Positions 1 to 64,000 of a stretch of 64,000 nt of DNA are shown here, one piece after another. Every line of letters starts with the position of its first letter. The first letter of the stretch is position 1. The notes under the pieces were generated by a model, which saw only the letters and a list, made by a program, of their open reading frames with translations, did no database searches and was not told the origin of the DNA. The translations under genes and the position numbers were made by a program. The stretch is from an uncultured Verrucomicrobiae bacterium (GTDB taxonomy: Bacteria > Verrucomicrobiota > Verrucomicrobiia > Chthoniobacterales > Chthoniobacteraceae): assembly GCA_963769025.1 (NCBI GenBank), contig CAVYKI010000002.1, forward strand, positions 160,001 to 224,000, read 5' to 3'.

Positions 1-13
1 TTGTTTTTCATGC

Positions 14-3000
14 TCAATCGACGAAGGCGAACTCGTTCAGGTTCAGCAGCACGCGGCAGAGGTTCGGCAGGCCGTTCGCCTTTGCAAAGGCGGTGAGCCG
101 GTCGCGCTCCGCGGGAGTCGGCGCGCGGCCGAGGGCGAGATGGTGGGCGCGCTCGACTTGTGCGGCGAGGTCGGGCGCTTCGCGCTGCACGCGCTCGGCG
201 AAGTGGCGGCGACTGCGTGAGCATGAAGCCGTTGTTCAGCAGCGCGAGGGCTTGCAGGGCGGAGAGGCTTTCGTTGCGCTTGTCCACGCGGATCGACGGG
301 TCGGCGCAGTCGAGCGAGGTCATCCACGGCTGCGTCTGCGAGCGCACGATGAAGCGGTAGATCGAGCGCCGCCACGTCTTCGGGATCCTCGGGATTCGCG
401 AGGCCGTATTCGTAGTGCGGCGAATGCTCGGGGTGCTCGATCACGAAGTCCTGCAAGCCCGGGCCGCCCATCGGTGAGGTCGAGCTTGCCGCTGACGGCG
501 AGCACGGAGTCGCGCACGGCTTCGGCTTCGAGCTTGCGGCGATTCTGCCGCCAGAGCAGCGCGTTGCCGGCGTCGATCTTGCTCGGCGCGCTCGGCGATT
601 GCGCCGCCGACGGCCTGCCGGTAGGTCGCGCTCGTCACGATCAGCCGGTGCAGCGTCTTGAGCGATCCGCCGCCGTCGCGGAACTCGGCGGCGAGCCAGT
701 CGAGCAGTTCGGGATGCGACGGGCAGCGCGCCATTGCGGCCGAAGTCGTTCGGCGTCTCCACGAGGCCGCGGCCGAAGTGATACTGCCACACGCGGTTCA
801 CGATGCTGCGCCAGGTGAGCGGGTTGCGCGGGTCGGTGATCCAGTGCGCGAGCGCCGCGCGGCGCTCGCCTTCCGGGGCGTCCGGTGCGAGGGAAAAGCG
901 CGCGGGTGTGAAGGTGAGCGCGGAGAGGGTGCCGGCGGCGACTTCCCTGCCGGGTTGCGTGACTTCGCCGCGCGCGAGGAAGAAGATCGGACGCGGCTTG
1001 CCTCCGGTCGCGCCGGTGCCCGCGAAGCTGCCGCTGCCCGTGTGGATGCCGCCGGCATAGACGGCGTTCGGCGCCGGCAGCTTTTTCAGCTCGCCCGCGA
1101 TGCGCTGCGATTCTGCGAGAAGCGCGGCGCGTTTCGCCTTCGTCGCGTCGTCGGCGAAGCTGATGAGCAGCGCCTCGCGCTCCTGCACGAGCTTCTCCTT
1201 TTCGCCGGGCGATTGTGCGACGGGCGCGATGCCATCGGTGAGGTTGGCCTTTCGCCAGCGCGGCGGCGCTTCGATGGAATCGAGCGCGGTGACGGGCTTG
1301 CCCTGCGCGACATTTTTCCCGCTCGCGTCGGTGACCTGCAGTTCGGCGAGCGCGAAGATGAAGTCGTCCTTGCGCGGCGCGAGCTTCGTCGCGGTCACGC
1401 GGACGTAGCGGCCGGCGATGCCGTCGTCCTTTGCGCCTCCGGTGGTGAATGGCGCGAGCCCGGGATTCTCGAAGTCGGCCATGAACGTCGCGTCGTGGTG
1501 GCGCCAGAGCAGCGCGACGCCGGTCTTGAACTCCGGATCGTCGCTGGCCTCGACCTTGAAGCGCACGGGAAAGCCGAAGCCCGCGCCGATGGCGTTGAAG
1601 TCGTCGTAGCACGGGAGCAGCGTCACATTCTGGATCGACGGTGTGCTGGCCGAGGTCCACCTGCACCCACTTCACCGCGTCCTGCACTTTCGAGATCGCG
1701 CTGTGGTAGCCGAAGTCGGGACTCGTGTTGCCGAGCTTTTGCGCGGCGGCCTTCGATGCGCCGTCGATGCGCCGCGTGAGCGCGGCGAATTGCTCGCCCG
1801 CCTTTTTTCGCAGCGGCTCCTCGACGGCGGCGAGCGCGGCGTCCGCGGCGCGCTGCTGTTTCGTCAGCTCGGCGAAGCGCGCGTTGAGCGCGTCGTCGCG
1901 GTAGTATTTCCGGTCGGTGCGATCGAGCGCGGCGAAGACGGCCTGCAGGCGAGTAGTAGTCCTCCTGCGGGATGGGATCGAACTTGTGGTTGTGGCACTG
2001 CGCGCAGTGGACGGTCAGGCTGGTGAAGGTGCCCATCGTGTTCGCGACCATGTCGTCGCGGTCGAGGTGGCGCGCGATCTTGCCGTCGCGTCTTCGTCTC
2101 CGGCACTTCGACGTGGCCGATGAAGTCCCACGGCCCGGCGGCGATGAAGCCGAGCGCCTCGATGCCGTCGCGCGTGCCGGGAAAGAGCACGTCGCCGGCG
2201 ATCTGCTCCTGCACGAAGCGCGCGTACGGCTTGTCCTCGTTGAACGCGCGGATGACGTAGTCGCGATACGGCCAGGCGTTCGGGCGCGGCTTGTCCTTGT
2301 CGTAGCCGTGCGTGTCGCCGTAGTGGACGACGTCGAGCCAGTGCCGCGCCCAGCGTTCGCCGTAGCGCGGGGAGGCGAGCAGCTGGTCGACGAGCGACTC
2401 GAATGCGGCGTCGCGGATTGCGGATCGCGGATTGGACGAACGCCTCGACTTCCTCGGGCGTCGGCGGCAGGCCGATGAGGTCGAAGTAGAGGCGGCGGCA
2501 AAGCGTGCGGGCGATCGGCTTCCGGCGATGGCGCGAGGTTTTTCTCCGCGAGCTTCGCGCGGATGAAGGCGTCGATCGGCATTCGCGGACTGCGGGTTGC
2601 GCGATTGCGGGTTTCCGGCACCGCGGACCGCACGATGGGTTTCAGCGACCACCAGTCGAGCGGATCATGTCGTCGCGACTGCGCGCGATCGTCCGGCCAC
2701 ACAGCGCCCTGATCGATCCACGCGCGCAGCACGCCGACTTCCTCCGGGCGTGAGCCGTGCCTTGTCGCTCTTTTCGGCGGCATCAGCATGTCCTCATCGA
2801 GCCCGGCGACGAAACGGATCAGCGGGCTCTCCGCGCTCTTGCCGGGAACGATCGGCGGCGTCACCCGAGTCGCCGCCTTTCAGTGCGTCGTGTCCGGCGT
2901 CGAGGCGGTAGCCGCTCTTCTGCTTTTCCGGACCGTGGCATCCGATGCAGCGCTCCTGCAGCAGCGGGCGGACGTCGCGGAAAAAATCCACGGCGCGTTG

Positions 3001-3093
3001 AAGCGGCGGTGGCAACTCCGCATGGAGGCAGAAGGCTTCCGCGAGTGCGGCGAAATGGATCGCCGGCAGAATGAGGGAGCGCCTGATTCGCAT
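14..3093 (-). CDS. Planctomycete cytochrome c (PSCyt1) + DUF1549 + discoidin/F5-8-like + DUF1553 protein (stitched across frameshifts)
   Basis: Fragments read [62 protein letters not shown]...[31 protein letters not shown] and end [16 protein letters not shown]. An ATG at 11 starts the next gene, which runs off the window. Confidence 0.88.
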
Positions 3094-3116
3094 GGTGGTG
3101 AGGGGTAGGGAAATCC

Positions 3117-3207
3117 GGCGGTGGCGGCTCTTGGGAATGAGCCCGGGAGGGAAACCTCCGGGCGGTGGCGGCTCTTTGGGTAATTGAGCCCGGGCGCGGA
3201 ACCGCGC
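3117..3207. repeat. Two tandem ~44-bp units, each with two hairpins
   Basis: GGCGGTGGCGGCTC..GAGCCCGGG at 3117 and 3161, followed by GGAGG-GAAA-CCTCC and GCGCG-GAAC-CGCGC respectively. Confidence 0.7.
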
Positions 3208-3318
3208 GAGGGCAGCTCATTTTTCGCGCAAAACCCGGGGCTGCGCCCGTGCCTCGCTTGCCATGGGCTGGCTTGTGCCGGGCCGTCGGTCCTCATTTCC
3301 CAAAGCGCATGACAGGTT

Positions 3319-3567
3319 TTAGCCCTCGATGGTGTTGATCTCGACGGGCTCGACCTTCACGCCGATCTCCTCAAGCCAGCCGATGGCGCGCTTGATCTCG
3401 TCGCGTTCGCCGATGAATTCGAGGCAGACGAGGCCGACTTCGTCGTTCACGCTGGCCTGGCGGAGGTTCGTGGTGACCTCGAATTTTTTGCACAGCTCCC
3501 ACACGATGGGCCGTGTGATGAGCTTGGTGGGATACATGAGCCAGAGGCGGGTTGTTTGGGCGGCCAT
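3319..3567 (-). CDS. Stand-alone NIL-domain protein
   Basis: 82 aa; P..LITRPIVWEL..KFEVTTNLRQASV...VGLVCLE..G....I..AI.WL...GVKVEPVE fits the NIL (MetN C-terminal-like) pattern. Confidence 0.8.
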   Translation of the reverse strand: MAAQTTRLWLMYPTKLITRPIVWELCKKFEVTTNLRQASVNDEVGLVCLEFIGERDEIKRAIGWLEEIGVKVEPVEINTIEG

Positions 3568-3709
3568 TGGGATGTGTGAGATGCGGGTAGTTCGGAATGC
3601 CGTCGGAATACGGGGTTGTGAATGGAGACTGCGGAAGAGTGACCAGTCACCCCTCAGGAGTCACCAGTCACTTTTGCATTTCGTGCAAAGCGGCAAGTGC
3701 GACGCGCGG

Positions 3710-3984
3710 CTAGCCGCCGGCGATGGCGGGGACGATGCTGATTTCGTCGGTGTCTTTCACGGGCGTCGCGCGTTCTCTTCGAGGAAGCGGATGTCTTCGT
3801 CGTTCACGAAGATGTTCACGAAGCGGCGGACGTTGCCCTGCTCGTCGCAGATGCGCTCTTTCAGGCCGGGGAAGGCCTTGTCGAGATTGTCGAGCAGTTC
3901 GCCGATGTTCGCGCCGGCGGCGCTGACGACTTCGAGTTCGTTGGTGAGTTTGCGGAGCGGGGTGGGGATGCGGACGGAGGGCAT
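3710..3984 (-). CDS. MoaD/ThiS-family ubiquitin-like sulfur carrier protein (one frameshift)
   Basis: MPSVRIPTPLRKLT...RRFVNIFVNDEDIRFL, then in another frame TPVKDTDEISIVPAIAGG*, ending in the GG motif. Confidence 0.9.
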
Positions 3985-4028
3985 GGGGATTTGAGATTGA
4001 GGATTTGGGATTTAGGATTTGGCGGCGG

Positions 4029-5295
4029 TCAGGCAGCGGCGGCGTCGGCTTGTGTAAATCTGCTCCTCGAATTCGCGGAGGCTCGGCTTGATGAGGCGCG
4101 GCTCGCCGCATTTGCCGATGATCGCTTCCTGCGTCTTGAGGCCGTGGCCGGTGATGCAGAGGACGGCGCTCTCGTCGCGCGGGATGTTGCCGCTCTCGAT
4201 GAGCTTCTTCGCGCAGGCGACGGTGACGCCGCCGGCGGTTTCGGCGAAGATGCCCTCGTACTCGGCGAGCAGGCGGATGCCTTCGACGACTTCCTCATCG
4301 GTGCACGTCCTCGGCGCGGCCGCCGGTCTGCTTCATGGCGTGGATGGCGTAGTAGCCGTCGGCGGGCGTGCCGATGGCGAGCGACTTCACGATCGTGTCG
4401 GGCTTCGGCACGGGCTTCACGATGTCGGTGCCGCTCTTCATCGCGTGCGCGATCGGGCGCGCAGCCGGTGGCCTGCGCGCCATAGACGGAGAAGGTCGCG
4501 TCCTCGACGAGGCCGAGCTTGGCGAACTCGCCGTACGCCTTGTGGATCTTCGTGAGCAGCGAGCCGGAGGCCATCGGGACGACGGTGTGCTGCGGGATGC
4601 GCCAGCCGAGTTGCTCGCAGATTTCAAAGCCCATCGTCTTCGAGCCCTCGGCGTAATACGGGCGCAGGTTCACATTCACAAAGCCCCAGCCGTATTTGCC
4701 GGCGATCTCGGAGCAGAGGCGGTTCACCTGATCGTAGGCGCCGTGGATGGCGACGACATTCGTGCCATAGACGAGCGAGCCGAGCACCTTGCCCTGCTCG
4801 AGGTCGGCGGGGATGAGCACGTAGCTTTTCAGCCCGGCGCTGGCGGCGTTGGCGGCGACGGAGTTGGCGAGATTGCCCGTCGAGGCGCAGGCGACGGTCT
4901 TGAAGCCAAGCTCGCGCGCGCGGCTGAGCGCGACGGAGACGACGCGATCCTTGAAGGACAGCGTGGGGTAATTGACCGTGTCGTTCTTGATGTAGAGCTC
5001 GCGGATGCCGAGCGCCTTGGCGAGCCGGTCCGCCTTGACCAGCGGCGTGAAGCCGACCTGCGTGCCGACCGTCGGCTCGCCATCGATCGGCAGCAGCTCG
5101 CGGTAGCGCCACATGCGTCTGCGGGCGGGATTCGATGACTTCGCGCGTGAGCACCGGCTTGATCGCGTCGTAGTCGTAGGCCGCCTCGAGCGGGCCGAAG
5201 TCGAAGTCGCAGACGTGGATGGCCTGCTTCGGGTAAAGCCGGCCGCACTCGCGGCATTTGAGGTTGGAGAAGTAGGAAGGTGTATTTTTTTGCAT
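4029..5295 (-). CDS. thrC: Threonine-synthase-like fold-type II PLP enzyme; possibly an O-phosphohomoserine sulfhydrylase (frameshifted)
   Basis: N-terminal CRECG zinc ribbon, MWRYRELLP, PTLSFKDR (PLP lysine), CASTGNLA, PYYAEGSKT, KSLAIGTPADG. Confidence 0.85.
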
Positions 5296-5357
5296 GGCTA
5301 TGCCGAACTGAATCACTCTTCCCGGAGTGGCGAGGGGCGATGACAATCGCCGCTTCG

Positions 5358-5479
5358 CTCTCATCTACCCCCGAACCATTGCGGCGCGAGGCTGGATTTG
5401 GCACCTAGACCCCCGGGTTGAATCGGAGCGGTTGCCGTGGCGTCGCAGGGCCAGAACCCTCAGCCACTCTGGATAAGAG
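5358..5479 (-). ncRNA. SAM-I (S-box) riboswitch
   Basis: Minus strand reads CTCTTATCCAGAGTGGCTGAGGGTTCTGGCCCTGCGACGCCACGGCAACC...GGTGCCAAATCCAGC...AGATGAGAG. This has the P1 ends, the kink-turn P2, GCAACC and GGTGCYAA. It lies about 60 nt upstream of the thrC-like ATG. Confidence 0.95.
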
Positions 5480-5832
5480 AGGGCGCGACGATAGATGTGT
5501 TGGACGGGCCGTCAACGGAATTTTTGCCGCATGCTCGCGTCCGTTTTCGGGAAGGTGGCGGTCGCGCAGAAAGGGACCGATCCGCCATTTCACCTACTCG
5601 GGATGGGCGGTTCGAGCCCTCCGGCGGTCATTCGCAACGTACAAAGCTGCGTGAATATGGAATTTATTACCTACATAAATACCTACGAATTGCGTTGCCA
5701 AATCGACTTCGCGATTCCATGACCCAACATATGGTGGTTTTGTGTGCCCTCGCCGTGAAACGTGCACAAGGATTGCGAAAACTCCTGTTGACACCACCCC
5801 GAAAAATTACCATTTTCATCACAACATTGAGT

Positions 5833-6435
5833 ATGACGCGGCCACCCACCAACGATCCAGCTCCCCAAGAAACCGTTCCAGTTCACAACTTGATGACGGT
5901 GAAGGAGACGGCTGCCTACCTGCGGATCCCGTTGCCGACGGTTTATTACCTTGTGCAGCGCGGACAGCTTCCCGCGATTCAGATCGGCGGTCGGTGGCGC
6001 GTGAAGAAGGATGCGCTGGATCGGGACATTTTGCGCAATGAGGAGGAGGGACAGCCGACGGTGCTCGTGGTCGATGACGACACCGGCCTGCAAAGCATGT
6101 TCAAGCTTTTCCTGAAAAAGCAGGGCTTCTCACGAATCGTCGTGGGTACCGGCAAGGACGCACTCGCTGCCCTGCAAAAGCAGAAATTCGAACTGTGCTT
6201 CCTCGATCTTCAATTGCCCGACACGACGGGTGACGAGGTGTATAAGCAGGCGAAGGAAATCCAGCCCACTCTGCCGATCGTCATCATCACGGGCTACCCC
6301 GACAGCCAGATGCTGGATAATATTCTGAAACTCGGTCCCGTCACGGTGCTGAAAAAGCCGCTGCAGGTGGAGGCACTCCAGCAGACGATGGCGATGCTGG
6401 GTCACAAGGCGACAGAGAAGGCCAAGGTGGCCTGA
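5833..6435 (+). CDS. Response regulator: excisionase-like HTH (HTH_17) fused N-terminally to a REC domain
   Basis: LMTVKETAAYLRIPLPTVYYLVQRGQLPAIQIGGRWRV, then VLVVDDD...FLDLQLPD...IIITG...KKP. Start codon uncertain (5833 or ~5893). Confidence 0.88.
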   Translation: MTRPPTNDPAPQETVPVHNLMTVKETAAYLRIPLPTVYYLVQRGQLPAIQIGGRWRVKKDALDRDILRNEEEGQPTVLVVDDDTGLQSMFKLFLKKQGFSRIVVGTGKDALAALQKQKFELCFLDLQLPDTTGDEVYKQAKEIQPTLPIVIITGYPDSQMLDNILKLGPVTVLKKPLQVEALQQTMAMLGHKATEKAKVA

Positions 6436-6447
6436 AGCGGCGGACCG

Positions 6448-7894
6448 TTAAATCGGTGCGCTGGCCTTATGCCAGTCGGTGGACTGTTCGTAGGCGTGCG
6501 CGATTTGCAAAAGGCGTGCTTCCTGGAAAGGCTGGCCGATGAGTTGCAGACCGATGGGGAGCTTCTTGCCGTCGGTTTCTGCAAAGCCGCACGGCAGGCT
6601 CAGACCACAGGTGCCGGCAAGGTTGCACGCGATGGTGAAGATGTCCGCGAGATACATTTTCAGCGGATCGTCAGTGCGGTCGTCGGCCTTGAATGCGGGC
6701 TCGGGCGTCGTGGGGCAGATGATGGCGTCCACGCGTTCAAAGGCGCGCGTGAAGTCGTCGTCGGATGAGCGTGCGGACCTTTTGCGCACGCAGGTAAAAG
6801 GCGTCGTAGTAGCCGCTGCTGAGCACGTAGGTGCCCAGGATGATGCGGCGTTTCACTTCGGGACCGAAGCCCTGCCCGCGTGTCTGGCCATACATTTCGA
6901 GCAGGCTCGCATTCGTGGCGCGCGACCCGTAGCGGACGCCGTCGAAGCGCGCGAGATTCGCCGACGCCTCGGCGGTGGCGATGATGTAATAGACGCCGAC
7001 GGCGTGCTCGGTGTTGGGCAGCGAGACCTCGACGATTTCCGCTCCGAGCGATTCGTATTGCCGGATCGCGGCTCGCACGGCGGCGTCCACCTGCGGGTCG
7101 ATGCCGCTGATGAAATACTCCTTCGGCATCCCGAGCTTCACGCCGCGCAAGTCGCGGCCGAGCAGTCCTGCGTAGTCGGCCACGGGTTCGTCGAGGCTCG
7201 TGGAGTCGAGCGGGTCGCGGCCGGAGATCGCGTTGAGCAGGAGCGCGGCGTCCTCGACGGTCTTGGTGAAAGGTCCGATCTGATCGAGCGACGAGGCGAA
7301 GGCGACAAGGCCGAAGCGCGAGACGCGGCCGTAGGTCGGCTTCAGCCCCACGCAGCCGCACAGCGCTGCGGGCTGGCGGATGGAGCCGCCGGTGTCCGAG
7401 CCCAGAGCGGCGAAGGCTTCGTGCGCCGCGACCACGGCTGCGGAACCGCCGGACGATCCGCCCGGTACGCGCGAGGGATCCCACGGGTTGCACGAGCGGC
7501 CGAAGGCGGAATTTTCCGTCGAACTGCCCATGGCGAACTCGTCCATGTTGCAGCGCCCAAATGGGATCGCACCCGCGGCGCGCAGCTTCGCGATCACCGT
7601 CGCGTCGTAGGTCGACTTATAGCCATCGAGGATTTTTGAACCGCACGAGCAAGGCTCGCCGTTCACGTTGATCACGTCCTTGATCGCAATCGGCACGCCG
7701 CCGAGCGGGAGATTGACGTCGGCCTTCTCGGCGAGGGCGCGAGCCGCCGCGTAGTCACGCGAGAGGTAGCCGTGGATGACGGGTTCGACGTTGCCGATGC
7801 GTGCTTCGAGCGCGTCGAGGGCTTCGACCGGCGAGGTTTCCCGAGCGCGGAACTTGCGGCGGAGTTCGGAGACGGAGAGTGCGGTGAGTGACAT
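6448..7894 (-). CDS. gatA: Asp/Glu-tRNA amidotransferase subunit A (one frameshift near 6765)
   Basis: [74 protein letters not shown]. Confidence 0.96.
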
Positions 7895-7915
7895 CCGGGT
7901 GCTGGTGAATGCGCG

Positions 7916-8200
7916 CTATTCGATCACTTTCGGCACGATGAACAGCCCGTTCGCCGAGCGCGGCGCGTTGGAGAGCGCGACCTCGGGCGTGAACCAGTCA
8001 CGGGCCGCGTCTTTACGGAAAACGTTCACGACCTGGTTCGCGTGCGCCGTGGGCTCGACGCCGGAGACATCCACCTTGTTGAGTTTTTCCACGTGCGAAA
8101 GCACCTGCCCAAGCTGGCTCTGGAACTTCGCGATTTCCGCGTCGGAAAGCTCCAGCCGCGCAAGCTGTGCGATGTAACGGACGTCGAACTGGTCACTCAT
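7916..8200 (-). CDS. gatC: Asp/Glu-tRNA amidotransferase subunit C
   Basis: DVRYIAQLARLEL...VDVSGVEPT...ALSNAP...FIVPKVIE; directly upstream of gatA. Confidence 0.95.
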   Translation of the reverse strand: MSDQFDVRYIAQLARLELSDAEIAKFQSQLGQVLSHVEKLNKVDVSGVEPTAHANQVVNVFRKDAARDWFTPEVALSNAPRSANGLFIVPKVIE

Positions 8201-8257
8201 GGGGCGCGGATGAGAGCGGAAAATCCGCGCGCTGTGAAAGGAAAACGTGAGCGTGTT

Positions 8258-8716
8258 TCAGCGCGGCGCAGCGGGCTCGATCGCGGGCTGCGCCGGTGGC
8301 TCGGCGGGCGTTGGTTCAGCGGGTTTGATGTCGCCCATCGCCTCCATCCATCGCTGCGTGAAGTCCTTCGTGAAAGTGTCGAAGCGCTGGCGCTGTCCGT
8401 CGCGGAGGACGGCGCGCATGCGCTCGCCGGCGCGGGCGAGCGCAGCATCGATCTGCGGGCGTACCGGTTTCACCGCCTCGCGGAGATCGGCGCCGGTTTC
8501 ATTGAGGATCTGCCAGAACTGGTGGGCCTGATCTTCGTCGAGCTTCAGATCGTGTTTCGCCTTTTGCATGAGGATGCGGCGGACATTTGGCGGACCGCCA
8601 CGCAGCGTCTTGTTGACGTAGTCCATCAGCGACGCCGAGCTGCCGAGCACCGCACCAACAAAGGCTCCGCACAAAAAGATCGCGAGGACGCCGAGGATTC
8701 CCTTGAGGCGTTTCAT
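8258..8716 (-). CDS. Exported helical protein (Spy/CpxP/heavy-metal-sensor-like), third gene of the ECF cassette
   Basis: Hydrophobic N-terminus MKRLKGILGVLAIFLCGAFVG; LKLDEDQ and VLRDGQRQRF resemble LTxxQ motifs; ATGA overlap with the upstream gene. Confidence 0.65.
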   Translation of the reverse strand: MKRLKGILGVLAIFLCGAFVGAVLGSSASLMDYVNKTLRGGPPNVRRILMQKAKHDLKLDEDQAHQFWQILNETGADLREAVKPVRPQIDAALARAGERMRAVLRDGQRQRFDTFTKDFTQRWMEAMGDIKPAEPTPAEPPAQPAIEPAAPR

Positions 8717-9054
8717 TCGTCGTGCCCGAGGTAAAAGTCGATCGAAGGCATCCCGGCAAACCGCACCGCGTCGAACATGCTCTCCGTTCCCGGCGATTCG
8801 TCCGCGTGGGTGTAGGCCCATGCGCCCGCCGCGATCGCGACGGCTGCGGCAAACGGACAGAGCTTCCACGCCCAGGCGAGCCACGAGGTGCCGCGCTCCG
8901 CGCGCAACCTCGCCGTGACGCGGGTTTCAAACGCGTAAGTGAGGCGATCGAGCCCGCCGGCGTTCTCCACGTACGGCGGTGGCTCTTCGCGCATGGCGCG
9001 GAAGATCGCGTCCAGTTTGTCGTCGGCGGGATGGGTTTTGTCGTCAGAGTTCAT
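8713..9054 (-). CDS. Putative single-pass anti-sigma factor
   Basis: 113 aa with one TM segment; overlaps the sigma factor stop. Confidence 0.65.
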   Translation of the reverse strand: MNSDDKTHPADDKLDAIFRAMREEPPPYVENAGGLDRLTYAFETRVTARLRAERGTSWLAWAWKLCPFAAAVAIAAGAWAYTHADESPGTESMFDAVRFAGMPSIDFYLGHDE

Positions 9055-9667
9055 GGCTGCGTTCCAGGATTTCCTTCAGTCGGGCGCGGGCGCGGAAGGC
9101 CCGCACTTTCACATTGCTCTCGCTCCAGCCGGTGTGCTGCGCGATGTCGCGGACGGTGCGCTCTTCGAGTTCGAGCAGCGTGAGCACGAGGCGCTCCTCG
9201 GGCGAAAGCCGGTGCATGGCCCACGCGACGAGTTCGCATGCCGCACGGGATGCGCCGTCGGCATCCGCGCCGGTGTCGCGGATTTCCGCGGTGAATTCAT
9301 CGAGCGAAAGCTGATCCCGGTGCCGCCGCTCGCGCCGGAGGAAATCGTAGCACGCGGTGACCGTGAGCCGCGCCAGCCAGTGCTCGAATGGCGCGTCGCC
9401 GCGGAAGCTGCCGAGCTTCCGCCATGCGCGCAGGAAGACCTCCTGGCACAGATCGTCAAGCTGGTGCGCGTCGCGCGCAAAGCGTGAGCAGGTCCCGAAC
9501 ACGCGGCCCTTGTGCCGGCGGATGAGTTCCGCGTACGCGCCGTCGTCGCCCGAAAGCGTCGCTCGGACGAGTGCGTGGTCGCCGGATGCGGCATCGCTCA
9601 TCTGCGAGGTGCTACCTGCGGCGGGAGCAAACGGCAAGGCGTGCCAGGCGATGGCGGAAGTGATCAT
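9044..9667 (-). CDS. ECF RNA polymerase sigma-70 factor
   Basis: D..LV...LSGDDGAYAELIRRH, DLCQEVFLRAW, FEHWLARL, LSPEERLVLTL, SNVKVRAFRARARL. The start may be at 9601. Confidence 0.92.
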   Translation of the reverse strand: MITSAIAWHALPFAPAAGSTSQMSDAASGDHALVRATLSGDDGAYAELIRRHKGRVFGTCSRFARDAHQLDDLCQEVFLRAWRKLGSFRGDAPFEHWLARLTVTACYDFLRRERRHRDQLSLDEFTAEIRDTGADADGASRAACELVAWAMHRLSPEERLVLTLLELEERTVRDIAQHTGWSESNVKVRAFRARARLKEILERSHEL

Positions 9668-9941
9668 GGAGAATCATTGGTGCTGACATGTGGAGGGACG
9701 CGGGAGTGTGCGCCGAGGTTACGATTTTCGCGAAGCGAATCGCCTGCGGGCCGGATGCGAAAAATCCTGACGAAATTCCTGTCGCGACAGCCGGGAGAGT
9801 GATACATCGCGCGGCCATTTTGAAAATCAGCACGCAGTTCCAGAATAGCACAGCGCATCGCCACGGATCTTTTTTGTGGTTGCGGCGAATTATTGAGATA
9901 TGCATTCCCGCGGCTCTTTGCACAGTCAGTACAACATCGAA

Positions 9942-14590
<4,649 letters not shown>

Positions 14591-14616
14591 GGCGCAACAC
14601 CAACTTCGAAACGACC

Positions 14617-16101
14617 ATGGGAAAACCAACAGGCTTCATTGATTTCAGCGCGAGCTTCCCGCCGACCGCGCGCCGCTCGAACGCGTCCGCGACTGGAGCG
14701 AATTCCACCTCCACATGCCCGAGGCCACGCTCCGCACGCAGGGCGCGCGCTGCATGGATTGCGGCATTCCCTTTTGCCACACCGGCACGCTCATCAGCGG
14801 CATGGCGAGCGGGTGCCCGATCAACAATCTCATCCCCGAGTGGAACGACCTCGTCTATCGCGGCCTGTGGAAGGAAGCGCTCGAGCGCCTGCACAAGACG
14901 AACAACTTCCCCGAGTTCACCGGCCGCGTCTGCCCCGCGCCGTGCGAAGGCTCGTGCGTGCTCGGCATCAATGAGCCGCCGGTCACGATCAAGAACATCG
15001 AGGTCGCCATCATCGACCAAGGCTGGGAAGAAGGCTGGGTCGTCGCCGAGCCGCCGGCGAAGCGCACGGGCAAAAAAGTCGCCGTCATCGGCTCCGGTCC
15101 CGCGGGACTTTCCGCCGCCGCGCAGCTCAACAAAGCCGGGCACACCGTCACCGTCTTCGAGCGCGCGGATCGCCCCGGCGGGCTGCTCATGTATGGCATC
15201 CCGAACATGAAGCTCGACAAGGAGCAGGTCGTCCTGCGCCGCATCAAGCTGCTCGAAGCGGAAGGCATCACCTTCGTCTGCAACACCGAGGTCGGCAAAA
15301 ATCTCCCCGCGGAGAAACTCATGGCCGACTTCGACGCCGTGGTCCTCGCGACCGGCGCGACGAAGCCGCGCGATCTGCCCATCGACGGCCGCCAGCTCAA
15401 GGGCATCCACTTCGCGATGGACTTCCTCACCGCGAACACGAAGTCGATTTTGGACAGGCACAAGAACGGCAACTTCATCGACGCCGACCGGCAAGGACGT
15501 CATCGTCATCGGCGGCGGCGACACCGGCACCGACTGCGTCGGCACCTCCATGCGCCACGGCTGCGCGAGCCTCGTGCAGGTCGAGATTTTGCCAAAGCCG
15601 CCGATGGAGCGCGCGAAGGACAACCCGTGGCCCGAGTGGCCGAAGGTCTACAAGCTCGACTACGGCCAGGAGGAAGCCGCCGCGAAATTCGGCGACGACC
15701 CGCGCGTCTATCTCACCACCGCGACGAAATTCGAGGGCGACGCCGACGGCCACGTGAAGGCCGTCCACACCGTGCAGGTCGAGTGGACAAAGAACGACAA
15801 GGGCCAGTTCATCCCGAAGAACGTCCCCGGCACCGAGAAAGTCCTGCCCGCGCAGCTCGTGCTGCTCGCGATGGGATTCCTCGGACCCGAGCAGCCGCTC
15901 CTCGAAGCCCTCGGCGTCGAGCGCGACCCGCGCAGCAATGTGAAGGCCGACTACGGCAAATACGGCACCAGCATCCCGAAGGTCTTCGCCGCCGGCGACT
16001 GCCGCCGCGGCCAGAGCCTCGTCGTCTGGGCCTTCAATGAAGGCCGCGGCGCCGCCCGCGAGTGCGACCGCTTCCTCATGGGCGCGACGGATCTGCCGTA
16101 A
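14617..16101 (+). CDS. gltD: Glutamate synthase small subunit (frameshifted)
   Basis: [62 protein letters not shown]. Confidence 0.96.
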
Positions 16102-16205
16102 AGGCGGGGCGGGGGAGGAATCCTGGAGCACGGCGGTGATGATGGAACCCGGCGCTGCCGTCGGGTGGTCGGTCTGCGCCAAGGCAATTAGCTGGCCGGA
16201 AAATA

Positions 16206-16478
16206 ACTGCTCTTGGCAGCCATCAAACGGGAGCCGCAAGCCACAACACGAAAGACGGCAGCCACAAAACAATAGGCGGCAGACCAAGAACAAAAGGCGT
16301 CACCCATGGAACGAAAGGCGCCAGCCCGGGAACGGAAAGCGCCAGCCGCAAAACGAAAGACGCAAGCCTTGGAACGGAAGGCGCAAGCGACAAAACGGAA
16401 GGCGCAAGTCGTAAAACGGAAGGCGCAAGCGGCAAAACGGAAGCCGCCAGCGATTGAACGGAAGTCGCCAGCCCAAAA
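16206..16478. repeat. Tandem array of 13 degenerate 21-bp units
   Basis: Exact 21-bp period, consensus ACRRAAGNCGCMAGCNNNRRA; for example ACGGAAGGCGCAAGCGACAAA, ACGGAAGGCGCAAGTCGTAAA, ACGGAAGGCGCAAGCGGCAAA. Confidence 0.92.
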
Positions 16479-16631
16479 ACCTGCCAAAAAGGGCCTCTTT
16501 TCCGCATTCGCCGCCGCTCCCTCCCGCACGGCAGCCACATACCCCTCATCCAACGACACGGCATGATTATTCTTCTCCACTAACTTTAGTATTGACGGCC
16601 CCCCGAGCAAATTGCCTTTCTCCCCGGCGCG

Positions 16632-17565
16632 ATGAGCAGAGTTATCCGCTGGGGTGATGGCACCCGATTCGGAGATCCCAATGCATATTGGGGCTCTCCC
16701 TCATATGTCCTCCAGCCCGGCGACCCCGGCTTCGTCGCACCGAACCTCACCAGCCTCCTCCTCACCATGAGCGACACCCGCAAGTTCCGTTTCGCCCTCT
16801 CCACACTGCTCCACGCCGCCGACAGCCTCAGCGACGCCATCGGCGACACCGACTACGCCACCGCCATGGTCGCGCGCCTCGACGACCCGGGCGAGACCCC
16901 GCCCTACATCTTCCGCACCGTCTTCGAGACGGCCATCGCCGATGTGCGCGCCGAGGTGCAAAAGCAGGGCGGCAAGACCGGCGATGCCGGCGACCTCACT
17001 TCGGATCAAAAGGCCGCCTTCGCCGAAGTCGAGCGCCTCGCCGCCGCCGCGCGCCGCAGTGCGCGCCTCGCCTTCCCCGGCGACGGCGTGAAGCTGCGCA
17101 GCGAATTCCAGGTCGGCATCGACGAACCGCAGGACCTGGCCTCCGTGCTCGAACGCGCGGGCAAGACCCTCGCCGCCGCGCGCAAATACGCCGCCGAATT
17201 GAAAAAGGAAGGCTGGCGCGCCGCCGACGCCGACGCGCTCGAAGCCGCCCTCGCAGCCCTCGGCGAAGTCGCGCAGGATCAGGACGAAGCCCTCGCCGAC
17301 CGCGCCCAATTCACCGCCGCCCTCACCCGCAAGGCCAACCTCGTCTTCAAGCTCTGCCAGCGAATCCAAAACGCCGCCCGCCTGGAATACCCCTCCACCA
17401 AGCCCAACACCGAAGCCGCCCGCCTCCGCTTCCTCCTCGAAACCTTCCCCCCGCGCGACCGCAACCAGCCCGACGGCGGCACGCAATCAGCCCGACGGCG
17501 GCACGCAGACCGACCCGGTGAATCCTGCGAACCCGCCCACTCCGGCGCCGTCCGACTCCGCCTAA
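16632..17565 (+). CDS. Hypothetical all-alpha protein with a W/G/D/P-rich N-terminal segment and a Pro-rich tail
   Basis: Strong GC3 codon bias to ~17560. A 22-bp duplication (AAYCAGCCCGACGGCGGCACGC) at 17463-17506 shifts the frame; the alternative frame ends NQPDGGTQTDPVNPANPPTPAPSDSA* at 17565. A second possible start is near 16768. Confidence 0.7.
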
Positions 17566-17702
17566 CGGTGCGCGACGAAGAATCTGGCATCTCCGCAAGA
17601 CCTCACAAGCTCCCGCAACCCCTTGCCCCTTATCCGACAGCAATGCAACCAGCCACTGCCCTTACCAGCTCATTTTCCCACACACGATCCACACTGTACG
17701 CT

Positions 17703-18164
17703 ATGAACAAAATCCAAATCACAATTATTGCAGCTCTCATCATCACCTCCGCTGAAAACCACGCTCAATCGGCGAGCGACCGAGCAGCTACAGCGCAAAT
17801 GCACATCAATGCGCTGACCCACGGAATCAATGGAGATAAGATCGTTGCCCAGTCACTTGAAAGGTCGATCCAGCAAACCAACGCGCAGATTCAGCAACTT
17901 CAAAAGCAAAAGGCCGCCCGGCCCAAGACCGTTTCAGACGAAATGATACAAATGCAGGAAGCGGCGCTTGCTAAAGCCACCACACAATTAGACGCTGTGA
18001 ATACCAGAATTTCAGAAAAGGAAAAGTCAAAGCTGCACTACGAACAGGATCTTCGCACAGCGCAGAACACGATGGCACGGGAAAAGAAAAAAGAGCCCGG
18101 CTCAGCCGACGTGCCGCTGGACGAGGCGCTCAAAAGAAAAAAAGGATATCAAAGTGACAAATGA
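17703..18164 (+). CDS. Secreted coiled-coil hypothetical protein (low GC)
   Basis: Signal-peptide-like MNKIQITIIAALIITSAENHAQ, followed by Q/K/E-rich heptads. Confidence 0.6.
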   Translation: MNKIQITIIAALIITSAENHAQSASDRAATAQMHINALTHGINGDKIVAQSLERSIQQTNAQIQQLQKQKAARPKTVSDEMIQMQEAALAKATTQLDAVNTRISEKEKSKLHYEQDLRTAQNTMAREKKKEPGSADVPLDEALKRKKGYQSDK

Positions 18165-18208
18165 GGGTGACACGCACAATCCCATTCAAAACTAGCTTTT
18201 TACAAACG

Positions 18209-18718
18209 ATGAAACTCTTACTTATATTGCTGTGTATTATTTCGGCCACCCCGCTTTCTCTTGACGCGGCGGATCCCTCTAAGGAAGAAACAATCACGTG
18301 GCTGAAACGGAAATTGACAAAACTTCAAACGGTGTATGAGGTAGGCCCGACATTTGTATCAACCACAATTGAAGAGTTCAGCGTTAATAAGGGCGTGATG
18401 ACCCTAGCCATCAAGAAAACCCAAATAGTGGAATCGTCTGAGGTAGTCAGCGAACAGCGGTACAGCGTCGCATTGAGTGAACTATCCACTAAGGTCCGGG
18501 TTGACACTTGGGAGGTAAACTCTACCCCTCGGTGTTATATGATCGGAATGGAGGTCACAAAAGGAGACGGTGTATCATGGCTCGTCGTTCGCACCGGCAA
18601 AACGGCAAAACTCAAGGGAATGAACATTGTAGTTTCAGATGAAGAGTTGGCAAAGAGGGTCGTTAAGGCGCTTTCAAGCCTCATTAGAGCCTTCGGGGGA
18701 GCCGACGAACCGTTTTGA
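18209..18718 (+). CDS. Secreted hypothetical protein (low GC)
   Basis: Signal peptide MKLLLILLCIISATPLSLDAA, then DPSKEETITWLK...; ends ADEPF*. Confidence 0.7.
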   Translation: MKLLLILLCIISATPLSLDAADPSKEETITWLKRKLTKLQTVYEVGPTFVSTTIEEFSVNKGVMTLAIKKTQIVESSEVVSEQRYSVALSELSTKVRVDTWEVNSTPRCYMIGMEVTKGDGVSWLVVRTGKTAKLKGMNIVVSDEELAKRVVKALSSLIRAFGGADEPF

Positions 18719-18894
18719 ACCCCTGCGCCTAACGGAGCGAGGGACGGACTGATTATCCTGGAAGACACTCATGCTATGGCTCATTCGGCGCTGCCAGCGA
18801 CGCGCCTCGCGGCGGGTGCGTGATTCGTGTCGCTTTATACCGAGTTGTTCGGAATATATGGCCCAGGCGATTCACAGGCATGGGGCGCTGTCGG

Positions 18895-18942
18895 AGGAAC
18901 AAGGGACAGACTGATTATAGGAACAAGGGACAGACTGATTAT
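18895..18942. repeat. Perfect 24-bp tandem duplication with a third partial copy
   Basis: AGGAACAAGGGACAGACTGATTAT x2; AGGGACGGACTGATTAT at 18740-18756. Confidence 0.85.
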
Positions 18943-19163
18943 TTGCTGCAACGATTTCCAGATCATGGCGCAGAAGAACAGCCCGAAGCCCTATGAGGCG
19001 TTCGTGGGAGTGCCCTCCTCCGCGCAATGGGAGGAGCCACAGATGGAGTTCCTGCGCAATGCGACGCCGGTGTGGCCGGTGATGCGCGGGTAGCAGAACG
19101 GGAGACGAGCGGTGTCCGACAGTCGCACCGCATCCAGGATGCCCACCAGGAGTTGGGCGCCCT

Positions 19164-19718
19164 CTAGGTGTCTTTCCCTCGGGTGGGACGGGACTGCCCG
19201 TGCCCGTCGCTTTGCGCTACTTTCTCGTATTCTCGAACGCGCCGGAGGACGTCGGGAGGGAGCGGCTCGTGGGTAATCTGGGACTTCGTCAAGGCCAGCA
19301 GGTCGTTGGCGAGGGTGTCGGTGTCTGAGAGGAGGCCCCGCCATTTGGCGCGCTCGGGCATCATCACATGGGGAAGATATTGGCGTGCGAGATCGAGGAG
19401 GGCGAAGCAGAGCTGCATCGTCTTGGGCGTGGCGTCGGGGTCGCGCTTGAAGAGGAGTGGGTTGTCCGAGAAGCTCTCCATAAGGTCGAAAAGATGGTTG
19501 AGCATGTGCCGGGCGATCGAATCTGCCTCCTTCTTGAGGCGGGTCTGTTCGCGGCGCCGGTCGGCGGATTTCATGGTGGCCTTCGCCTTTGCAAAATCCT
19601 CCAGGTCGCATGCGATCATCGCGAGGCCGCGCGTAGGATCGGCCCGCAGCCAACGACTGAATTCCTCGCGTGTGGGATTATCGGGGTCGGCAAAGTTGTC
19701 GCTGGAAAAGGGTTTCAT
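19164..19718 (-). CDS. Hypothetical helical protein
   Basis: 184-aa ORF with protein-like composition; no family recognised. Confidence 0.5.
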   Translation of the reverse strand: MKPFSSDNFADPDNPTREEFSRWLRADPTRGLAMIACDLEDFAKAKATMKSADRRREQTRLKKEADSIARHMLNHLFDLMESFSDNPLLFKRDPDATPKTMQLCFALLDLARQYLPHVMMPERAKWRGLLSDTDTLANDLLALTKSQITHEPLPPDVLRRVREYEKVAQSDGHGQSRPTRGKDT

Positions 19719-20108
19719 GCGGCAGGGAGTGGCAGGTGGGTTCGAGAAGAGAGGTTCTTTTTCCTTGGTTCGAGTCCGAAAGTGCGCGTGACGATGTGAT
19801 CCGATTTTCGGCAGTCAACGGCAAGCCCCTCACTGCGCATGGGAAACCGGGCTTTGCCGGCTGAGAAAGAAGGGAGTGCCCACGCTGGCGAAGGCACATG
19901 CGATCACCCGCAAGGACTGGGTGGACGCCCCTCACGAGCGGAAGGCGGGAAAAAAACGCTGCCGCGCGCCCCGTAGGCTGGAGGCATTGCGATGAGAGGA
20001 TTGCGACAAGCTGGGCGCGTGCGATCTCTGGGGAGGGATGGCTGCCGGCTGTGCCGCGCTTTTCGCTCGTCAATGTGGACTCGTTCCGTGTTGTGATCGT
20101 CCTCACAC

Positions 20109-20882
20109 ATGTCCACTCCGGCAAAATCCCCGTTTTCCCTCTCAGGCCGCGTCGCGCTCGTGACCGGCAGCACCACCGGGCTCGGCAAGGCGATGGCCGT
20201 AGCGCTCGGGCGCGCGGGCGCGAAGGTCGCGCTCAATTTCCAAAACAACACGGCGCGTGCGGAGAAGGCGCTCGCGGATTTCAAGGCCGCGGGGTGCGAG
20301 GGGATGCTCGTGCGCGGCGATGTGAGCAATGAGGCGGAAGTCGCGCGGATCGTTTCCGAAATCGGGAGCGGGCTCGGGCCGGTGGACATCCTGGTGCTCA
20401 ACGCCACGCCCGCGCAGCCGCAGAAGCCGATCGAGGAATACGACTGGGCGTTCTACCAGCAGATGCTCGATTTTTTCGTGAAGAGCCCCTACCTGCTCTC
20501 GCGCGCGTGCCTGCCGCACATGAAGCAGCAGCGCTGGGGGCGCATCATCAACATCGGCTCCGAGGTCGTCGCGCGCGGCGTGCCGAATTTCACCGCGTAC
20601 ATCGCGGCGAAGGGCGGGCAGAATGGATTCAACCGCGGCCTCGCGACGGAGGTCGCAAAGTGGGGCATCACCGTGAACATGATCGCGCCGGGGTGGATTC
20701 CCGTCGAGCGGCACGCGGATGATCCGCAGGATGTGAAGGACGGCTACCGCGCACTGATCCCTGCGGATCGCTGGGGCGTGCCGGACGATCTCGGCGGCGC
20801 GCTGGTCTTCCTCGCGAGCGATGCGGCGTCGTTCGTCACGGGGCAGAATCTGCACGTGAACGGCGGGATGACGGTGCACTGA
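20109..20882 (+). CDS. SDR family oxidoreductase
   Basis: VALVTGSTTGLG, YIAAK (YxxxK), ITVNMIAPGWI, VTGQNLHVNGG. Confidence 0.93.
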   Translation: MSTPAKSPFSLSGRVALVTGSTTGLGKAMAVALGRAGAKVALNFQNNTARAEKALADFKAAGCEGMLVRGDVSNEAEVARIVSEIGSGLGPVDILVLNATPAQPQKPIEEYDWAFYQQMLDFFVKSPYLLSRACLPHMKQQRWGRIINIGSEVVARGVPNFTAYIAAKGGQNGFNRGLATEVAKWGITVNMIAPGWIPVERHADDPQDVKDGYRALIPADRWGVPDDLGGALVFLASDAASFVTGQNLHVNGGMTVH

Positions 20883-20917
20883 GCGCGGCGGGAGCCGACG
20901 AAGGCGCTGTCATTTTT

Positions 20918-21022
20918 GAGACGCAGAGACGCAGAGACGCGGAGGAAAGAATTCAGACTCCCCGGTCATTTTGAGCGAAGCAATGACCTTGCTCTGCGAT
21001 GACGCCGGTCTGCGTCTCTGCG
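20918..21022. repeat. REP-like intergenic inverted repeat built from CGCAGAGA octamers
   Basis: GAGACGCAGAGACGCAGAGACGCGGAG on the left and TCTGCGTCTCTGCG on the right. Confidence 0.6.
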
Positions 21023-21137
21023 CTTTCTCCATGCATGACCACTCGGAGGCGCACCCGCGGCAGGGATGCGCGCTGGCAAATCTGTTTTCCAAAATGCGCG
21101 CGGCATGTGCAGCATCCGCGCCCTCACTCCCTCGAAC

Positions 21138-22181
21138 ATGAAAATCCCCACGCGACATTTTCTCCTCAGCCTCACCGTCATCGCCGCCACGCTGCTCACC
21201 GGGTGTGACCGCAAGGGGGACGGCGCGTCTTCGGGCTCGGGCAAGAAGAAGCTCGCCTACGTGACGAATGGCGTGGACCCGTTTTGGAACACGGCGACGG
21301 CGGGCGTGCGCGCGGCAGAGAAGAAATTCGGCGTGGAGTGCGAGGTGCTCATGCCGCCGAAGGGCATCGTGGACCAGAAGCGGATGATCGAGGGTCTGCT
21401 CGCGCGCGGCGTGGATGGAATCGCGATCAGCTCCATCGATCCGAAGAACCAGATCGATCTCATCAACGAAGCCGCGGCGCGCTGCCCGGTGATCACGCAC
21501 GACTCCGATGCTCCGGAATCGAAGCGCCTCTGCTTTGTCGGCATGGACAACTACAAGGCCGGCCGCGCCGCGGGGAAACTCGTGAAGTCCGCGCTGCCGG
21601 ACGGCGGAAAGGTGATGATTTTCGTGGGCCGCCTCGAACAGCTCAACTCGCAGCAGCGCCGGCAGGGCGTGATCGATGAACTGCTCGACCGCCCGGCGGA
21701 GATTACCGGCACGACGATGAAGGCGGACCCGAACGGCACGCCGCTCACCGGCGGGAAATTCACCGTGCTCGACACGCGCACCGACAACTTTGACTACGCG
21801 CGCGCCAAGGCGAACGCGCAGGACGCGATGGCATCCGTGCCCGACCTCGCGTGCATGGTCGGCCTCTACGCCTACAACGCGCCGCAGTGCATGGAGGCCG
21901 CGAAGGAGGCGGGAAAAATCGGCACGATGAAAATCGTGAGCTTCGACGAGCAGGAGGCGGTGCTGCAGGGAATCATCGATGGCACGGTCGTCGGGACGAT
22001 CAGCCAGCAGCCGTACTACTACGGGTTCGAGTCGGTGCGCATCCTGGCCGGCCTCGCGAATGGCGACAAATCGGTGTTGCCGCCCGGCGGATTTTTCGAG
22101 GTGCCAATCGTCGAGGTGACGAAGGCGAACGTGGAGCAGTTCCGCGCGGACCTGAAGAAAATGCAGGAGGCCGGAAAGTAG
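21138..22181 (+). CDS. Sugar ABC transporter substrate-binding lipoprotein (RbsB-like)
   Basis: Lipobox LLTGC, DPFW, VITHDSDAPES, FVGMDNYKAG, QQPYYYG. Confidence 0.92.
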   Translation: MKIPTRHFLLSLTVIAATLLTGCDRKGDGASSGSGKKKLAYVTNGVDPFWNTATAGVRAAEKKFGVECEVLMPPKGIVDQKRMIEGLLARGVDGIAISSIDPKNQIDLINEAAARCPVITHDSDAPESKRLCFVGMDNYKAGRAAGKLVKSALPDGGKVMIFVGRLEQLNSQQRRQGVIDELLDRPAEITGTTMKADPNGTPLTGGKFTVLDTRTDNFDYARAKANAQDAMASVPDLACMVGLYAYNAPQCMEAAKEAGKIGTMKIVSFDEQEAVLQGIIDGTVVGTISQQPYYYGFESVRILAGLANGDKSVLPPGGFFEVPIVEVTKANVEQFRADLKKMQEAGK

Positions 22182-22205
22182 CAGCCGCCGCAGCGGCGCA
22201 CGCGC

Positions 22206-23725
22206 ATGAATCTCCCGGAGCCGAATGCCCGCCCGCTGCTCGAAGTGCGCGGGTTGTGCAAGAGCTTCCCCGGCGTGCGGGCGCTGCGCGACGTGGGCCT
22301 CACGCTCGGCCGCGGCGAAGTGCTCGCGGTGATCGGCGAGAACGGCGCGGGCAAGAGCACGCTGATGAAAATCCTCGCCGGCGTGCAGGAACCGGACAGC
22401 GGGGAAATCCTCGTGAACGGCGAGGCCTTGCGGTTTCCCAATGTGCGCGCCGCGGAGCACGCGGGCATCGCCCTGATCCACCAAGAGCTGAACCTCGCGG
22501 ACAATCTCGACATCGCGTCGAACCTCTTCCTCGGGCGCGAGCCGCAGCGGTTTGGCTTTGTAAATCGCCGACGGCTCTACGCCGACTCGCTCGGATTGCT
22601 TTCGCAGGTCGGACTCGACTGCGCGCCGCGCACGCTTGTGAGCACGCTTTCGCCCGGGCGGCAGCAGCTCGTGGAGATCGCGAAGGCGCTCGGGACGAAC
22701 GCGCGCGTGCTCATCATGGACGAGCCGACATCGAGTCTCAGTCAGCACGAGACGGAGCAGCTTTACCGCGTGGTGAAGGACCTGCGGTCGCGCGGCATCA
22801 GCGTGATCTACATCTCGCACCGGCTCGGCGAGGTGAAGGAACTCGCCGACCGCGTCGTCGTCCTGCGCGATGGCGCGAACGCGGGCGAACTGCAGCGCGA
22901 TGAAATCACGCACGACGCGATGGTGCGCCTCATGGTCGGCCGCGCCCTCGGCCGCCACGACCGCACCGCGCGCGGCCACGGCACGCCGGTGCTCGAAGCG
23001 CGCGGACTCCGCACGGCCGCGCATCCGCGCAAGCCGCTCGATTTTTCCATCTGCCCCGGCGAGATCGTCGGCGTCGCGGGGCTCGTCGGTTCGGGGCGCA
23101 CGGAGCTGCTGCAGGTGCTCTTCGGCATCGAGCCGGCGACGGGCGGCGAGATTCGGATGAATGGAGAGCCCGTGAGCATCACGTCGCCGCTCGATGCGAT
23201 CCGCGCGGGCATGGCGCTCGTTCCGGAGGATCGCAAGCAGCAGGGCGTGATTTTGGAAATGTCCGTCGGGCAGAACACCACGCTCGCCAGCCTGCGGCGC
23301 GACGCGCGCGCCGGTTTTCTGAACCGCAAGCGCGAAGGCGAAATCGCCGTGCAGATGACCGAGCAGCTCCGCGTGAAGACGCCGGACCTCGCGCAGTTCG
23401 TGCAATTTCTCTCGGGCGGCAACCAGCAGAAGGTCGCGCTCGCGAAGTGGCTCGCGCTGGAGCCGCGCGTGCTGCTGCTCGACGAGCCGACGCGCGGCAT
23501 CGACATCGGCGCGAAGCAGGAGATCTACCGGCTCATGGAGGAGCTGGCCGGGCGCGGCGTCGCGATCCTTTTTGTGAGCAGCGAAATGGAGGAAGTCCTG
23601 CGCATGAGCGACCGCACGCTCGTGATGCACGAGGGCCGCATCACCGGCGAACTGCGCCGCGAGGAACTCTCCGAGGAGGCCGTCATGCGCCTCGCCACCG
23701 CACACACCAGCTTCCGACATCATGA
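22206..23725 (+). CDS. Sugar ABC transporter ATP-binding protein with two NBDs (RbsA-like; frameshift near the 3' end)
   Basis: [47 protein letters not shown]. Confidence 0.93.
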
Positions 23726-24717
23726 AAAAACTCCTCGGGATATTCGGCCTGTTCGTCCGTTTCATCTTCGTCTTCACGGCGACTGCGGAGCAACCGAATT
23801 TCCTCAGCGCCTACAACCTGCAGAACCTCGTCGGGTGGACCTCGCTGTTCGGCATCATCAGCATCGGCGCGGCGTTTGTGATCATCACGGGCGGAATCGA
23901 TCTTTCCATCGGCTCCACGGTCGGGCTGGTCGGCTCGCTGCTCTCGTGGCTGCTCATGCATCAGGGCTGGAGCGAGCCGGCGGCGCTGCTCGCGGTGCTC
24001 GCGGTGTCGCTGCTCATCGGCCTTTCGCATGGGCTGCTCATCACGAAGATGCGGCTGCAGCCGTTCGTCGTGACGCTCTGCGGGCTGCTGCTCTACCGCG
24101 GCATGGCGCGCTTCATCACGGATGATGCGAGCCAAGGCTTTGGCAATTCCCACGACGGGCTGCGCTGGCTGGCAATTGGAAAGCTGGACGTGGGCGGCGG
24201 ATTTGCCGTGCCGGTGTCGGTGTTCATCATGGTGGGCATCGCGGTGATCGCGGCGATTTTCCTGAACCGCACGATCTGGGGCCGGTACCTGCTCGCGCTC
24301 GGGCGCAACGAAACCGCGGCGCGCTACAGCGGCATCAACACTGACCGGATGAAGATCACCGCCTACGTCATCTGCTCGCTGCTCGGCGGCGTCGGCGGGA
24401 TTCTGTTTTCGCTGAATCTGAACTCCATCCAGCCGTCGGGCCTCGGCGAATTTTACGAGCTCTACGCCATCGCCGCGGCGGTGCTCGGCGGATGCAGCCT
24501 GCGCGGAGGGGAGGGGACGATCCTCGGCGTCATCATCGGCACGGCGGTGATGCGCGTGCTCTACAACGCCATCAACATTCTCGGCATCCCGACGCATCTC
24601 GAGTTCGCGATCATCGGCACGGTCATCCTCGCCGGGGTCATCGCCGATGAACTCGTGAAACGCATCGCGACGAAGCGGCGCGCGGTGCGTGCGCTGGCTG
24701 GCGAGGAAGGAAAGTAG
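23722..24717 (+). CDS. Sugar ABC transporter permease (RbsC-like)
   Basis: [49 protein letters not shown]. Confidence 0.93.
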
Positions 24718-24802
24718 TCCAGGGCTTCAGCCCTCAGTGAATTACAAAATAGAACGTTTCTCCGGTTTCCGTGTGGTTTTGCGGGCTGAAGCCCAAGACT
24801 AC
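24714..24802. repeat. GTAG-type REP doublet (REPIN-like) between convergent genes
   Basis: GTAGTCCAGGGCTTCAGCCC and the inverted copy GGGCTGAAGCCCAAGACTAC; each has a GTAG end and a GGGCT.AGCCC palindrome. Confidence 0.8.
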
Positions 24803-24999
24803 TTTTCGCGCCGCGCTGCGTCGAGGCAGCACTTGCAGATGCATGCGCAACGACGCGTTTCCTCCGGCACGCGCGCGAGGAGTTCCGGCGGGAAGTATTC
24901 CTTCATGCACCAGCACGGACCCTTGCAGCCCGCCTGCTTGGCGAGTTGGCACTCGTTAGGCTGGCCGCAGAGCGGGCAGAGTTCGGGGCTGAAGGACAT
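24799..24999 (-). CDS. Cysteine-rich CWC family protein
   Basis: CPLCGQPNEC...CWC...FPPELLARVP...CICKCC. Confidence 0.85.
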   Translation of the reverse strand: MSFSPELCPLCGQPNECQLAKQAGCKGPCWCMKEYFPPELLARVPEETRRCACICKCCLDAARREK

Positions 25000-25009
25000 G
25001 GCTGGAAAG

Positions 25010-25945
25010 CTAAGGCGCTTCGTTGCGATACGCCTTGTGGCAGGCGGTGCAACTTTGCGTGGCCCGCTTCATCGCGGCGTCGAGTTTGACGCTGTCGGAT
25101 GGCGAAGTGCGGAGGACCTCGCGCAGCGAGGCGACGTCGCGTTCCGAACCGGCAAGCAGCCTGCGATAATCGTCCGGGCGTTTCGCCGGGTCTTCGAGGC
25201 GGGCGAGTTCCCGGAGCAGTTCCCACAACAGCGTGGCGTGATGCGCGGGTGAGTCTTCGGCTTCCGGCGACGGTGTCCTCCACCCAGCGGCCTGCGCGGA
25301 CTTCAGCGCGTCGAAACGCTGGTCGATCGCGACCATCGCGTCCACGAGCGTCGAGGTTTTCGCGGATTCCGGCAGCTCGCCGACGCGCGCGATTTTCTCC
25401 AGCGTCGGCGCGACGAACTCGCGCACTGCGCGGTAGAGGCCGGGGTAGTCGGGCGCGGTTCCGGCCTGCTTCAGCCACGAATCAGCCTGCGCAGGAGACC
25501 AGCCGGCGATGGCTTCGCAGATCACGGCGGCGGCGGCGGGGCCGCGATGTTTTCCGTGGTGGCAGTGGATGAAAATGGTGCCTGCTTCCGGAGCCGCGGC
25601 CTTCACGAGTTCCGGGATGCGACTCGCGGGGATGCCGTCGTAGCCGAACGGCAGATGCACGTAGCGCAGGCCATGTTTTCTCGCCGCGGCGAGGTCCGGC
25701 CTGGCGCCGTCCACGCTGATGATCGTTTTCACTCCCGCATGAGCGAGCGCGGCGAAGGCGGCGTCGCCTGCGGGCTGCGAGCCGGCGAGGATGCGGTTGG
25801 TGACGCGGAATGCGTTGCGGATGCCGGGAAGTTCGATCGGTTGTGGCGTGGCGTGGCCAGCGGCTGCGACGCGGTGAGGCGTGGCGAGCAAGGATGCGAT
25901 CAGTGCGCACATGGCGGCGAGTAGCACCGTGGCGCGCGTGTTCAT
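25010..25945 (-). CDS. Exported fusion of a Cys-based phosphatase/DUF442-like domain and a cytochrome c'-like domain
   Basis: Signal peptide; GSQP...GVKTIISVD...IFIHCHHGKHRG (HCx5R); helical C-terminal domain ending SCTACHKAYR. Confidence 0.82.
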   Translation of the reverse strand: MNTRATVLLAAMCALIASLLATPHRVAAAGHATPQPIELPGIRNAFRVTNRILAGSQPAGDAAFAALAHAGVKTIISVDGARPDLAAARKHGLRYVHLPFGYDGIPASRIPELVKAAAPEAGTIFIHCHHGKHRGPAAAAVICEAIAGWSPAQADSWLKQAGTAPDYPGLYRAVREFVAPTLEKIARVGELPESAKTSTLVDAMVAIDQRFDALKSAQAAGWRTPSPEAEDSPAHHATLLWELLRELARLEDPAKRPDDYRRLLAGSERDVASLREVLRTSPSDSVKLDAAMKRATQSCTACHKAYRNEAP

Positions 25946-26674
25946 CGATCGCTCAGGTTGAAGCGCACGGGAGCGTCGAGCCGCGAGCCGGGGGCTGCAT
26001 CGCGCACGCGGCAACGCCAGCCGGCCTCGATGGCGGCGCGGTCGAGGCGCGGGAAGCCGCTGCTGCGCGCCCACGGTGACGGAAGTCGGCCTCCCATTTG
26101 CATCCACGACGAGGCGCAGCACCACCACGCCCTGCTCGCCTGCGGCGCGCGACTCCGCCGGATAGGATGCGAGCGGCCGGATGACGAACGACGCCTTCGC
26201 ACTGTTTCGCCGCGGACGGCGTTTCCGGACGATGATGCCCGCGGGTGCGCTCGCGCCGGCCGCGGCGTCCCGTCGTGCTGGAGGAGCGTTGCGCCGGGAC
26301 CCGTCGCGGCGGTTGCGGAGCTGACTTCGGCGAAGGGGTTGCGGTGCGCGGAGGCGGAGTGGGTTTGGCGTGGGAAGTTCGGGAAGCATCATCTCCGGCT
26401 CCTTCCTCGGTGGCTCCGGTCGGCGGAGGAAAGCGGCACGGGCTCCGGTGGCATGACGGGCGGCTGCGGGTCGGCGACTGCGGCAGTGGCGCGGAGGGAC
26501 CGGATTCGACGAGCGTCGACTTCCACGCTGTCGCCTTCGATCGCCGATGCGGGACTTTCCGCGCGCGCGACTTTCCATGCGAAAAGCAGCGCGCCATGCA
26601 CTGCGACCGCGAGCGCGGCGCAGAGCCAGAGCGTGGCGGGCGGCGGGCGGGTGCAACTCGCGGGCGGCGATCAT
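25942..26674 (-). CDS. tonB: Energy transducer TonB (frameshifted)
   Basis: N-terminal TM with His, Pro-rich linker, YPAESRAAGEQGVVVLRLVVD, SSGFPRLDRAAIEA...PVRFNL. Confidence 0.85.
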
Positions 26675-27096
26675 CGGCTTACGGCGGGTTTCGGGCGCGT
26701 TTCGAAAGCCACTTTGCCGATGCCCAGCTTCCGTCGTCTCGTCGAGCACGGCGATGGCGAGGCCGAGGCGCGCGTTTTCATCGCCGCGGATGAAGACCCG
26801 CAGGTCCGCGTTTGCTTCGTGCAGCGCGCGCAATTCGGCCACGAGCTGGTTCGAGCGTGCAGTTCGCGCTGGTCGAGATAAAGCTGGCCGGTCTCGGCGA
26901 TGCTCACCGTCACGTGGTCCTGGCGATCCTGCGCGGCGCCGGTGTTCGCGGCGGGGAGGATGAGCGGGATGCCGCGGTTTTTCACCATCGAGAGCGACAC
27001 CATCACGAACGTCGCCAGGAGGAAGAACATGATGTCGATCAGCGGGATGATCTCGATGCGCGCGCGGCTCCTCGGGCGGATGCTCGGAATGTTCAT
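26671..27096 (-). CDS. exbD: Biopolymer transport protein ExbD
   Basis: IEIIPLIDIMFFLLATFVMVS; VFIRGDE in a shifted frame. Confidence 0.9.
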   Translation of the reverse strand: MNIPSIRPRSRARIEIIPLIDIMFFLLATFVMVSLSMVKNRGIPLILPAANTGAAQDRQDHVTVSIAETGQLYLDQRELHARTSSWPNCARCTKQTRTCGSSSAAMKTRASASPSPCSTRRRKLGIGKVAFETRPKPAVSR

Positions 27097-27099
27097 GCG

Positions 27100-27693
27100 C
27101 TATTTTTTCAGGTGAATCTCGGTGTGGCTCGCGGCGTCCTGCATCTCGAGGCGCGCCTCTTCCAGCCGCGCGTTCAGGTAGTTGAAGGGTAGGAGCGCGG
27201 TGATGGCGATGCCGAGGCCGAACGCCGTGGCGATGAGCGCCTCCGCGATGCCGCCGGTGATGGCCGCGGGCGCGCCGAGCTCCGCGCCTCCGAGCATTCC
27301 GAAACTGCGGATCATCCCGATGACCGTGCCGAGCAGGCCGAGCAGCGGCGCTAGCGTGATGGTCGTGTCGAGGATCGTGAGCCCGCGGTTGAAGCGCTTC
27401 AGCTCCCAGTTTGCCGAGCGCAGCATCGCCTCGCTGAACGAGCGATCCCGGTGCGTGAGCGCGTAAGCCAGCGCGCGCGCCACGAAGTCCCGCGACGCGA
27501 TGCCCATGTTTGCCGCGGCGTCGGGATCGCCGCGTTCCACCTGCGTGAGCATTTCGTCCACGTCGGCCGCATTCCGCCGCGCGCGCTCGCGCGCGATGAA
27601 AATGAAACGCTCCAGCACCACCGTGAGCACCACGATGGAGAGGAGGAGCAGCGGCCACATGATGGGGCCGCCCTTGTAAAAGATTTCGATCAC
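27100..27693 (-). CDS. exbB: MotA/TolQ/ExbB proton channel protein
   Basis: GGPIMWPL, APLLGLLGTVIGMI, GGIAEALIATAFGL. Confidence 0.92.
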   Translation of the reverse strand: MIEIFYKGGPIMWPLLLLSIVVLTVVLERFIFIARERARRNAADVDEMLTQVERGDPDAAANMGIASRDFVARALAYALTHRDRSFSEAMLRSANWELKRFNRGLTILDTTITLAPLLGLLGTVIGMIRSFGMLGGAELGAPAAITGGIAEALIATAFGLGIAITALLPFNYLNARLEEARLEMQDAASHTEIHLKK

Positions 27694-28864
27694 TGTTCGG
27701 AGAGTAGTGCGGAAGCCCATTTCGGCGATCCGTCATTTTGCGCCTCGGTCCAGAAAACGCGAAAGCCCGATTCGACAGCCACGACGCGCGGATGCTGTGC
27801 GGATGCCTTTGCCGGGGAGAGGAGGACGGAATCGCGCCAGGTCTTTCCGCCGTCCTTCGAGATCGAGCCACGCACGCACGGGACATCGTTTTCCACGCTG
27901 TCCCAGACGATGGCGATGGCGCCGGACGGTGATGAGGCGGCGGCGGGATTCCGGGCGATGCTGCCGCCGAGCGGCTGCGGTTCGGACCATGTGGCGCCGG
28001 CGTCGCGCGACGTGAGGTGATACACGCCGGCTCGGTTTTCCATGCCGCTCCAGACGGCGGCGTGCAGCGAGCCTTCGGGCCCGATGCACATTCCCGAGCC
28101 GACTTCGGGGCAGCCGTTGAATTGCCAGCCGAAGGCGCCGACGGTCACCGGACTTTTCCACATCCCGCCGGTCAGCGAGGCGGACGCCATGTCGCGCGGC
28201 GATTTGGCGCGGTAGAGCACCCACGCGCCGCCTTGCGGCGACGCGAGCAGGGTGTTCAGGCAGCATTCGCAGGTCTCGGGGGCGATGGTTTGATTTGCGG
28301 ACCACGTCCTCCCATCGTCGGTCGAAGTCGCGCCGCGCAGGCCGCGCTTGCCGGCGCGGTTGTCGAGCCAGACGAGGTGGAAGGCGCCATGGCTGTCGGC
28401 GGCGATGTCGATGAAGTTGTGTCCTTCGGTCGAACGATCGTCCGCCGGGTTTGGCCCGGGCTTCCACGTTTTTCCGCCGTCGCTGGAAAGTGCGGTCGCC
28501 ATCGGTCCGCCGCCCCAGGCATCGGTGCCGGGGCTTTGCCAGACGGCGATCAGCTTTTCGCCGAATGCCGCGATCTGCGCATCGTTGCCCCGGCGCAGGC
28601 CGAAGGCGGGACGGTTGCCTGCATCCACGCGCACCGGTGCGGACCATGTCGCGCCGCCGTCGTCGGAGCGGACGGAATGCAATTCCGCGGTCTTGCTGTG
28701 CGGCTTGTATTCGCCTGAGAGCAGATGGATCGCTTTTCCCGACGTGGAAACATCGAGCGAACGAACGCCCGGCTGCGGTCCGTGGAGCATGCGGCGCGGC
28801 GGTCGCGAAGGACGCAGCCACCGCGATGCAGGGAGCAAGCAGCTGGCGGAGCGAAGCGAATCAT
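27690..28864 (-). CDS. Exported BNR/Asp-box (sialidase-like) beta-propeller protein
   Basis: Repeated S.DGG.TW Asp boxes; TCECC and GCPEVG motifs. Confidence 0.85.
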
Positions 28865-28866
28865 TT

Positions 28867-31009
28867 TCACCATTTGTATTCGATGCCGCCGTAGAAGCTG
28901 CGGCCGTCGCCGGGGAGGAATTGCGCCGAGTTGCTGTTGGTCGCCTGGCTGATGACGCCGGTGGTCGCGGCGTATTTTTCGTCGGTCAGATTCTTCGCCT
29001 CGAAATACACGGAGAAGCCGCGCTTGTTGCGCCAGCCGATTTTCGCGCCGAGCAGCGCGTAGGCGTCGGCGAAGAGCGTGCCGCGGGCATCCACGCGGTA
29101 GCCTTTCGGGACGTACTCGACATTGGGCCCGACGTAGAATCCGCACGGGTGCTCATACATCAGCTCGGCGCGGAGGTAGTGCTCGGGGATGCCCGCGAGC
29201 AGGCCGTTGCCGTAGGTGGGATCGTCGCTGTAACGGAAGTCATTCCACAGGTAGGCGGTGCGGAGGACGATCTTGTCCTCGGCGATCTCCACCGGCGCGG
29301 GGCTCTTGCCGTCTGGTTTGGCTGGGGCGGTGGCGGCACGCGCGAAAAGTCCGCGCACGACGTCCACATCGAGGCCGAACTCGACGCCCTGATGCGTGGT
29401 CCTTCCGGCGTTCACCGTCTGCGTCAGGCCTTGGGAGACTTGGAATTCGAGGAGCTCGTTGTCGAGCCAGCTGTAGTAGTAGGCGAAGTCCCACGCGACG
29501 CGCCCGCGCTTGCCGCGTGTGCCGAACTCCACGGTCGTTCCGGTCTGCGCGTCGAGCTTCACGAGGCCGGCGCCGTTGTTCGCGGCGTTCGTCAGCTCGC
29601 CGAAGGACGGCGGCTCGAAGCTGCGGCTCACATTCGTGAAGAACTGCACGTCCTTTGACGGCTGAAAGAGCAGCCCGGCCTTTGGGCTGAAGCCCCACTA
29701 TTCCTGCAGGTCGCTGTTGTCCACGCCGGTCGGGAAATCGTCGCGGTTCCGGCGGCGCGCGTAGGAGGCCTGGCCGCCGAGCGAGAGGGCGACGACTTCG
29801 TTGAACCAGAACTGATCCTGCGCGTACAGGTCGAGGTTCACGGAGGTCTGATGGTTGTCGGCAAACTTCGCGCCGCGCTGGCCGAGGTTGTTCGCGTAGC
29901 GGTTGTCCTCGATGATTCCCCACGTGGGCGAGAAGCCGATGGTGAACTGGTTTTTGTGGCCCGCGAGGTCGGCCTTGTAGTCGTAGCGGAGGTTGGCGCC
30001 GAAGTCGTTCGAGAGCTGGTCGATGACGAAGAGGATCGGGTGATCGAGATCCTTGTATGCCCAGAAGGTGCTGAGCGTGAGGCGATGGTCGCCTTCCTCC
30101 CAGGTCGTCCTGTTTGCGAGGCGGAAAAGGTCGAAGTCGCGTTTCCAGTTGCTGTCCACGTTGTCGAAGATTTTCGCCGTCGCGTTGCGCTGTGCCAGCC
30201 AGGGCGTGGTCTGGAGCTGGAGCTTCGTGAGGCTGCCGGGGAGCTCGGAGTCGGTCTGTCACGTAGGTGAGGTAGAAGCGCGTCTCGAGGTTCGGGTTGA
30301 GCTTGTAGCCGAAGTTCGCAAAGAACCGCTGGCTGTTCTGCTGGCTGTGCTCGCGAAATCCATCCTGCGAGGAATGCGAGAAGCTCGCGTAGAAATCGAA
30401 CGGCCCCTGCGCCCCCGCGGCGGTGACCTGCGCGCGGTAGCTGTCGTAGCTGCCGTATTCGAAACGCGTGCTGAAAGCGGGTGCGTTGTAGCCGGTCGGC
30501 GAGATGAAATTCACCGCTCCGCCGAGTGTCGTCGATCCGAACTCGAGCGCGTTCGCGCCGCGATAGACTTCGACCGCGGTCGCGGAGAGCGGCTCGACGG
30601 CCTGGAAGTCGAAGCCGCCGTCAGCGAGATTCAGCGGCACGCCGTCCTGGAGCAGCTTCAAGCCGCGCCCGTGGAAGGTGCGTTGGATGCCCGAGCCGCG
30701 GATGGAAATGCGCGCCTCCTCCGCTCCGAACCGTGGCTGGACGAATACGCCCGGAGCGTAGTCGAGCGCGTCCTTGAGCGTAGTCGCGCGGCCCTTTTTG
30801 TACGTCTCGGAGTCGATGACCGCGACGCCGCCCGGAGTGCGCCGGATTTCTTCGCGGAGGACTTCGATGGCGGGAGCCGTGAGGGAATTTTGCTTCGCGT
30901 TCACGACGGTCTCCGGCAGTTGACCGGGAGAGCGGGGCGCAGGATCCGCCGCGTTGGCGGACAGCGCGGCGATGGTGGTAGCCAGGATAAATGCAGGTTT
31001 GGATTTCAT
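28867..31009 (-). CDS. TonB-dependent receptor (frameshifted)
   Basis: Signal peptide; TonB box ETVVNA; plug ISIRGSG...VEVYRGANALEFGSTTLGGAVNF; C-terminal NLTDEKY...GRSFYGGIEYKW. Confidence 0.93.
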
Positions 31010-31314
31010 GCGTGGAAAGAGAATGGGTGGGAGAGTGATTGTGCGTCCGAAAGGTCTTCCAGCGGAGGGCGGCGGAGCCGTCGCGGTCTATGAACATCAC
31101 GACGAGATTGTGTCGTGTGTGGCGCTTCCCAGGCGCTCGTGGCGGACTCGGGCCGCCCTCCGTGGAAAAAACCATGCACACCCGGACATTCAGACGCGGT
31201 GCGTCCGGGCGTGGGCGAAAGTGCGGGCGAATCCTAAGCTGAGACTTCGGTCGTGGATACGACCGTCAACGCCACGCGAATGCGCGGCGGCTCATGGGAG
31301 TGTGTTCGCCCTCG

Positions 31315-31701
31315 CTAGGCGAGGGGCGGGGGAACCGGCGGTGCTTCCGTGCGTCGCAAATCCATCCCGAGAAATTCCTGCCACTCCGCCTCCCCGCAAA
31401 CGGCCCGGTGCGGAAGCACCGCGGCATCACTGATGACGAGCTTGACCTCCTGCATCGCCTTCAGCGCCGGGGCCTCGGTCTGCGATTGTTTTTCTTCTTC
31501 GTGCCCGGCCGTTATCGCGACACAAAGGGCGCATGGATGTTCGCCGTCGAAGGTCGTTGCAACCGCGGCGGCCACGCCTGAGGTCTGCGCACGAGTCACA
31601 AGCATCCCCGTCCACGCCCCCACCTGGAGCACCGCCCAGTGCGCGCCGCTCAGATGGAGCGCGCAGGCGACGAGGATCAGCTTTCGCAACAGGGGTTTCA
31701 C
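31315..31701 (-). CDS. DUF2946-like membrane protein (CxxC plus C-terminal polyproline), candidate regulatory uORF
   Basis: Hydrophobic N-terminus, TFDGEHPCALC, C-terminal EAPPVPPPLA; sits upstream of the TonB-dependent receptor. Confidence 0.7.
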   Translation of the reverse strand: MKPLLRKLILVACALHLSGAHWAVLQVGAWTGMLVTRAQTSGVAAAVATTFDGEHPCALCVAITAGHEEEKQSQTEAPALKAMQEVKLVISDAAVLPHRAVCGEAEWQEFLGMDLRRTEAPPVPPPLA

Positions 31702-31992
31702 GCGCCTCGTTCGGTAGTTCAGCGGGTCGGGGCTGGTCAAGGGTGAAACCTAAAACTCCCTTTCGCGTCCAATGATGCGACTGGGCGCATTTTGCGAATA
31801 CCCTGATGCATCTCAGATGTCGTCCGTCGGTCCCCGAGAGGGGTACCGGCCCGGCCCGGCGGCATTCTCCGGGAGCGAATTTAAGCGTTGAAAACATTTA
31901 TCGGTTGTTTCCTCACCCGGCCCGGATGATGCTATGGAAATTATATAACGCTACTCCAAGTGAAAGCCCGTCTGACACTTGGGGGAAACACC

Positions 31993-32607
31993 ATGAACAG
32001 CATTCTTTCCCTGAAATCGCTCCTGCTAGTCACTTTGGCCGGAATCACTTTGTCGGTTTTTGCGCAAAGTCGGCGTGAAATCGATGGCGAGTGGGAGGCG
32101 TCGAGGACGGTGCTTTGGGAGGCGCAGCGTGCAATGCGGCTTTTCGAGCGAGGGCGCCTCGAGGAGGCGAAGGTGGCATTCTCAAGGGTGCGTCTGGCGT
32201 TCACACGCATTCTCGGGCCGCGCGATCCGGCGACGCTGAACTCGCGGAACAATGTCGCTGCGGTGCTCTACGCAATGGGCGATTACGCCGGAGCGGAGGC
32301 TGCGAACCGTGCGGCGCTCGCGATGTGTGAGCGGTCGCTCGGGCGGTTGCACCCGGATTCGCTGGCTTCGCGGCGCAATCTCGCGGTGACGCTGATGAAT
32401 GAGGGAAAACTGGAGGATGCGCTGGAGCATGCGCGGCGCGTCGAAGCGGGACGCCTGCGGATCTTCGGCGAGAACCACCCGCAATACGAGGATGCCGTGT
32501 TGCTGAAGTCGTCCATCGAGGAAGCGATTCAGGACGGCAAGCGCGATGATGAGACTCCGCGCGGAGGACCGTCCGGTCTTGGGACAAGTTTGATCGGCGT
32601 GTCGTAA
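31993..32607 (+). CDS. Exported tetratricopeptide-repeat protein
   Basis: Signal peptide; LGPRDPATLNSRNNVA and LGRLHPDSLASRRNLA (kinesin-light-chain-type TPR). Confidence 0.8.
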   Translation: MNSILSLKSLLLVTLAGITLSVFAQSRREIDGEWEASRTVLWEAQRAMRLFERGRLEEAKVAFSRVRLAFTRILGPRDPATLNSRNNVAAVLYAMGDYAGAEAANRAALAMCERSLGRLHPDSLASRRNLAVTLMNEGKLEDALEHARRVEAGRLRIFGENHPQYEDAVLLKSSIEEAIQDGKRDDETPRGGPSGLGTSLIGVS

Positions 32608-32696
32608 AATAGCGGAGGTTGCAGCGAACTCGGGAAAGCTGCTTGCGGGGGACCGCAGACGCGGCTAGGGTCGCGGCTCATTTTTCCAAGGCATCC

Positions 32697-34543
32697 ATGA
32701 GCACATCCACGAATCCCGCGACACAAGCCCCTTCGAGCAAGGGCGAACTCGGCCCCACCATGACCGGAGCGGACATCCTGGTCGAGGCGCTGGAGCGCGA
32801 AGGGGTGACGACGATTTTTGCGTATCCCGGCGGCGCGAGCATGGCGATGCACCAGGCGCTCACGCGCTCGAAAAAGATCCGCACGATTCTCCCGCGGCAT
32901 GAGCAGGGCGGCGTGTTTGCGGCGGAAGGATACGCGCGTGCGACGGGCCGCGCGGGCGTGGTGATGGCGACTTCCGGTCCCGGTGCGACGAATCTCGTGA
33001 CGGGCATCGCGGATGCGTTTCTCGACTCGACGCCGCTGGTGGCGATCACCGGGCAGGTGCCGCAGCACATGATCGGCAAGGGCGCGTTTCAGGAGACGGA
33101 TGTGTTCGGCGTGACGGCGCCGATCGTGAAGCACAATTACCTCGTGACGGACATCCGCGATCTCGCCGCGCGTGGTGAAGGAGGCTTTCCACATCGCGCA
33201 GACGGGGCGCCCGGGGCCGGTGCTGATCGACATTCCGAAGAACATCCAGATGGGCACCTCGCAGCCGGTGTGGCCGACGGAGGTGAATCTCCGCGGCTAC
33301 AATCCCGACATCCGCGTGGGCGATGCGGAACTGAACGAACTCATCGGACTCATCTCGGCGGCGAAAAAGCCGATGCTCTACGTGGGCGGCGGAATCATCA
33401 GCGGCGAGGCGCACACGGAACTGCTGGAGTTTGCCGAGCGCACGCAGATCCCCGTGGCGACGACGCTCATGGGCGTGGGCTGCTTTCCGGAGACGCATCC
33501 GCTTTCGCTGAAGTGGCTCGGCATGCACGGCACGGTGTACGCGAACAACGCGGTGAACGAGGCGGACCTGCTGCTCGCGTTCGGCGTGCGTTTCGATGAC
33601 CGCGTGACGGGCAAGCTAGAGGCATTCTGCGCGCACGGCACGATCGTGCATCTCGAAATCGACAACGCCGAGATCAACAAGAACAAGGTGGTGAAGCTGC
33701 CGATGCTCGGCGGCGTGAAGGATGCGCTCACCCGCGCGAATGCGACTGCTCGCGAAGGCAGGCTATGAGCGGAAGAAGCCCGGCGACTACTCGCTCTACG
33801 CGCCGTGGCGCGCGCAGATCATGGAATGGAAGAAGGCGTTTCCTTTTTACTACGAGGACACGGAGGACGCGATCCAGCCGCAGTATGTGATCGAGCAACT
33901 CTACAAGCTGACGAAGGGCGAGGCGATCATCACGACCGGCGTGGGGCAGCACCAGATGTGGGCGGCGCAGTTTTACAATTTCGACAAGCCGCGCACGCTC
34001 ATCAGCAGCCTCGGCCTCGGCTCGATGGGCTACGGATACCCGAGCGCCATCGGCGCGAAAGTGGCGTGCCCGGACAAGGAAGTGATCGACATCGACGGCG
34101 ACGGCTCGTTCGTGATGAACATCCAGGAGCTCGCGTGCGCACGTGTCGAGGGCATCGCCGCAAAAGCGCTCGTGCTGAACAATCTTCACCTCGGCATGGT
34201 GGTGCAATGGGAGGATCGGTTCTTCAAATCGAACCGCGGGCACACGTTCCTCGGGACGTTTTCGGATGAAAAACGCGAGCAGCCGGACATGACGAAGATC
34301 TACCCGGATTTTCAGAAAATCTGCGAGGGCTTCGACATCCCGAGCAAGCGCGTTTCGCACAAGAAGGATCTCGCTGCTGCGATGGAGTGGTTCCTCGCGC
34401 AGAAGACGGCGTGTCTGCTGGAGGTGATGGTGCCGTATTCCGAACACGTGCTGCCGATGATCCCGGCCGGCGCGACGTACAAGGACATCATTTACAAGGA
34501 CAGCGAGCAGCGCCAGACACTGAAGCCCGGCAGCGGGCTGTAA
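32697..34543 (+). CDS. ilvB: Acetolactate synthase large subunit (frameshifted)
   Basis: [55 protein letters not shown]. Confidence 0.95.
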
Positions 34544-34563
34544 CAAATTCCCGCTAGTAAAAC

Positions 34564-34602
34564 CGGCAGCCACCGCTGGCATTTCGCTGGCGGTGGCTGC
34601 CG
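34564..34602. terminator. Hairpin between convergent genes, possibly a bidirectional terminator
   Basis: CGGCAGCCACCGC...GCGGTGGCTGCCG, flanked by AAAA and ATTTT. Confidence 0.6.
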
Positions 34603-34622
34603 CATTTTCGGGCGAAAATGGA

Positions 34623-35110
34623 TTAGGCGTGGGCGCTTTCACCGCGGGCTGCGCCGGCTTTTCCGGCGAGCATCGCGACGGCGATTACCGGCGGCACGAC
34701 CCAGAGGACGAAAGTGAGCGGCAACCAGGCGAGCGTGGGGAGGGCGGAGAAGCCGCCTTTTTTTCCAAACCATGCATCGAGCATCCCGAGCGCCCATGCT
34801 GCCGTGCCGATTCCGGCGGCGGCGAGCAGGCTCGTGCAGAACCCGAATGCAACGACGACAGCTTTCTTGAGCTCACCCCTGTGCACACGGGCCTTGAGGC
34901 GATCGAGTGTCACCCGCTTGAGTGCAAAATAGCCGCGCATCGGAAGTAACTCCAGACAGCACGGGCCACAGGAGCAGCGCGCAGACGACGAATGTGAGCG
35001 GACGCTCGGTGGCTGAGTGAAAACGGAAAATCAGCGTGAGGCAGACGAGCCAGGTGGCGGCGAAATGACCGGAGCAAAACCAGAACATAAGAATGTAGGA
35101 TTGCGGTCAA
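34623..35110 (-). CDS. Hypothetical membrane protein (probably one frameshifted gene)
   Basis: Hydrophobic segments in overlapping ORFs 34873-35088 and 34623-34940. Confidence 0.35.
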
Positions 35111-35197
35111 TCACAGCAACTATGGGGCCAGGGACGCGGCCGGAATCGCGGTGAGAAACGGCCCCCGCTCGGGCCGGAACGATACGGGCCGATCGGG

Positions 35198-35239
35198 GAA
35201 AATGAACGAGCCGACCCCTTTCGAGGTCGGCTCGTTCAT
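35198..35239 (-). terminator. Rho-independent terminator of the small Cys-rich gene
   Basis: 15-bp stem ATGAACGAGCCGACC/GGTCGGCTCGTTCAT followed by a T run on the minus strand. Confidence 0.8.
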
Positions 35240-35268
35240 GTCTTGGAATAACGGGCGAACCGGATCCC

Positions 35269-35442
35269 TTACTTAGGCTTGTTGCACTTCTCGCAGACCT
35301 TGCCGTCGGCTTTCGCCTTCACGCAGCACGGATGTGCGCAGTCCTTGCCGGCGGCCTTGGCCTTGTCGCAGCAGGACTCGGCACTGGCGTTGACGGTAGC
35401 GAGGGCGAAGATACCCGCGAGGAGGAGCTTGGTGATGTTCAT
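35269..35442 (-). CDS. 57-aa secreted Cys/Lys-rich protein (absent from the ORF track)
   Basis: Manual translation MNITKLLLAGIFALATVNASAESCCDKAKAAGKDCAHPCCVKAKADGKVCEKCNKPK*; strong GC3 bias, AxA signal site, own terminator. Confidence 0.85.
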   Translation of the reverse strand: MNITKLLLAGIFALATVNASAESCCDKAKAAGKDCAHPCCVKAKADGKVCEKCNKPK

Positions 35443-35574
35443 AGGACTTCACACGTAACGCCCGGTCATTTTGCGCGCAAGGATTTTTCCAGAAGCAGAA
35501 TTTTTTTCCCAAGGGCAAGGAACGGCTTGCAGTGTGGGGATTTCGACTGCGAAATGGCGGCTTTTTTAAGGGGC

Positions 35575-35592
35575 TTGTGAAATTTTTCACAA
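35575..35592. promoter_or_regulatory. Perfect Rex-type operator that also fits the CRP-family core
   Basis: TTGTGAAATTTTTCACAA = TTGTGAA-N4-TTCACAA = TGTGA-N6-TCACA. It is followed by a candidate TTGCAT-17-CAATAT promoter upstream of actA. Confidence 0.75.
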
Positions 35593-35703
35593 AGTCCTTG
35601 CATCCATTTCGCGTTCTTCCCAATATTGCCGTCCTTCAACTGAAAACGTCTATCAGCCGACTCCCTTTGAAAACCGTCTGCATCCACTTCTGCGACTGAG
35701 GAT

Positions 35704-36379
35704 ATGCCACAGATTTTTCCTCGCGGCAGTAACTTTGTCCCTCTGAAAATCGCCATCGTCCTCGGGGCGTTGGCGACGGGGGCGTTCGGTGCGTTTTGGT
35801 ATTACTGGACGCCGAAGTACACGCGCGTCGGGTACCAGCCCGCGCAGCCGATTCCATTTTCCCACAAGATCCACGCAGGACAGCTCCAGATTGATTGCCG
35901 CTATTGCCACAGCTTTGTGGAGACGGCGTCGCATTCGAACATTCCCTCGGCGCAGGTCTGCATGAGCTGCCATTCGCAGGTGCAGAAGGACAACCCGAAG
36001 CTGGAGCCGCTCCGCAAGGCGTGGGAGACTGGCCAGCCGGTGAAGTGGGTGCAGATTCACAAGACGCCCGACTACGTGTATTTCAACCACGCGGTGCACA
36101 TCAACCGCGGCGTCTCGTGTGTGAGCTGCCACGGTCGCGTGGACCAGATGGACGAGGTTTACCATGCCGAATCGCACGCGATGAAATTCTGCCTCGACTG
36201 CCACCGCGCGCCGGAGAATGGGTTTGCGTCCTCTCGACAAGGTGACCGACTTGGGATGGACCGCGACGCCGAAGGGCAAGGAATCCAAGCAGCAGGCGCA
36301 GCTTGATCTGGGTAACGAACTTAAAAACCAGCGCGGAGTGAATCCCCCCGTCGCCAACTGTGCTGGGTGCCACCGATGA
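35704..36379 (+). CDS. actA: Alternative complex III pentaheme cytochrome c (one frameshift)
   Basis: QPIPFSHKIHAG; CRYCH, CMSCH, CVSCH, CLDCH and a terminal CAGCHR* in the shifted frame. Confidence 0.92.
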
Positions 36380-39300
36380 GCAAACGCATTCTCAATCACC
36401 CGCCCGAAACGCAGACCGGCCCGAAATACTGGCGCAGCCTCGGCCAGGTCGCGGACACACCGGAATTCAAGTCGTGGGTGAACCGCGAATTCCCCGAGGG
36501 AGCCTCGGAGGCGAACATCGAAACGAGCCGCCGCGGCTTCATGAAATACATGGCTGCGAGCGCCGCGCTCTCGGGCCTTTCGCTCAGCGCCTGTCGTCGG
36601 GAGGAAAAACAGCTCGTGCCGTTTTCGCGCGGCGTGGAGTGGAGTGTCCCGGGTAAGGCGCTTTTCTACGCGACATCGCGTCCTCACCGCCGTGGCGCAC
36701 AGCCGCTCGTCGTCGCGACGTACGACGGACGTCCGACGAAAGTGGAAGGCAATCCCTTTCACCCGGCGAGCAAGGGTGCGACGGACATTCACAGCCAGGC
36801 ATCGCTGCTTGATCTGTATGACCCGGATCGTTCGCGGCATTTCCGCCACGCTGGTGCCGAGGTGCAGGAAAAGGACTTTGTCGCCGCGCTGGAGGCGCTG
36901 GTAAAGGAGGCTGGGGATGGCAGTGGCGTTGCATTTCTCACCGAGCATTTCAATTCGCCGACCTTCCACCGCCTGAAGGATCAGGTCGCTGCGAAGTTGC
37001 CCAAGGCCCTCTGGGCTGACTACGAGCCGCTCGGCGGCGAGGAGGCCCGCAATGCACAGGAAGCGGCATTCGGACAGGGCATGCGTGCCGTGCCGAACCT
37101 CGAAAAGGCGGACGCGATTCTCGCGCTCGACTGCGATTTCCTCGGCTTTGATGAAGGCACGCTCGAAGGCATCCGCGCATTCTCGCAGCGGCGGTCGCCC
37201 GAGCAGAAGATGAACCGCCTTTACGTCGTCGAGAACCGCTACACGGTCACCGGCGGCATGGCGGATCACCGGCTGCGCGTGCAGGCGAGCGCGGTCGGCG
37301 CCGTTGCGCGGCAGCTTGCCGAGCACATCGCGAACAAGACCGGCGACGCATCGCTGAAGTCGGTGGTCGCGAAATTCCCGGCGGCTTCCCCTTTCACCGC
37401 GACGCAGGGGAAATGGATCACCGAGACGGCGGAGGATCTCATTGCAAAGAAGGGTGCGGCGCTCGTGCTGGTTGGCTACCGACAGCCGGCGGTCGTGCAG
37501 GCGCTCGTGCATGCGATGAATGCGGCGCTCGGCGCGCTGGGGAACACGGTTTCGGGGAGGAAGAGTTCGCGCAAGCCGGGTTCGAACATCGGTGATTTGT
37601 CGAAGGCCATCGCGGCCGGGAACGTCAAGACCCTCTTCATCCTCGGCGGAAATCCCGCGTTCAACGCACCGGCGAATCTGAAATTTGGCAGGCTCCTGCA
37701 GAACGTGAAGACCGTGATTCGCCACGGAATCTACGAGGATGAGACGAGCGTCTCGGTGGATGAGGACGGCAACTCGCGGTGGGTGAAGTGGCACGTCCCG
37801 GCGGCGCATTACCTCGAAGCATGGGGCGACGGACGCGCGACCGACGGCAGCCTCGTCTCGCAGCAGCCGATGATTCTCCCGCTCCACGGCGGATGGTCGG
37901 AGATTCAGTTGCTCAATTTCATCGCCACCGGGAAGCTGAGCGACGGGCTCGAACTCGTGCAGGCGACGTTTAAGGAAGTCGCGCGCGGGATCGACACGGA
38001 GTCGTGGGCGAAATTCCTGCATGACGGATTCCTCGCGGGCAGCCAGGCCGGGCGCGAGCCGCTCAGCTTCAATGCTGCACCGGTCGCGGAGCTTGCCGCG
38101 ACGTTCCATCCCGGCACGGGAATGGAAGTCGTCTTCGTGCCTTGCGCGAAGGTGGATGATGGCCGCTATGCGAACAACGGCTGGATCCAGGAATTGCCGG
38201 ACCCGGTCACGAAGGTCACATGGGACAACGTCGCGATGATCAGCCCCGCGACGGCGAGGGAACTCGGACTTGAGGCGAAGCAGGGGAATGGCGCATTTGT
38301 TTTCGACAACGGCGCATGGCTTGGCATCGACGTGAATGGGGGAACGCTGGAAATCCCGGCGCTCATCATTCCGGGTCACGCGGATAACAGCATCACGATC
38401 GCCGTCGGCTACGGCCGCACATTCGCGGGCCGCGTCGGCGGACGCGAGGGCAACTACATGTCGCACGGCGGGCTTTTCGCCGAGTACACGGGCGTCGGTT
38501 TCAACGCCTATAAGCTGCGGACCTCGGCTGCGCCCTACATCGCGACCGGCGCGAAGGTTCGCACGATCGACCGCAAGGCGTATCCCGTCGCCATCACTCA
38601 GGAACACGGCGCGCTCGAAGGCCGCGGTGCGGACGTCATTCGCGAGGCCACGGCGGAAACGCACAAGCACGAGCCGGGCTTCGCAAAGGACGAGCACTGG
38701 CTGCATGAGCGGGGCGCGCTGGATGCCCACGCGGAACGGCGGGACAAGAAGGGCTACCCGGTTCCTAACAGCGCCTACTCGCATCCCGAACTGACCGATA
38801 AGGATCATCAGTGGGGGATGGCAATGGACCTGAGCATCTGCACCGGCTGCTCGGCGTGCATGATCGCGTGCCAGAGCGAAAACAACATCCCGGTCGTCGG
38901 TAAGGAACAGGTCATCGAAGGCCGCGAAATGCACTGGATCCGCATGGACCGCTATTTCGTGAGCGACATGAACACGCGGGACAAGACGCTGGACATCGCC
39001 GAACCGCGCATGGTCATGCAGCCGATGCCCTGCCAGCACTGCGAAAACGCACCGTGCGAGACTGTCTGCCCGGTAAACGCAACCGCCCACAGCGACGACG
39101 GTCTGAACGTGATGGCCTACAACCGCTGCATCGGCACGCGGTATTGCGCGAACAACTGCCCCTTCAAGGTCCGCCGCTTCAACTTCTTCGACTTCAACGA
39201 GCGCCAGAAGGACAAATACTTCCGCTGGAATCTCATCAACGAGAAGGGCATGGCCGACACGCTCAAGCTCTCGAAGAATCCGAACGTCACCGTCCGCATG

Positions 39301-39645
39301 CGCGGCGTGATGGAAAAATGCACGTTCTGCGTGCAGCGTATCCAGGAGGCGAAGATCGCCGGCAAGGTGAAGGCGAAGGACACGAACAAGGTGCAGGTGC
39401 CCACCGACAGCTTCCAGACCGCGTGCCAGCAGGTGTGCCCGACGAACGCCATCGTCTTCGGCAACCTCAAGGATCCAAAGAGTGCCGTGAACAAGACGAA
39501 GGACAACCCGCGCGACTACCGCCTGTTCGACTACATCGGCGTGAATGCGCGCGTGAGCTACCTCGCCCGCGTGATGAACCCGAACCCGAAGATGCCCGAC
39601 GTCCCGAAGGACGGCGTGACCCATAAGGAAGGAGGGCACGCCTGA
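36376..39645 (+). CDS. actB: Alternative complex III molybdopterin-oxidoreductase-like / Fe-S subunit
   Basis: YWRSL, SRRGFMK Tat motif, [53 protein letters not shown]. Confidence 0.95.
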
Positions 39646-41105
39646 TGTCCGACACCATCCATGAATCCGAAGACGGCGTGGTGCGCCTCTATTGCCCGCC
39701 GGAACTCCGCCGCGAACCGCTCGTCACCAACGATCGCAGCTTCAACTGGATCACCGAAAAGGTCTCCGTCATCTGCGAGGAAAAGACCCGCGCGTGGTGG
39801 TGGATTGCGTTCCTCATTTTCAGCCCCATCGCACTCCTCGTGCCGACGCTGCTCGGCTATCAGGTTTCCAACGGTGTCGGCGTCTGGGGTGAAAACCAGC
39901 CGTTTGGCTGGGCGTGGGACATCACGAACTTCGTCTTCTGGATCGGCATCGGCCACGCCGGAACGCTGATCTCGGCGATCCTTTTCCTCACGCGCCAGAA
40001 ATGGCGCACGTCCATCAACCGCGCCTCCGAGGCGATGACGCTCTTCGCCGTGATGTGCGCCGGTCTCTATCCCGGCTTCCACGTCGGTCGCGTGTGGAAG
40101 GCGTGGTACCTTTTCCCGATCCCGAACTGGAACGGGCTCTGGCAAAACTACCGTTCGCCGCTGCTGTGGGACGTGTTCGCAGTCTCGACGTATTTCACGG
40201 TGTCCGTGCTGTTCTGGTACGTCGGCCTCATCCCCGACCTCGCCACGCTCCGCGACCGTGCGAAATCGAAAATCAAACAGTGGGCCTACGGCATCGCAGC
40301 CGTCGGCTGGCGCGGCGGCAACCGCCACTGGCAGCACTACGAGATGGCCTACATGGTCCTCGCCGGCCTCTCGACGCCGCTGGTGCTCTCGGTTCACTCC
40401 ATCGTCTCCTTCGACTTCGCCACGTCGATCGTCCCCGGCTGGCACACGACGATTTTCCCGCCCTACTTCGTCGCGGGCGCAGTCTTCGGCGGCTTTGCAA
40501 TGGTGCTCACGCTCATGCTTCCCGCGCGGCTTTTGTATCCGCAGCTCGATGACATGGTGACGCGGAACCACGTGGACAAGATGGCGAAGATCATCCTGCT
40601 CACCGGTTCCATCGTCGGCTACGCCTACCTGATGGAGCTTTTCATCGCGCTCGTGTATTCCGGGCACTTCTACGAATACAACGCCTTCTACAACCGCGCG
40701 ACCGGCTGGTATGCCTGGCACTACTTCGCGATGATGTTCTGCAACGTCATCACGCCGCAGATTTTCTGGTTCAAGTCGATGCGTCGGAATTACATCGTCG
40801 TATTCATCGCCTGCCAGTTCGTGAATGCGGGCATGTGGTATGAGCGCTTCGTCATCATCGGCACCACGCTTGCGCAGGACTTCCTGCCATCGTCGTGGGG
40901 ACATTACACTCCGTCGTGGGTCGAGGTGTTCACGTTCATCGGCACGTTTGGATTCTTCATCACGGCGTTCCTGCTCTTCATGCGCTTCCTGCCGATGATT
41001 TGCGCCTTTGAGGTGAAGGCCGTGACGCCAGCCGCCGACCCGCACCATGATCCGAAGGGCGGACACGGGGGCCCAGAGCCGAAGGAGGCGGCGCTCACTC
41101 ACTAG
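39645..41105 (+). CDS. actC: Alternative complex III NrfD/PsrC-family quinol-binding subunit
   Basis: [61 protein letters not shown]. Confidence 0.95.
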
Positions 41106-41107
41106 CC

Positions 41108-41674
41108 ATGACTGAATCCTTCAAGCGCCTTTTTGCCGTCGGGGCCGAGTTCGACAGCCCTCACGCGCTCTACCACGCGGCGGAAAAAGTCCGCGACGCC
41201 GGCTACACGGTCTGGGACTGCCATTCGCCCTTCCCGGTCCACGGATTGGACAAGGCCATGGGCCTGAAAAAATCCTGGCTTAGCGCATTCATCTTTGTGT
41301 GCGGCTTCACGGGTTTCGTCACCGGACTGGCGCTGGTGACGATTACCAGCTTCGGAATCTATCCGATCATCGTGAACGGCAAACCGACAGACTGGGCAAA
41401 CGGACTTCGCGCGCTGCAGTTCTTCTTCCCGGTGATGTATGAGCTGACGATTCTCTTCGCCGCCTTCGGTGCGACCTTCGGCATGATTTTGCGCAACGGC
41501 CTGCCGCGGCTGCATCATCCGCTCTTCAACTGGAGCCGGTTCTCGAAAGTCACCGACGACAAGTTCTTCATCATCATCGAGGCGCGCGACCCGTTGTTTT
41601 CCGACGCGAAGACGAAGGCGCTCCTGAGCGAAGTCGGCGGCAAACACGTAACGGAGGTCTTCGACCACGACTAG
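41108..41674 (+). CDS. actD: Alternative complex III subunit D (DUF3341)
   Basis: AEFDSP..L..AAEKVRDAGY...SPFPVHGLD, ELTILFAA. Confidence 0.92.
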   Translation: MTESFKRLFAVGAEFDSPHALYHAAEKVRDAGYTVWDCHSPFPVHGLDKAMGLKKSWLSAFIFVCGFTGFVTGLALVTITSFGIYPIIVNGKPTDWANGLRALQFFFPVMYELTILFAAFGATFGMILRNGLPRLHHPLFNWSRFSKVTDDKFFIIIEARDPLFSDAKTKALLSEVGGKHVTEVFDHD

Positions 41675-41677
41675 GCC

Positions 41678-42367
41678 ATGCTGAAAGTATCCTTTGGAAT
41701 CATCATCATCCTTGCAGTCATCGGCATCGGCCTGGCCGGCTTCCGTGGCGACAAGATGAGCCACACGCCGGTCGAGTGGTTCAACGACATGGCCCACCAG
41801 CCCAAGTACGAGGCGCAGCACCGCAGCGGATTTTTCAACGACACCCGCGCCGCCCGGTTGCCTGTCGCCGGCACCGTGCCGATGGGCTTCAATCTTCCCG
41901 GCCGCTATTTCCAGACCGAGGGGGACAATCTCGTGAACGGCTCGGGCGGCTTTTCGAACCGGCCGGACTATTACAACACCGGCCGCATGGGCGACGTGTA
42001 TGGCGACGGCATCCCGGACAAGCTCGCCGCACGCGGCGCGGAACTCCTCGCCCGCGGCCACCAGCGCTACGACATTTACTGCACGATTTGCCACGGCGCG
42101 GCGGGGCAGGGGAATGGCGTCATCAAGAGCTTCGGCCTCGTCACCGTGCGCCCGCTCATCGATGAGCTGCTTCGCGCACAGCCCGACGGGCAGATTTACA
42201 ACACCATCGTCCACGGGAAAAACACCATGGGCGCCTATGGCCCGGTCATTTCGGTCGAGGATCGCTGGGCGATCGTGGCCTACGTGCGCGCATTGCAGCA
42301 GGCTGCGGGCGGAAAACTCGCGGACCTCCCCGAGGCCGAGCGAAAGAAACTTCAGGAGCAGAAATGA
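41678..42367 (+). CDS. actE: Alternative complex III monoheme cytochrome c
   Basis: DMAHQPKY, PVAGTVP, RYDIYCTICHG, MGAY...DRWAIVAYVRALQ. Confidence 0.92.
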   Translation: MLKVSFGIIIILAVIGIGLAGFRGDKMSHTPVEWFNDMAHQPKYEAQHRSGFFNDTRAARLPVAGTVPMGFNLPGRYFQTEGDNLVNGSGGFSNRPDYYNTGRMGDVYGDGIPDKLAARGAELLARGHQRYDIYCTICHGAAGQGNGVIKSFGLVTVRPLIDELLRAQPDGQIYNTIVHGKNTMGAYGPVISVEDRWAIVAYVRALQQAAGGKLADLPEAERKKLQEQK

Positions 42368-43550
42368 GCCATCCCATTCACATCCCGCAGGCCGAGCAGT
42401 TTGACGCAAAGAAGGGCGTCCAGCTCAAGAACGCCTTCCTTGGGGCGGCCGTGATCGGACTGACAGGCGCGGCGGTGACCTTTTTCGCCAACCGCGCGCT
42501 CTTCGCCCACGTGTGGCTGTTCGCCTTCATGTATTTCTTCACGGTGCTGTGCGGCTGTTTCTTCTGGAACTGCCTGCATCACGCGACCGACTCGGAGTGG
42601 TCGGTGGTGATCCGTCGCCAGATCGAGAACCTCTCGTCGCTCCTGCGCTACATCGCGATCTTCTTCATCCCGATCGCGCTGAGCGTGGCCATCCTTTACG
42701 CGTGGTTTCACCGCCGCCGCTGTGATGCCCGCCAGCAAGGCGCTCTACCTGAACAAGCCGTTCTTCTGGGCCCGGGCCGTCGCATTCTTCGCCCTGCTAT
42801 TCCTCCTGTCGCGCATCCTGCGCAACCGCAGCATGGCGCAGGACAAGGACGGCGCATCGGCACACACTTTCACGATGCGGAAGTTCGCGATCGCCGGCAT
42901 CCCGACGCTCGCGATCTGCCTGACGTTCTGCGGGCATCGACTGGCTCAAGGCCCTCAATTACCACTGGTTCTCGACGATGTGGGGCGTCTACCTCTTCGC
43001 GGGCGCGGCCGGCGCTTCGATGTCGCTCATCGTGCTCACCGTGTCGTGGCTGAAAAAACTCGGCTACCTGAAGGTCGTCACCGCCGAGCACTATCACGTG
43101 ATGGGCAAGTTCATGCTGACGTTCACCGTCTTCTGGGCCTACATCGGCTTCTCGCAATACATGCTCATCACCTACGCGAACCTGGATGAGGAGACGATTT
43201 ACTTCCGCGTCCGCAATACCGCCGGCTGGAATTACGTGAGCCATTTCCTCGTCTTCGGGCGTTTCTTCTTCATGTTCGTCCCGCTGCTCTTCCAAGGCAC
43301 GAAGAAGTCGAAGCTCATCAACTACTGCGCCGCGTGGATTCTTTTCATGCAGTTCGTGGACATCTACCTCATCGTGATTCCCGAGTGGAGCCCGGTCGGA
43401 TTCTCGTTTCGCGCATTGCTCGCCTCGATATTCCCGTGGCTCGGAATCGGCGGCTGCCTGGGACTGCTCTTCCTGAAGACCATCGGGCAAGGCTACCTTT
43501 TCCCGACGAAGGATCCCCGCCTCGCCGAGTCGCTGAAACTTACCAACTGA
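42364..43550 (+). CDS. actF: Alternative complex III subunit F (frameshifted)
   Basis: WSVVIRR, HWFSTMWGVY, FTVFWAYIGFSQYMLI.YANL.EET, P..DPRL.ES. Confidence 0.9.
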
Positions 43551-43551
43551 C

Positions 43552-44391
43552 ATGTCATCGAAACCCAACGTAACCACACCCTGGCGGATTTTTCGTCGGC
43601 CTTGGCGGCGTCGTGTGCTTCAGCATCGTGGCGGCCGCCGTCTTTTGGTGGGTAAAATCATCGTCGGTGAACAACGAATTCCACGCGCAGCAGGTCGCGC
43701 TCGGCCTGCGTGCCGCTCCCACCGTAACCGGGCCGGAGCTGGAAAAGACGAACGCCGCGACCGGTAAGCTCTTGAACGAGGCAGGCACACCGTTACAACG
43801 CGGGCAAACAGCCCGACCTCAACAATCTCGAAGACCTGCGCGGAGTCATCCGCTACCGCGAGTCGGAGAAAGCGAAGACAGAAGCCGAAAAGGCGCTCAC
43901 CGCAGCCCCCGCGTGGAAGGACAAGGCAAAGGGCGAAGTGACCATGCCGATCGATCTCGCGATGAAGGTGGTCGCGGCCGGATTGAAGGACCGGAAGCCG
44001 AAGGCATCCGCGGTGAAGGTGGACATCTCCCCCGCACCGGACCCGAACGCGCCGCCGATGATGCCAAACGCCATGGGCGGCGGGGCCAGGACTGTCTTTT
44101 TCGCGGACCCGAATGCCGTCGCGGCACCCGCGCCCGAAACACCCGCAGCCACGCCCGCACCGGCGGCAACTCCTGCCGCTCCCTGCAGCTTCCCCTGCGA
44201 TTCCGGCACCGCGCGGCTGCACCGGTCACGCCGCCAGCCGCGCCGGCGCCCGTGCCCGCAACTCCGCCCGCCCGGCCGACCCGGCAAAAGGCGCATCGTC
44301 CGATGCTGCACCTTCCTCCGGCGCCGTCGCGGCGACTGTGCCTGCGCCCGCGCGCCCCACACTTTTGAACTGGCCTGAAACGAAAAAATGA
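43552..44391 (+). CDS. ActG-like single-TM subunit with a long Pro/Ala tail (frameshifted)
   Basis: One TM segment; WKDKAKGEVTMPIDLAM resembles the W.D...G.V.IPI..AM motif of ActG-like proteins; follows actF. Confidence 0.6.
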
Positions 44392-45917
44392 ACGCCACAC
44401 CCGAGACAACAACCGCCACGAAGGGCGGGGTCACCCGGCGCGACATCGAAAATGTCGAGCGCGCGCTCATCGACCATTCCGCACGCGGCCCCGTGCTGAC
44501 GTTTTTTACGACGGCGATCTTCTGGCTGCTCGTGTCCGTGGTGCTCGGCTACATCGCCTCGAAAAAGCTGCACGCGCCGGATTTCGTGCTCGGTCCCGAA
44601 TGGCTCTACGAGCTGCTCCACATGATGCGCGCGACGACCTCCATCTTTGAGCATCTCACCTATGGCCGCGTGTGGCCGGCCTACACGACGGCGCTCATCT
44701 ACGGATGGTGTTCGCTCGGCCGGAATGGGCGTGGCGACATGGCTCATCGGCCGCCTCACGCGCGTCTCGATCAAGGCGCCCGCCGTTTTGCAATTCGGCG
44801 CGTGGTTTTGGAATGCGGGCGTAGCGGTCGCCGGTCATCACCATCCTCGTCGGCTACAACAGCGGGCTCGAGTTCTTCGAGATGCACCGCGTGGCGCGCA
44901 TGCTGATGTTCCTTGGCTATCTTTGCATCGGCATCTGGGGGCTCATCCTTTTCCGTTACCGCCGCCAGTCGGCGCCATACATCTCGGTCTGGTATCTGGC
45001 GGCCGCGTTCTTCCTGTTCCCGTGGTTTTTCGGGACGACGGACGCGCTGACCCACGATGCCGCTTCCGGGCGTGATGAAAAATATCGTCAATGCTTGGTA
45101 TCAGAATGGCCTGTTCAATCTCTGGCTCGGCTGCATCGGCATCGCCGCCGCCTACTATCTCATCCCGAAGGTCATCAACCGCCCGATCTACAGCTACAAC
45201 TTGGCGAGCATCGGATTCTGGTCATGGATTTTCCTCGGCGGACTCACGGCGATGACGCGACTGAGCGGCGGACCGGTGCCCGCGTATCTGGTGACGATCA
45301 GCATCGCGGCGAGCATCCTGATGATCATCCCGATCGCGACCCTCACGGTGAACTTCGTCCGCACGATGAAGGGACACACGGGGCTGATGGCATCCTCGCC
45401 CACGCTGCGTTTCACGTTTGTCGGAACGGTATTCTTCAGCATCGCCGCAGGGCTGAGCGTCCTTTCTTCGCTGCGCTCGGTGGACAGCTTCACGCACTTC
45501 ACGGAGTGGAGCCACGGGCAGATGCACATGGTCACGATGGGCTTCTTCAGCATGGTGATGTTTGGGGCGATTTACTACATCACACCGCGGCTCGTCGGCT
45601 GCGAGTGGCTCAGCCGCACATTCATCAAGCTGCATTTCTTCGGCACGGCATACGGCGCGGCGACGATCATCGGCCTGTTCCTCTTCGGCGGGCTCGCAAC
45701 GGGCTTCACGCTGAACGAGCCGACCGCGGACAAGATGGCATTTTACAACGTGAACGGCATCGGGAACGCCTACATGCCGGTGAAGACCTACATCGGATAC
45801 GTCCTGTTCGGCGTCGCGCAGATCATCTTCGCAATCCATTTCCTGCTCATGCGGCTGCGCATCGGCCAGCCCGCAGGCGAGCCGACGCTTCTCGCAACCC
45901 CGGGGGAGGGCCACTAA
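44388..45917 (+). CDS. cbb3-type oxidase subunit I (CcoN)-like membrane protein lacking most metal-ligand histidines (frameshifted)
   Basis: LTYGRVWP, YISVWY, YYLIPKVINRPIYSYNLASIGFW, HFTEW, GAIYYITPRL and LHF match the CcoN scaffold. Confidence 0.85.
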
Positions 45918-46633
45918 ATGCAGAAACCCGCCACACTTTTCACGGGCATCTTCGGCGCGTTCGCACTTTCGTGCGGCGTGATGGTGCTCATCCCGCACAG
46001 CCAGCTCGCTTCGCTCCAGCCGCAGATCCAATGGGACGAGGGGCAGAATGCGCCGCCGATGTCTATCCGGTGCAGCGCCACCTCGCGGGCCGCGCCGTGT
46101 ATGTCTCCGAGGGCTGCATCTACTGCCATTCGCAGCAGGTGCGCGACCCGCAGTACGGGCCGGACATGGAGCGCGGCTGGGGTTCCCGCCGCACGGTTGC
46201 GCGCGACTACATTTTTGAAGACGTGCCGCTGCTCGGCAACAAGCGCCTCGGGCCGGACCTTTCGAATTTCGGCTGGACGGCGAAAGTGGCGCAGGCGGAC
46301 GGCAGTGAAAAATCCGTCGGCATGTGGCGCAACGAACCCGAGGACGACACGAAGCGGCCTGCCGCGCGCAACGCGCAGTGGATTTACCAGCACCTTTTCA
46401 ACCCGCGCGCCATCTTCAGCGATTCGAAGTGCCCGCCCTACCGATTCCTTTTTGAGCGCAAGGAAATCGGCGAGAAACCGTCGCCGAACGCGGTCGCGCA
46501 CGACTCGAAATTTGAATACTTGCCCACGCTGGAGGCCGAGCATCTCGCAGATTACCTCCTCTCGCTCGACCGGAGCCACGAGCTGAAGGAAGCGCCCACC
46601 GTCATCAAGCCCAAGGAGGCCGCAAAGAAATGA
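45918..46633 (+). CDS. cbb3-type subunit II (CcoO)-like monoheme cytochrome c (one frameshift)
   Basis: GRAVYVSEGCIYCHSQQVR, LLGNKRLGPDL, W...HLFNPR...SKCPPYRFLF. Confidence 0.88.
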
Positions 46634-47858
46634 GCCACCCGAACGAAGGACAGGATCGCCTCGACTACCAGGAGACTGCGGACGTCACCGAAGTCCATGC
46701 CGCCATCGCGCGCGAACATGCGGAGCCGAGTGCGGACGTGACTCCGATTCCGACGTGGCTGAGCATCGTGTGCGCCGTCTCGCTGTGCTGGGCCGGCGCT
46801 TACATCGGCGTGTTTCAACGGCGGCTTCAGCGGGAAGGTTTACAACGAATACGAGAGCAGCCCGGCCGTCTTTTTCCCGCTGCCCGGCAACGCGCTAGCC
46901 GGAGGAGGCGGGGCAGCCGCGGAACTCACGATGCTCCAGCTCGGTGCGAAGGTTTACAAGGAGACGTGCATCAATTGCCACATGCCCAACGGCCTCGGCC
47001 AGCCCGGCGCGGTGCCGGCGCTTGCCGGTTCGGAATGGGTGGACGGCTCGGAGTACAACGAAAAGCGGCTGGTCGGAATGGTGATGAAGGGAATGAAGGG
47101 GCCAATCACCGTCAAGGGCGCGAACTTCAACAGCCAGATGCAGGCATGGGAGCCGCTCGGGCCCAAAAAGCTCGCGGCAGTTCTCTCGTACATCCGGCAG
47201 GAGTGGGGAAACAAGGGCGGCGAGATCACCGAGGCGCAGGTGGCCGCGGCGAAAAAGGAATTTGCCAGCCACAGCGACCAATGGACCGTGGAGCAGATCA
47301 AGGAAATCCCGCTCGATGCAAAGCTCGAAGGTGCGGCGGCTCCCGCAGTTCCCGGTGCAACCGACGCGAAGCCGAACCCCAAGCCCGCCGAAGCTGTCAA
47401 GCCCGCGGATGGCGGCAAGCCTGCCGCAGTCGGCAGCCGCGTTCGACCTGTCCGCTTCCGTCGCAGCCGGAAAGAGCATCTACATGGCGACCTGCTTTGC
47501 GTGCCATCAGGCCACCGGCATGGGGGTCCCCGGAGCTTTTCCGCCGCTTGTCGGCACGCACTATGTCCTGGAAGACGACCGCCGTCTCGTGGCCATCGTC
47601 CTCAAGGGAATCGTCGGCGCGATGACGGTGGATGGGAAAGTGTATGCCACCGGGATGCCGAACCCGATGATGACATTCCCGCAACTCAAGGACGACAAGA
47701 ACGTCGCCGACGTGCTGAACTATGTCCGCAACAGTTTCGGCAACAAGGTCGGGCGTCCCATCACGCCTGAATTCGTCGGCAAGGTGCGCGCCGAATTCGC
47801 AGGTCGCGACGCGCAGTGGACGGAGGCAGAACTGTTGAAATTTCCGCCAGCCAAGTAA
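46630..47858 (+). CDS. Membrane-anchored diheme cytochrome c (frameshifted)
   Basis: TM anchor; CINCH...PALAGSEWV...QMQAW; P/A linker; CFACH...FPPL...GMPNP. Confidence 0.85.
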
Positions 47859-47874
47859 CATTCCAATCCCGATC

Positions 47875-48354
47875 ATGAAAAAACTCACGCTCATCCTCGC
47901 CTTTACGCTCACCGCCACCGTCGCTTCCTTTGCCGAGGACGATCTGAAAGCCTCCGCAGACCGCGGCAAGGCGATCTACATGCAGACCTGCATGGCCTGC
48001 CACCAGCCGACCGGACTCGGCATCCCCGGCGCGTTCCCCCCGTTTGACGGCTCGGAGTGGGTGACGGGAGACACGAAGCGCCTCGTCGCACTTGTGCTCA
48101 AGGGCTACATGGGGCCGATCACCGTGAAGGGCGTAAACTACAACAATATCCTCATCGCGGTGGACACGCAGTTCCCGATCCTCAAGGAAAACGCCAAGCT
48201 GGCCGACGTGCTGAATTACATCCGCACCGCGTGGTCGAACAAGGCGGATGCCGCGATCACGCCCGATTTCATCCAGAAGGTCCGCGAAGAATTCAAGGAT
48301 CGCACCACGCCCTGGAACGCCGAGGATATCGCGAAGGCATTCCCGGCGAAGTAA
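47875..48354 (+). CDS. Periplasmic monoheme cytochrome c
   Basis: Signal peptide, CMACHQPTGLGIPGAFPP, ADVLNYIRTAWSN. Confidence 0.9.
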   Translation: MKKLTLILAFTLTATVASFAEDDLKASADRGKAIYMQTCMACHQPTGLGIPGAFPPFDGSEWVTGDTKRLVALVLKGYMGPITVKGVNYNNILIAVDTQFPILKENAKLADVLNYIRTAWSNKADAAITPDFIQKVREEFKDRTTPWNAEDIAKAFPAK

Positions 48355-48366
48355 CCCAACACGACC

Positions 48367-50282
48367 ATGGCTCACGCCGCAGAAGCACACACGCAGGAAG
48401 GCCACGCCGACCACGGGCACCACGACCACCACGATCCCGGGTTCTGGCGCAAGTGGGTCTTCTCCACCGATCACAAGATGATCGGTATTCAGTACACCGT
48501 CACCGGGCTCGCATTCCTGTTTTTCGGATTCGGGCTGATGATGGTGATGCGCTGGTCCATCGCGCATGGTGCGGAAGCGCTGCCAGGCACGTGGGGTTCG
48601 ATGCTCCATGCCATTTTCGGCGATGCGGTATTCGACAAAGTCGTCGGACCGGATGGAAAAGCCATCGTCGGCTATTCGCTATCAACGCAGGGCTACAACG
48701 TTTTCGGAGCCATGCACGGCACCATCATGGTGTTCTTCGGCATTGTGCCGATCGCTTTCGCGGGCTTCGCGAATTTCGTGCTGCCGCTTCAGATCGGCGC
48801 CGTCGGACATGGCGTTTCCGCGCATCAACATGGCGAGCTTCTGGTGCTTCTTCATCAGTTGCGTCATCATGGTGTGGAGCTTTTTCGTGGAGGGCAGCGC
48901 GGCAAAATCCGGCTGGACGAACTACCCGCCACTCGCCGGCGTCGCCGACTCCGGACCGACCATTCATCACGTTTTCAACGGCGGCACGCTCTGGCTGATC
49001 GGCATGGTGTTCAACATCACCGCGTCGCTGCTCGGCTCGATCAATTTCATCGCCACCGTCGTCCAGCTCCGCGCGCCGGGCATGACGTGGGGCCGCCTGC
49101 CGTTCTTCGTCTGGGCACAGTTCATCACCGCCTATCTCCTCCTGCTCGCCTTCCCGCCGCTCGAGTCCGCGGCGATCATGAATCTCTTCGACCGCGTATT
49201 CGGTTCGAGCTTCTTCATGCCTACCGGCCTCGTCGTAAATGCGATGGGCTCCGACGGCCAGCCGTTGCTGTTCTCCGGCGGTGGCAGCCCGATGCTCTGG
49301 CAGCATCTTGTTCTGGTTCCTCGCGCATCCGGAGGTGTACGTGCTCATCCTGCCGGGCATCGGCATGGTCACCGAGATCATCGCGTGCAACAGCCGCAAG
49401 CCCATCTGGGGCTACAAGTCCATGGTCGGCGCGATTTTCGTGCTCGCGTTCCTCTCGCTTCATCGTCTGGGCGCACCACATGTACATGACGGGCATGGGC
49501 CCGAAGGTCTCCGCGTTCTTCCAGACGACCACGATCATGATCTCGATCCCGTCGGTGATTCTGCTGACGGCACTGCTGATCTCGCTGTGGGGAGGATCGA
49601 TCCGTTTCAATACGCCGATGCTCTTCGCCACGGCGTTTCTGCCGATGTTCGGCATCGGAGGGCTCACCGGCATCCCGCTCGCATTCAATGCCGTGGATCT
49701 CTACATGCACGATACCTACTACGTCATCGCGCATTTCCATTACATCGTCGCGCCGGGCACCATCTTCGCGATCTTCGCAGGCATCTATCACTGGTTTCCC
49801 GAAGGCAACGGGGCGCATGATGAACGAAACGCTCGGCAAGCTGCACTTCTGGGGCTCGCTGATTGCCATCAATCTGCCTCTTCGTCGCCGATGTTCCTGC
49901 AGGGCATGGCCGGTGTGCATCGCCGCTGGTGGGATGGCGGAAGCGCGGCTTATTCCGCGACCGTCCAGTCGGTGCTCCATTGGAATCAATTCTCATCCAA
50001 TGCCGCGTGGGCGCTTGGCCTGGTGCAGTTGATTTTCGTGTTCAATTTCTTCTGGAGCATCGTTCCGCGGGCGCAAGGTGCCGAATGACAATCCGTGGGA
50101 CGCGACCACCCTCGAGTGGGACACGCCGACGCCGCCTCCGCACGGCAACTTCATCAAGCCCATCACCGTCTATCGCGGCCCGTACGAATACAGCGTGCCC
50201 GGCGCGGACAAGGACTTCACGCCACAGTCCGAGCCGCCCGCCGGAACGCGCCGCACCAGCCGCGGCCCCTGCGCACGCGTAG
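48367..50282 (+). CDS. ctaD: A-type cytochrome c oxidase subunit I (frameshifted)
   Basis: STDHKMIG, MHGTIM, DMAFPRIN, GWTNYPPL, AHPEVY, WAHHMY, HDTYYVIAHFHY; all six His ligands are present. Confidence 0.95.
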
Positions 50283-50303
50283 GCAGGAATACTTTCGCGA
50301 CTC

Positions 50304-51228
50304 ATGGAAATCCCATACACAGTTACGCCGCGTCCCGACACCGGCCTTACCAATCCGAAGCTCGGCATCTGGCTGTTCCTCGCCTCGGAAGTCATGCTCT
50401 TCGGCGGACTCTTCGCCGGCTACATCTTCATGCGCCTCGGCGCGGAACCGTGGATGTGGCCGCAAGGCTGGCTGAACGTTCCCGTCGGCACGTTCAACAC
50501 CTTCATCCTCATCGCATCGTCCGTGACCGTCATCCTGTCATGGGAGGCGCTGAAGATGCGGAATTACAAGGCGTTCAAGACATGGCTTGTTGATCACCTG
50601 GCTCTGCGGCATCGCGTTCCTTGCGGTGAAACTCAGCATCGAGTGGCCCGCCAAGTTCAGCCATTTCGGTGCCTACATCAAAAAGGAGGCCGCGGAGAAG
50701 TACGAACCTTACCTCGGTAACGATGACGGCAAGGACAGCGCCGGCAATTTCGAGAGCGGCTACCTCGCACGCAAAGGATATCCCCGTCTCTTCATCAGCG
50801 GCCACCCGGAAAATTGGGCGGATGTCTCGAACCCAAAGGTGGACAAAATCGTCCTCGAGGCCATCGACGAGGAGAACAGCACACCGAGATCCGCCGACCA
50901 CGATCGCGCCCGTTTCATCCCGCGCGACATGGTGCACCTGCACGAAGGCCATAAGGTCGTCCTGCACAAATCCGATTTGGTGAACGGCTACGGCCCCTTC
51001 TACCCGCGGCTGAACACATACCTCGCATGCTACTTCATGATCACCGGCCTGCACGGCCTGCACGTGCTCGGCGGCGTGCTCGTCTTCATGTATTTCTGGG
51101 GCCCAGGCTCGAAGCTCTTTAAGACCAACCCCGAGCAACTCAGCAACCGAATCGAAGTCGCCGGCCTCTTCTGGCATCTGGTGGACTTGGTCTGGATCTT
51201 CGTCTTCCCGATTTTCTATCTCCTTTGA
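50304..51228 (+). CDS. ctaE: Cytochrome c oxidase subunit III (frameshifted; large loop insertion)
   Basis: GIWLFLASEVMLFGGLF, NTFILIASS, ITGLHGLHV, GLFWHLVDLVWIFVFP. Confidence 0.93.
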
Positions 51229-51230
51229 AA

Positions 51231-51665
51231 ATGGCCGACCATCATTCACCCGCTCCAGCTACGACACCGCAAGCCGCACACGCTGCGCCCGATGGGCATG
51301 CTTCCCCTGGCCACGGCGACTACTTGCATCACGTCCGTCCCTATCTGCTGGTCGGAGCTGCACTGTTTGTTTTCACCATCATCACCGTGGGGCTGTCCTA
51401 CGTGAGATTTGAGGACGCCGCGATTTTCCGCTGGGTGTTCGCGATCATCGGCATCCACGGCCACGGCATCAACATCACCATCGGCCTGATTGTCGCCGCA
51501 TTCAAAGTCTGCCTCGTCGGAGCGTGGTTCATGCACTTGAAATCGGAAAAGGGCGAAATCTGGCGCCCGCTGATCTTCACCTTTATCTTTTGCTTCGGAT
51601 TGTTCGCTTTGTTCCTGCTGGCCCATTCGGATCCGATTTACTCGACCATCTTCACGCAGCACTGA
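51231..51665 (+). CDS. ctaF: Cytochrome c oxidase subunit IV (prokaryotic)
   Basis: His-rich N-terminus; IVAAFKVCLVGAWFMHLK. Confidence 0.88.
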   Translation: MADHHSPAPATTPQAAHAAPDGHASPGHGDYLHHVRPYLLVGAALFVFTIITVGLSYVRFEDAAIFRWVFAIIGIHGHGINITIGLIVAAFKVCLVGAWFMHLKSEKGEIWRPLIFTFIFCFGLFALFLLAHSDPIYSTIFTQH

Positions 51666-51850
51666 TGTCGCTAAAAATCTTCCACATCTTTTTCATCCTC
51701 CTGAGCTCCGCCCTTTGCGGGGGCGTGGCGTGGTGGTGTTTTGACAATGGTGTGGCAAAACTTTACGGCTATCTCTTCGCGGCAGCCGCGGCGCTGCTTC
51801 CCGTGTATGGTGCCTGGTTCCTCTGGAAGACCCGAAAACTCATCCTATGA
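51665..51850 (+). CDS. Small two-TM protein in the oxidase operon
   Basis: MSLKIFHIFFILLS...YGAWFLWK; overlaps the stop and start of its neighbours. Confidence 0.7.
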   Translation: MSLKIFHIFFILLSSALCGGVAWWCFDNGVAKLYGYLFAAAAALLPVYGAWFLWKTRKLIL

Positions 51851-52113
51851 GGCGTCCCTTCCCGATCCTGTTGGCTGTCACGTTCGCCACGATCCCCGCA
51901 AGAGCGTCCGCCTGCGCAGTCTGCATGGGCGATCCGAATTCGTACCTCGCCGATGCAACCAACAGCACCATCTGGATACTGCTCGGTCTCGTGGGGTTCA
52001 TCTTCGTGGCCACCGGGCTGACCGCCCTTTTTCTCTGGTATCATGCGCGAACGCCGCTCCCGCCGCATGTCCAGTTGGTAGAAAACCTCACAACCGAACC
52101 CGAGGAATGCTGA
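51847..52113 (+). CDS. Small exported CxxC membrane protein
   Basis: Signal peptide, then ACAVCMG and one TM helix. Confidence 0.72.
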   Translation: MRRPFPILLAVTFATIPARASACAVCMGDPNSYLADATNSTIWILLGLVGFIFVATGLTALFLWYHARTPLPPHVQLVENLTTEPEEC

Positions 52114-52114
52114 A

Positions 52115-52999
52115 ATGACACTCGCTGCCCTGTCTGACTATTTCGATCTCAACAAGCTCATGGGCATGCTCCCGAACCACTCGGAGCATGGCAAGGAGAT
52201 CGATCACATGCTGAACTTCTGCCACTGGTTCATGCTGCTTCTCTTTGTGGGGTGGGGGAGTTTCTACCTCTACACGATCTGGCGCTTCCGCAAATCCCGG
52301 CACCCGCGTGCGGACTACCACGGCGTGCGCAGCCACCTCTCGACGCACTTGGAAGTTGGCGTCGTCATCATCGAGGCCGTCATCCTGCTCGGCTTCGCGC
52401 TGCCGCTTTGGGGCAAGCGTGTGAACGAGATTCCCGATGACGAAAAGGATGGCGCGCTGAAGGTCCGGGCAATGGGCTATCAGTTCGGATGGTATTTCCA
52501 CTACGCCGGTGTGGACGGCAAGTTCGGCCGCCAGCACATCCGCTTCATCCAGAGTCCGAACGTCCTCGGCCTCGATCCTACCGATCCGGACGGTGCGGAC
52601 GACATCGTCGTCGCGGACAACCAGCTCCATTTGATCAATCACAAGGCGACCGTCGTCCGCGTGAGTTCGCGCGACGTGATCCACGGCTTTGCACTTCATG
52701 AGATGCGCATCCAGCAGGATGCCATCCCCGGCACCGAGGCACCGCAATGGTTCCGCCCGGTTTCGACGGGCGAGTGGCAGATCATTTGCGCGCAGCTTTG
52801 CGGCGCGGGTCACTCGACCATGCAGGCAAAGTACATCGTCGAAGATCAAAAGACATTCGACGAGTGGTATGCGGGTCAGCACGACTTCACTCAGGGCTAC
52901 CTTAAGAGGCAGGCTGAGGAGGTCCGGAAAAAGGCCGCCGAGGAGCAGGCTGAAATCGCGAAGAAAGCCGCCGAACACGGCGAAAAGAAGGCGCATTGA
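52115..52999 (+). CDS. ctaC: Cytochrome c oxidase subunit II (CuA, no heme c domain)
   Basis: Two TM helices, YQFGW, DVIHGF, CAQLCGAGHSTM. Confidence 0.94.
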   Translation: MTLAALSDYFDLNKLMGMLPNHSEHGKEIDHMLNFCHWFMLLLFVGWGSFYLYTIWRFRKSRHPRADYHGVRSHLSTHLEVGVVIIEAVILLGFALPLWGKRVNEIPDDEKDGALKVRAMGYQFGWYFHYAGVDGKFGRQHIRFIQSPNVLGLDPTDPDGADDIVVADNQLHLINHKATVVRVSSRDVIHGFALHEMRIQQDAIPGTEAPQWFRPVSTGEWQIICAQLCGAGHSTMQAKYIVEDQKTFDEWYAGQHDFTQGYLKRQAEEVRKKAAEEQAEIAKKAAEHGEKKAH

Positions 53000-53147
53000 G
53001 CGCGTCTTCACGCGCATTTTTGCGAAGCGAGCGGCGCCCTTGTACCGTTCCATCGCGCACACGCCGCCTGCGACACGCCGTCAGGCGCGATAGCGCGCAA
53101 CTGCTCCCTTTCCGCACCCGGTTCCTCGGATAGACTCCGCCGTTCAT

Positions 53148-54296
53148 ATGGATCATCCGCCAACCAACCCGTGGATTTCACGACTCGCGAAGGTCTGCGT
53201 GTTGCTGACCTTTTTCCTCATCTTCCTCGGAGCCATCGTCACGACCAGCGGGGCAGGGATGGCCGCGCCAGCGGCACCTCATGTGGATGGCACTTTGCTC
53301 AACCCCACCAGCCCGGTGACGCAGACCGCGTGGTGGAAAGACCCGGCGCTGCTGAAGGAACATACGCACCGCCTGGTCGCGATGAGCCTCGGCCTCGGCA
53401 TCGGCGCGCTCGCTGCCGCGCTCTGGCGCAACTGGCTCGCATTTGCCGTCTCCCTCCTCTTCATGGGCGCTGCGGAAGGCCTCCGTTCCCTGAAGCTCGA
53501 CCCCGCGCTTATCGCCCAACTCCGCATCTGGCCCGCGATGATTCTCTTCATCACGCTGCTCATCTTCGGCGCACGACGGCGCGGTATAAGGCCAACCACG
53601 GAGCAGTGGATGGCGCTAATCGCGTACATCGCCGCATGCGCGCAGGCGCTGCTCGGCTCGCTTCGCGTGAATTTCGAAACGGCCGGAAGCATCGCCCTCG
53701 CGACGAACATCCGCACATTCCACGGAATCTTCGCGCAGGCGTTCCTCGCCATGCTTGTCATTCTGGCCGCGCGACTCTCGCCGTTTTGGGGCCGACTCTG
53801 CTCGCCGCTGCCGGTGGCGGCAAAAATCCGACGGCTGGCTGTGGCTGCGATGGTCCTCTACTTTGCTCAGATCACCTGCGCGGCATATCTCCGCCACCGG
53901 GGCCTCGGTCTCGCGATCGCCAGCTGGCCCGCGGCGCAGGCCGATCCGGGATGGAGCGTCAGCGGGAGCTGGCTGCCGGCTGTCTGGTCGCACGTCACCG
54001 GCATTCACTTTCTGCACACCCGCGTCCTTCCGGTGCTGCTGCTCGGGCATCTCGTCGGCATGGGCATCATCCTGATCAAGCGTGCACGGCCAGAACCGCT
54101 GCTCTCGCGTCTCGGGCTTCCGCTTGCGGCGATCACCGCCGTGCAGTTCCTCCTCGGTGTCCTGGTCGTCGTGCTCTACATCCACGGTGTCCCGCGCAAT
54201 CCGCACATCACCAATACCCACGTCCTCACCGGTGCGCTGCTCGTCGCGCTCATCGCGCTCATTTTCACCAGGGCAGGGCGGCTCCGCGCGGCATGA
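53148..54296 (+). CDS. ctaA: Heme A synthase (COX15/CtaA)
   Basis: LGAIVTTSGAG, EHTHRL, QALLG, FHGIFAQ, FLHTR, QFLLG, HVLTGA. Confidence 0.8.
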   Translation: MDHPPTNPWISRLAKVCVLLTFFLIFLGAIVTTSGAGMAAPAAPHVDGTLLNPTSPVTQTAWWKDPALLKEHTHRLVAMSLGLGIGALAAALWRNWLAFAVSLLFMGAAEGLRSLKLDPALIAQLRIWPAMILFITLLIFGARRRGIRPTTEQWMALIAYIAACAQALLGSLRVNFETAGSIALATNIRTFHGIFAQAFLAMLVILAARLSPFWGRLCSPLPVAAKIRRLAVAAMVLYFAQITCAAYLRHRGLGLAIASWPAAQADPGWSVSGSWLPAVWSHVTGIHFLHTRVLPVLLLGHLVGMGIILIKRARPEPLLSRLGLPLAAITAVQFLLGVLVVVLYIHGVPRNPHITNTHVLTGALLVALIALIFTRAGRLRAA

Positions 54297-55192
54297 GCAC
54301 GCCAGCCGCCAGCGCCATCCCGCATGCGAACGCCGAGCCCGGCATACTCGCCGATCTCCTCGATCTCACCAAGGCGCGCCTCAACCTGCTGGTGCTCATC
54401 ACGACCTTCGTCGGTTATTGGATGGGATCCTCCGGCGCGATGAACTGGCAGCGTCTCATCTGCGCGATGCTCGGCACTGCGCTCACCGCCGCATCTGCCG
54501 CCGCGCTGAACCAGCTTTGGGAGCGCAAGGTGGACGCGCTCATGGCACGCACCGCGAGCCGGCCGCTTCCTGCCGGTCGCATGAAAGGCGGCATCGCGTT
54601 CGCGCTCGGCCTCGCGCTGGGCACCGCGGGCACCGCCCTGCTCTGGTTTGCCGTAAACTCGCTGAGCGCTCTGCTCGCACTGGGAACGCTCGTCATTTAC
54701 GTGCTGATTTACACGCCGATGAAGCGCCGCACCGCACTTTGCACACTCGTCGGCGCGGTGAGCGGAGCCATCCCGCCGGTCGTCGGATGGGCGGCCGCAA
54801 ATCCCGATCTCACGCTCGGGGCATGGGTGCTCTTCGCCGTGCTGTTCGCGTGGCAGATGCCGCACTTCCTCGCCATCGCATGGATGTATCGCGAGCAGTA
54901 CCGCGGCGCTGGTTTCGTCATGCTCAAGCGCGACGACGAGACCGGGTTCACGACGGCGGCGACGAGTTTCGTGTTTACGCTCCTGCTCACGGCCGCGACG
55001 TTGGTGCCGTTCGATGCCGGGACGGCGGGTGGCACGTATCTCGGCGGCGCGCTGCTCATCAACAGCGTCTTCTTTCTCGCAGCCCTTCATTTCTTTGCCG
55101 ACCGCTCACGCCCGGTCGCGCGCCGGTTGTTTTTCGCGAGCATCATCTACCTCCCGCTCATCCTCGGGCTCATGGTCTTCACCAAGGAATGA
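54293..55192 (+). CDS. ctaB: Protoheme IX farnesyltransferase (heme O synthase)
   Basis: LTKARL, NQLWERKVDALMARTASRPLP, YTPMKR, GAIPP, WQMPHF. Confidence 0.95.
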   Translation: MSTPAASAIPHANAEPGILADLLDLTKARLNLLVLITTFVGYWMGSSGAMNWQRLICAMLGTALTAASAAALNQLWERKVDALMARTASRPLPAGRMKGGIAFALGLALGTAGTALLWFAVNSLSALLALGTLVIYVLIYTPMKRRTALCTLVGAVSGAIPPVVGWAAANPDLTLGAWVLFAVLFAWQMPHFLAIAWMYREQYRGAGFVMLKRDDETGFTTAATSFVFTLLLTAATLVPFDAGTAGGTYLGGALLINSVFFLAALHFFADRSRPVARRLFFASIIYLPLILGLMVFTKE

Positions 55193-55770
55193 ACGCACAC
55201 CGTTTCACGGCCATCGCCGCCGCAATTTTTCTCGCCGGCTGCACGGAGGCAAGGCCGCTGCCGAAACGCTTCGAGGTCCCAAAATTCACCCTTGCCGAGC
55301 GCAGCGGGCAACCGTTCGATTCCACGTCGCTGCTCGGCAAAGTCTGGGTCGCGGATTTCTTTTTTACCTCGTGCCCCGGCACCTGCCTCCTGCTGAGCAA
55401 CCGCATGAAGGAAATCCACGCGGCCACGGCGAAAGGCGGCGGCGTCCATTTCGTATCCATCAGCACCGATCCTGAAACAGATACGCCCGAGGTGCTCCGC
55501 AACTATGCCGCAAGCCTGGGGGCCGACGAGCGTTGGTCGTTTCTCACCGGACCGCGCCAGGCGATTTTCGAACTGAGCATTGGCGGATTCAAACTCGCGC
55601 TCGCGGATGCCGACGGCGTGGACGTGAAGGAAAAGATCATCCACAGCACGAAGCTTGTCCTTGTGGACCGGCGGGGCTGGATTCGCGACTACTACGACGG
55701 TGTCGGCGACAAGCCCGGTGAAAAGGAACGCCTGCTCGCTGACATCAAACGCCTTCTCCAAGAGCCATGA
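55189..55770 (+). CDS. SCO family copper chaperone (lipoprotein)
   Basis: LAGC lipobox, FFTSCPGTC, DPETDTP, IIHS..LVLVD. Confidence 0.93.
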   Translation: MNAHRFTAIAAAIFLAGCTEARPLPKRFEVPKFTLAERSGQPFDSTSLLGKVWVADFFFTSCPGTCLLLSNRMKEIHAATAKGGGVHFVSISTDPETDTPEVLRNYAASLGADERWSFLTGPRQAIFELSIGGFKLALADADGVDVKEKIIHSTKLVLVDRRGWIRDYYDGVGDKPGEKERLLADIKRLLQEP

Positions 55771-56213
55771 CCGCACTCGAAAGTCTTCCAGCCATCAACG
55801 CCTCGCTCAACGCCACGTGCGGCATCCTTTTGGTGTTTGGCATCTGGCTGATCAAGACCGAGCGCAAGCAGGCGCACGGCATGGTCATGGGCGCGGCATT
55901 TGCCGTTTCGTGCATTTTTCTCGGGTTCTACATCTGGCACAAATTCGAGCTGCACGCCGCGACGGGACGCTGGAACACGACATTCCCCGGACCGCAGCCA
56001 TGGAGGACGATCTACCTCGTGATGCTTGCGACGCACGTCGTGCTCGCGATGGCCGTGCCGCCGCTGGCGATTGTCACCATGCGCCACGCGCTCGCCGGGC
56101 GTTACGAAGCGCATCGCAGGCTCTCAAAGGTGACGTTTCCCGTCTGGTTCTATGTGAGCGTCACCGGCGTGCTGGTGTATTTCTTTTTGTACCGCTGGTT
56201 TCCAGTCGAGTGA
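55767..56213 (+). CDS. DUF420 (CtaM-like) membrane protein
   Basis: LPAINASLN, H...M, THVVLA, HRRL...TFPVWFYVSVTGVLVY. Confidence 0.9.
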   Translation: MTALESLPAINASLNATCGILLVFGIWLIKTERKQAHGMVMGAAFAVSCIFLGFYIWHKFELHAATGRWNTTFPGPQPWRTIYLVMLATHVVLAMAVPPLAIVTMRHALAGRYEAHRRLSKVTFPVWFYVSVTGVLVYFFLYRWFPVE

Positions 56214-56301
56214 CGGTCCACGCCCGAGGCAAAGGATCCGTTTGGAAAGTGGGAGGCCGTCACGATTGCCATCCTGGCCGCCATCCGCGCCGCGCTGGCG
56301 C

Positions 56302-57243
56302 TCAGCCGAAGGCTTTTCGCAGCATCGCAAGGCTTTTCGGGACGGCGGTATCCGCGTTCTCCTTGCCCTCCATCTCGAGCGAGACGTATCCGCTGTAGCC
56401 AGCCTCGGCGAGGATGCGCGCGATGCGCGGGTAATCCAGCTCCAGCGTGTACCACATGCCGCCGCCGAAGTAGGTCTTCGCCTGCACGAAGATCGTCCTT
56501 GGCGCGATCTGCTTCAATTTGTCGTACGGGTCCTCCAGAAAATTCCCGGTGTCCATCAGCGCGCCGATGAACGGCGAGTCGAACGCCGCCAGCAGCCGCA
56601 ACAGGCCCTCGGGCGCGCGTGTAAGTCCCCAGTGATTTTCCAGCGCGAGGACGACGCCGAGTTCCTCCGCGCGCTTCAGGCATTTGCCGAGGCCGTCGAT
56701 TGCCCACTCAAACGCATCGTCGTCGGTATGCCCGGCAAGCGGCGGCTCGAGCCCGCGCTTTTTCATGAACTCGTCGAAATCCTTCACGGTGTTCCAGCGC
56801 CCCGCGTTCACGCGGATCGACGCGGCACCGAGTGCATCCGCGACTTCGAGGCATCTCAGCGTGTGGTCCACATTCGACTGGCGCGACTTCGGGTCCGGCG
56901 AAACAAAACTTTGGTGCGTGCTCAGGCACGCCACGTCCACGCCGTTGCGGAATGCGGTCCGCCTGAGCTTCCGGCAGTAGGCGCGTCCGGCGGCATCGAG
57001 CGGCTTCCTCTCGTCGATTTCCATCTGGCGGTGCAGGACATCCACGCATTCCACGCCGAGCTCCCCCGCGCGCTCGAACACCGTCTCGATCGGGAACTTC
57101 TTCCCCTCGAAGTGCCAGTAGGAATACGTCGAGATGCCCAGCTTGATGCGCTTCTTGAAACGCGGCGTCGGGTCTGCGGCCGCGCTCTTCCCTGGCGCGA
57201 GGGCGGCGGCACTTGCTGCGAGGAGGAATTCGCGTCGTTTCAT
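56302..57243 (-). CDS. Tat-exported sugar phosphate isomerase/epimerase (TIM barrel)
   Basis: MKRREFL, GISTYS, LALENHWG, MDTGNF, SLEMEG. Confidence 0.9.
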   Translation of the reverse strand: MKRREFLLAASAAALAPGKSAAADPTPRFKKRIKLGISTYSYWHFEGKKFPIETVFERAGELGVECVDVLHRQMEIDERKPLDAAGRAYCRKLRRTAFRNGVDVACLSTHQSFVSPDPKSRQSNVDHTLRCLEVADALGAASIRVNAGRWNTVKDFDEFMKKRGLEPPLAGHTDDDAFEWAIDGLGKCLKRAEELGVVLALENHWGLTRAPEGLLRLLAAFDSPFIGALMDTGNFLEDPYDKLKQIAPRTIFVQAKTYFGGGMWYTLELDYPRIARILAEAGYSGYVSLEMEGKENADTAVPKSLAMLRKAFG

Positions 57244-57292
57244 TCGGAACCTGCGCCACTATGCATGGCACCTGCCCCGCCCGCAACCGCCG

Positions 57293-57757
57293 TCAGGGCC
57301 GCGCCTCGCCGAGCCGCGCCGCAATGGCGAGCAGCAGCGCCTTTTCCGTGTCGCTCCAGTCGTGCGCCGCTGCCTTTGCCACGCCGAGGACTCCGCGGAG
57401 ATCGTCCGCCACGAGCATCGGCACCGCGAGCGAGCCTTCCATTCCGGTCGCCTTCGCCGCGGGCCGCGCCTGGCCGGAGGTGTCGGTCTGGAGATTGCAG
57501 AGCGACACCGGTTCGCGATTTTGCGCCGCAAGGCCGGCGATGCCTTTCCCAACTGGCACTGTCGCGGCGAGCTGGACGATTGCCTCGGGAATGTTGCGGT
57601 GCGCCGCGAGCTTGAGCATCCCGCTCTGCGGATCGAGCCAGTGAACTGTCCCAGCCTGGCAGTCGAGTGCGCGGATCGATGCGTCGAGGACTGCCTGCGG
57701 GTCGCGCGCCTGCAGTGCTTTGGCGACCGGCTCGGGGATGTTGCTGTGGGTGCTCAT
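57293..57757 (-). CDS. Stand-alone GAF domain protein
   Basis: VPVGKGIAGLAA...PV..CNL...SLAVPM...GVLGV. Confidence 0.88.
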   Translation of the reverse strand: MSTHSNIPEPVAKALQARDPQAVLDASIRALDCQAGTVHWLDPQSGMLKLAAHRNIPEAIVQLAATVPVGKGIAGLAAQNREPVSLCNLQTDTSGQARPAAKATGMEGSLAVPMLVADDLRGVLGVAKAAAHDWSDTEKALLLAIAARLGEARP

Positions 57758-57852
57758 GGCCGCATTGTCGGGGGCGGCAAAGTGCGTGGCAACTCCGCGC
57801 TCGCGAACTTTCCACTCGTCACATGCGCCACTCCGCGAAATATGTCCCCGCA

Positions 57853-58659
57853 ATGATTCCCACGCGGCTCCAGCAAATCATCGAAGTGAAACAGGCGGAG
57901 GTGGCGAAGCTGCTCCCGCGGCTCGCCCACCTTCGCGAGGCCGCGTTGTTGCGGAATGATTTTCGCGGATTCGCCGCAGCACTGGAACGCGGACCGTCCA
58001 CGCTCGGCGTGATCGCGGAGGTGAAGAAGGCGAGCCCAAGCGCTGGTGTGATCGCCAGCGATTTCGACCCGGTGGCGATCGCGCAGGCCTATGAGGCTGC
58101 GGGGGCGGATTGCATCAGCGTGCTCACGGACGAGAAATTTTTTCAGGGCCACCTTTCGTACCTCACGCGGATCCGCGAGGCGGTCCACCTGCCCTGCCTG
58201 CGCAAGGACTTCATCATTCACGAGGCGCAAATTTTTGAGGCGAGCGTCGCCGGGGCCGACTGCATCCTGCTCATCGTCGCGGCGCTCGAGCAGGCGGAGC
58301 TTGAGCACCTGTTTCAGACAGGAGCGGATTTCCAGATGGATGTCCTCGTAGAGGTGCACACGCGCGAGGAACTCGACCGCGCGCTCGATCTCGGCGCGAA
58401 GCTGATCGGGATCAACAACCGTAACCTGCACACCTTCGAAGTGGACATCGCCACGACTGAGGAACTCAGCGGGGACGTGCCGGACGATGTGCTGCTCGTG
58501 AGCGAAAGCGGACTGAAGACTCGCGCCGACACTCAGCGGGTCCTCGATTGCGGAGGAAACGCGATCCTCGTCGGGGAATCGCTGATCCGCGCCGGAATCG
58601 CAGGAATTCCCGGGCAGATGCAGGAATTGCTTTCGGTCGAGCCGCGGCCTGCGGAGTAG
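57853..58659 (+). CDS. trpC: Indole-3-glycerol phosphate synthase
   Basis: IAEVKKASPSAG, ISVLTD, LRKDF, LVEVH, GINNRNL, VSESG. Confidence 0.96.
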   Translation: MIPTRLQQIIEVKQAEVAKLLPRLAHLREAALLRNDFRGFAAALERGPSTLGVIAEVKKASPSAGVIASDFDPVAIAQAYEAAGADCISVLTDEKFFQGHLSYLTRIREAVHLPCLRKDFIIHEAQIFEASVAGADCILLIVAALEQAELEHLFQTGADFQMDVLVEVHTREELDRALDLGAKLIGINNRNLHTFEVDIATTEELSGDVPDDVLLVSESGLKTRADTQRVLDCGGNAILVGESLIRAGIAGIPGQMQELLSVEPRPAE

Positions 58660-58684
58660 GCCGTTTGGGCGTCCGCCCGTCCGG

Positions 58685-59500
58685 TTACTCGGAGGCTTTC
58701 ACCTCGTCCCAGATCGCGTCCAGTTCCGCGAGGGTCATTTTCTCCAACGAGAGGTTTCGATGCCGCGCGATGGCTTCGATCTTGCGGAAGCGGGAGCTGA
58801 ATTTGTTCGTCGCACCTTGCAGTGCGACTTCGCCATCCACCTTCAGCTTGCGGGCAAGGTTGACGACTGCGAACAACAGGTCCCCGATTTCGCCCTCGAC
58901 CTTTTGCGGGTCAGAAAGGACTGCTTCGACCTCGGCGAGTTCCTCGCGGATCTTCGCGATGACGGGAGCCAACTCGTTCCAGTCGAAGCCGACTTTCGCC
59001 GCGCGCTTCTGAATTTTTTCGGCGCGGAGCAACCCAGGCAGCCCATCGCTGATTCCGTCGAGCACGGACTCGTGGCTCGCGCCCTTTTCCTCACGTTTGA
59101 TTTCCTCCCAGCGGGTGAGCACGGCGGCGGAGTCGGCGGCGTTTTCCGAACCGAAGACGTGCGGATGCCGGCGCACGAGCTTCTGCACGATGCCCGTCGC
59201 CACGGCATCGAAATCCCAGCCGCCCCGCTCGCTGGCCATCTGGGCGTGGAAGACAACCTGCAGCAGCAGGTCGCCCAGTTCCTCACGGAGGTTTGCATCG
59301 TCATCCGCGGAGATCGCCGCGGCCACCTCGTAGGCCTCCTCGATCACGGACACGCGCAATGTTGCGTGCGTCTGCTCGCGGTCCCACGGGCAGCCGTCCG
59401 GCGCACGCAGCCGGGCCATGATTCGCAGCAATTGATCGAGCGGCGAGAACCTCGGGTCGAGGGCATTGGCGGCGGTCTGCGGCAGTGGCGCGTCTGTCAT
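58685..59500 (-). CDS. mazG: Nucleoside triphosphate pyrophosphohydrolase MazG
   Basis: LRAPDGCPWDREQT, EELGDLL, RRHPHVF, VGFDW, EIGDLLF. Confidence 0.95.
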   Translation of the reverse strand: MTDAPLPQTAANALDPRFSPLDQLLRIMARLRAPDGCPWDREQTHATLRVSVIEEAYEVAAAISADDDANLREELGDLLLQVVFHAQMASERGGWDFDAVATGIVQKLVRRHPHVFGSENAADSAAVLTRWEEIKREEKGASHESVLDGISDGLPGLLRAEKIQKRAAKVGFDWNELAPVIAKIREELAEVEAVLSDPQKVEGEIGDLLFAVVNLARKLKVDGEVALQGATNKFSSRFRKIEAIARHRNLSLEKMTLAELDAIWDEVKASE

Positions 59501-59537
59501 GGCGCGCCTTGTAGAGGCACCTTTGTGTTCCGCCACG

Positions 59538-60215
59538 TCAAATCTGCCACTTCCGCCGAGGGCCGAAATCGGTGAATTCGCCGGGCAGGCGGACAGCGGC
59601 CCAATAGGAGATGGCCACGACCGCGGTGAACGTGGAAAAGAAAAAGAACGCCACAAGCCAGCCGGGGATGGATGTCCCCACGCTCAGCGCCTGGTAAAAA
59701 GATCCCCATCCGTCAATCGCAGGTTCCGCATGGAGGAAAAGCTTCGTGAGCCACGCGACGAGAATGATGATGTAGATGAAAACGTAGTTGCGTTTCAACC
59801 GGCGGCCTAGCGCCTCCCACTTCGAGATTTTGAAGCCCGGCAGCAGCAAGTCCTCCGCGAGGAGCTTGCGCCAGTCGCCCTCGAGCGCGGACGCCTTTTG
59901 CATGACCACCGGGACTAGGAAATGGGCTTCGATCATGCGCACACGTGCGCGGAAGGCGTCGTAAAACCGGTAACGCCGCGCCTCGATCCAGAGCATGATG
60001 GTGACGATGGCGATGTTGAAGAGGAAGATGATGTGCGGGACGCGCACGATGGAAAACGCGACGGTGAAAATGGTCGAGGTGGCGGTGATGGCCCAGTTCG
60101 TCGTGTTGTCCAGACGCGCGCGCCATGCCATGATCCTGCCGACTTCGCCGCGGTAGAAATGCGACATCGCCGTCATGTAGTTTGAGTCGGCGCGCGGTGG
60201 CGGTTGGTCGCTCAT
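59538..60215 (-). CDS. DUF2270 membrane protein
   Basis: HFYRGE...WRARLDNTTNWA, IEARRYRFY. Confidence 0.88.
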   Translation of the reverse strand: MSDQPPPRADSNYMTAMSHFYRGEVGRIMAWRARLDNTTNWAITATSTIFTVAFSIVRVPHIIFLFNIAIVTIMLWIEARRYRFYDAFRARVRMIEAHFLVPVVMQKASALEGDWRKLLAEDLLLPGFKISKWEALGRRLKRNYVFIYIIILVAWLTKLFLHAEPAIDGWGSFYQALSVGTSIPGWLVAFFFFSTFTAVVAISYWAAVRLPGEFTDFGPRRKWQI

Positions 60216-60246
60216 ACCTCGGAATTGCGGGCATTGCCCAGTCGGT

Positions 60247-61092
60247 TCACTTTTGTTCCTTCCTCAACAGGTTTTCCCGCGCCTGTTCGAGCCGGGCGCG
60301 TTCGTCCGAAGAAAGGCTTGCCAGTCCCTTCCGTGCGATTTTTTCCAGCAATGCGTCCACCTCGCTGTCCAGTTCGTCCGGAGGCGCGTCATCGAATCCC
60401 TCGGATCGGCCCCGGGCGGGCTCGCGTGGGACGACCCGGAATGCGGGCTTGCGGCTCGCCCAGCGGAGTCTCGGAAATGCCCAGTGGCCTTGCTCGTAGC
60501 GCGTGTAGAGATGCGCTGCGGCGCAGGCGGACAGAAAGACGGTGAGCAGATCCCAGCGGTGGTCGGGGAAATACATCAGGGAATTCAGCACGATCCCCGC
60601 GAAGGCGAGCCACTTCATCGTGATCCAGTTCCAGAGCTCGGCATTCGGATAAAGCGTCGCGTAGGCGATGAAGAGGCCGATGGAAAGATTGCTCGCGCCG
60701 GCCAGCAAGATGCGATGCCCGCCCATCCACCACGCCGAAGCCGTGAGCACCGGCACGAGGCACAGCAGGAAGACGAGCCGCAGGAAAACCCGGCGCCCGA
60801 GATACGTCTCAACGCCGACGCCGAACCAATACGCGAACAGAATCCCGAACACGTAGAAGAAGCTCGGGTAGTCGATCAGCGGATGCGTGAAGAGCTGCCA
60901 GAGGTACGCCTTTTTCCAAAATGCCTGCGGCTCGAATGCGATGACGTTGATGTCGAATCGCGCCGACGTCAGCAGCACGGTGGCGATCATTCCGGCCACC
61001 AGCACCGCGACGAGGATGCTCGAGGCGTAAACCGGTACCCGGCCCAGCCACGTGAGCGGCGACGTGTCGGATTTGCCAGTGGAGTCAGACAT
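60247..61092 (-). CDS. Rhomboid-like membrane protein with a C-terminal DUF6576-like domain
   Basis: WQLFTH, GVETYLG, LAGAS; VDALLEKIARKGLASLS..ER..L. Confidence 0.78.
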   Translation of the reverse strand: MSDSTGKSDTSPLTWLGRVPVYASSILVAVLVAGMIATVLLTSARFDINVIAFEPQAFWKKAYLWQLFTHPLIDYPSFFYVFGILFAYWFGVGVETYLGRRVFLRLVFLLCLVPVLTASAWWMGGHRILLAGASNLSIGLFIAYATLYPNAELWNWITMKWLAFAGIVLNSLMYFPDHRWDLLTVFLSACAAAHLYTRYEQGHWAFPRLRWASRKPAFRVVPREPARGRSEGFDDAPPDELDSEVDALLEKIARKGLASLSSDERARLEQARENLLRKEQK

Positions 61093-61222
61093 TGTGGATC
61101 TAGCTAACCGCATTTTGCGCCTTCGGCAAACCGTGAATCGTCTCTTGCCGCCAAATCGCGCGTAGCGTTTCGCAATCCGAGGGTTGCCCGGTGCCGGATC
61201 AATCGCCAATGTGCGTGCCGTC

Positions 61223-62995
61223 ATGGGCAAACAATCAGGGTCAAGTTCACAGGGTTTCAATGCGAGCGTCCGGGCATTCGTCGAGGATTACCGGGCGCTT
61301 TGCCATCCGGATGCCATTTTCTGGTGCGACGGATCGGAGGAGGAAAAGGAGCATCTCACCCGCGAGGCCGTCGCGCAGGGGGTGCTCACGCCGCTGAATC
61401 AGGAAAAGCTGCCGGGCTGCTACTACCATCGGTCAAACGCGAATGATGTCGCGCGAGTCGAGCAGCTCACTTTCATCTGCACTCAGAGCCGCGACAACGC
61501 GGGGCCGACGAACAACTGGGCCGATCCTCGCGAGATGCTGACAAAAATGCGGGGGATGCTCGATGGCGCGATGCGCGGGCGCACGATGTATGTCATCCCA
61601 TATCTGATGGGCCCGCCGGGATCGCCGCTCGCGAAGGTGGGCATCGAGCTCACGGACAGCATCTATGTCGTGCTGAACATGCGCATCATGGCCCGCATGG
61701 GCGAGATCGCGCTGCTGCAACTCGGGGAGTCGGACGACTTCAACCGCGGCATCCACAGCACGCTCGACGTCAATCCCGAGCGCCGCTTCATCTGCCACTT
61801 CCCGCGGGAGAACATGATCATCAGCGTCGGAAGCGGCTACGGCGGGAACGTGCTGCTCGGGAAAAAATGCCTCGCGCTGCGCATCGGCTCATGGCTCGGG
61901 CGTCAGCATGGCTGGCTCGCGGAGCACATGCTCATCCTCTGCGTCGAGTCGCCGGAAGGGGAGAAGACGTACGTCGCCGCGGCATTTCCCAGCGCGTGCG
62001 GGAAGACGAACTTCGCGATGCTGATCCCGCCCGCGCCATTCGAGGGATGGAAGGTCACGACCATCGGCGATGACATCGCGTGGATGTGGGCGGACAAGGA
62101 CGGCAAGCTGCGCGCGATCAATCCCGAGAACGGCTACTTCGGCGTAGCGCCCGGAACGAACTACGCGACAAACCCGAACGCGATGCGCTCGATCGAGCGC
62201 GACACGATTTACACGAACGTCGCGCTGCTTCCCGACGGCGACGTGTGGTGGGAGGGCAAGGACGGTCCGCCGCCCGCGGAGGCCACTGACTGGCAGGGCA
62301 ATCCGTGGACTCCCGCCTCGGCGGAAAAGGCCGCGCACCCGAATTCGCGCTTCACCGCGCCGATGGCGAACAACCCCGCGCTCGCGACCGAGGTGAACAA
62401 TCCCGACGGCGTTCCCATCAGCGCCATCATCTTCGGCGGCCGCCGCGCGACGACGATGCCGCTCGTGTTCCAGGCCTTCAACTGGATCCACGGCGTCTAT
62501 CTCGGCGCCACGATGGGCAGCGAGACCACCGCCGCGGCCGCGGGCGCCGTTGGCCAGGTGCGCCGCGACCCGATGGCGATGCTTCCGTTCTGCGGCTACC
62601 ACATGGCCGACTATTTCAACCACTGGCTGCAAATGCGCCGCCAGCTCAGCGACCCGCCGCGCATCTTCCACGTGAACTGGTTTCGCAAGGACACCGCGGG
62701 CAAGTTCCTCTGGCCCGGTTTCGGCGAGAATTTCCGCGTGCTGAAGTGGATCGTGGATCGCTGCCACGGCCGCGGCCGGGCGCGCGAAACGCAGGTGGGC
62801 TGGATGCCACGGTACGCGGAGTTCGACTGGCGCGGGCTCGACTATCCGCGTGAGCGCTGGGACGAGCTGATGAAATTCGACAACGCCGAGTGGCAGCGCG
62901 AGCTGCTCTGGCACAGCGAATTTTTCCTGAAGCTCCACGATCGCCTGCCCAAGGAATTCATCTTCCAGCGCGAACTCCTCATCTCGCGACTCTAG
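61223..62995 (+). CDS. pckG: Phosphoenolpyruvate carboxykinase (GTP)
   Basis: [50 protein letters not shown]. Confidence 0.97.
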
Positions 62996-63041
62996 CACCC
63001 GGAGCGCGGCGGAGTTTCGCCCCGCGCCGGCGGGCGATCCG

Positions 63042-63578
63042 CTACGAGCCTACCTCGGCGCCGCCGGCGGTGTATTGGTGGAGACGGGACTCGAGTTTCG
63101 CGATGATGACTTCGGCGCTCTCCCGGGCGCGCCGCTCTTCGAGCAGCGCCGTTTCCAGTTCGCGGATCCGCTGCTGGAGATTCAGGCGGATGCTGCTCGG
63201 GCGCGTGGAAATGGAAACGTCCGGCGCAGGTGCGGGGTTCAGCAGGGAGGGCGGGAGGAGATCCCGCACGCGCATGCGTGAGGCGTCCTTGCAATTCGTC
63301 ACGATGTTTTCGGGTGTGATTTCGCCCGCAGCGATAAACTCGGCAATCGCCCCGATCGTGGTCGGGCCGTAGTATTGCTCCTCGCCGACCTCGACGAGGT
63401 AGTCCATCTGGAGTTCCGGCAGCATTGGCGCCTTGATCCAGTTCTTTTGATCCGTCGATACGCGGTCGAGCGGCGAGACTTGCGCATCGGCCGCCCATTG
63501 CTGGAGCTGTTTGAAGGAGAGGGGGCCAAAAAGAGACCCGTCGCTTGCTTTGCGGAGATACCAGGCACTGTCATCCAT
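63042..63578 (-). CDS. Protein with tandem GYF_2-like domains and a C-terminal coiled coil
   Basis: WYL.....FGP.....L and Y......YYGP repeats, then LQQRIRELETALLEERR. Confidence 0.65.
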   Translation of the reverse strand: MDDSAWYLRKASDGSLFGPLSFKQLQQWAADAQVSPLDRVSTDQKNWIKAPMLPELQMDYLVEVGEEQYYGPTTIGAIAEFIAAGEITPENIVTNCKDASRMRVRDLLPPSLLNPAPAPDVSISTRPSSIRLNLQQRIRELETALLEERRARESAEVIIAKLESRLHQYTAGGAEVGS

Positions 63579-63579
63579 G

Positions 63580-64000
63580 TTACTGTCCTTCTTTCTTGGG
63601 GGTTGGGGGAGGAAGCAGAAGCTGCTGTCCGATTTGAAGTTTTTTCGGGTCCGTGATGCGGTTGATTTTCTGCAGTTCTACAACCGTGGTGCCGTGCAAT
63701 TTCGCGATCTTCTCCAGCGACTCGCCTTTTACGACGATATGCACGTTGGGGGCTGTACGCGGGGCGACGGGCCGCGCGACTGGGATTGCAAATTCGGTGC
63801 TGTCGGGTGCTGTTGGCGCGGTGCGTCCCACGGTGGGCGATGCAGCCTCGGTCGTTCCTTCGATCCGCGCGCTCAGCCGTGCGATTTGCGCCGTCAGCGT
63901 CTCGATTTGTTTCGCCTGCTGGTCCACGAGCTGCTGCAGCGCCTTCACTTCACCGGCCAGCCCATCTTGTGCAAGCAGCGTGGAGGATGATGGGATTGCC
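63580..64000 (-). CDS. LysM peptidoglycan-binding protein (5' end outside the window)
   Basis: HIVVKGESLEKIAK.HGTTV.EL..INRITDPKKLQIGQQL; the frame is open to the window edge. Confidence 0.9.
   Translation of the reverse strand, partial: AIPSSSTLLAQDGLAGEVKALQQLVDQQAKQIETLTAQIARLSARIEGTTEAASPTVGRTAPTAPDSTEFAIPVARPVAPRTAPNVHIVVKGESLEKIAKLHGTTVVELQKINRITDPKKLQIGQQLLLPPPTPKKEGQ

Follow-up and report, generated by a model that had tools for sequence, protein, structure and literature searches.

A 21-bp-phased repeat array upstream of a PQLLE-like helical-bundle gene in Verrucomicrobia: a putative cis-regulatory element

A row of 21-bp units stands directly upstream of an accessory gene in a 64,000-nt stretch of DNA from an uncultured Verrucomicrobiae bacterium (hereafter the window, meaning the whole stretch analysed). 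Does this array belong to the gene that follows it and, if so, what might it do there? A preliminary description, made from the sequence alone, had proposed an uncharacterised array-plus-protein module, and this proposal is borne out by the recurrence of the pairing at homologues in several sets of loci. The features of the locus are as follows.

16206..16478, plus strand: 21-bp repeat array of 13 units (273 bp), consensus ACGGAAGGCGCCAGCC..AAA, with a 42-bp super-period; non-coding
16479..16631, plus strand: C-rich spacer between array and start codon, GC skew -0.15 to -0.32
16592-16597: TTGACG, within the spacer
16614-16631: 18-bp box GCCTTTCTCCCCGGCGCG, immediately 5′ of the ATG
16632..16745, plus strand: region coding for the N-terminal W-motif, consensus M[RK]xxxWGDGTRWxDPNxRWGxPSYVLEPGDPGYV
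16767..17459, plus strand: PQLLE-like helical-bundle body, from the second Met (M46), the starting point of the G007 and G028 orthologues; all-alpha in the AF2 model
17460..17507, plus strand: 22-bp tandem duplication (2.2 copies, one mismatch, TRF) that frameshifts the C-terminal tail
17508..17565, plus strand: C-terminal tail and TAA stop (17563-17565), the stop expected with a single 22-bp copy, as deduced from the orthologue alignment

An untranslated array and the protein downstream

The region 16206-16478 aligns in a single fixed register, which upholds the earlier reading of 13 units with an exact 21-bp period and no indels. TRF gave periods of 21, 42 and 63 with 0% indels over 16274-16480. 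Identity at lag 21 was 0.698, compared with only 0.24-0.34 at lags 18-20 and 22-24 and with a mean of 0.303 (sd 0.028, maximum 0.393) in 2000 shuffled arrays. The fixed core reported previously (AC...A..CG..AG) is also present, with A1, C2, G10 and A13 found in 13/13 units and A6, C9, G14 and A21 in 12/13; columns 17-18 are the most variable. The gene-proximal units are indeed closer to the consensus (15-18/21 positions in the seven proximal units vs 13-17/21 in the six distal), and an A4 tract falls at the identical column in 6/13 units. The array is A-rich (AT skew 0.70) and without C>G skew (GC skew +0.03). Its sense strand folds at -68 kcal/mol vs -52 kcal/mol for shuffles, and the antisense strand is stabler still (-80 kcal/mol). 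The units are contiguous, 13 x 21 bp without spacers, so the locus is not a CRISPR, as had been stated. Within its own 5.34-Mb assembly (83% complete) the array sequence matches nothing but itself.

The distance from the array to the ATG at 16632 is 153 bp, in agreement with the approximate 150 bp given before. Between the window and its orthologue in genome G014 this spacer is well conserved only in TTGAC (34 and 33 nt before the ATG) and in the pre-ATG box. A consensus scan found no sigma-70-like promoter within 16479..16631, nor did a simple scan of this kind on the plus strand of 16000-17000, which includes the array-gene interval, detect a terminator-like site. Searching 14000-20000 against Rfam with an E-value threshold gave no match beyond two chance-level rows.

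All three plus frames are stopped within the array, once each (TAG 16273, TAA 16412, TGA 16455), as first described. Two minus frames had been called open; ORFs 16188-16610 and 16223-16564 do span most of the array, but only one minus frame is fully open and the remaining two have one stop each, close to the distal end. Conservation by codon position (10.9, 9.3 and 10.0 of 13) follows no codon-position pattern, and the earlier view that conservation acts at the nucleic-acid level is supported. In a set of 17 related loci the arrays leave 73% of sense frames open, and 12/17 have no stop in the frame of the gene itself, so open frames are not enriched there. It could still be argued that the array encodes a Lys/Arg-rich heptad peptide from ORF 16306-16566, an 86-codon ATG ORF that spans 8 units and in which the variable triplet falls on one codon. 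Against this stand the stops in every plus frame of the whole array, the missing codon-position pattern, a frame openness at background level and the lack of a family match (best E 0.13). Moreover, when the arrays are read by hand, the peptide ERKAQAx is absent from G014 and G007 while the DNA core is kept. In the register of this ORF the G014 array reads x[EKQ]Q[NK][RC]AA and retains the DNA core GCGCA(A)GCC, and a 1-nt shift inside the unit is compensated within 21 bp. An encoded peptide is the least credible of all the readings considered here; the array is real and it is not translated.

The gene itself had been described as a single open frame at 16632-17565. This does not hold for the assembly, in which the ORF runs to 18164 because the 22-bp tandem duplication at 17460-17507 shifts the frame. 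The G014 orthologue ends in ..FPPRDRSQPEGGTQTDPATPPPQ, and the window matches this ending only when one 22-bp copy is skipped. Fresh tandem duplications of 22 bp and 24 bp are both present in the window. The orthologues from G007 and G028 begin at the position equivalent to M46 of the window protein (P0001). The AF2 model of P0001 is all-alpha (mean pLDDT 73), as had been anticipated. The protein is, on the other hand, no orphan: 221 metagenome stretches encode relatives, and it is probably a distant relative of NCBIfam NF052641, the PQLLE family (19.6 bits, E 5.9e-4, below the curated cut-off of 80; 15.6 and 16.4 bits for its orthologues). Aligning the P0001 alignment (A1) with the PQLLE alignment (A4) by hhalign gave a probability of 74% (E 2.8e-5) over 198 aligned columns. 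One locus (L019) scores 79.8 bits for NF052641 and also matches P0001 at E 8.6e-6. As judged from these profiles, P0001 is probably a distant PQLLE-like helical-bundle protein. In both P0001 and NF052641 the N-terminal stretch is basic and a helical domain of ~200 residues comes after it; P0001 differs in its C terminus, which reads ..FPPRD.. instead of the PQLLE-type ending, and in having the W-motif. The P0001 family is acidic, with a pI of 5.2-6.1.

Searches for P0001 returned nothing above cut-off in Pfam, PHROGs, NCBIfam or PADLOC, a best E of 0.073 in a PDB sequence profile search with A1, and best Foldseek E-values for the predicted structure of 0.17 (PDB) and 0.25 (BFVD). The best match of the model in a VIA-wide fold search (Z 7.3, rmsd 4.0, 101 residues), to a DGR Avd-type four-helix bundle, lies within the generic range of helical bundles. 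ESM Atlas yielded only unnamed clusters from Verrucomicrobiota and Bacteroidota. A single-protein scan of genome contigs matched no record other than that of its own query, an uncultured Opitutae MAG.

The array is inherited with the gene while flanking genes change

Inspection of homologues for upstream arrays, as suggested at the outset, revealed 21-bp-multiple arrays in 3/3 full-length genome relatives. Among metagenome relatives (80 loci, giving 51 upstream regions with at least 500 nt available and duplicates removed, and 55 downstream regions) TRF detected arrays in 30/51 upstream regions vs 1/55 downstream controls. The top autocorrelation lag was 21 or 42 in 15 of the 21 TRF-negative loci, in a scan without a random-sequence control. 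Arrays of period 21 or 42 were also found just upstream in 17/19 loci with a related protein or N-terminal motif, from other genomes and from the window's own. Further W-motif loci from two other families had them in 14/19 cases, again by lag scan without a random-sequence control. This last count omits L146, L147, L154 and L155 (counted already), L164 (weak internal match) and L169 (contig end), and L158, with 4 nt upstream, lies outside its denominator. Loci of NF052641 itself have 21-bp arrays upstream in 5/6 cases, one of them in a genome at 43% GC. A strictly 21-bp-phased array directly 5′ of the family gene is repeated, then, at both paralogues and orthologues.

The upstream neighbour is gltD in the window and another ORF in each of G014, G007 and G028; as these neighbours differ, array and gene travel together. 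Across the 80 metagenome loci no conserved neighbour genes were found beyond near-duplicates, with the exception of a small upstream ORF family at 5 loci. The array is thus inherited with the gene while the flanking genes change. None of the abstracts reached by a literature search describes the arrays, the cassette or 'PQLLE'. That most of the related genes in other Verrucomicrobia have such an array in front of them suggests a control element not described before.

The orthologous arrays of the window, G014, G007 and G028 fall in one register with the core AAC..GCGCAGCC and ~4 variable bases, and this register and 8-bp core are kept across two taxonomic families within one orthologous group. 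Between gene families the unit sequences vary and all hold a period of 21 or 42. The period (21, or 42 in sister cassettes) is therefore kept while the unit sequence turns over, which favours a period set at the DNA level, and the shared register and core of the orthologues favour selection on the sites. A minimum upstream period of 21 was found at 26 loci, of 20 at 3 and of 42 at 1. Many family arrays have in common TCCC[CG]C-[A/T tract]-CC, in the lag scan without a random-sequence control. A/T tracts number 0.62 per unit in arrays vs 0.30 in gene bodies, and reach at least 0.6 per unit in 26/44 arrays vs 2/44 controls; a good part of the arrays have none. By eye, many 42-bp units contain a palindrome centred on one base, for example CAAG-G-CTTG or GGGGGAG-A-CTCCCCC, which is a form taken by dimer-binding DNA sites. 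RNA folding of 29 arrays showed no strand preference, the sense strand being stabler in 16/29. In one near-identical strain pair, L079/L080, from strains other than the window's, the 21-bp array is unchanged and an adjacent 8-bp repeat differs by ~5 copies.

Sister cassettes and arrays elsewhere in the genome

The W-motif is a rare 38-residue N-terminal Trp/Gly/Pro motif common to otherwise different cassette proteins. Conservation at the protein level is shown by synonymous changes in its coding DNA between the window and G014. It was found in 155 representative clusters among 1.84 billion proteins, mostly beginning at residue 1 among the 150 clusters listed. The motif is disordered in the P0001 model (residues 1-34, pLDDT <50) and has a pLDDT of ~80 in the model of an FN3-type protein; it is the only part that P0001 and the FN3-type proteins share (hhalign probability 99.3%, 41 columns). 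P0001 has no FN3 domain in Pfam or in its AF2 model; in the sister family a fold search confirmed this domain (Z 15.2, rmsd 1.5, 90 residues). FN3-type cassette genes bear both the W-motif and 21/42-bp arrays, fibre-like genes sit 3′ of them, and as many as 8 cassette genes with the W-motif are present in G014. Two uncharacterised protein features are defined here, the W-motif and the PQLLE-like bundle. In viral contigs the W-motif occurred only as a short [VI]L[QE]PGD[PE]GY[VI]AP in phage proteins, with no 21-bp-multiple arrays nearby. Several W-motif proteins in the representative library have the motif 27-140 residues from the annotated start, probably because gene calls run through an open array.

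Arrays of this period are not confined to such cassettes. In the window's own genome 21 was the commonest TRF period (81/398 repeat clusters vs 9 for period 20 and 11 for period 22), these clusters including two-copy repeats inside genes. A closer inspection, with genes called by a crude purpose-made caller, revealed ~17 long 21/42 array loci, and at ~11 of these no cassette gene of the W-motif type follows. Nine of the non-cassette arrays lie at unrelated genes or none (mfd, a prepilin peptidase, an oxidoreductase and others), and two precede unclassified helical proteins. One 21-bp unit family was found at three loci of this genome (C13, C9 and C10). With ~11 of ~17 arrays away from W-motif-type cassette genes, the period could reflect a genome-wide mutational or structural bias and not a function of the cassette.

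Candidate roles of the array

The explanation we tentatively prefer is that the array is a helically phased cis-regulatory row of putative binding sites. The locus would then be a self-contained two-part cassette, with a phase-locked 21-bp array followed, ~150 bp on, by a PQLLE-like helical-bundle gene, and the array, as the non-coding front half, would act in cis on expression of the downstream gene. It would work as ~13 equally spaced sites; as 21 bp amounts to two turns of B-DNA, every site would lie on one face of the helix, and many units would place a phased A/T tract on that same face. Such a row may carry a cooperative protein assembly or keep the DNA bent at the promoter or early transcribed region, and either one would gate transcription. 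Autoregulation is less likely than action through a host factor or through the intrinsic shape of the DNA, because the cassette protein is acidic and no nucleic-acid-binding fold can be recognised in it; self-binding by this protein was marked down on its acidic pI. The case for the array being transcribed is as good as the case for its not being transcribed. Should a phased cis-regulatory row be correct, an accessory gene family of a common, little-studied soil and freshwater phylum would bring along a portable control element of its own, in which geometry (two or four helical turns) and not sequence is conserved. This would provide a directly testable bacterial case of shape-encoded regulation, would account for the dominance of 21/42-bp arrays among the intergenic repeats in these genomes, and would give the annotation rule that ORFs should not be called through such arrays. 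A broader proposal, decidedly more speculative, is that arrays, W-motif leader peptide and PQLLE-like or FN3 genes together form undescribed, widespread and autonomous expression cassettes of Verrucomicrobia. Phasing rather than fixed sequence would be conserved in these, the array would form a scaffold of curved or protein-coated DNA, or of repeat RNA, that switches accessory or surface-fibre genes, and the W-motif would be the targeting peptide on the proteins they encode.

The main rival, which we consider less likely, is a repeat-built RNA leader, and it holds this place because the array marks the onset of C>G skew and has promoter-like sites 5′ of it. Here the array would form the 5′ portion of a transcribed leader of 300-600 nt and act as RNA. 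Its C/A-rich 21-nt units, with little structure, would either attract an RNA-binding factor (the cassette protein, a chaperone, or a factor for Rho-type attenuation or S1-type translation enhancement) or set mRNA stability. Mean GC skew is -0.02 far upstream, -0.24 in the array, -0.27 in the gap and -0.17 in the gene, with values below -0.1 in 36/44 arrays and above +0.1 in 1. A C-rich leader of the Rho-utilisation type would be C>G RNA with little structure over at least ~80 nt; these 36/44 family arrays fit, and at the locus described here only the spacer is C-rich. With a sigma-70-like consensus assumed for the phylum, TTGAC[AG]-N16-nAnAAT occurs 180-280 nt 5′ of the array start in 9/44 loci (an 11/12 consensus match in L079), never inside arrays and only twice between array and ATG. 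In L006, L007, L012 and L020 the arrays abut the Shine-Dalgarno and ATG (13-20 nt); where FN3-type arrays end this close, as at several loci, a promoter has no room between. The A-richness of the window array (AT skew 0.70) would also suit such a leader. However, an RNA leader fails to explain why unrelated unit families hold exactly 21 or 42 nt, and the skew may simply be inherited along with a mobile cassette. The window array has a skew of +0.03, its locus being C-rich only in the spacer, and it folds slightly better than shuffles, with the antisense better still. Sense-strand folding shows no consistent bias across families (16/29), and 14000-20000 is without an Rfam match.

A functionless or selfish minisatellite is improbable. 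On this reading a lineage mutational process favours ~21-bp duplications, and the arrays persist by concerted evolution and hitch-hiking at the edge of a mobile cassette. It would account for 21 being the commonest TRF period in the genome (81/398 clusters), for the long 21/42 arrays that adjoin unrelated genes, for the unit family shared by C13, C9 and C10, and for the fresh 22-bp and 24-bp duplications in the window. Nevertheless, arrays with a unit identity of just 50-70% have kept their register in relatives at only 28-45% protein identity, where drift with indels would have erased it. Orthologues across two taxonomic families keep the core, the upstream/downstream asymmetry is 30/51 vs 1/55, and the near-identical strain pair holds its 21-bp array constant while the copy number of the 8-bp repeat varies. 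Two further readings put forward in the preliminary description have not survived; for a third, a recombination cassette, the analysis yielded evidence in neither direction. Type III toxin-antitoxin RNA repeats are near-identical and about 34-40 nt long. A pair of this type, in which repeats are processed to small RNAs that neutralise the downstream protein, resembles the present loci in its ToxIN-like layout, tandem repeats immediately 5′ of a solitary accessory gene in variable contexts. The units here differ in length and identity (21 nt, degenerate, 13-18/21 identical to the consensus), and between array and gene the simple consensus scan of the plus strand showed no site resembling a terminator. 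The protein fold differs too, being a helical bundle without ToxN/AbiQ, Pfam or PADLOC match, and sister cassettes code for FN3 proteins followed by fibre-like genes, so that this reading is very improbable. Plasmid iterons and parC-type centromeres are direct repeats of ~20-22 bp beside a gene, set on one helix face and bound cooperatively. The period and position of our array recall them, but an iteron or centromere of a replicon or partition system is less probable again. The neighbouring proteins have no Rep, ParA/ParM or ParB/ParR match (Pfam, NCBIfam), being instead an acidic helical bundle or an FN3 protein. The cassette is also chromosomal, beside gltD in the window, and multi-copy, with ~17 long array loci in one genome and as many as 8 genes of W-motif cassettes in G014.

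Among known systems, one close to a phased cis-regulatory row is BvgA~P, whose sites at Bordetella promoters are spaced 22 bp apart. Phased multi-site activator binding is described at Pptx/Pfha (PMC7250471). The likeness lies in an evenly spaced row of sites, about two helical turns apart, before one gene, with many weak sites that would act together; the difference is that BvgA~P is a known response regulator with a handful of sites at few promoters. The present arrays have 6-32 units at hundreds of loci of one gene family, with units that differ by family and a binding factor that is putative. BrickBuilt of Porphyromonas gingivalis is likewise a spacer-free intergenic tandem array of ~20-nt units, with reported promoter activity; it is built from a single family of 23-nt units, has inverted repeats as its leader and tail, and is present in 19 dispersed copies (PMC4596501). 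Our arrays differ in having a period of 21/42 and locus-specific units tied to a gene family. The window unit occurs once in its genome, and a BrickBuilt-type MITE was rejected since the array is single-copy in its own assembly and not dispersed. Simple-sequence contingency loci place repeats upstream of adhesin genes, in the form of short identical units that vary in copy number from strain to strain. The arrays before surface-type (FN3 or fibre) protein genes are similar in position, but a contingency locus was also rejected: the 21-bp units are degenerate and their copy number is stable in L079/L080, where only the adjacent perfect 8-bp repeat has changed.

The array and the gene behind it

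The window array (16206-16478) consists of exactly 13 units of 21 bp in a single register, with no indels in the alignment of units. TRF over 16274-16480 returned periods of 21, 42 and 63 with 0% indels, agreeing with the exact, indel-free period of the preliminary description. Lag-21 identity was 0.698, versus 0.24-0.34 at neighbouring lags; 2000 shuffles of the array gave a mean of 0.303 (sd 0.028) and a maximum of 0.393. Four unit columns are invariant and four more are kept in 12 of the 13 units, matching the fixed core AC...A..CG..AG noted earlier. The described decay away from the gene and the stops in all three plus frames were likewise seen, the consensus being better matched in proximal than in distal units and each frame containing one stop within the array. 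The array is separated by 105 bp from the gltD stop (16101) and by 153 bp from the ATG at 16632, and its unit sequence is found at no other place in the genome (G000).

Features of the gene and the sequence following it
16632-17459: coding region of P0001, with W-motif, linker and helical body
17460-17507: tandem duplication of 22 bp with one mismatch, frameshifting the C-terminal tail relative to the G014 orthologue
18895-18942: perfect 24-bp tandem duplication

P0001 begins with a 38-residue Trp/Gly/Pro motif (the W-motif) followed by a linker. Its helical body starts at the second methionine, M46, which is the start of the orthologues in two relatives (G007, G028). The AF2 model (mean pLDDT 73) is helical apart from a disordered stretch at residues 1-34; fold searches gave generic four-helix-bundle similarity and nothing beyond. 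The match to NCBIfam NF052641 ('PQLLE family protein') is weak (19.6 bits, cut-off 80), and profile-profile comparison with the PQLLE alignment gave a probability of 74% (E 2.8e-5, 198 columns). On sequence comparison, P0001 is filed as a probable distant relative of NF052641, not a member. As assembled, the ORF extends to 18164 through a low-GC stretch, and the 22-bp duplication may truly disrupt the gene or stem from misassembly. The patch at 17550-18900 has a GC content of 0.44-0.55 versus ~0.65 in its surroundings; its two small ORFs (to 18164; 18161-18718) matched no family among those scanned.

A class of array-led cassettes

Arrays upstream of homologues, the test proposed in the preliminary description, do recur at relatives' loci. 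In 41 genomes (G000 and 40 relatives), full-length homologues were found in G014 (72% identity), G007 (46%) and G028 (43%), and many further proteins match P0001 over residues 1-40 only. An array of period 21 or 42 bp lies directly upstream in 17 of 19 loci, the window's own excluded; the two loci where none was found are L011 and L015. A class-wide search with a W-motif profile placed the motif in two further families, with 21/42-bp arrays upstream at 14 of the 19 usable new loci; four of the other five belong to array-less subfamilies and one has just 226 nt upstream. NF052641 itself was found in 3 of 201 genomes searched; of its 6 loci, 5 are preceded by 21-bp arrays, one genome at 43% GC included.

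P0001-family relatives are also encoded on 221 metagenome stretches, from which 80 loci were kept. Duplicates excluded, 51 of these had 500 nt or more of upstream sequence; TRF found arrays with a period that is a multiple of 21 there in 30 of the 51, versus 1 of 55 downstream control regions. At the 21 TRF-negative loci the top autocorrelation lag (8-49) was 21 or 42 in 15, in a scan without a random control. The metagenome arrays have a median span of 192 bp and a median distance to the start codon of ~180 bp.

The ORF preceding the array differs between the window (where it is gltD), G014, G007 and G028, and no conserved neighbour gene is common to the 80 metagenome loci. Array and gene thus travel together. 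The window array is a genuine non-coding element, maintained by selection, that belongs to the gene behind it, and the two are one member of a class of cassettes (a 21/42-bp array plus the gene behind) that also has an FN3 form. What is new is that this class takes in the PQLLE-like helical family, that its proteins have the W-motif in common, that register and core are conserved among orthologous arrays, and the skew and promoter data below. In a literature search, neither the arrays nor the PQLLE family name nor the cassette was found described.

The W-motif occurs in 155 representative clusters (1.84 billion proteins), mostly from residue 1 among the 150 matches listed. In one subfamily (L160, L161, L168, L167, L011 and G000 C9:~572619(-)) it is followed by a linker and then ..MSTFQF.I.PNP.. 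or similar, and no array is detectable upstream; W-motif and array are therefore separable. The first half of the profile also matches internally as a repeat, 12 times in P0021 (2673 aa) and 6 times in P0113 (424 aa). A short part of the W-motif, [VI]L[QE]PGD[PE]GY[VI]AP, also forms the extreme C-terminus of ~107-residue proteins on low-GC phage contigs and lies inside phrog_8424 proteins (viral contigs L039-L058), which may reflect a common docking peptide or coincidence.

Coding, DNA or RNA

Conservation across the window units has no codon-position pattern. ORF 16306-16566, considered as an ERKAQAx heptad peptide, was rejected: the heptads are not kept in orthologous arrays, whereas the DNA core is. 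Read by hand in the same register, the G014 array gives x[EKQ]Q[NK][RC]AA and the G007 array PQPKNCP-like strings, while the core GCGCA(A)GCC persists, a 1-nt shift being compensated within the 21 bp. At 17 related loci the frame of the downstream gene is open across the array in 12, no more often than sense frames in general (73%). The window array is non-coding.

The four orthologous arrays have a common register, AAC..GCGCAGCC and ~4 variable bases. Many more distant arrays read TCCC[CG]C-[A/T tract]-CC..., and cassettes encoding W-motif, helical domain and FN3 (confirmed in a sister protein, Z 15.2) have 42-bp units instead, many with palindromes having a single central base (by eye). Unit sequence is therefore family-specific, and the period is not. 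In gene bodies there are 0.30 A/T tracts per 21 nt, in arrays 0.62 per unit; a density of at least 0.6 per unit is reached by 26 of 44 arrays and by 2 of 44 controls. Of the 7 tracts in the window array, 6 share one column.

That the array acts as DNA, as a helically phased cis-regulatory row of sites, we consider slightly short of an even chance. The period of 21/42 bp (two or four turns of B-DNA) is universal across unrelated units, the A/T tracts are phased, the palindromes are odd-centred and folding lacks a sense-strand bias (sense favoured in 16 of 29 arrays). A transcribed leader built of repeats, raised by the skew and promoter data, is the main rival and somewhat less likely. It draws on a C>G skew that sets in at the array (-0.24, against -0.02 far upstream) and continues through gap (-0.27) and gene (-0.17), and on sigma-70-like sites (a promoter consensus assumed for this phylum): 9 of 44 loci have such sites 180-280 nt ahead of the array start, two matches fall between array and ATG, and the arrays themselves contain none. 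Moreover, the ATG lies 13-20 nt past the array end in some FN3-type loci. The window's own array is A-rich and without this skew, and no sigma-70-like site was found in 16000-17000. Action as DNA and as RNA are compatible: a DNA-bound row within an early transcribed region would fit both. Self-binding by the cassette protein is not favoured, because these proteins are acidic.

The spacers of the window and G014 have only two elements in common.

Spacer elements common to the window and G014
TTGAC: 34 and 33 nt before the ATG
Pyrimidine-rich box, 18 bp: abuts the ATG

Other arrays and neighbouring repeats

The commonest TRF period in G000 is 21 (81 of 398 clusters). Of its arrays of at least 90 bp, 23 have period 21/42; setting aside five coding or simple repeats leaves ~17 intergenic loci. 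Six precede genes with W-motif-like N-termini, two precede unclassified helical proteins, and the others have an unrelated gene or no gene beside them. Behind three cassettes lies a gene for a collagen-like, tail-fibre-like protein of ~200 residues, with weak PHROG tail-fibre matches and a common N-terminus, MPFDPS.P...AEMRAQL.GLK; inspection of flanking ORFs brought no further phage genes to notice. Arrays of a single 21-bp unit family, AACTGGATCGTTC.GTCGCGG, are present at three loci, only one with a W-motif-like gene behind; this family seems to be young and spreading.

Collagen-like genes and AACTGGATCGTTC.GTCGCGG arrays in G000
C13:19592-20233(-): collagen-like gene (L022)
C6:655920-656519(+): collagen-like gene (L023)
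C9:1248449-1249054(+): collagen-like gene (L024)
C13:22037-22428, C9:210326-210705 and C10:336897-337400: arrays, at least 18 copies each by TRF, 92-95% identical

At L079:1606-1720, and in the same region of L080, a strong sigma-70-like promoter and the 21-bp array flank a perfect 8-bp microsatellite, (GGCGCAAC)n. These near-identical metagenome strains are ~5 microsatellite copies apart, and their 21-bp arrays differ by just 2 substitutions. Perfect 8-bp repeats are also found upstream of L010 and L015, and strong lag-8 signals in L145 and L150.
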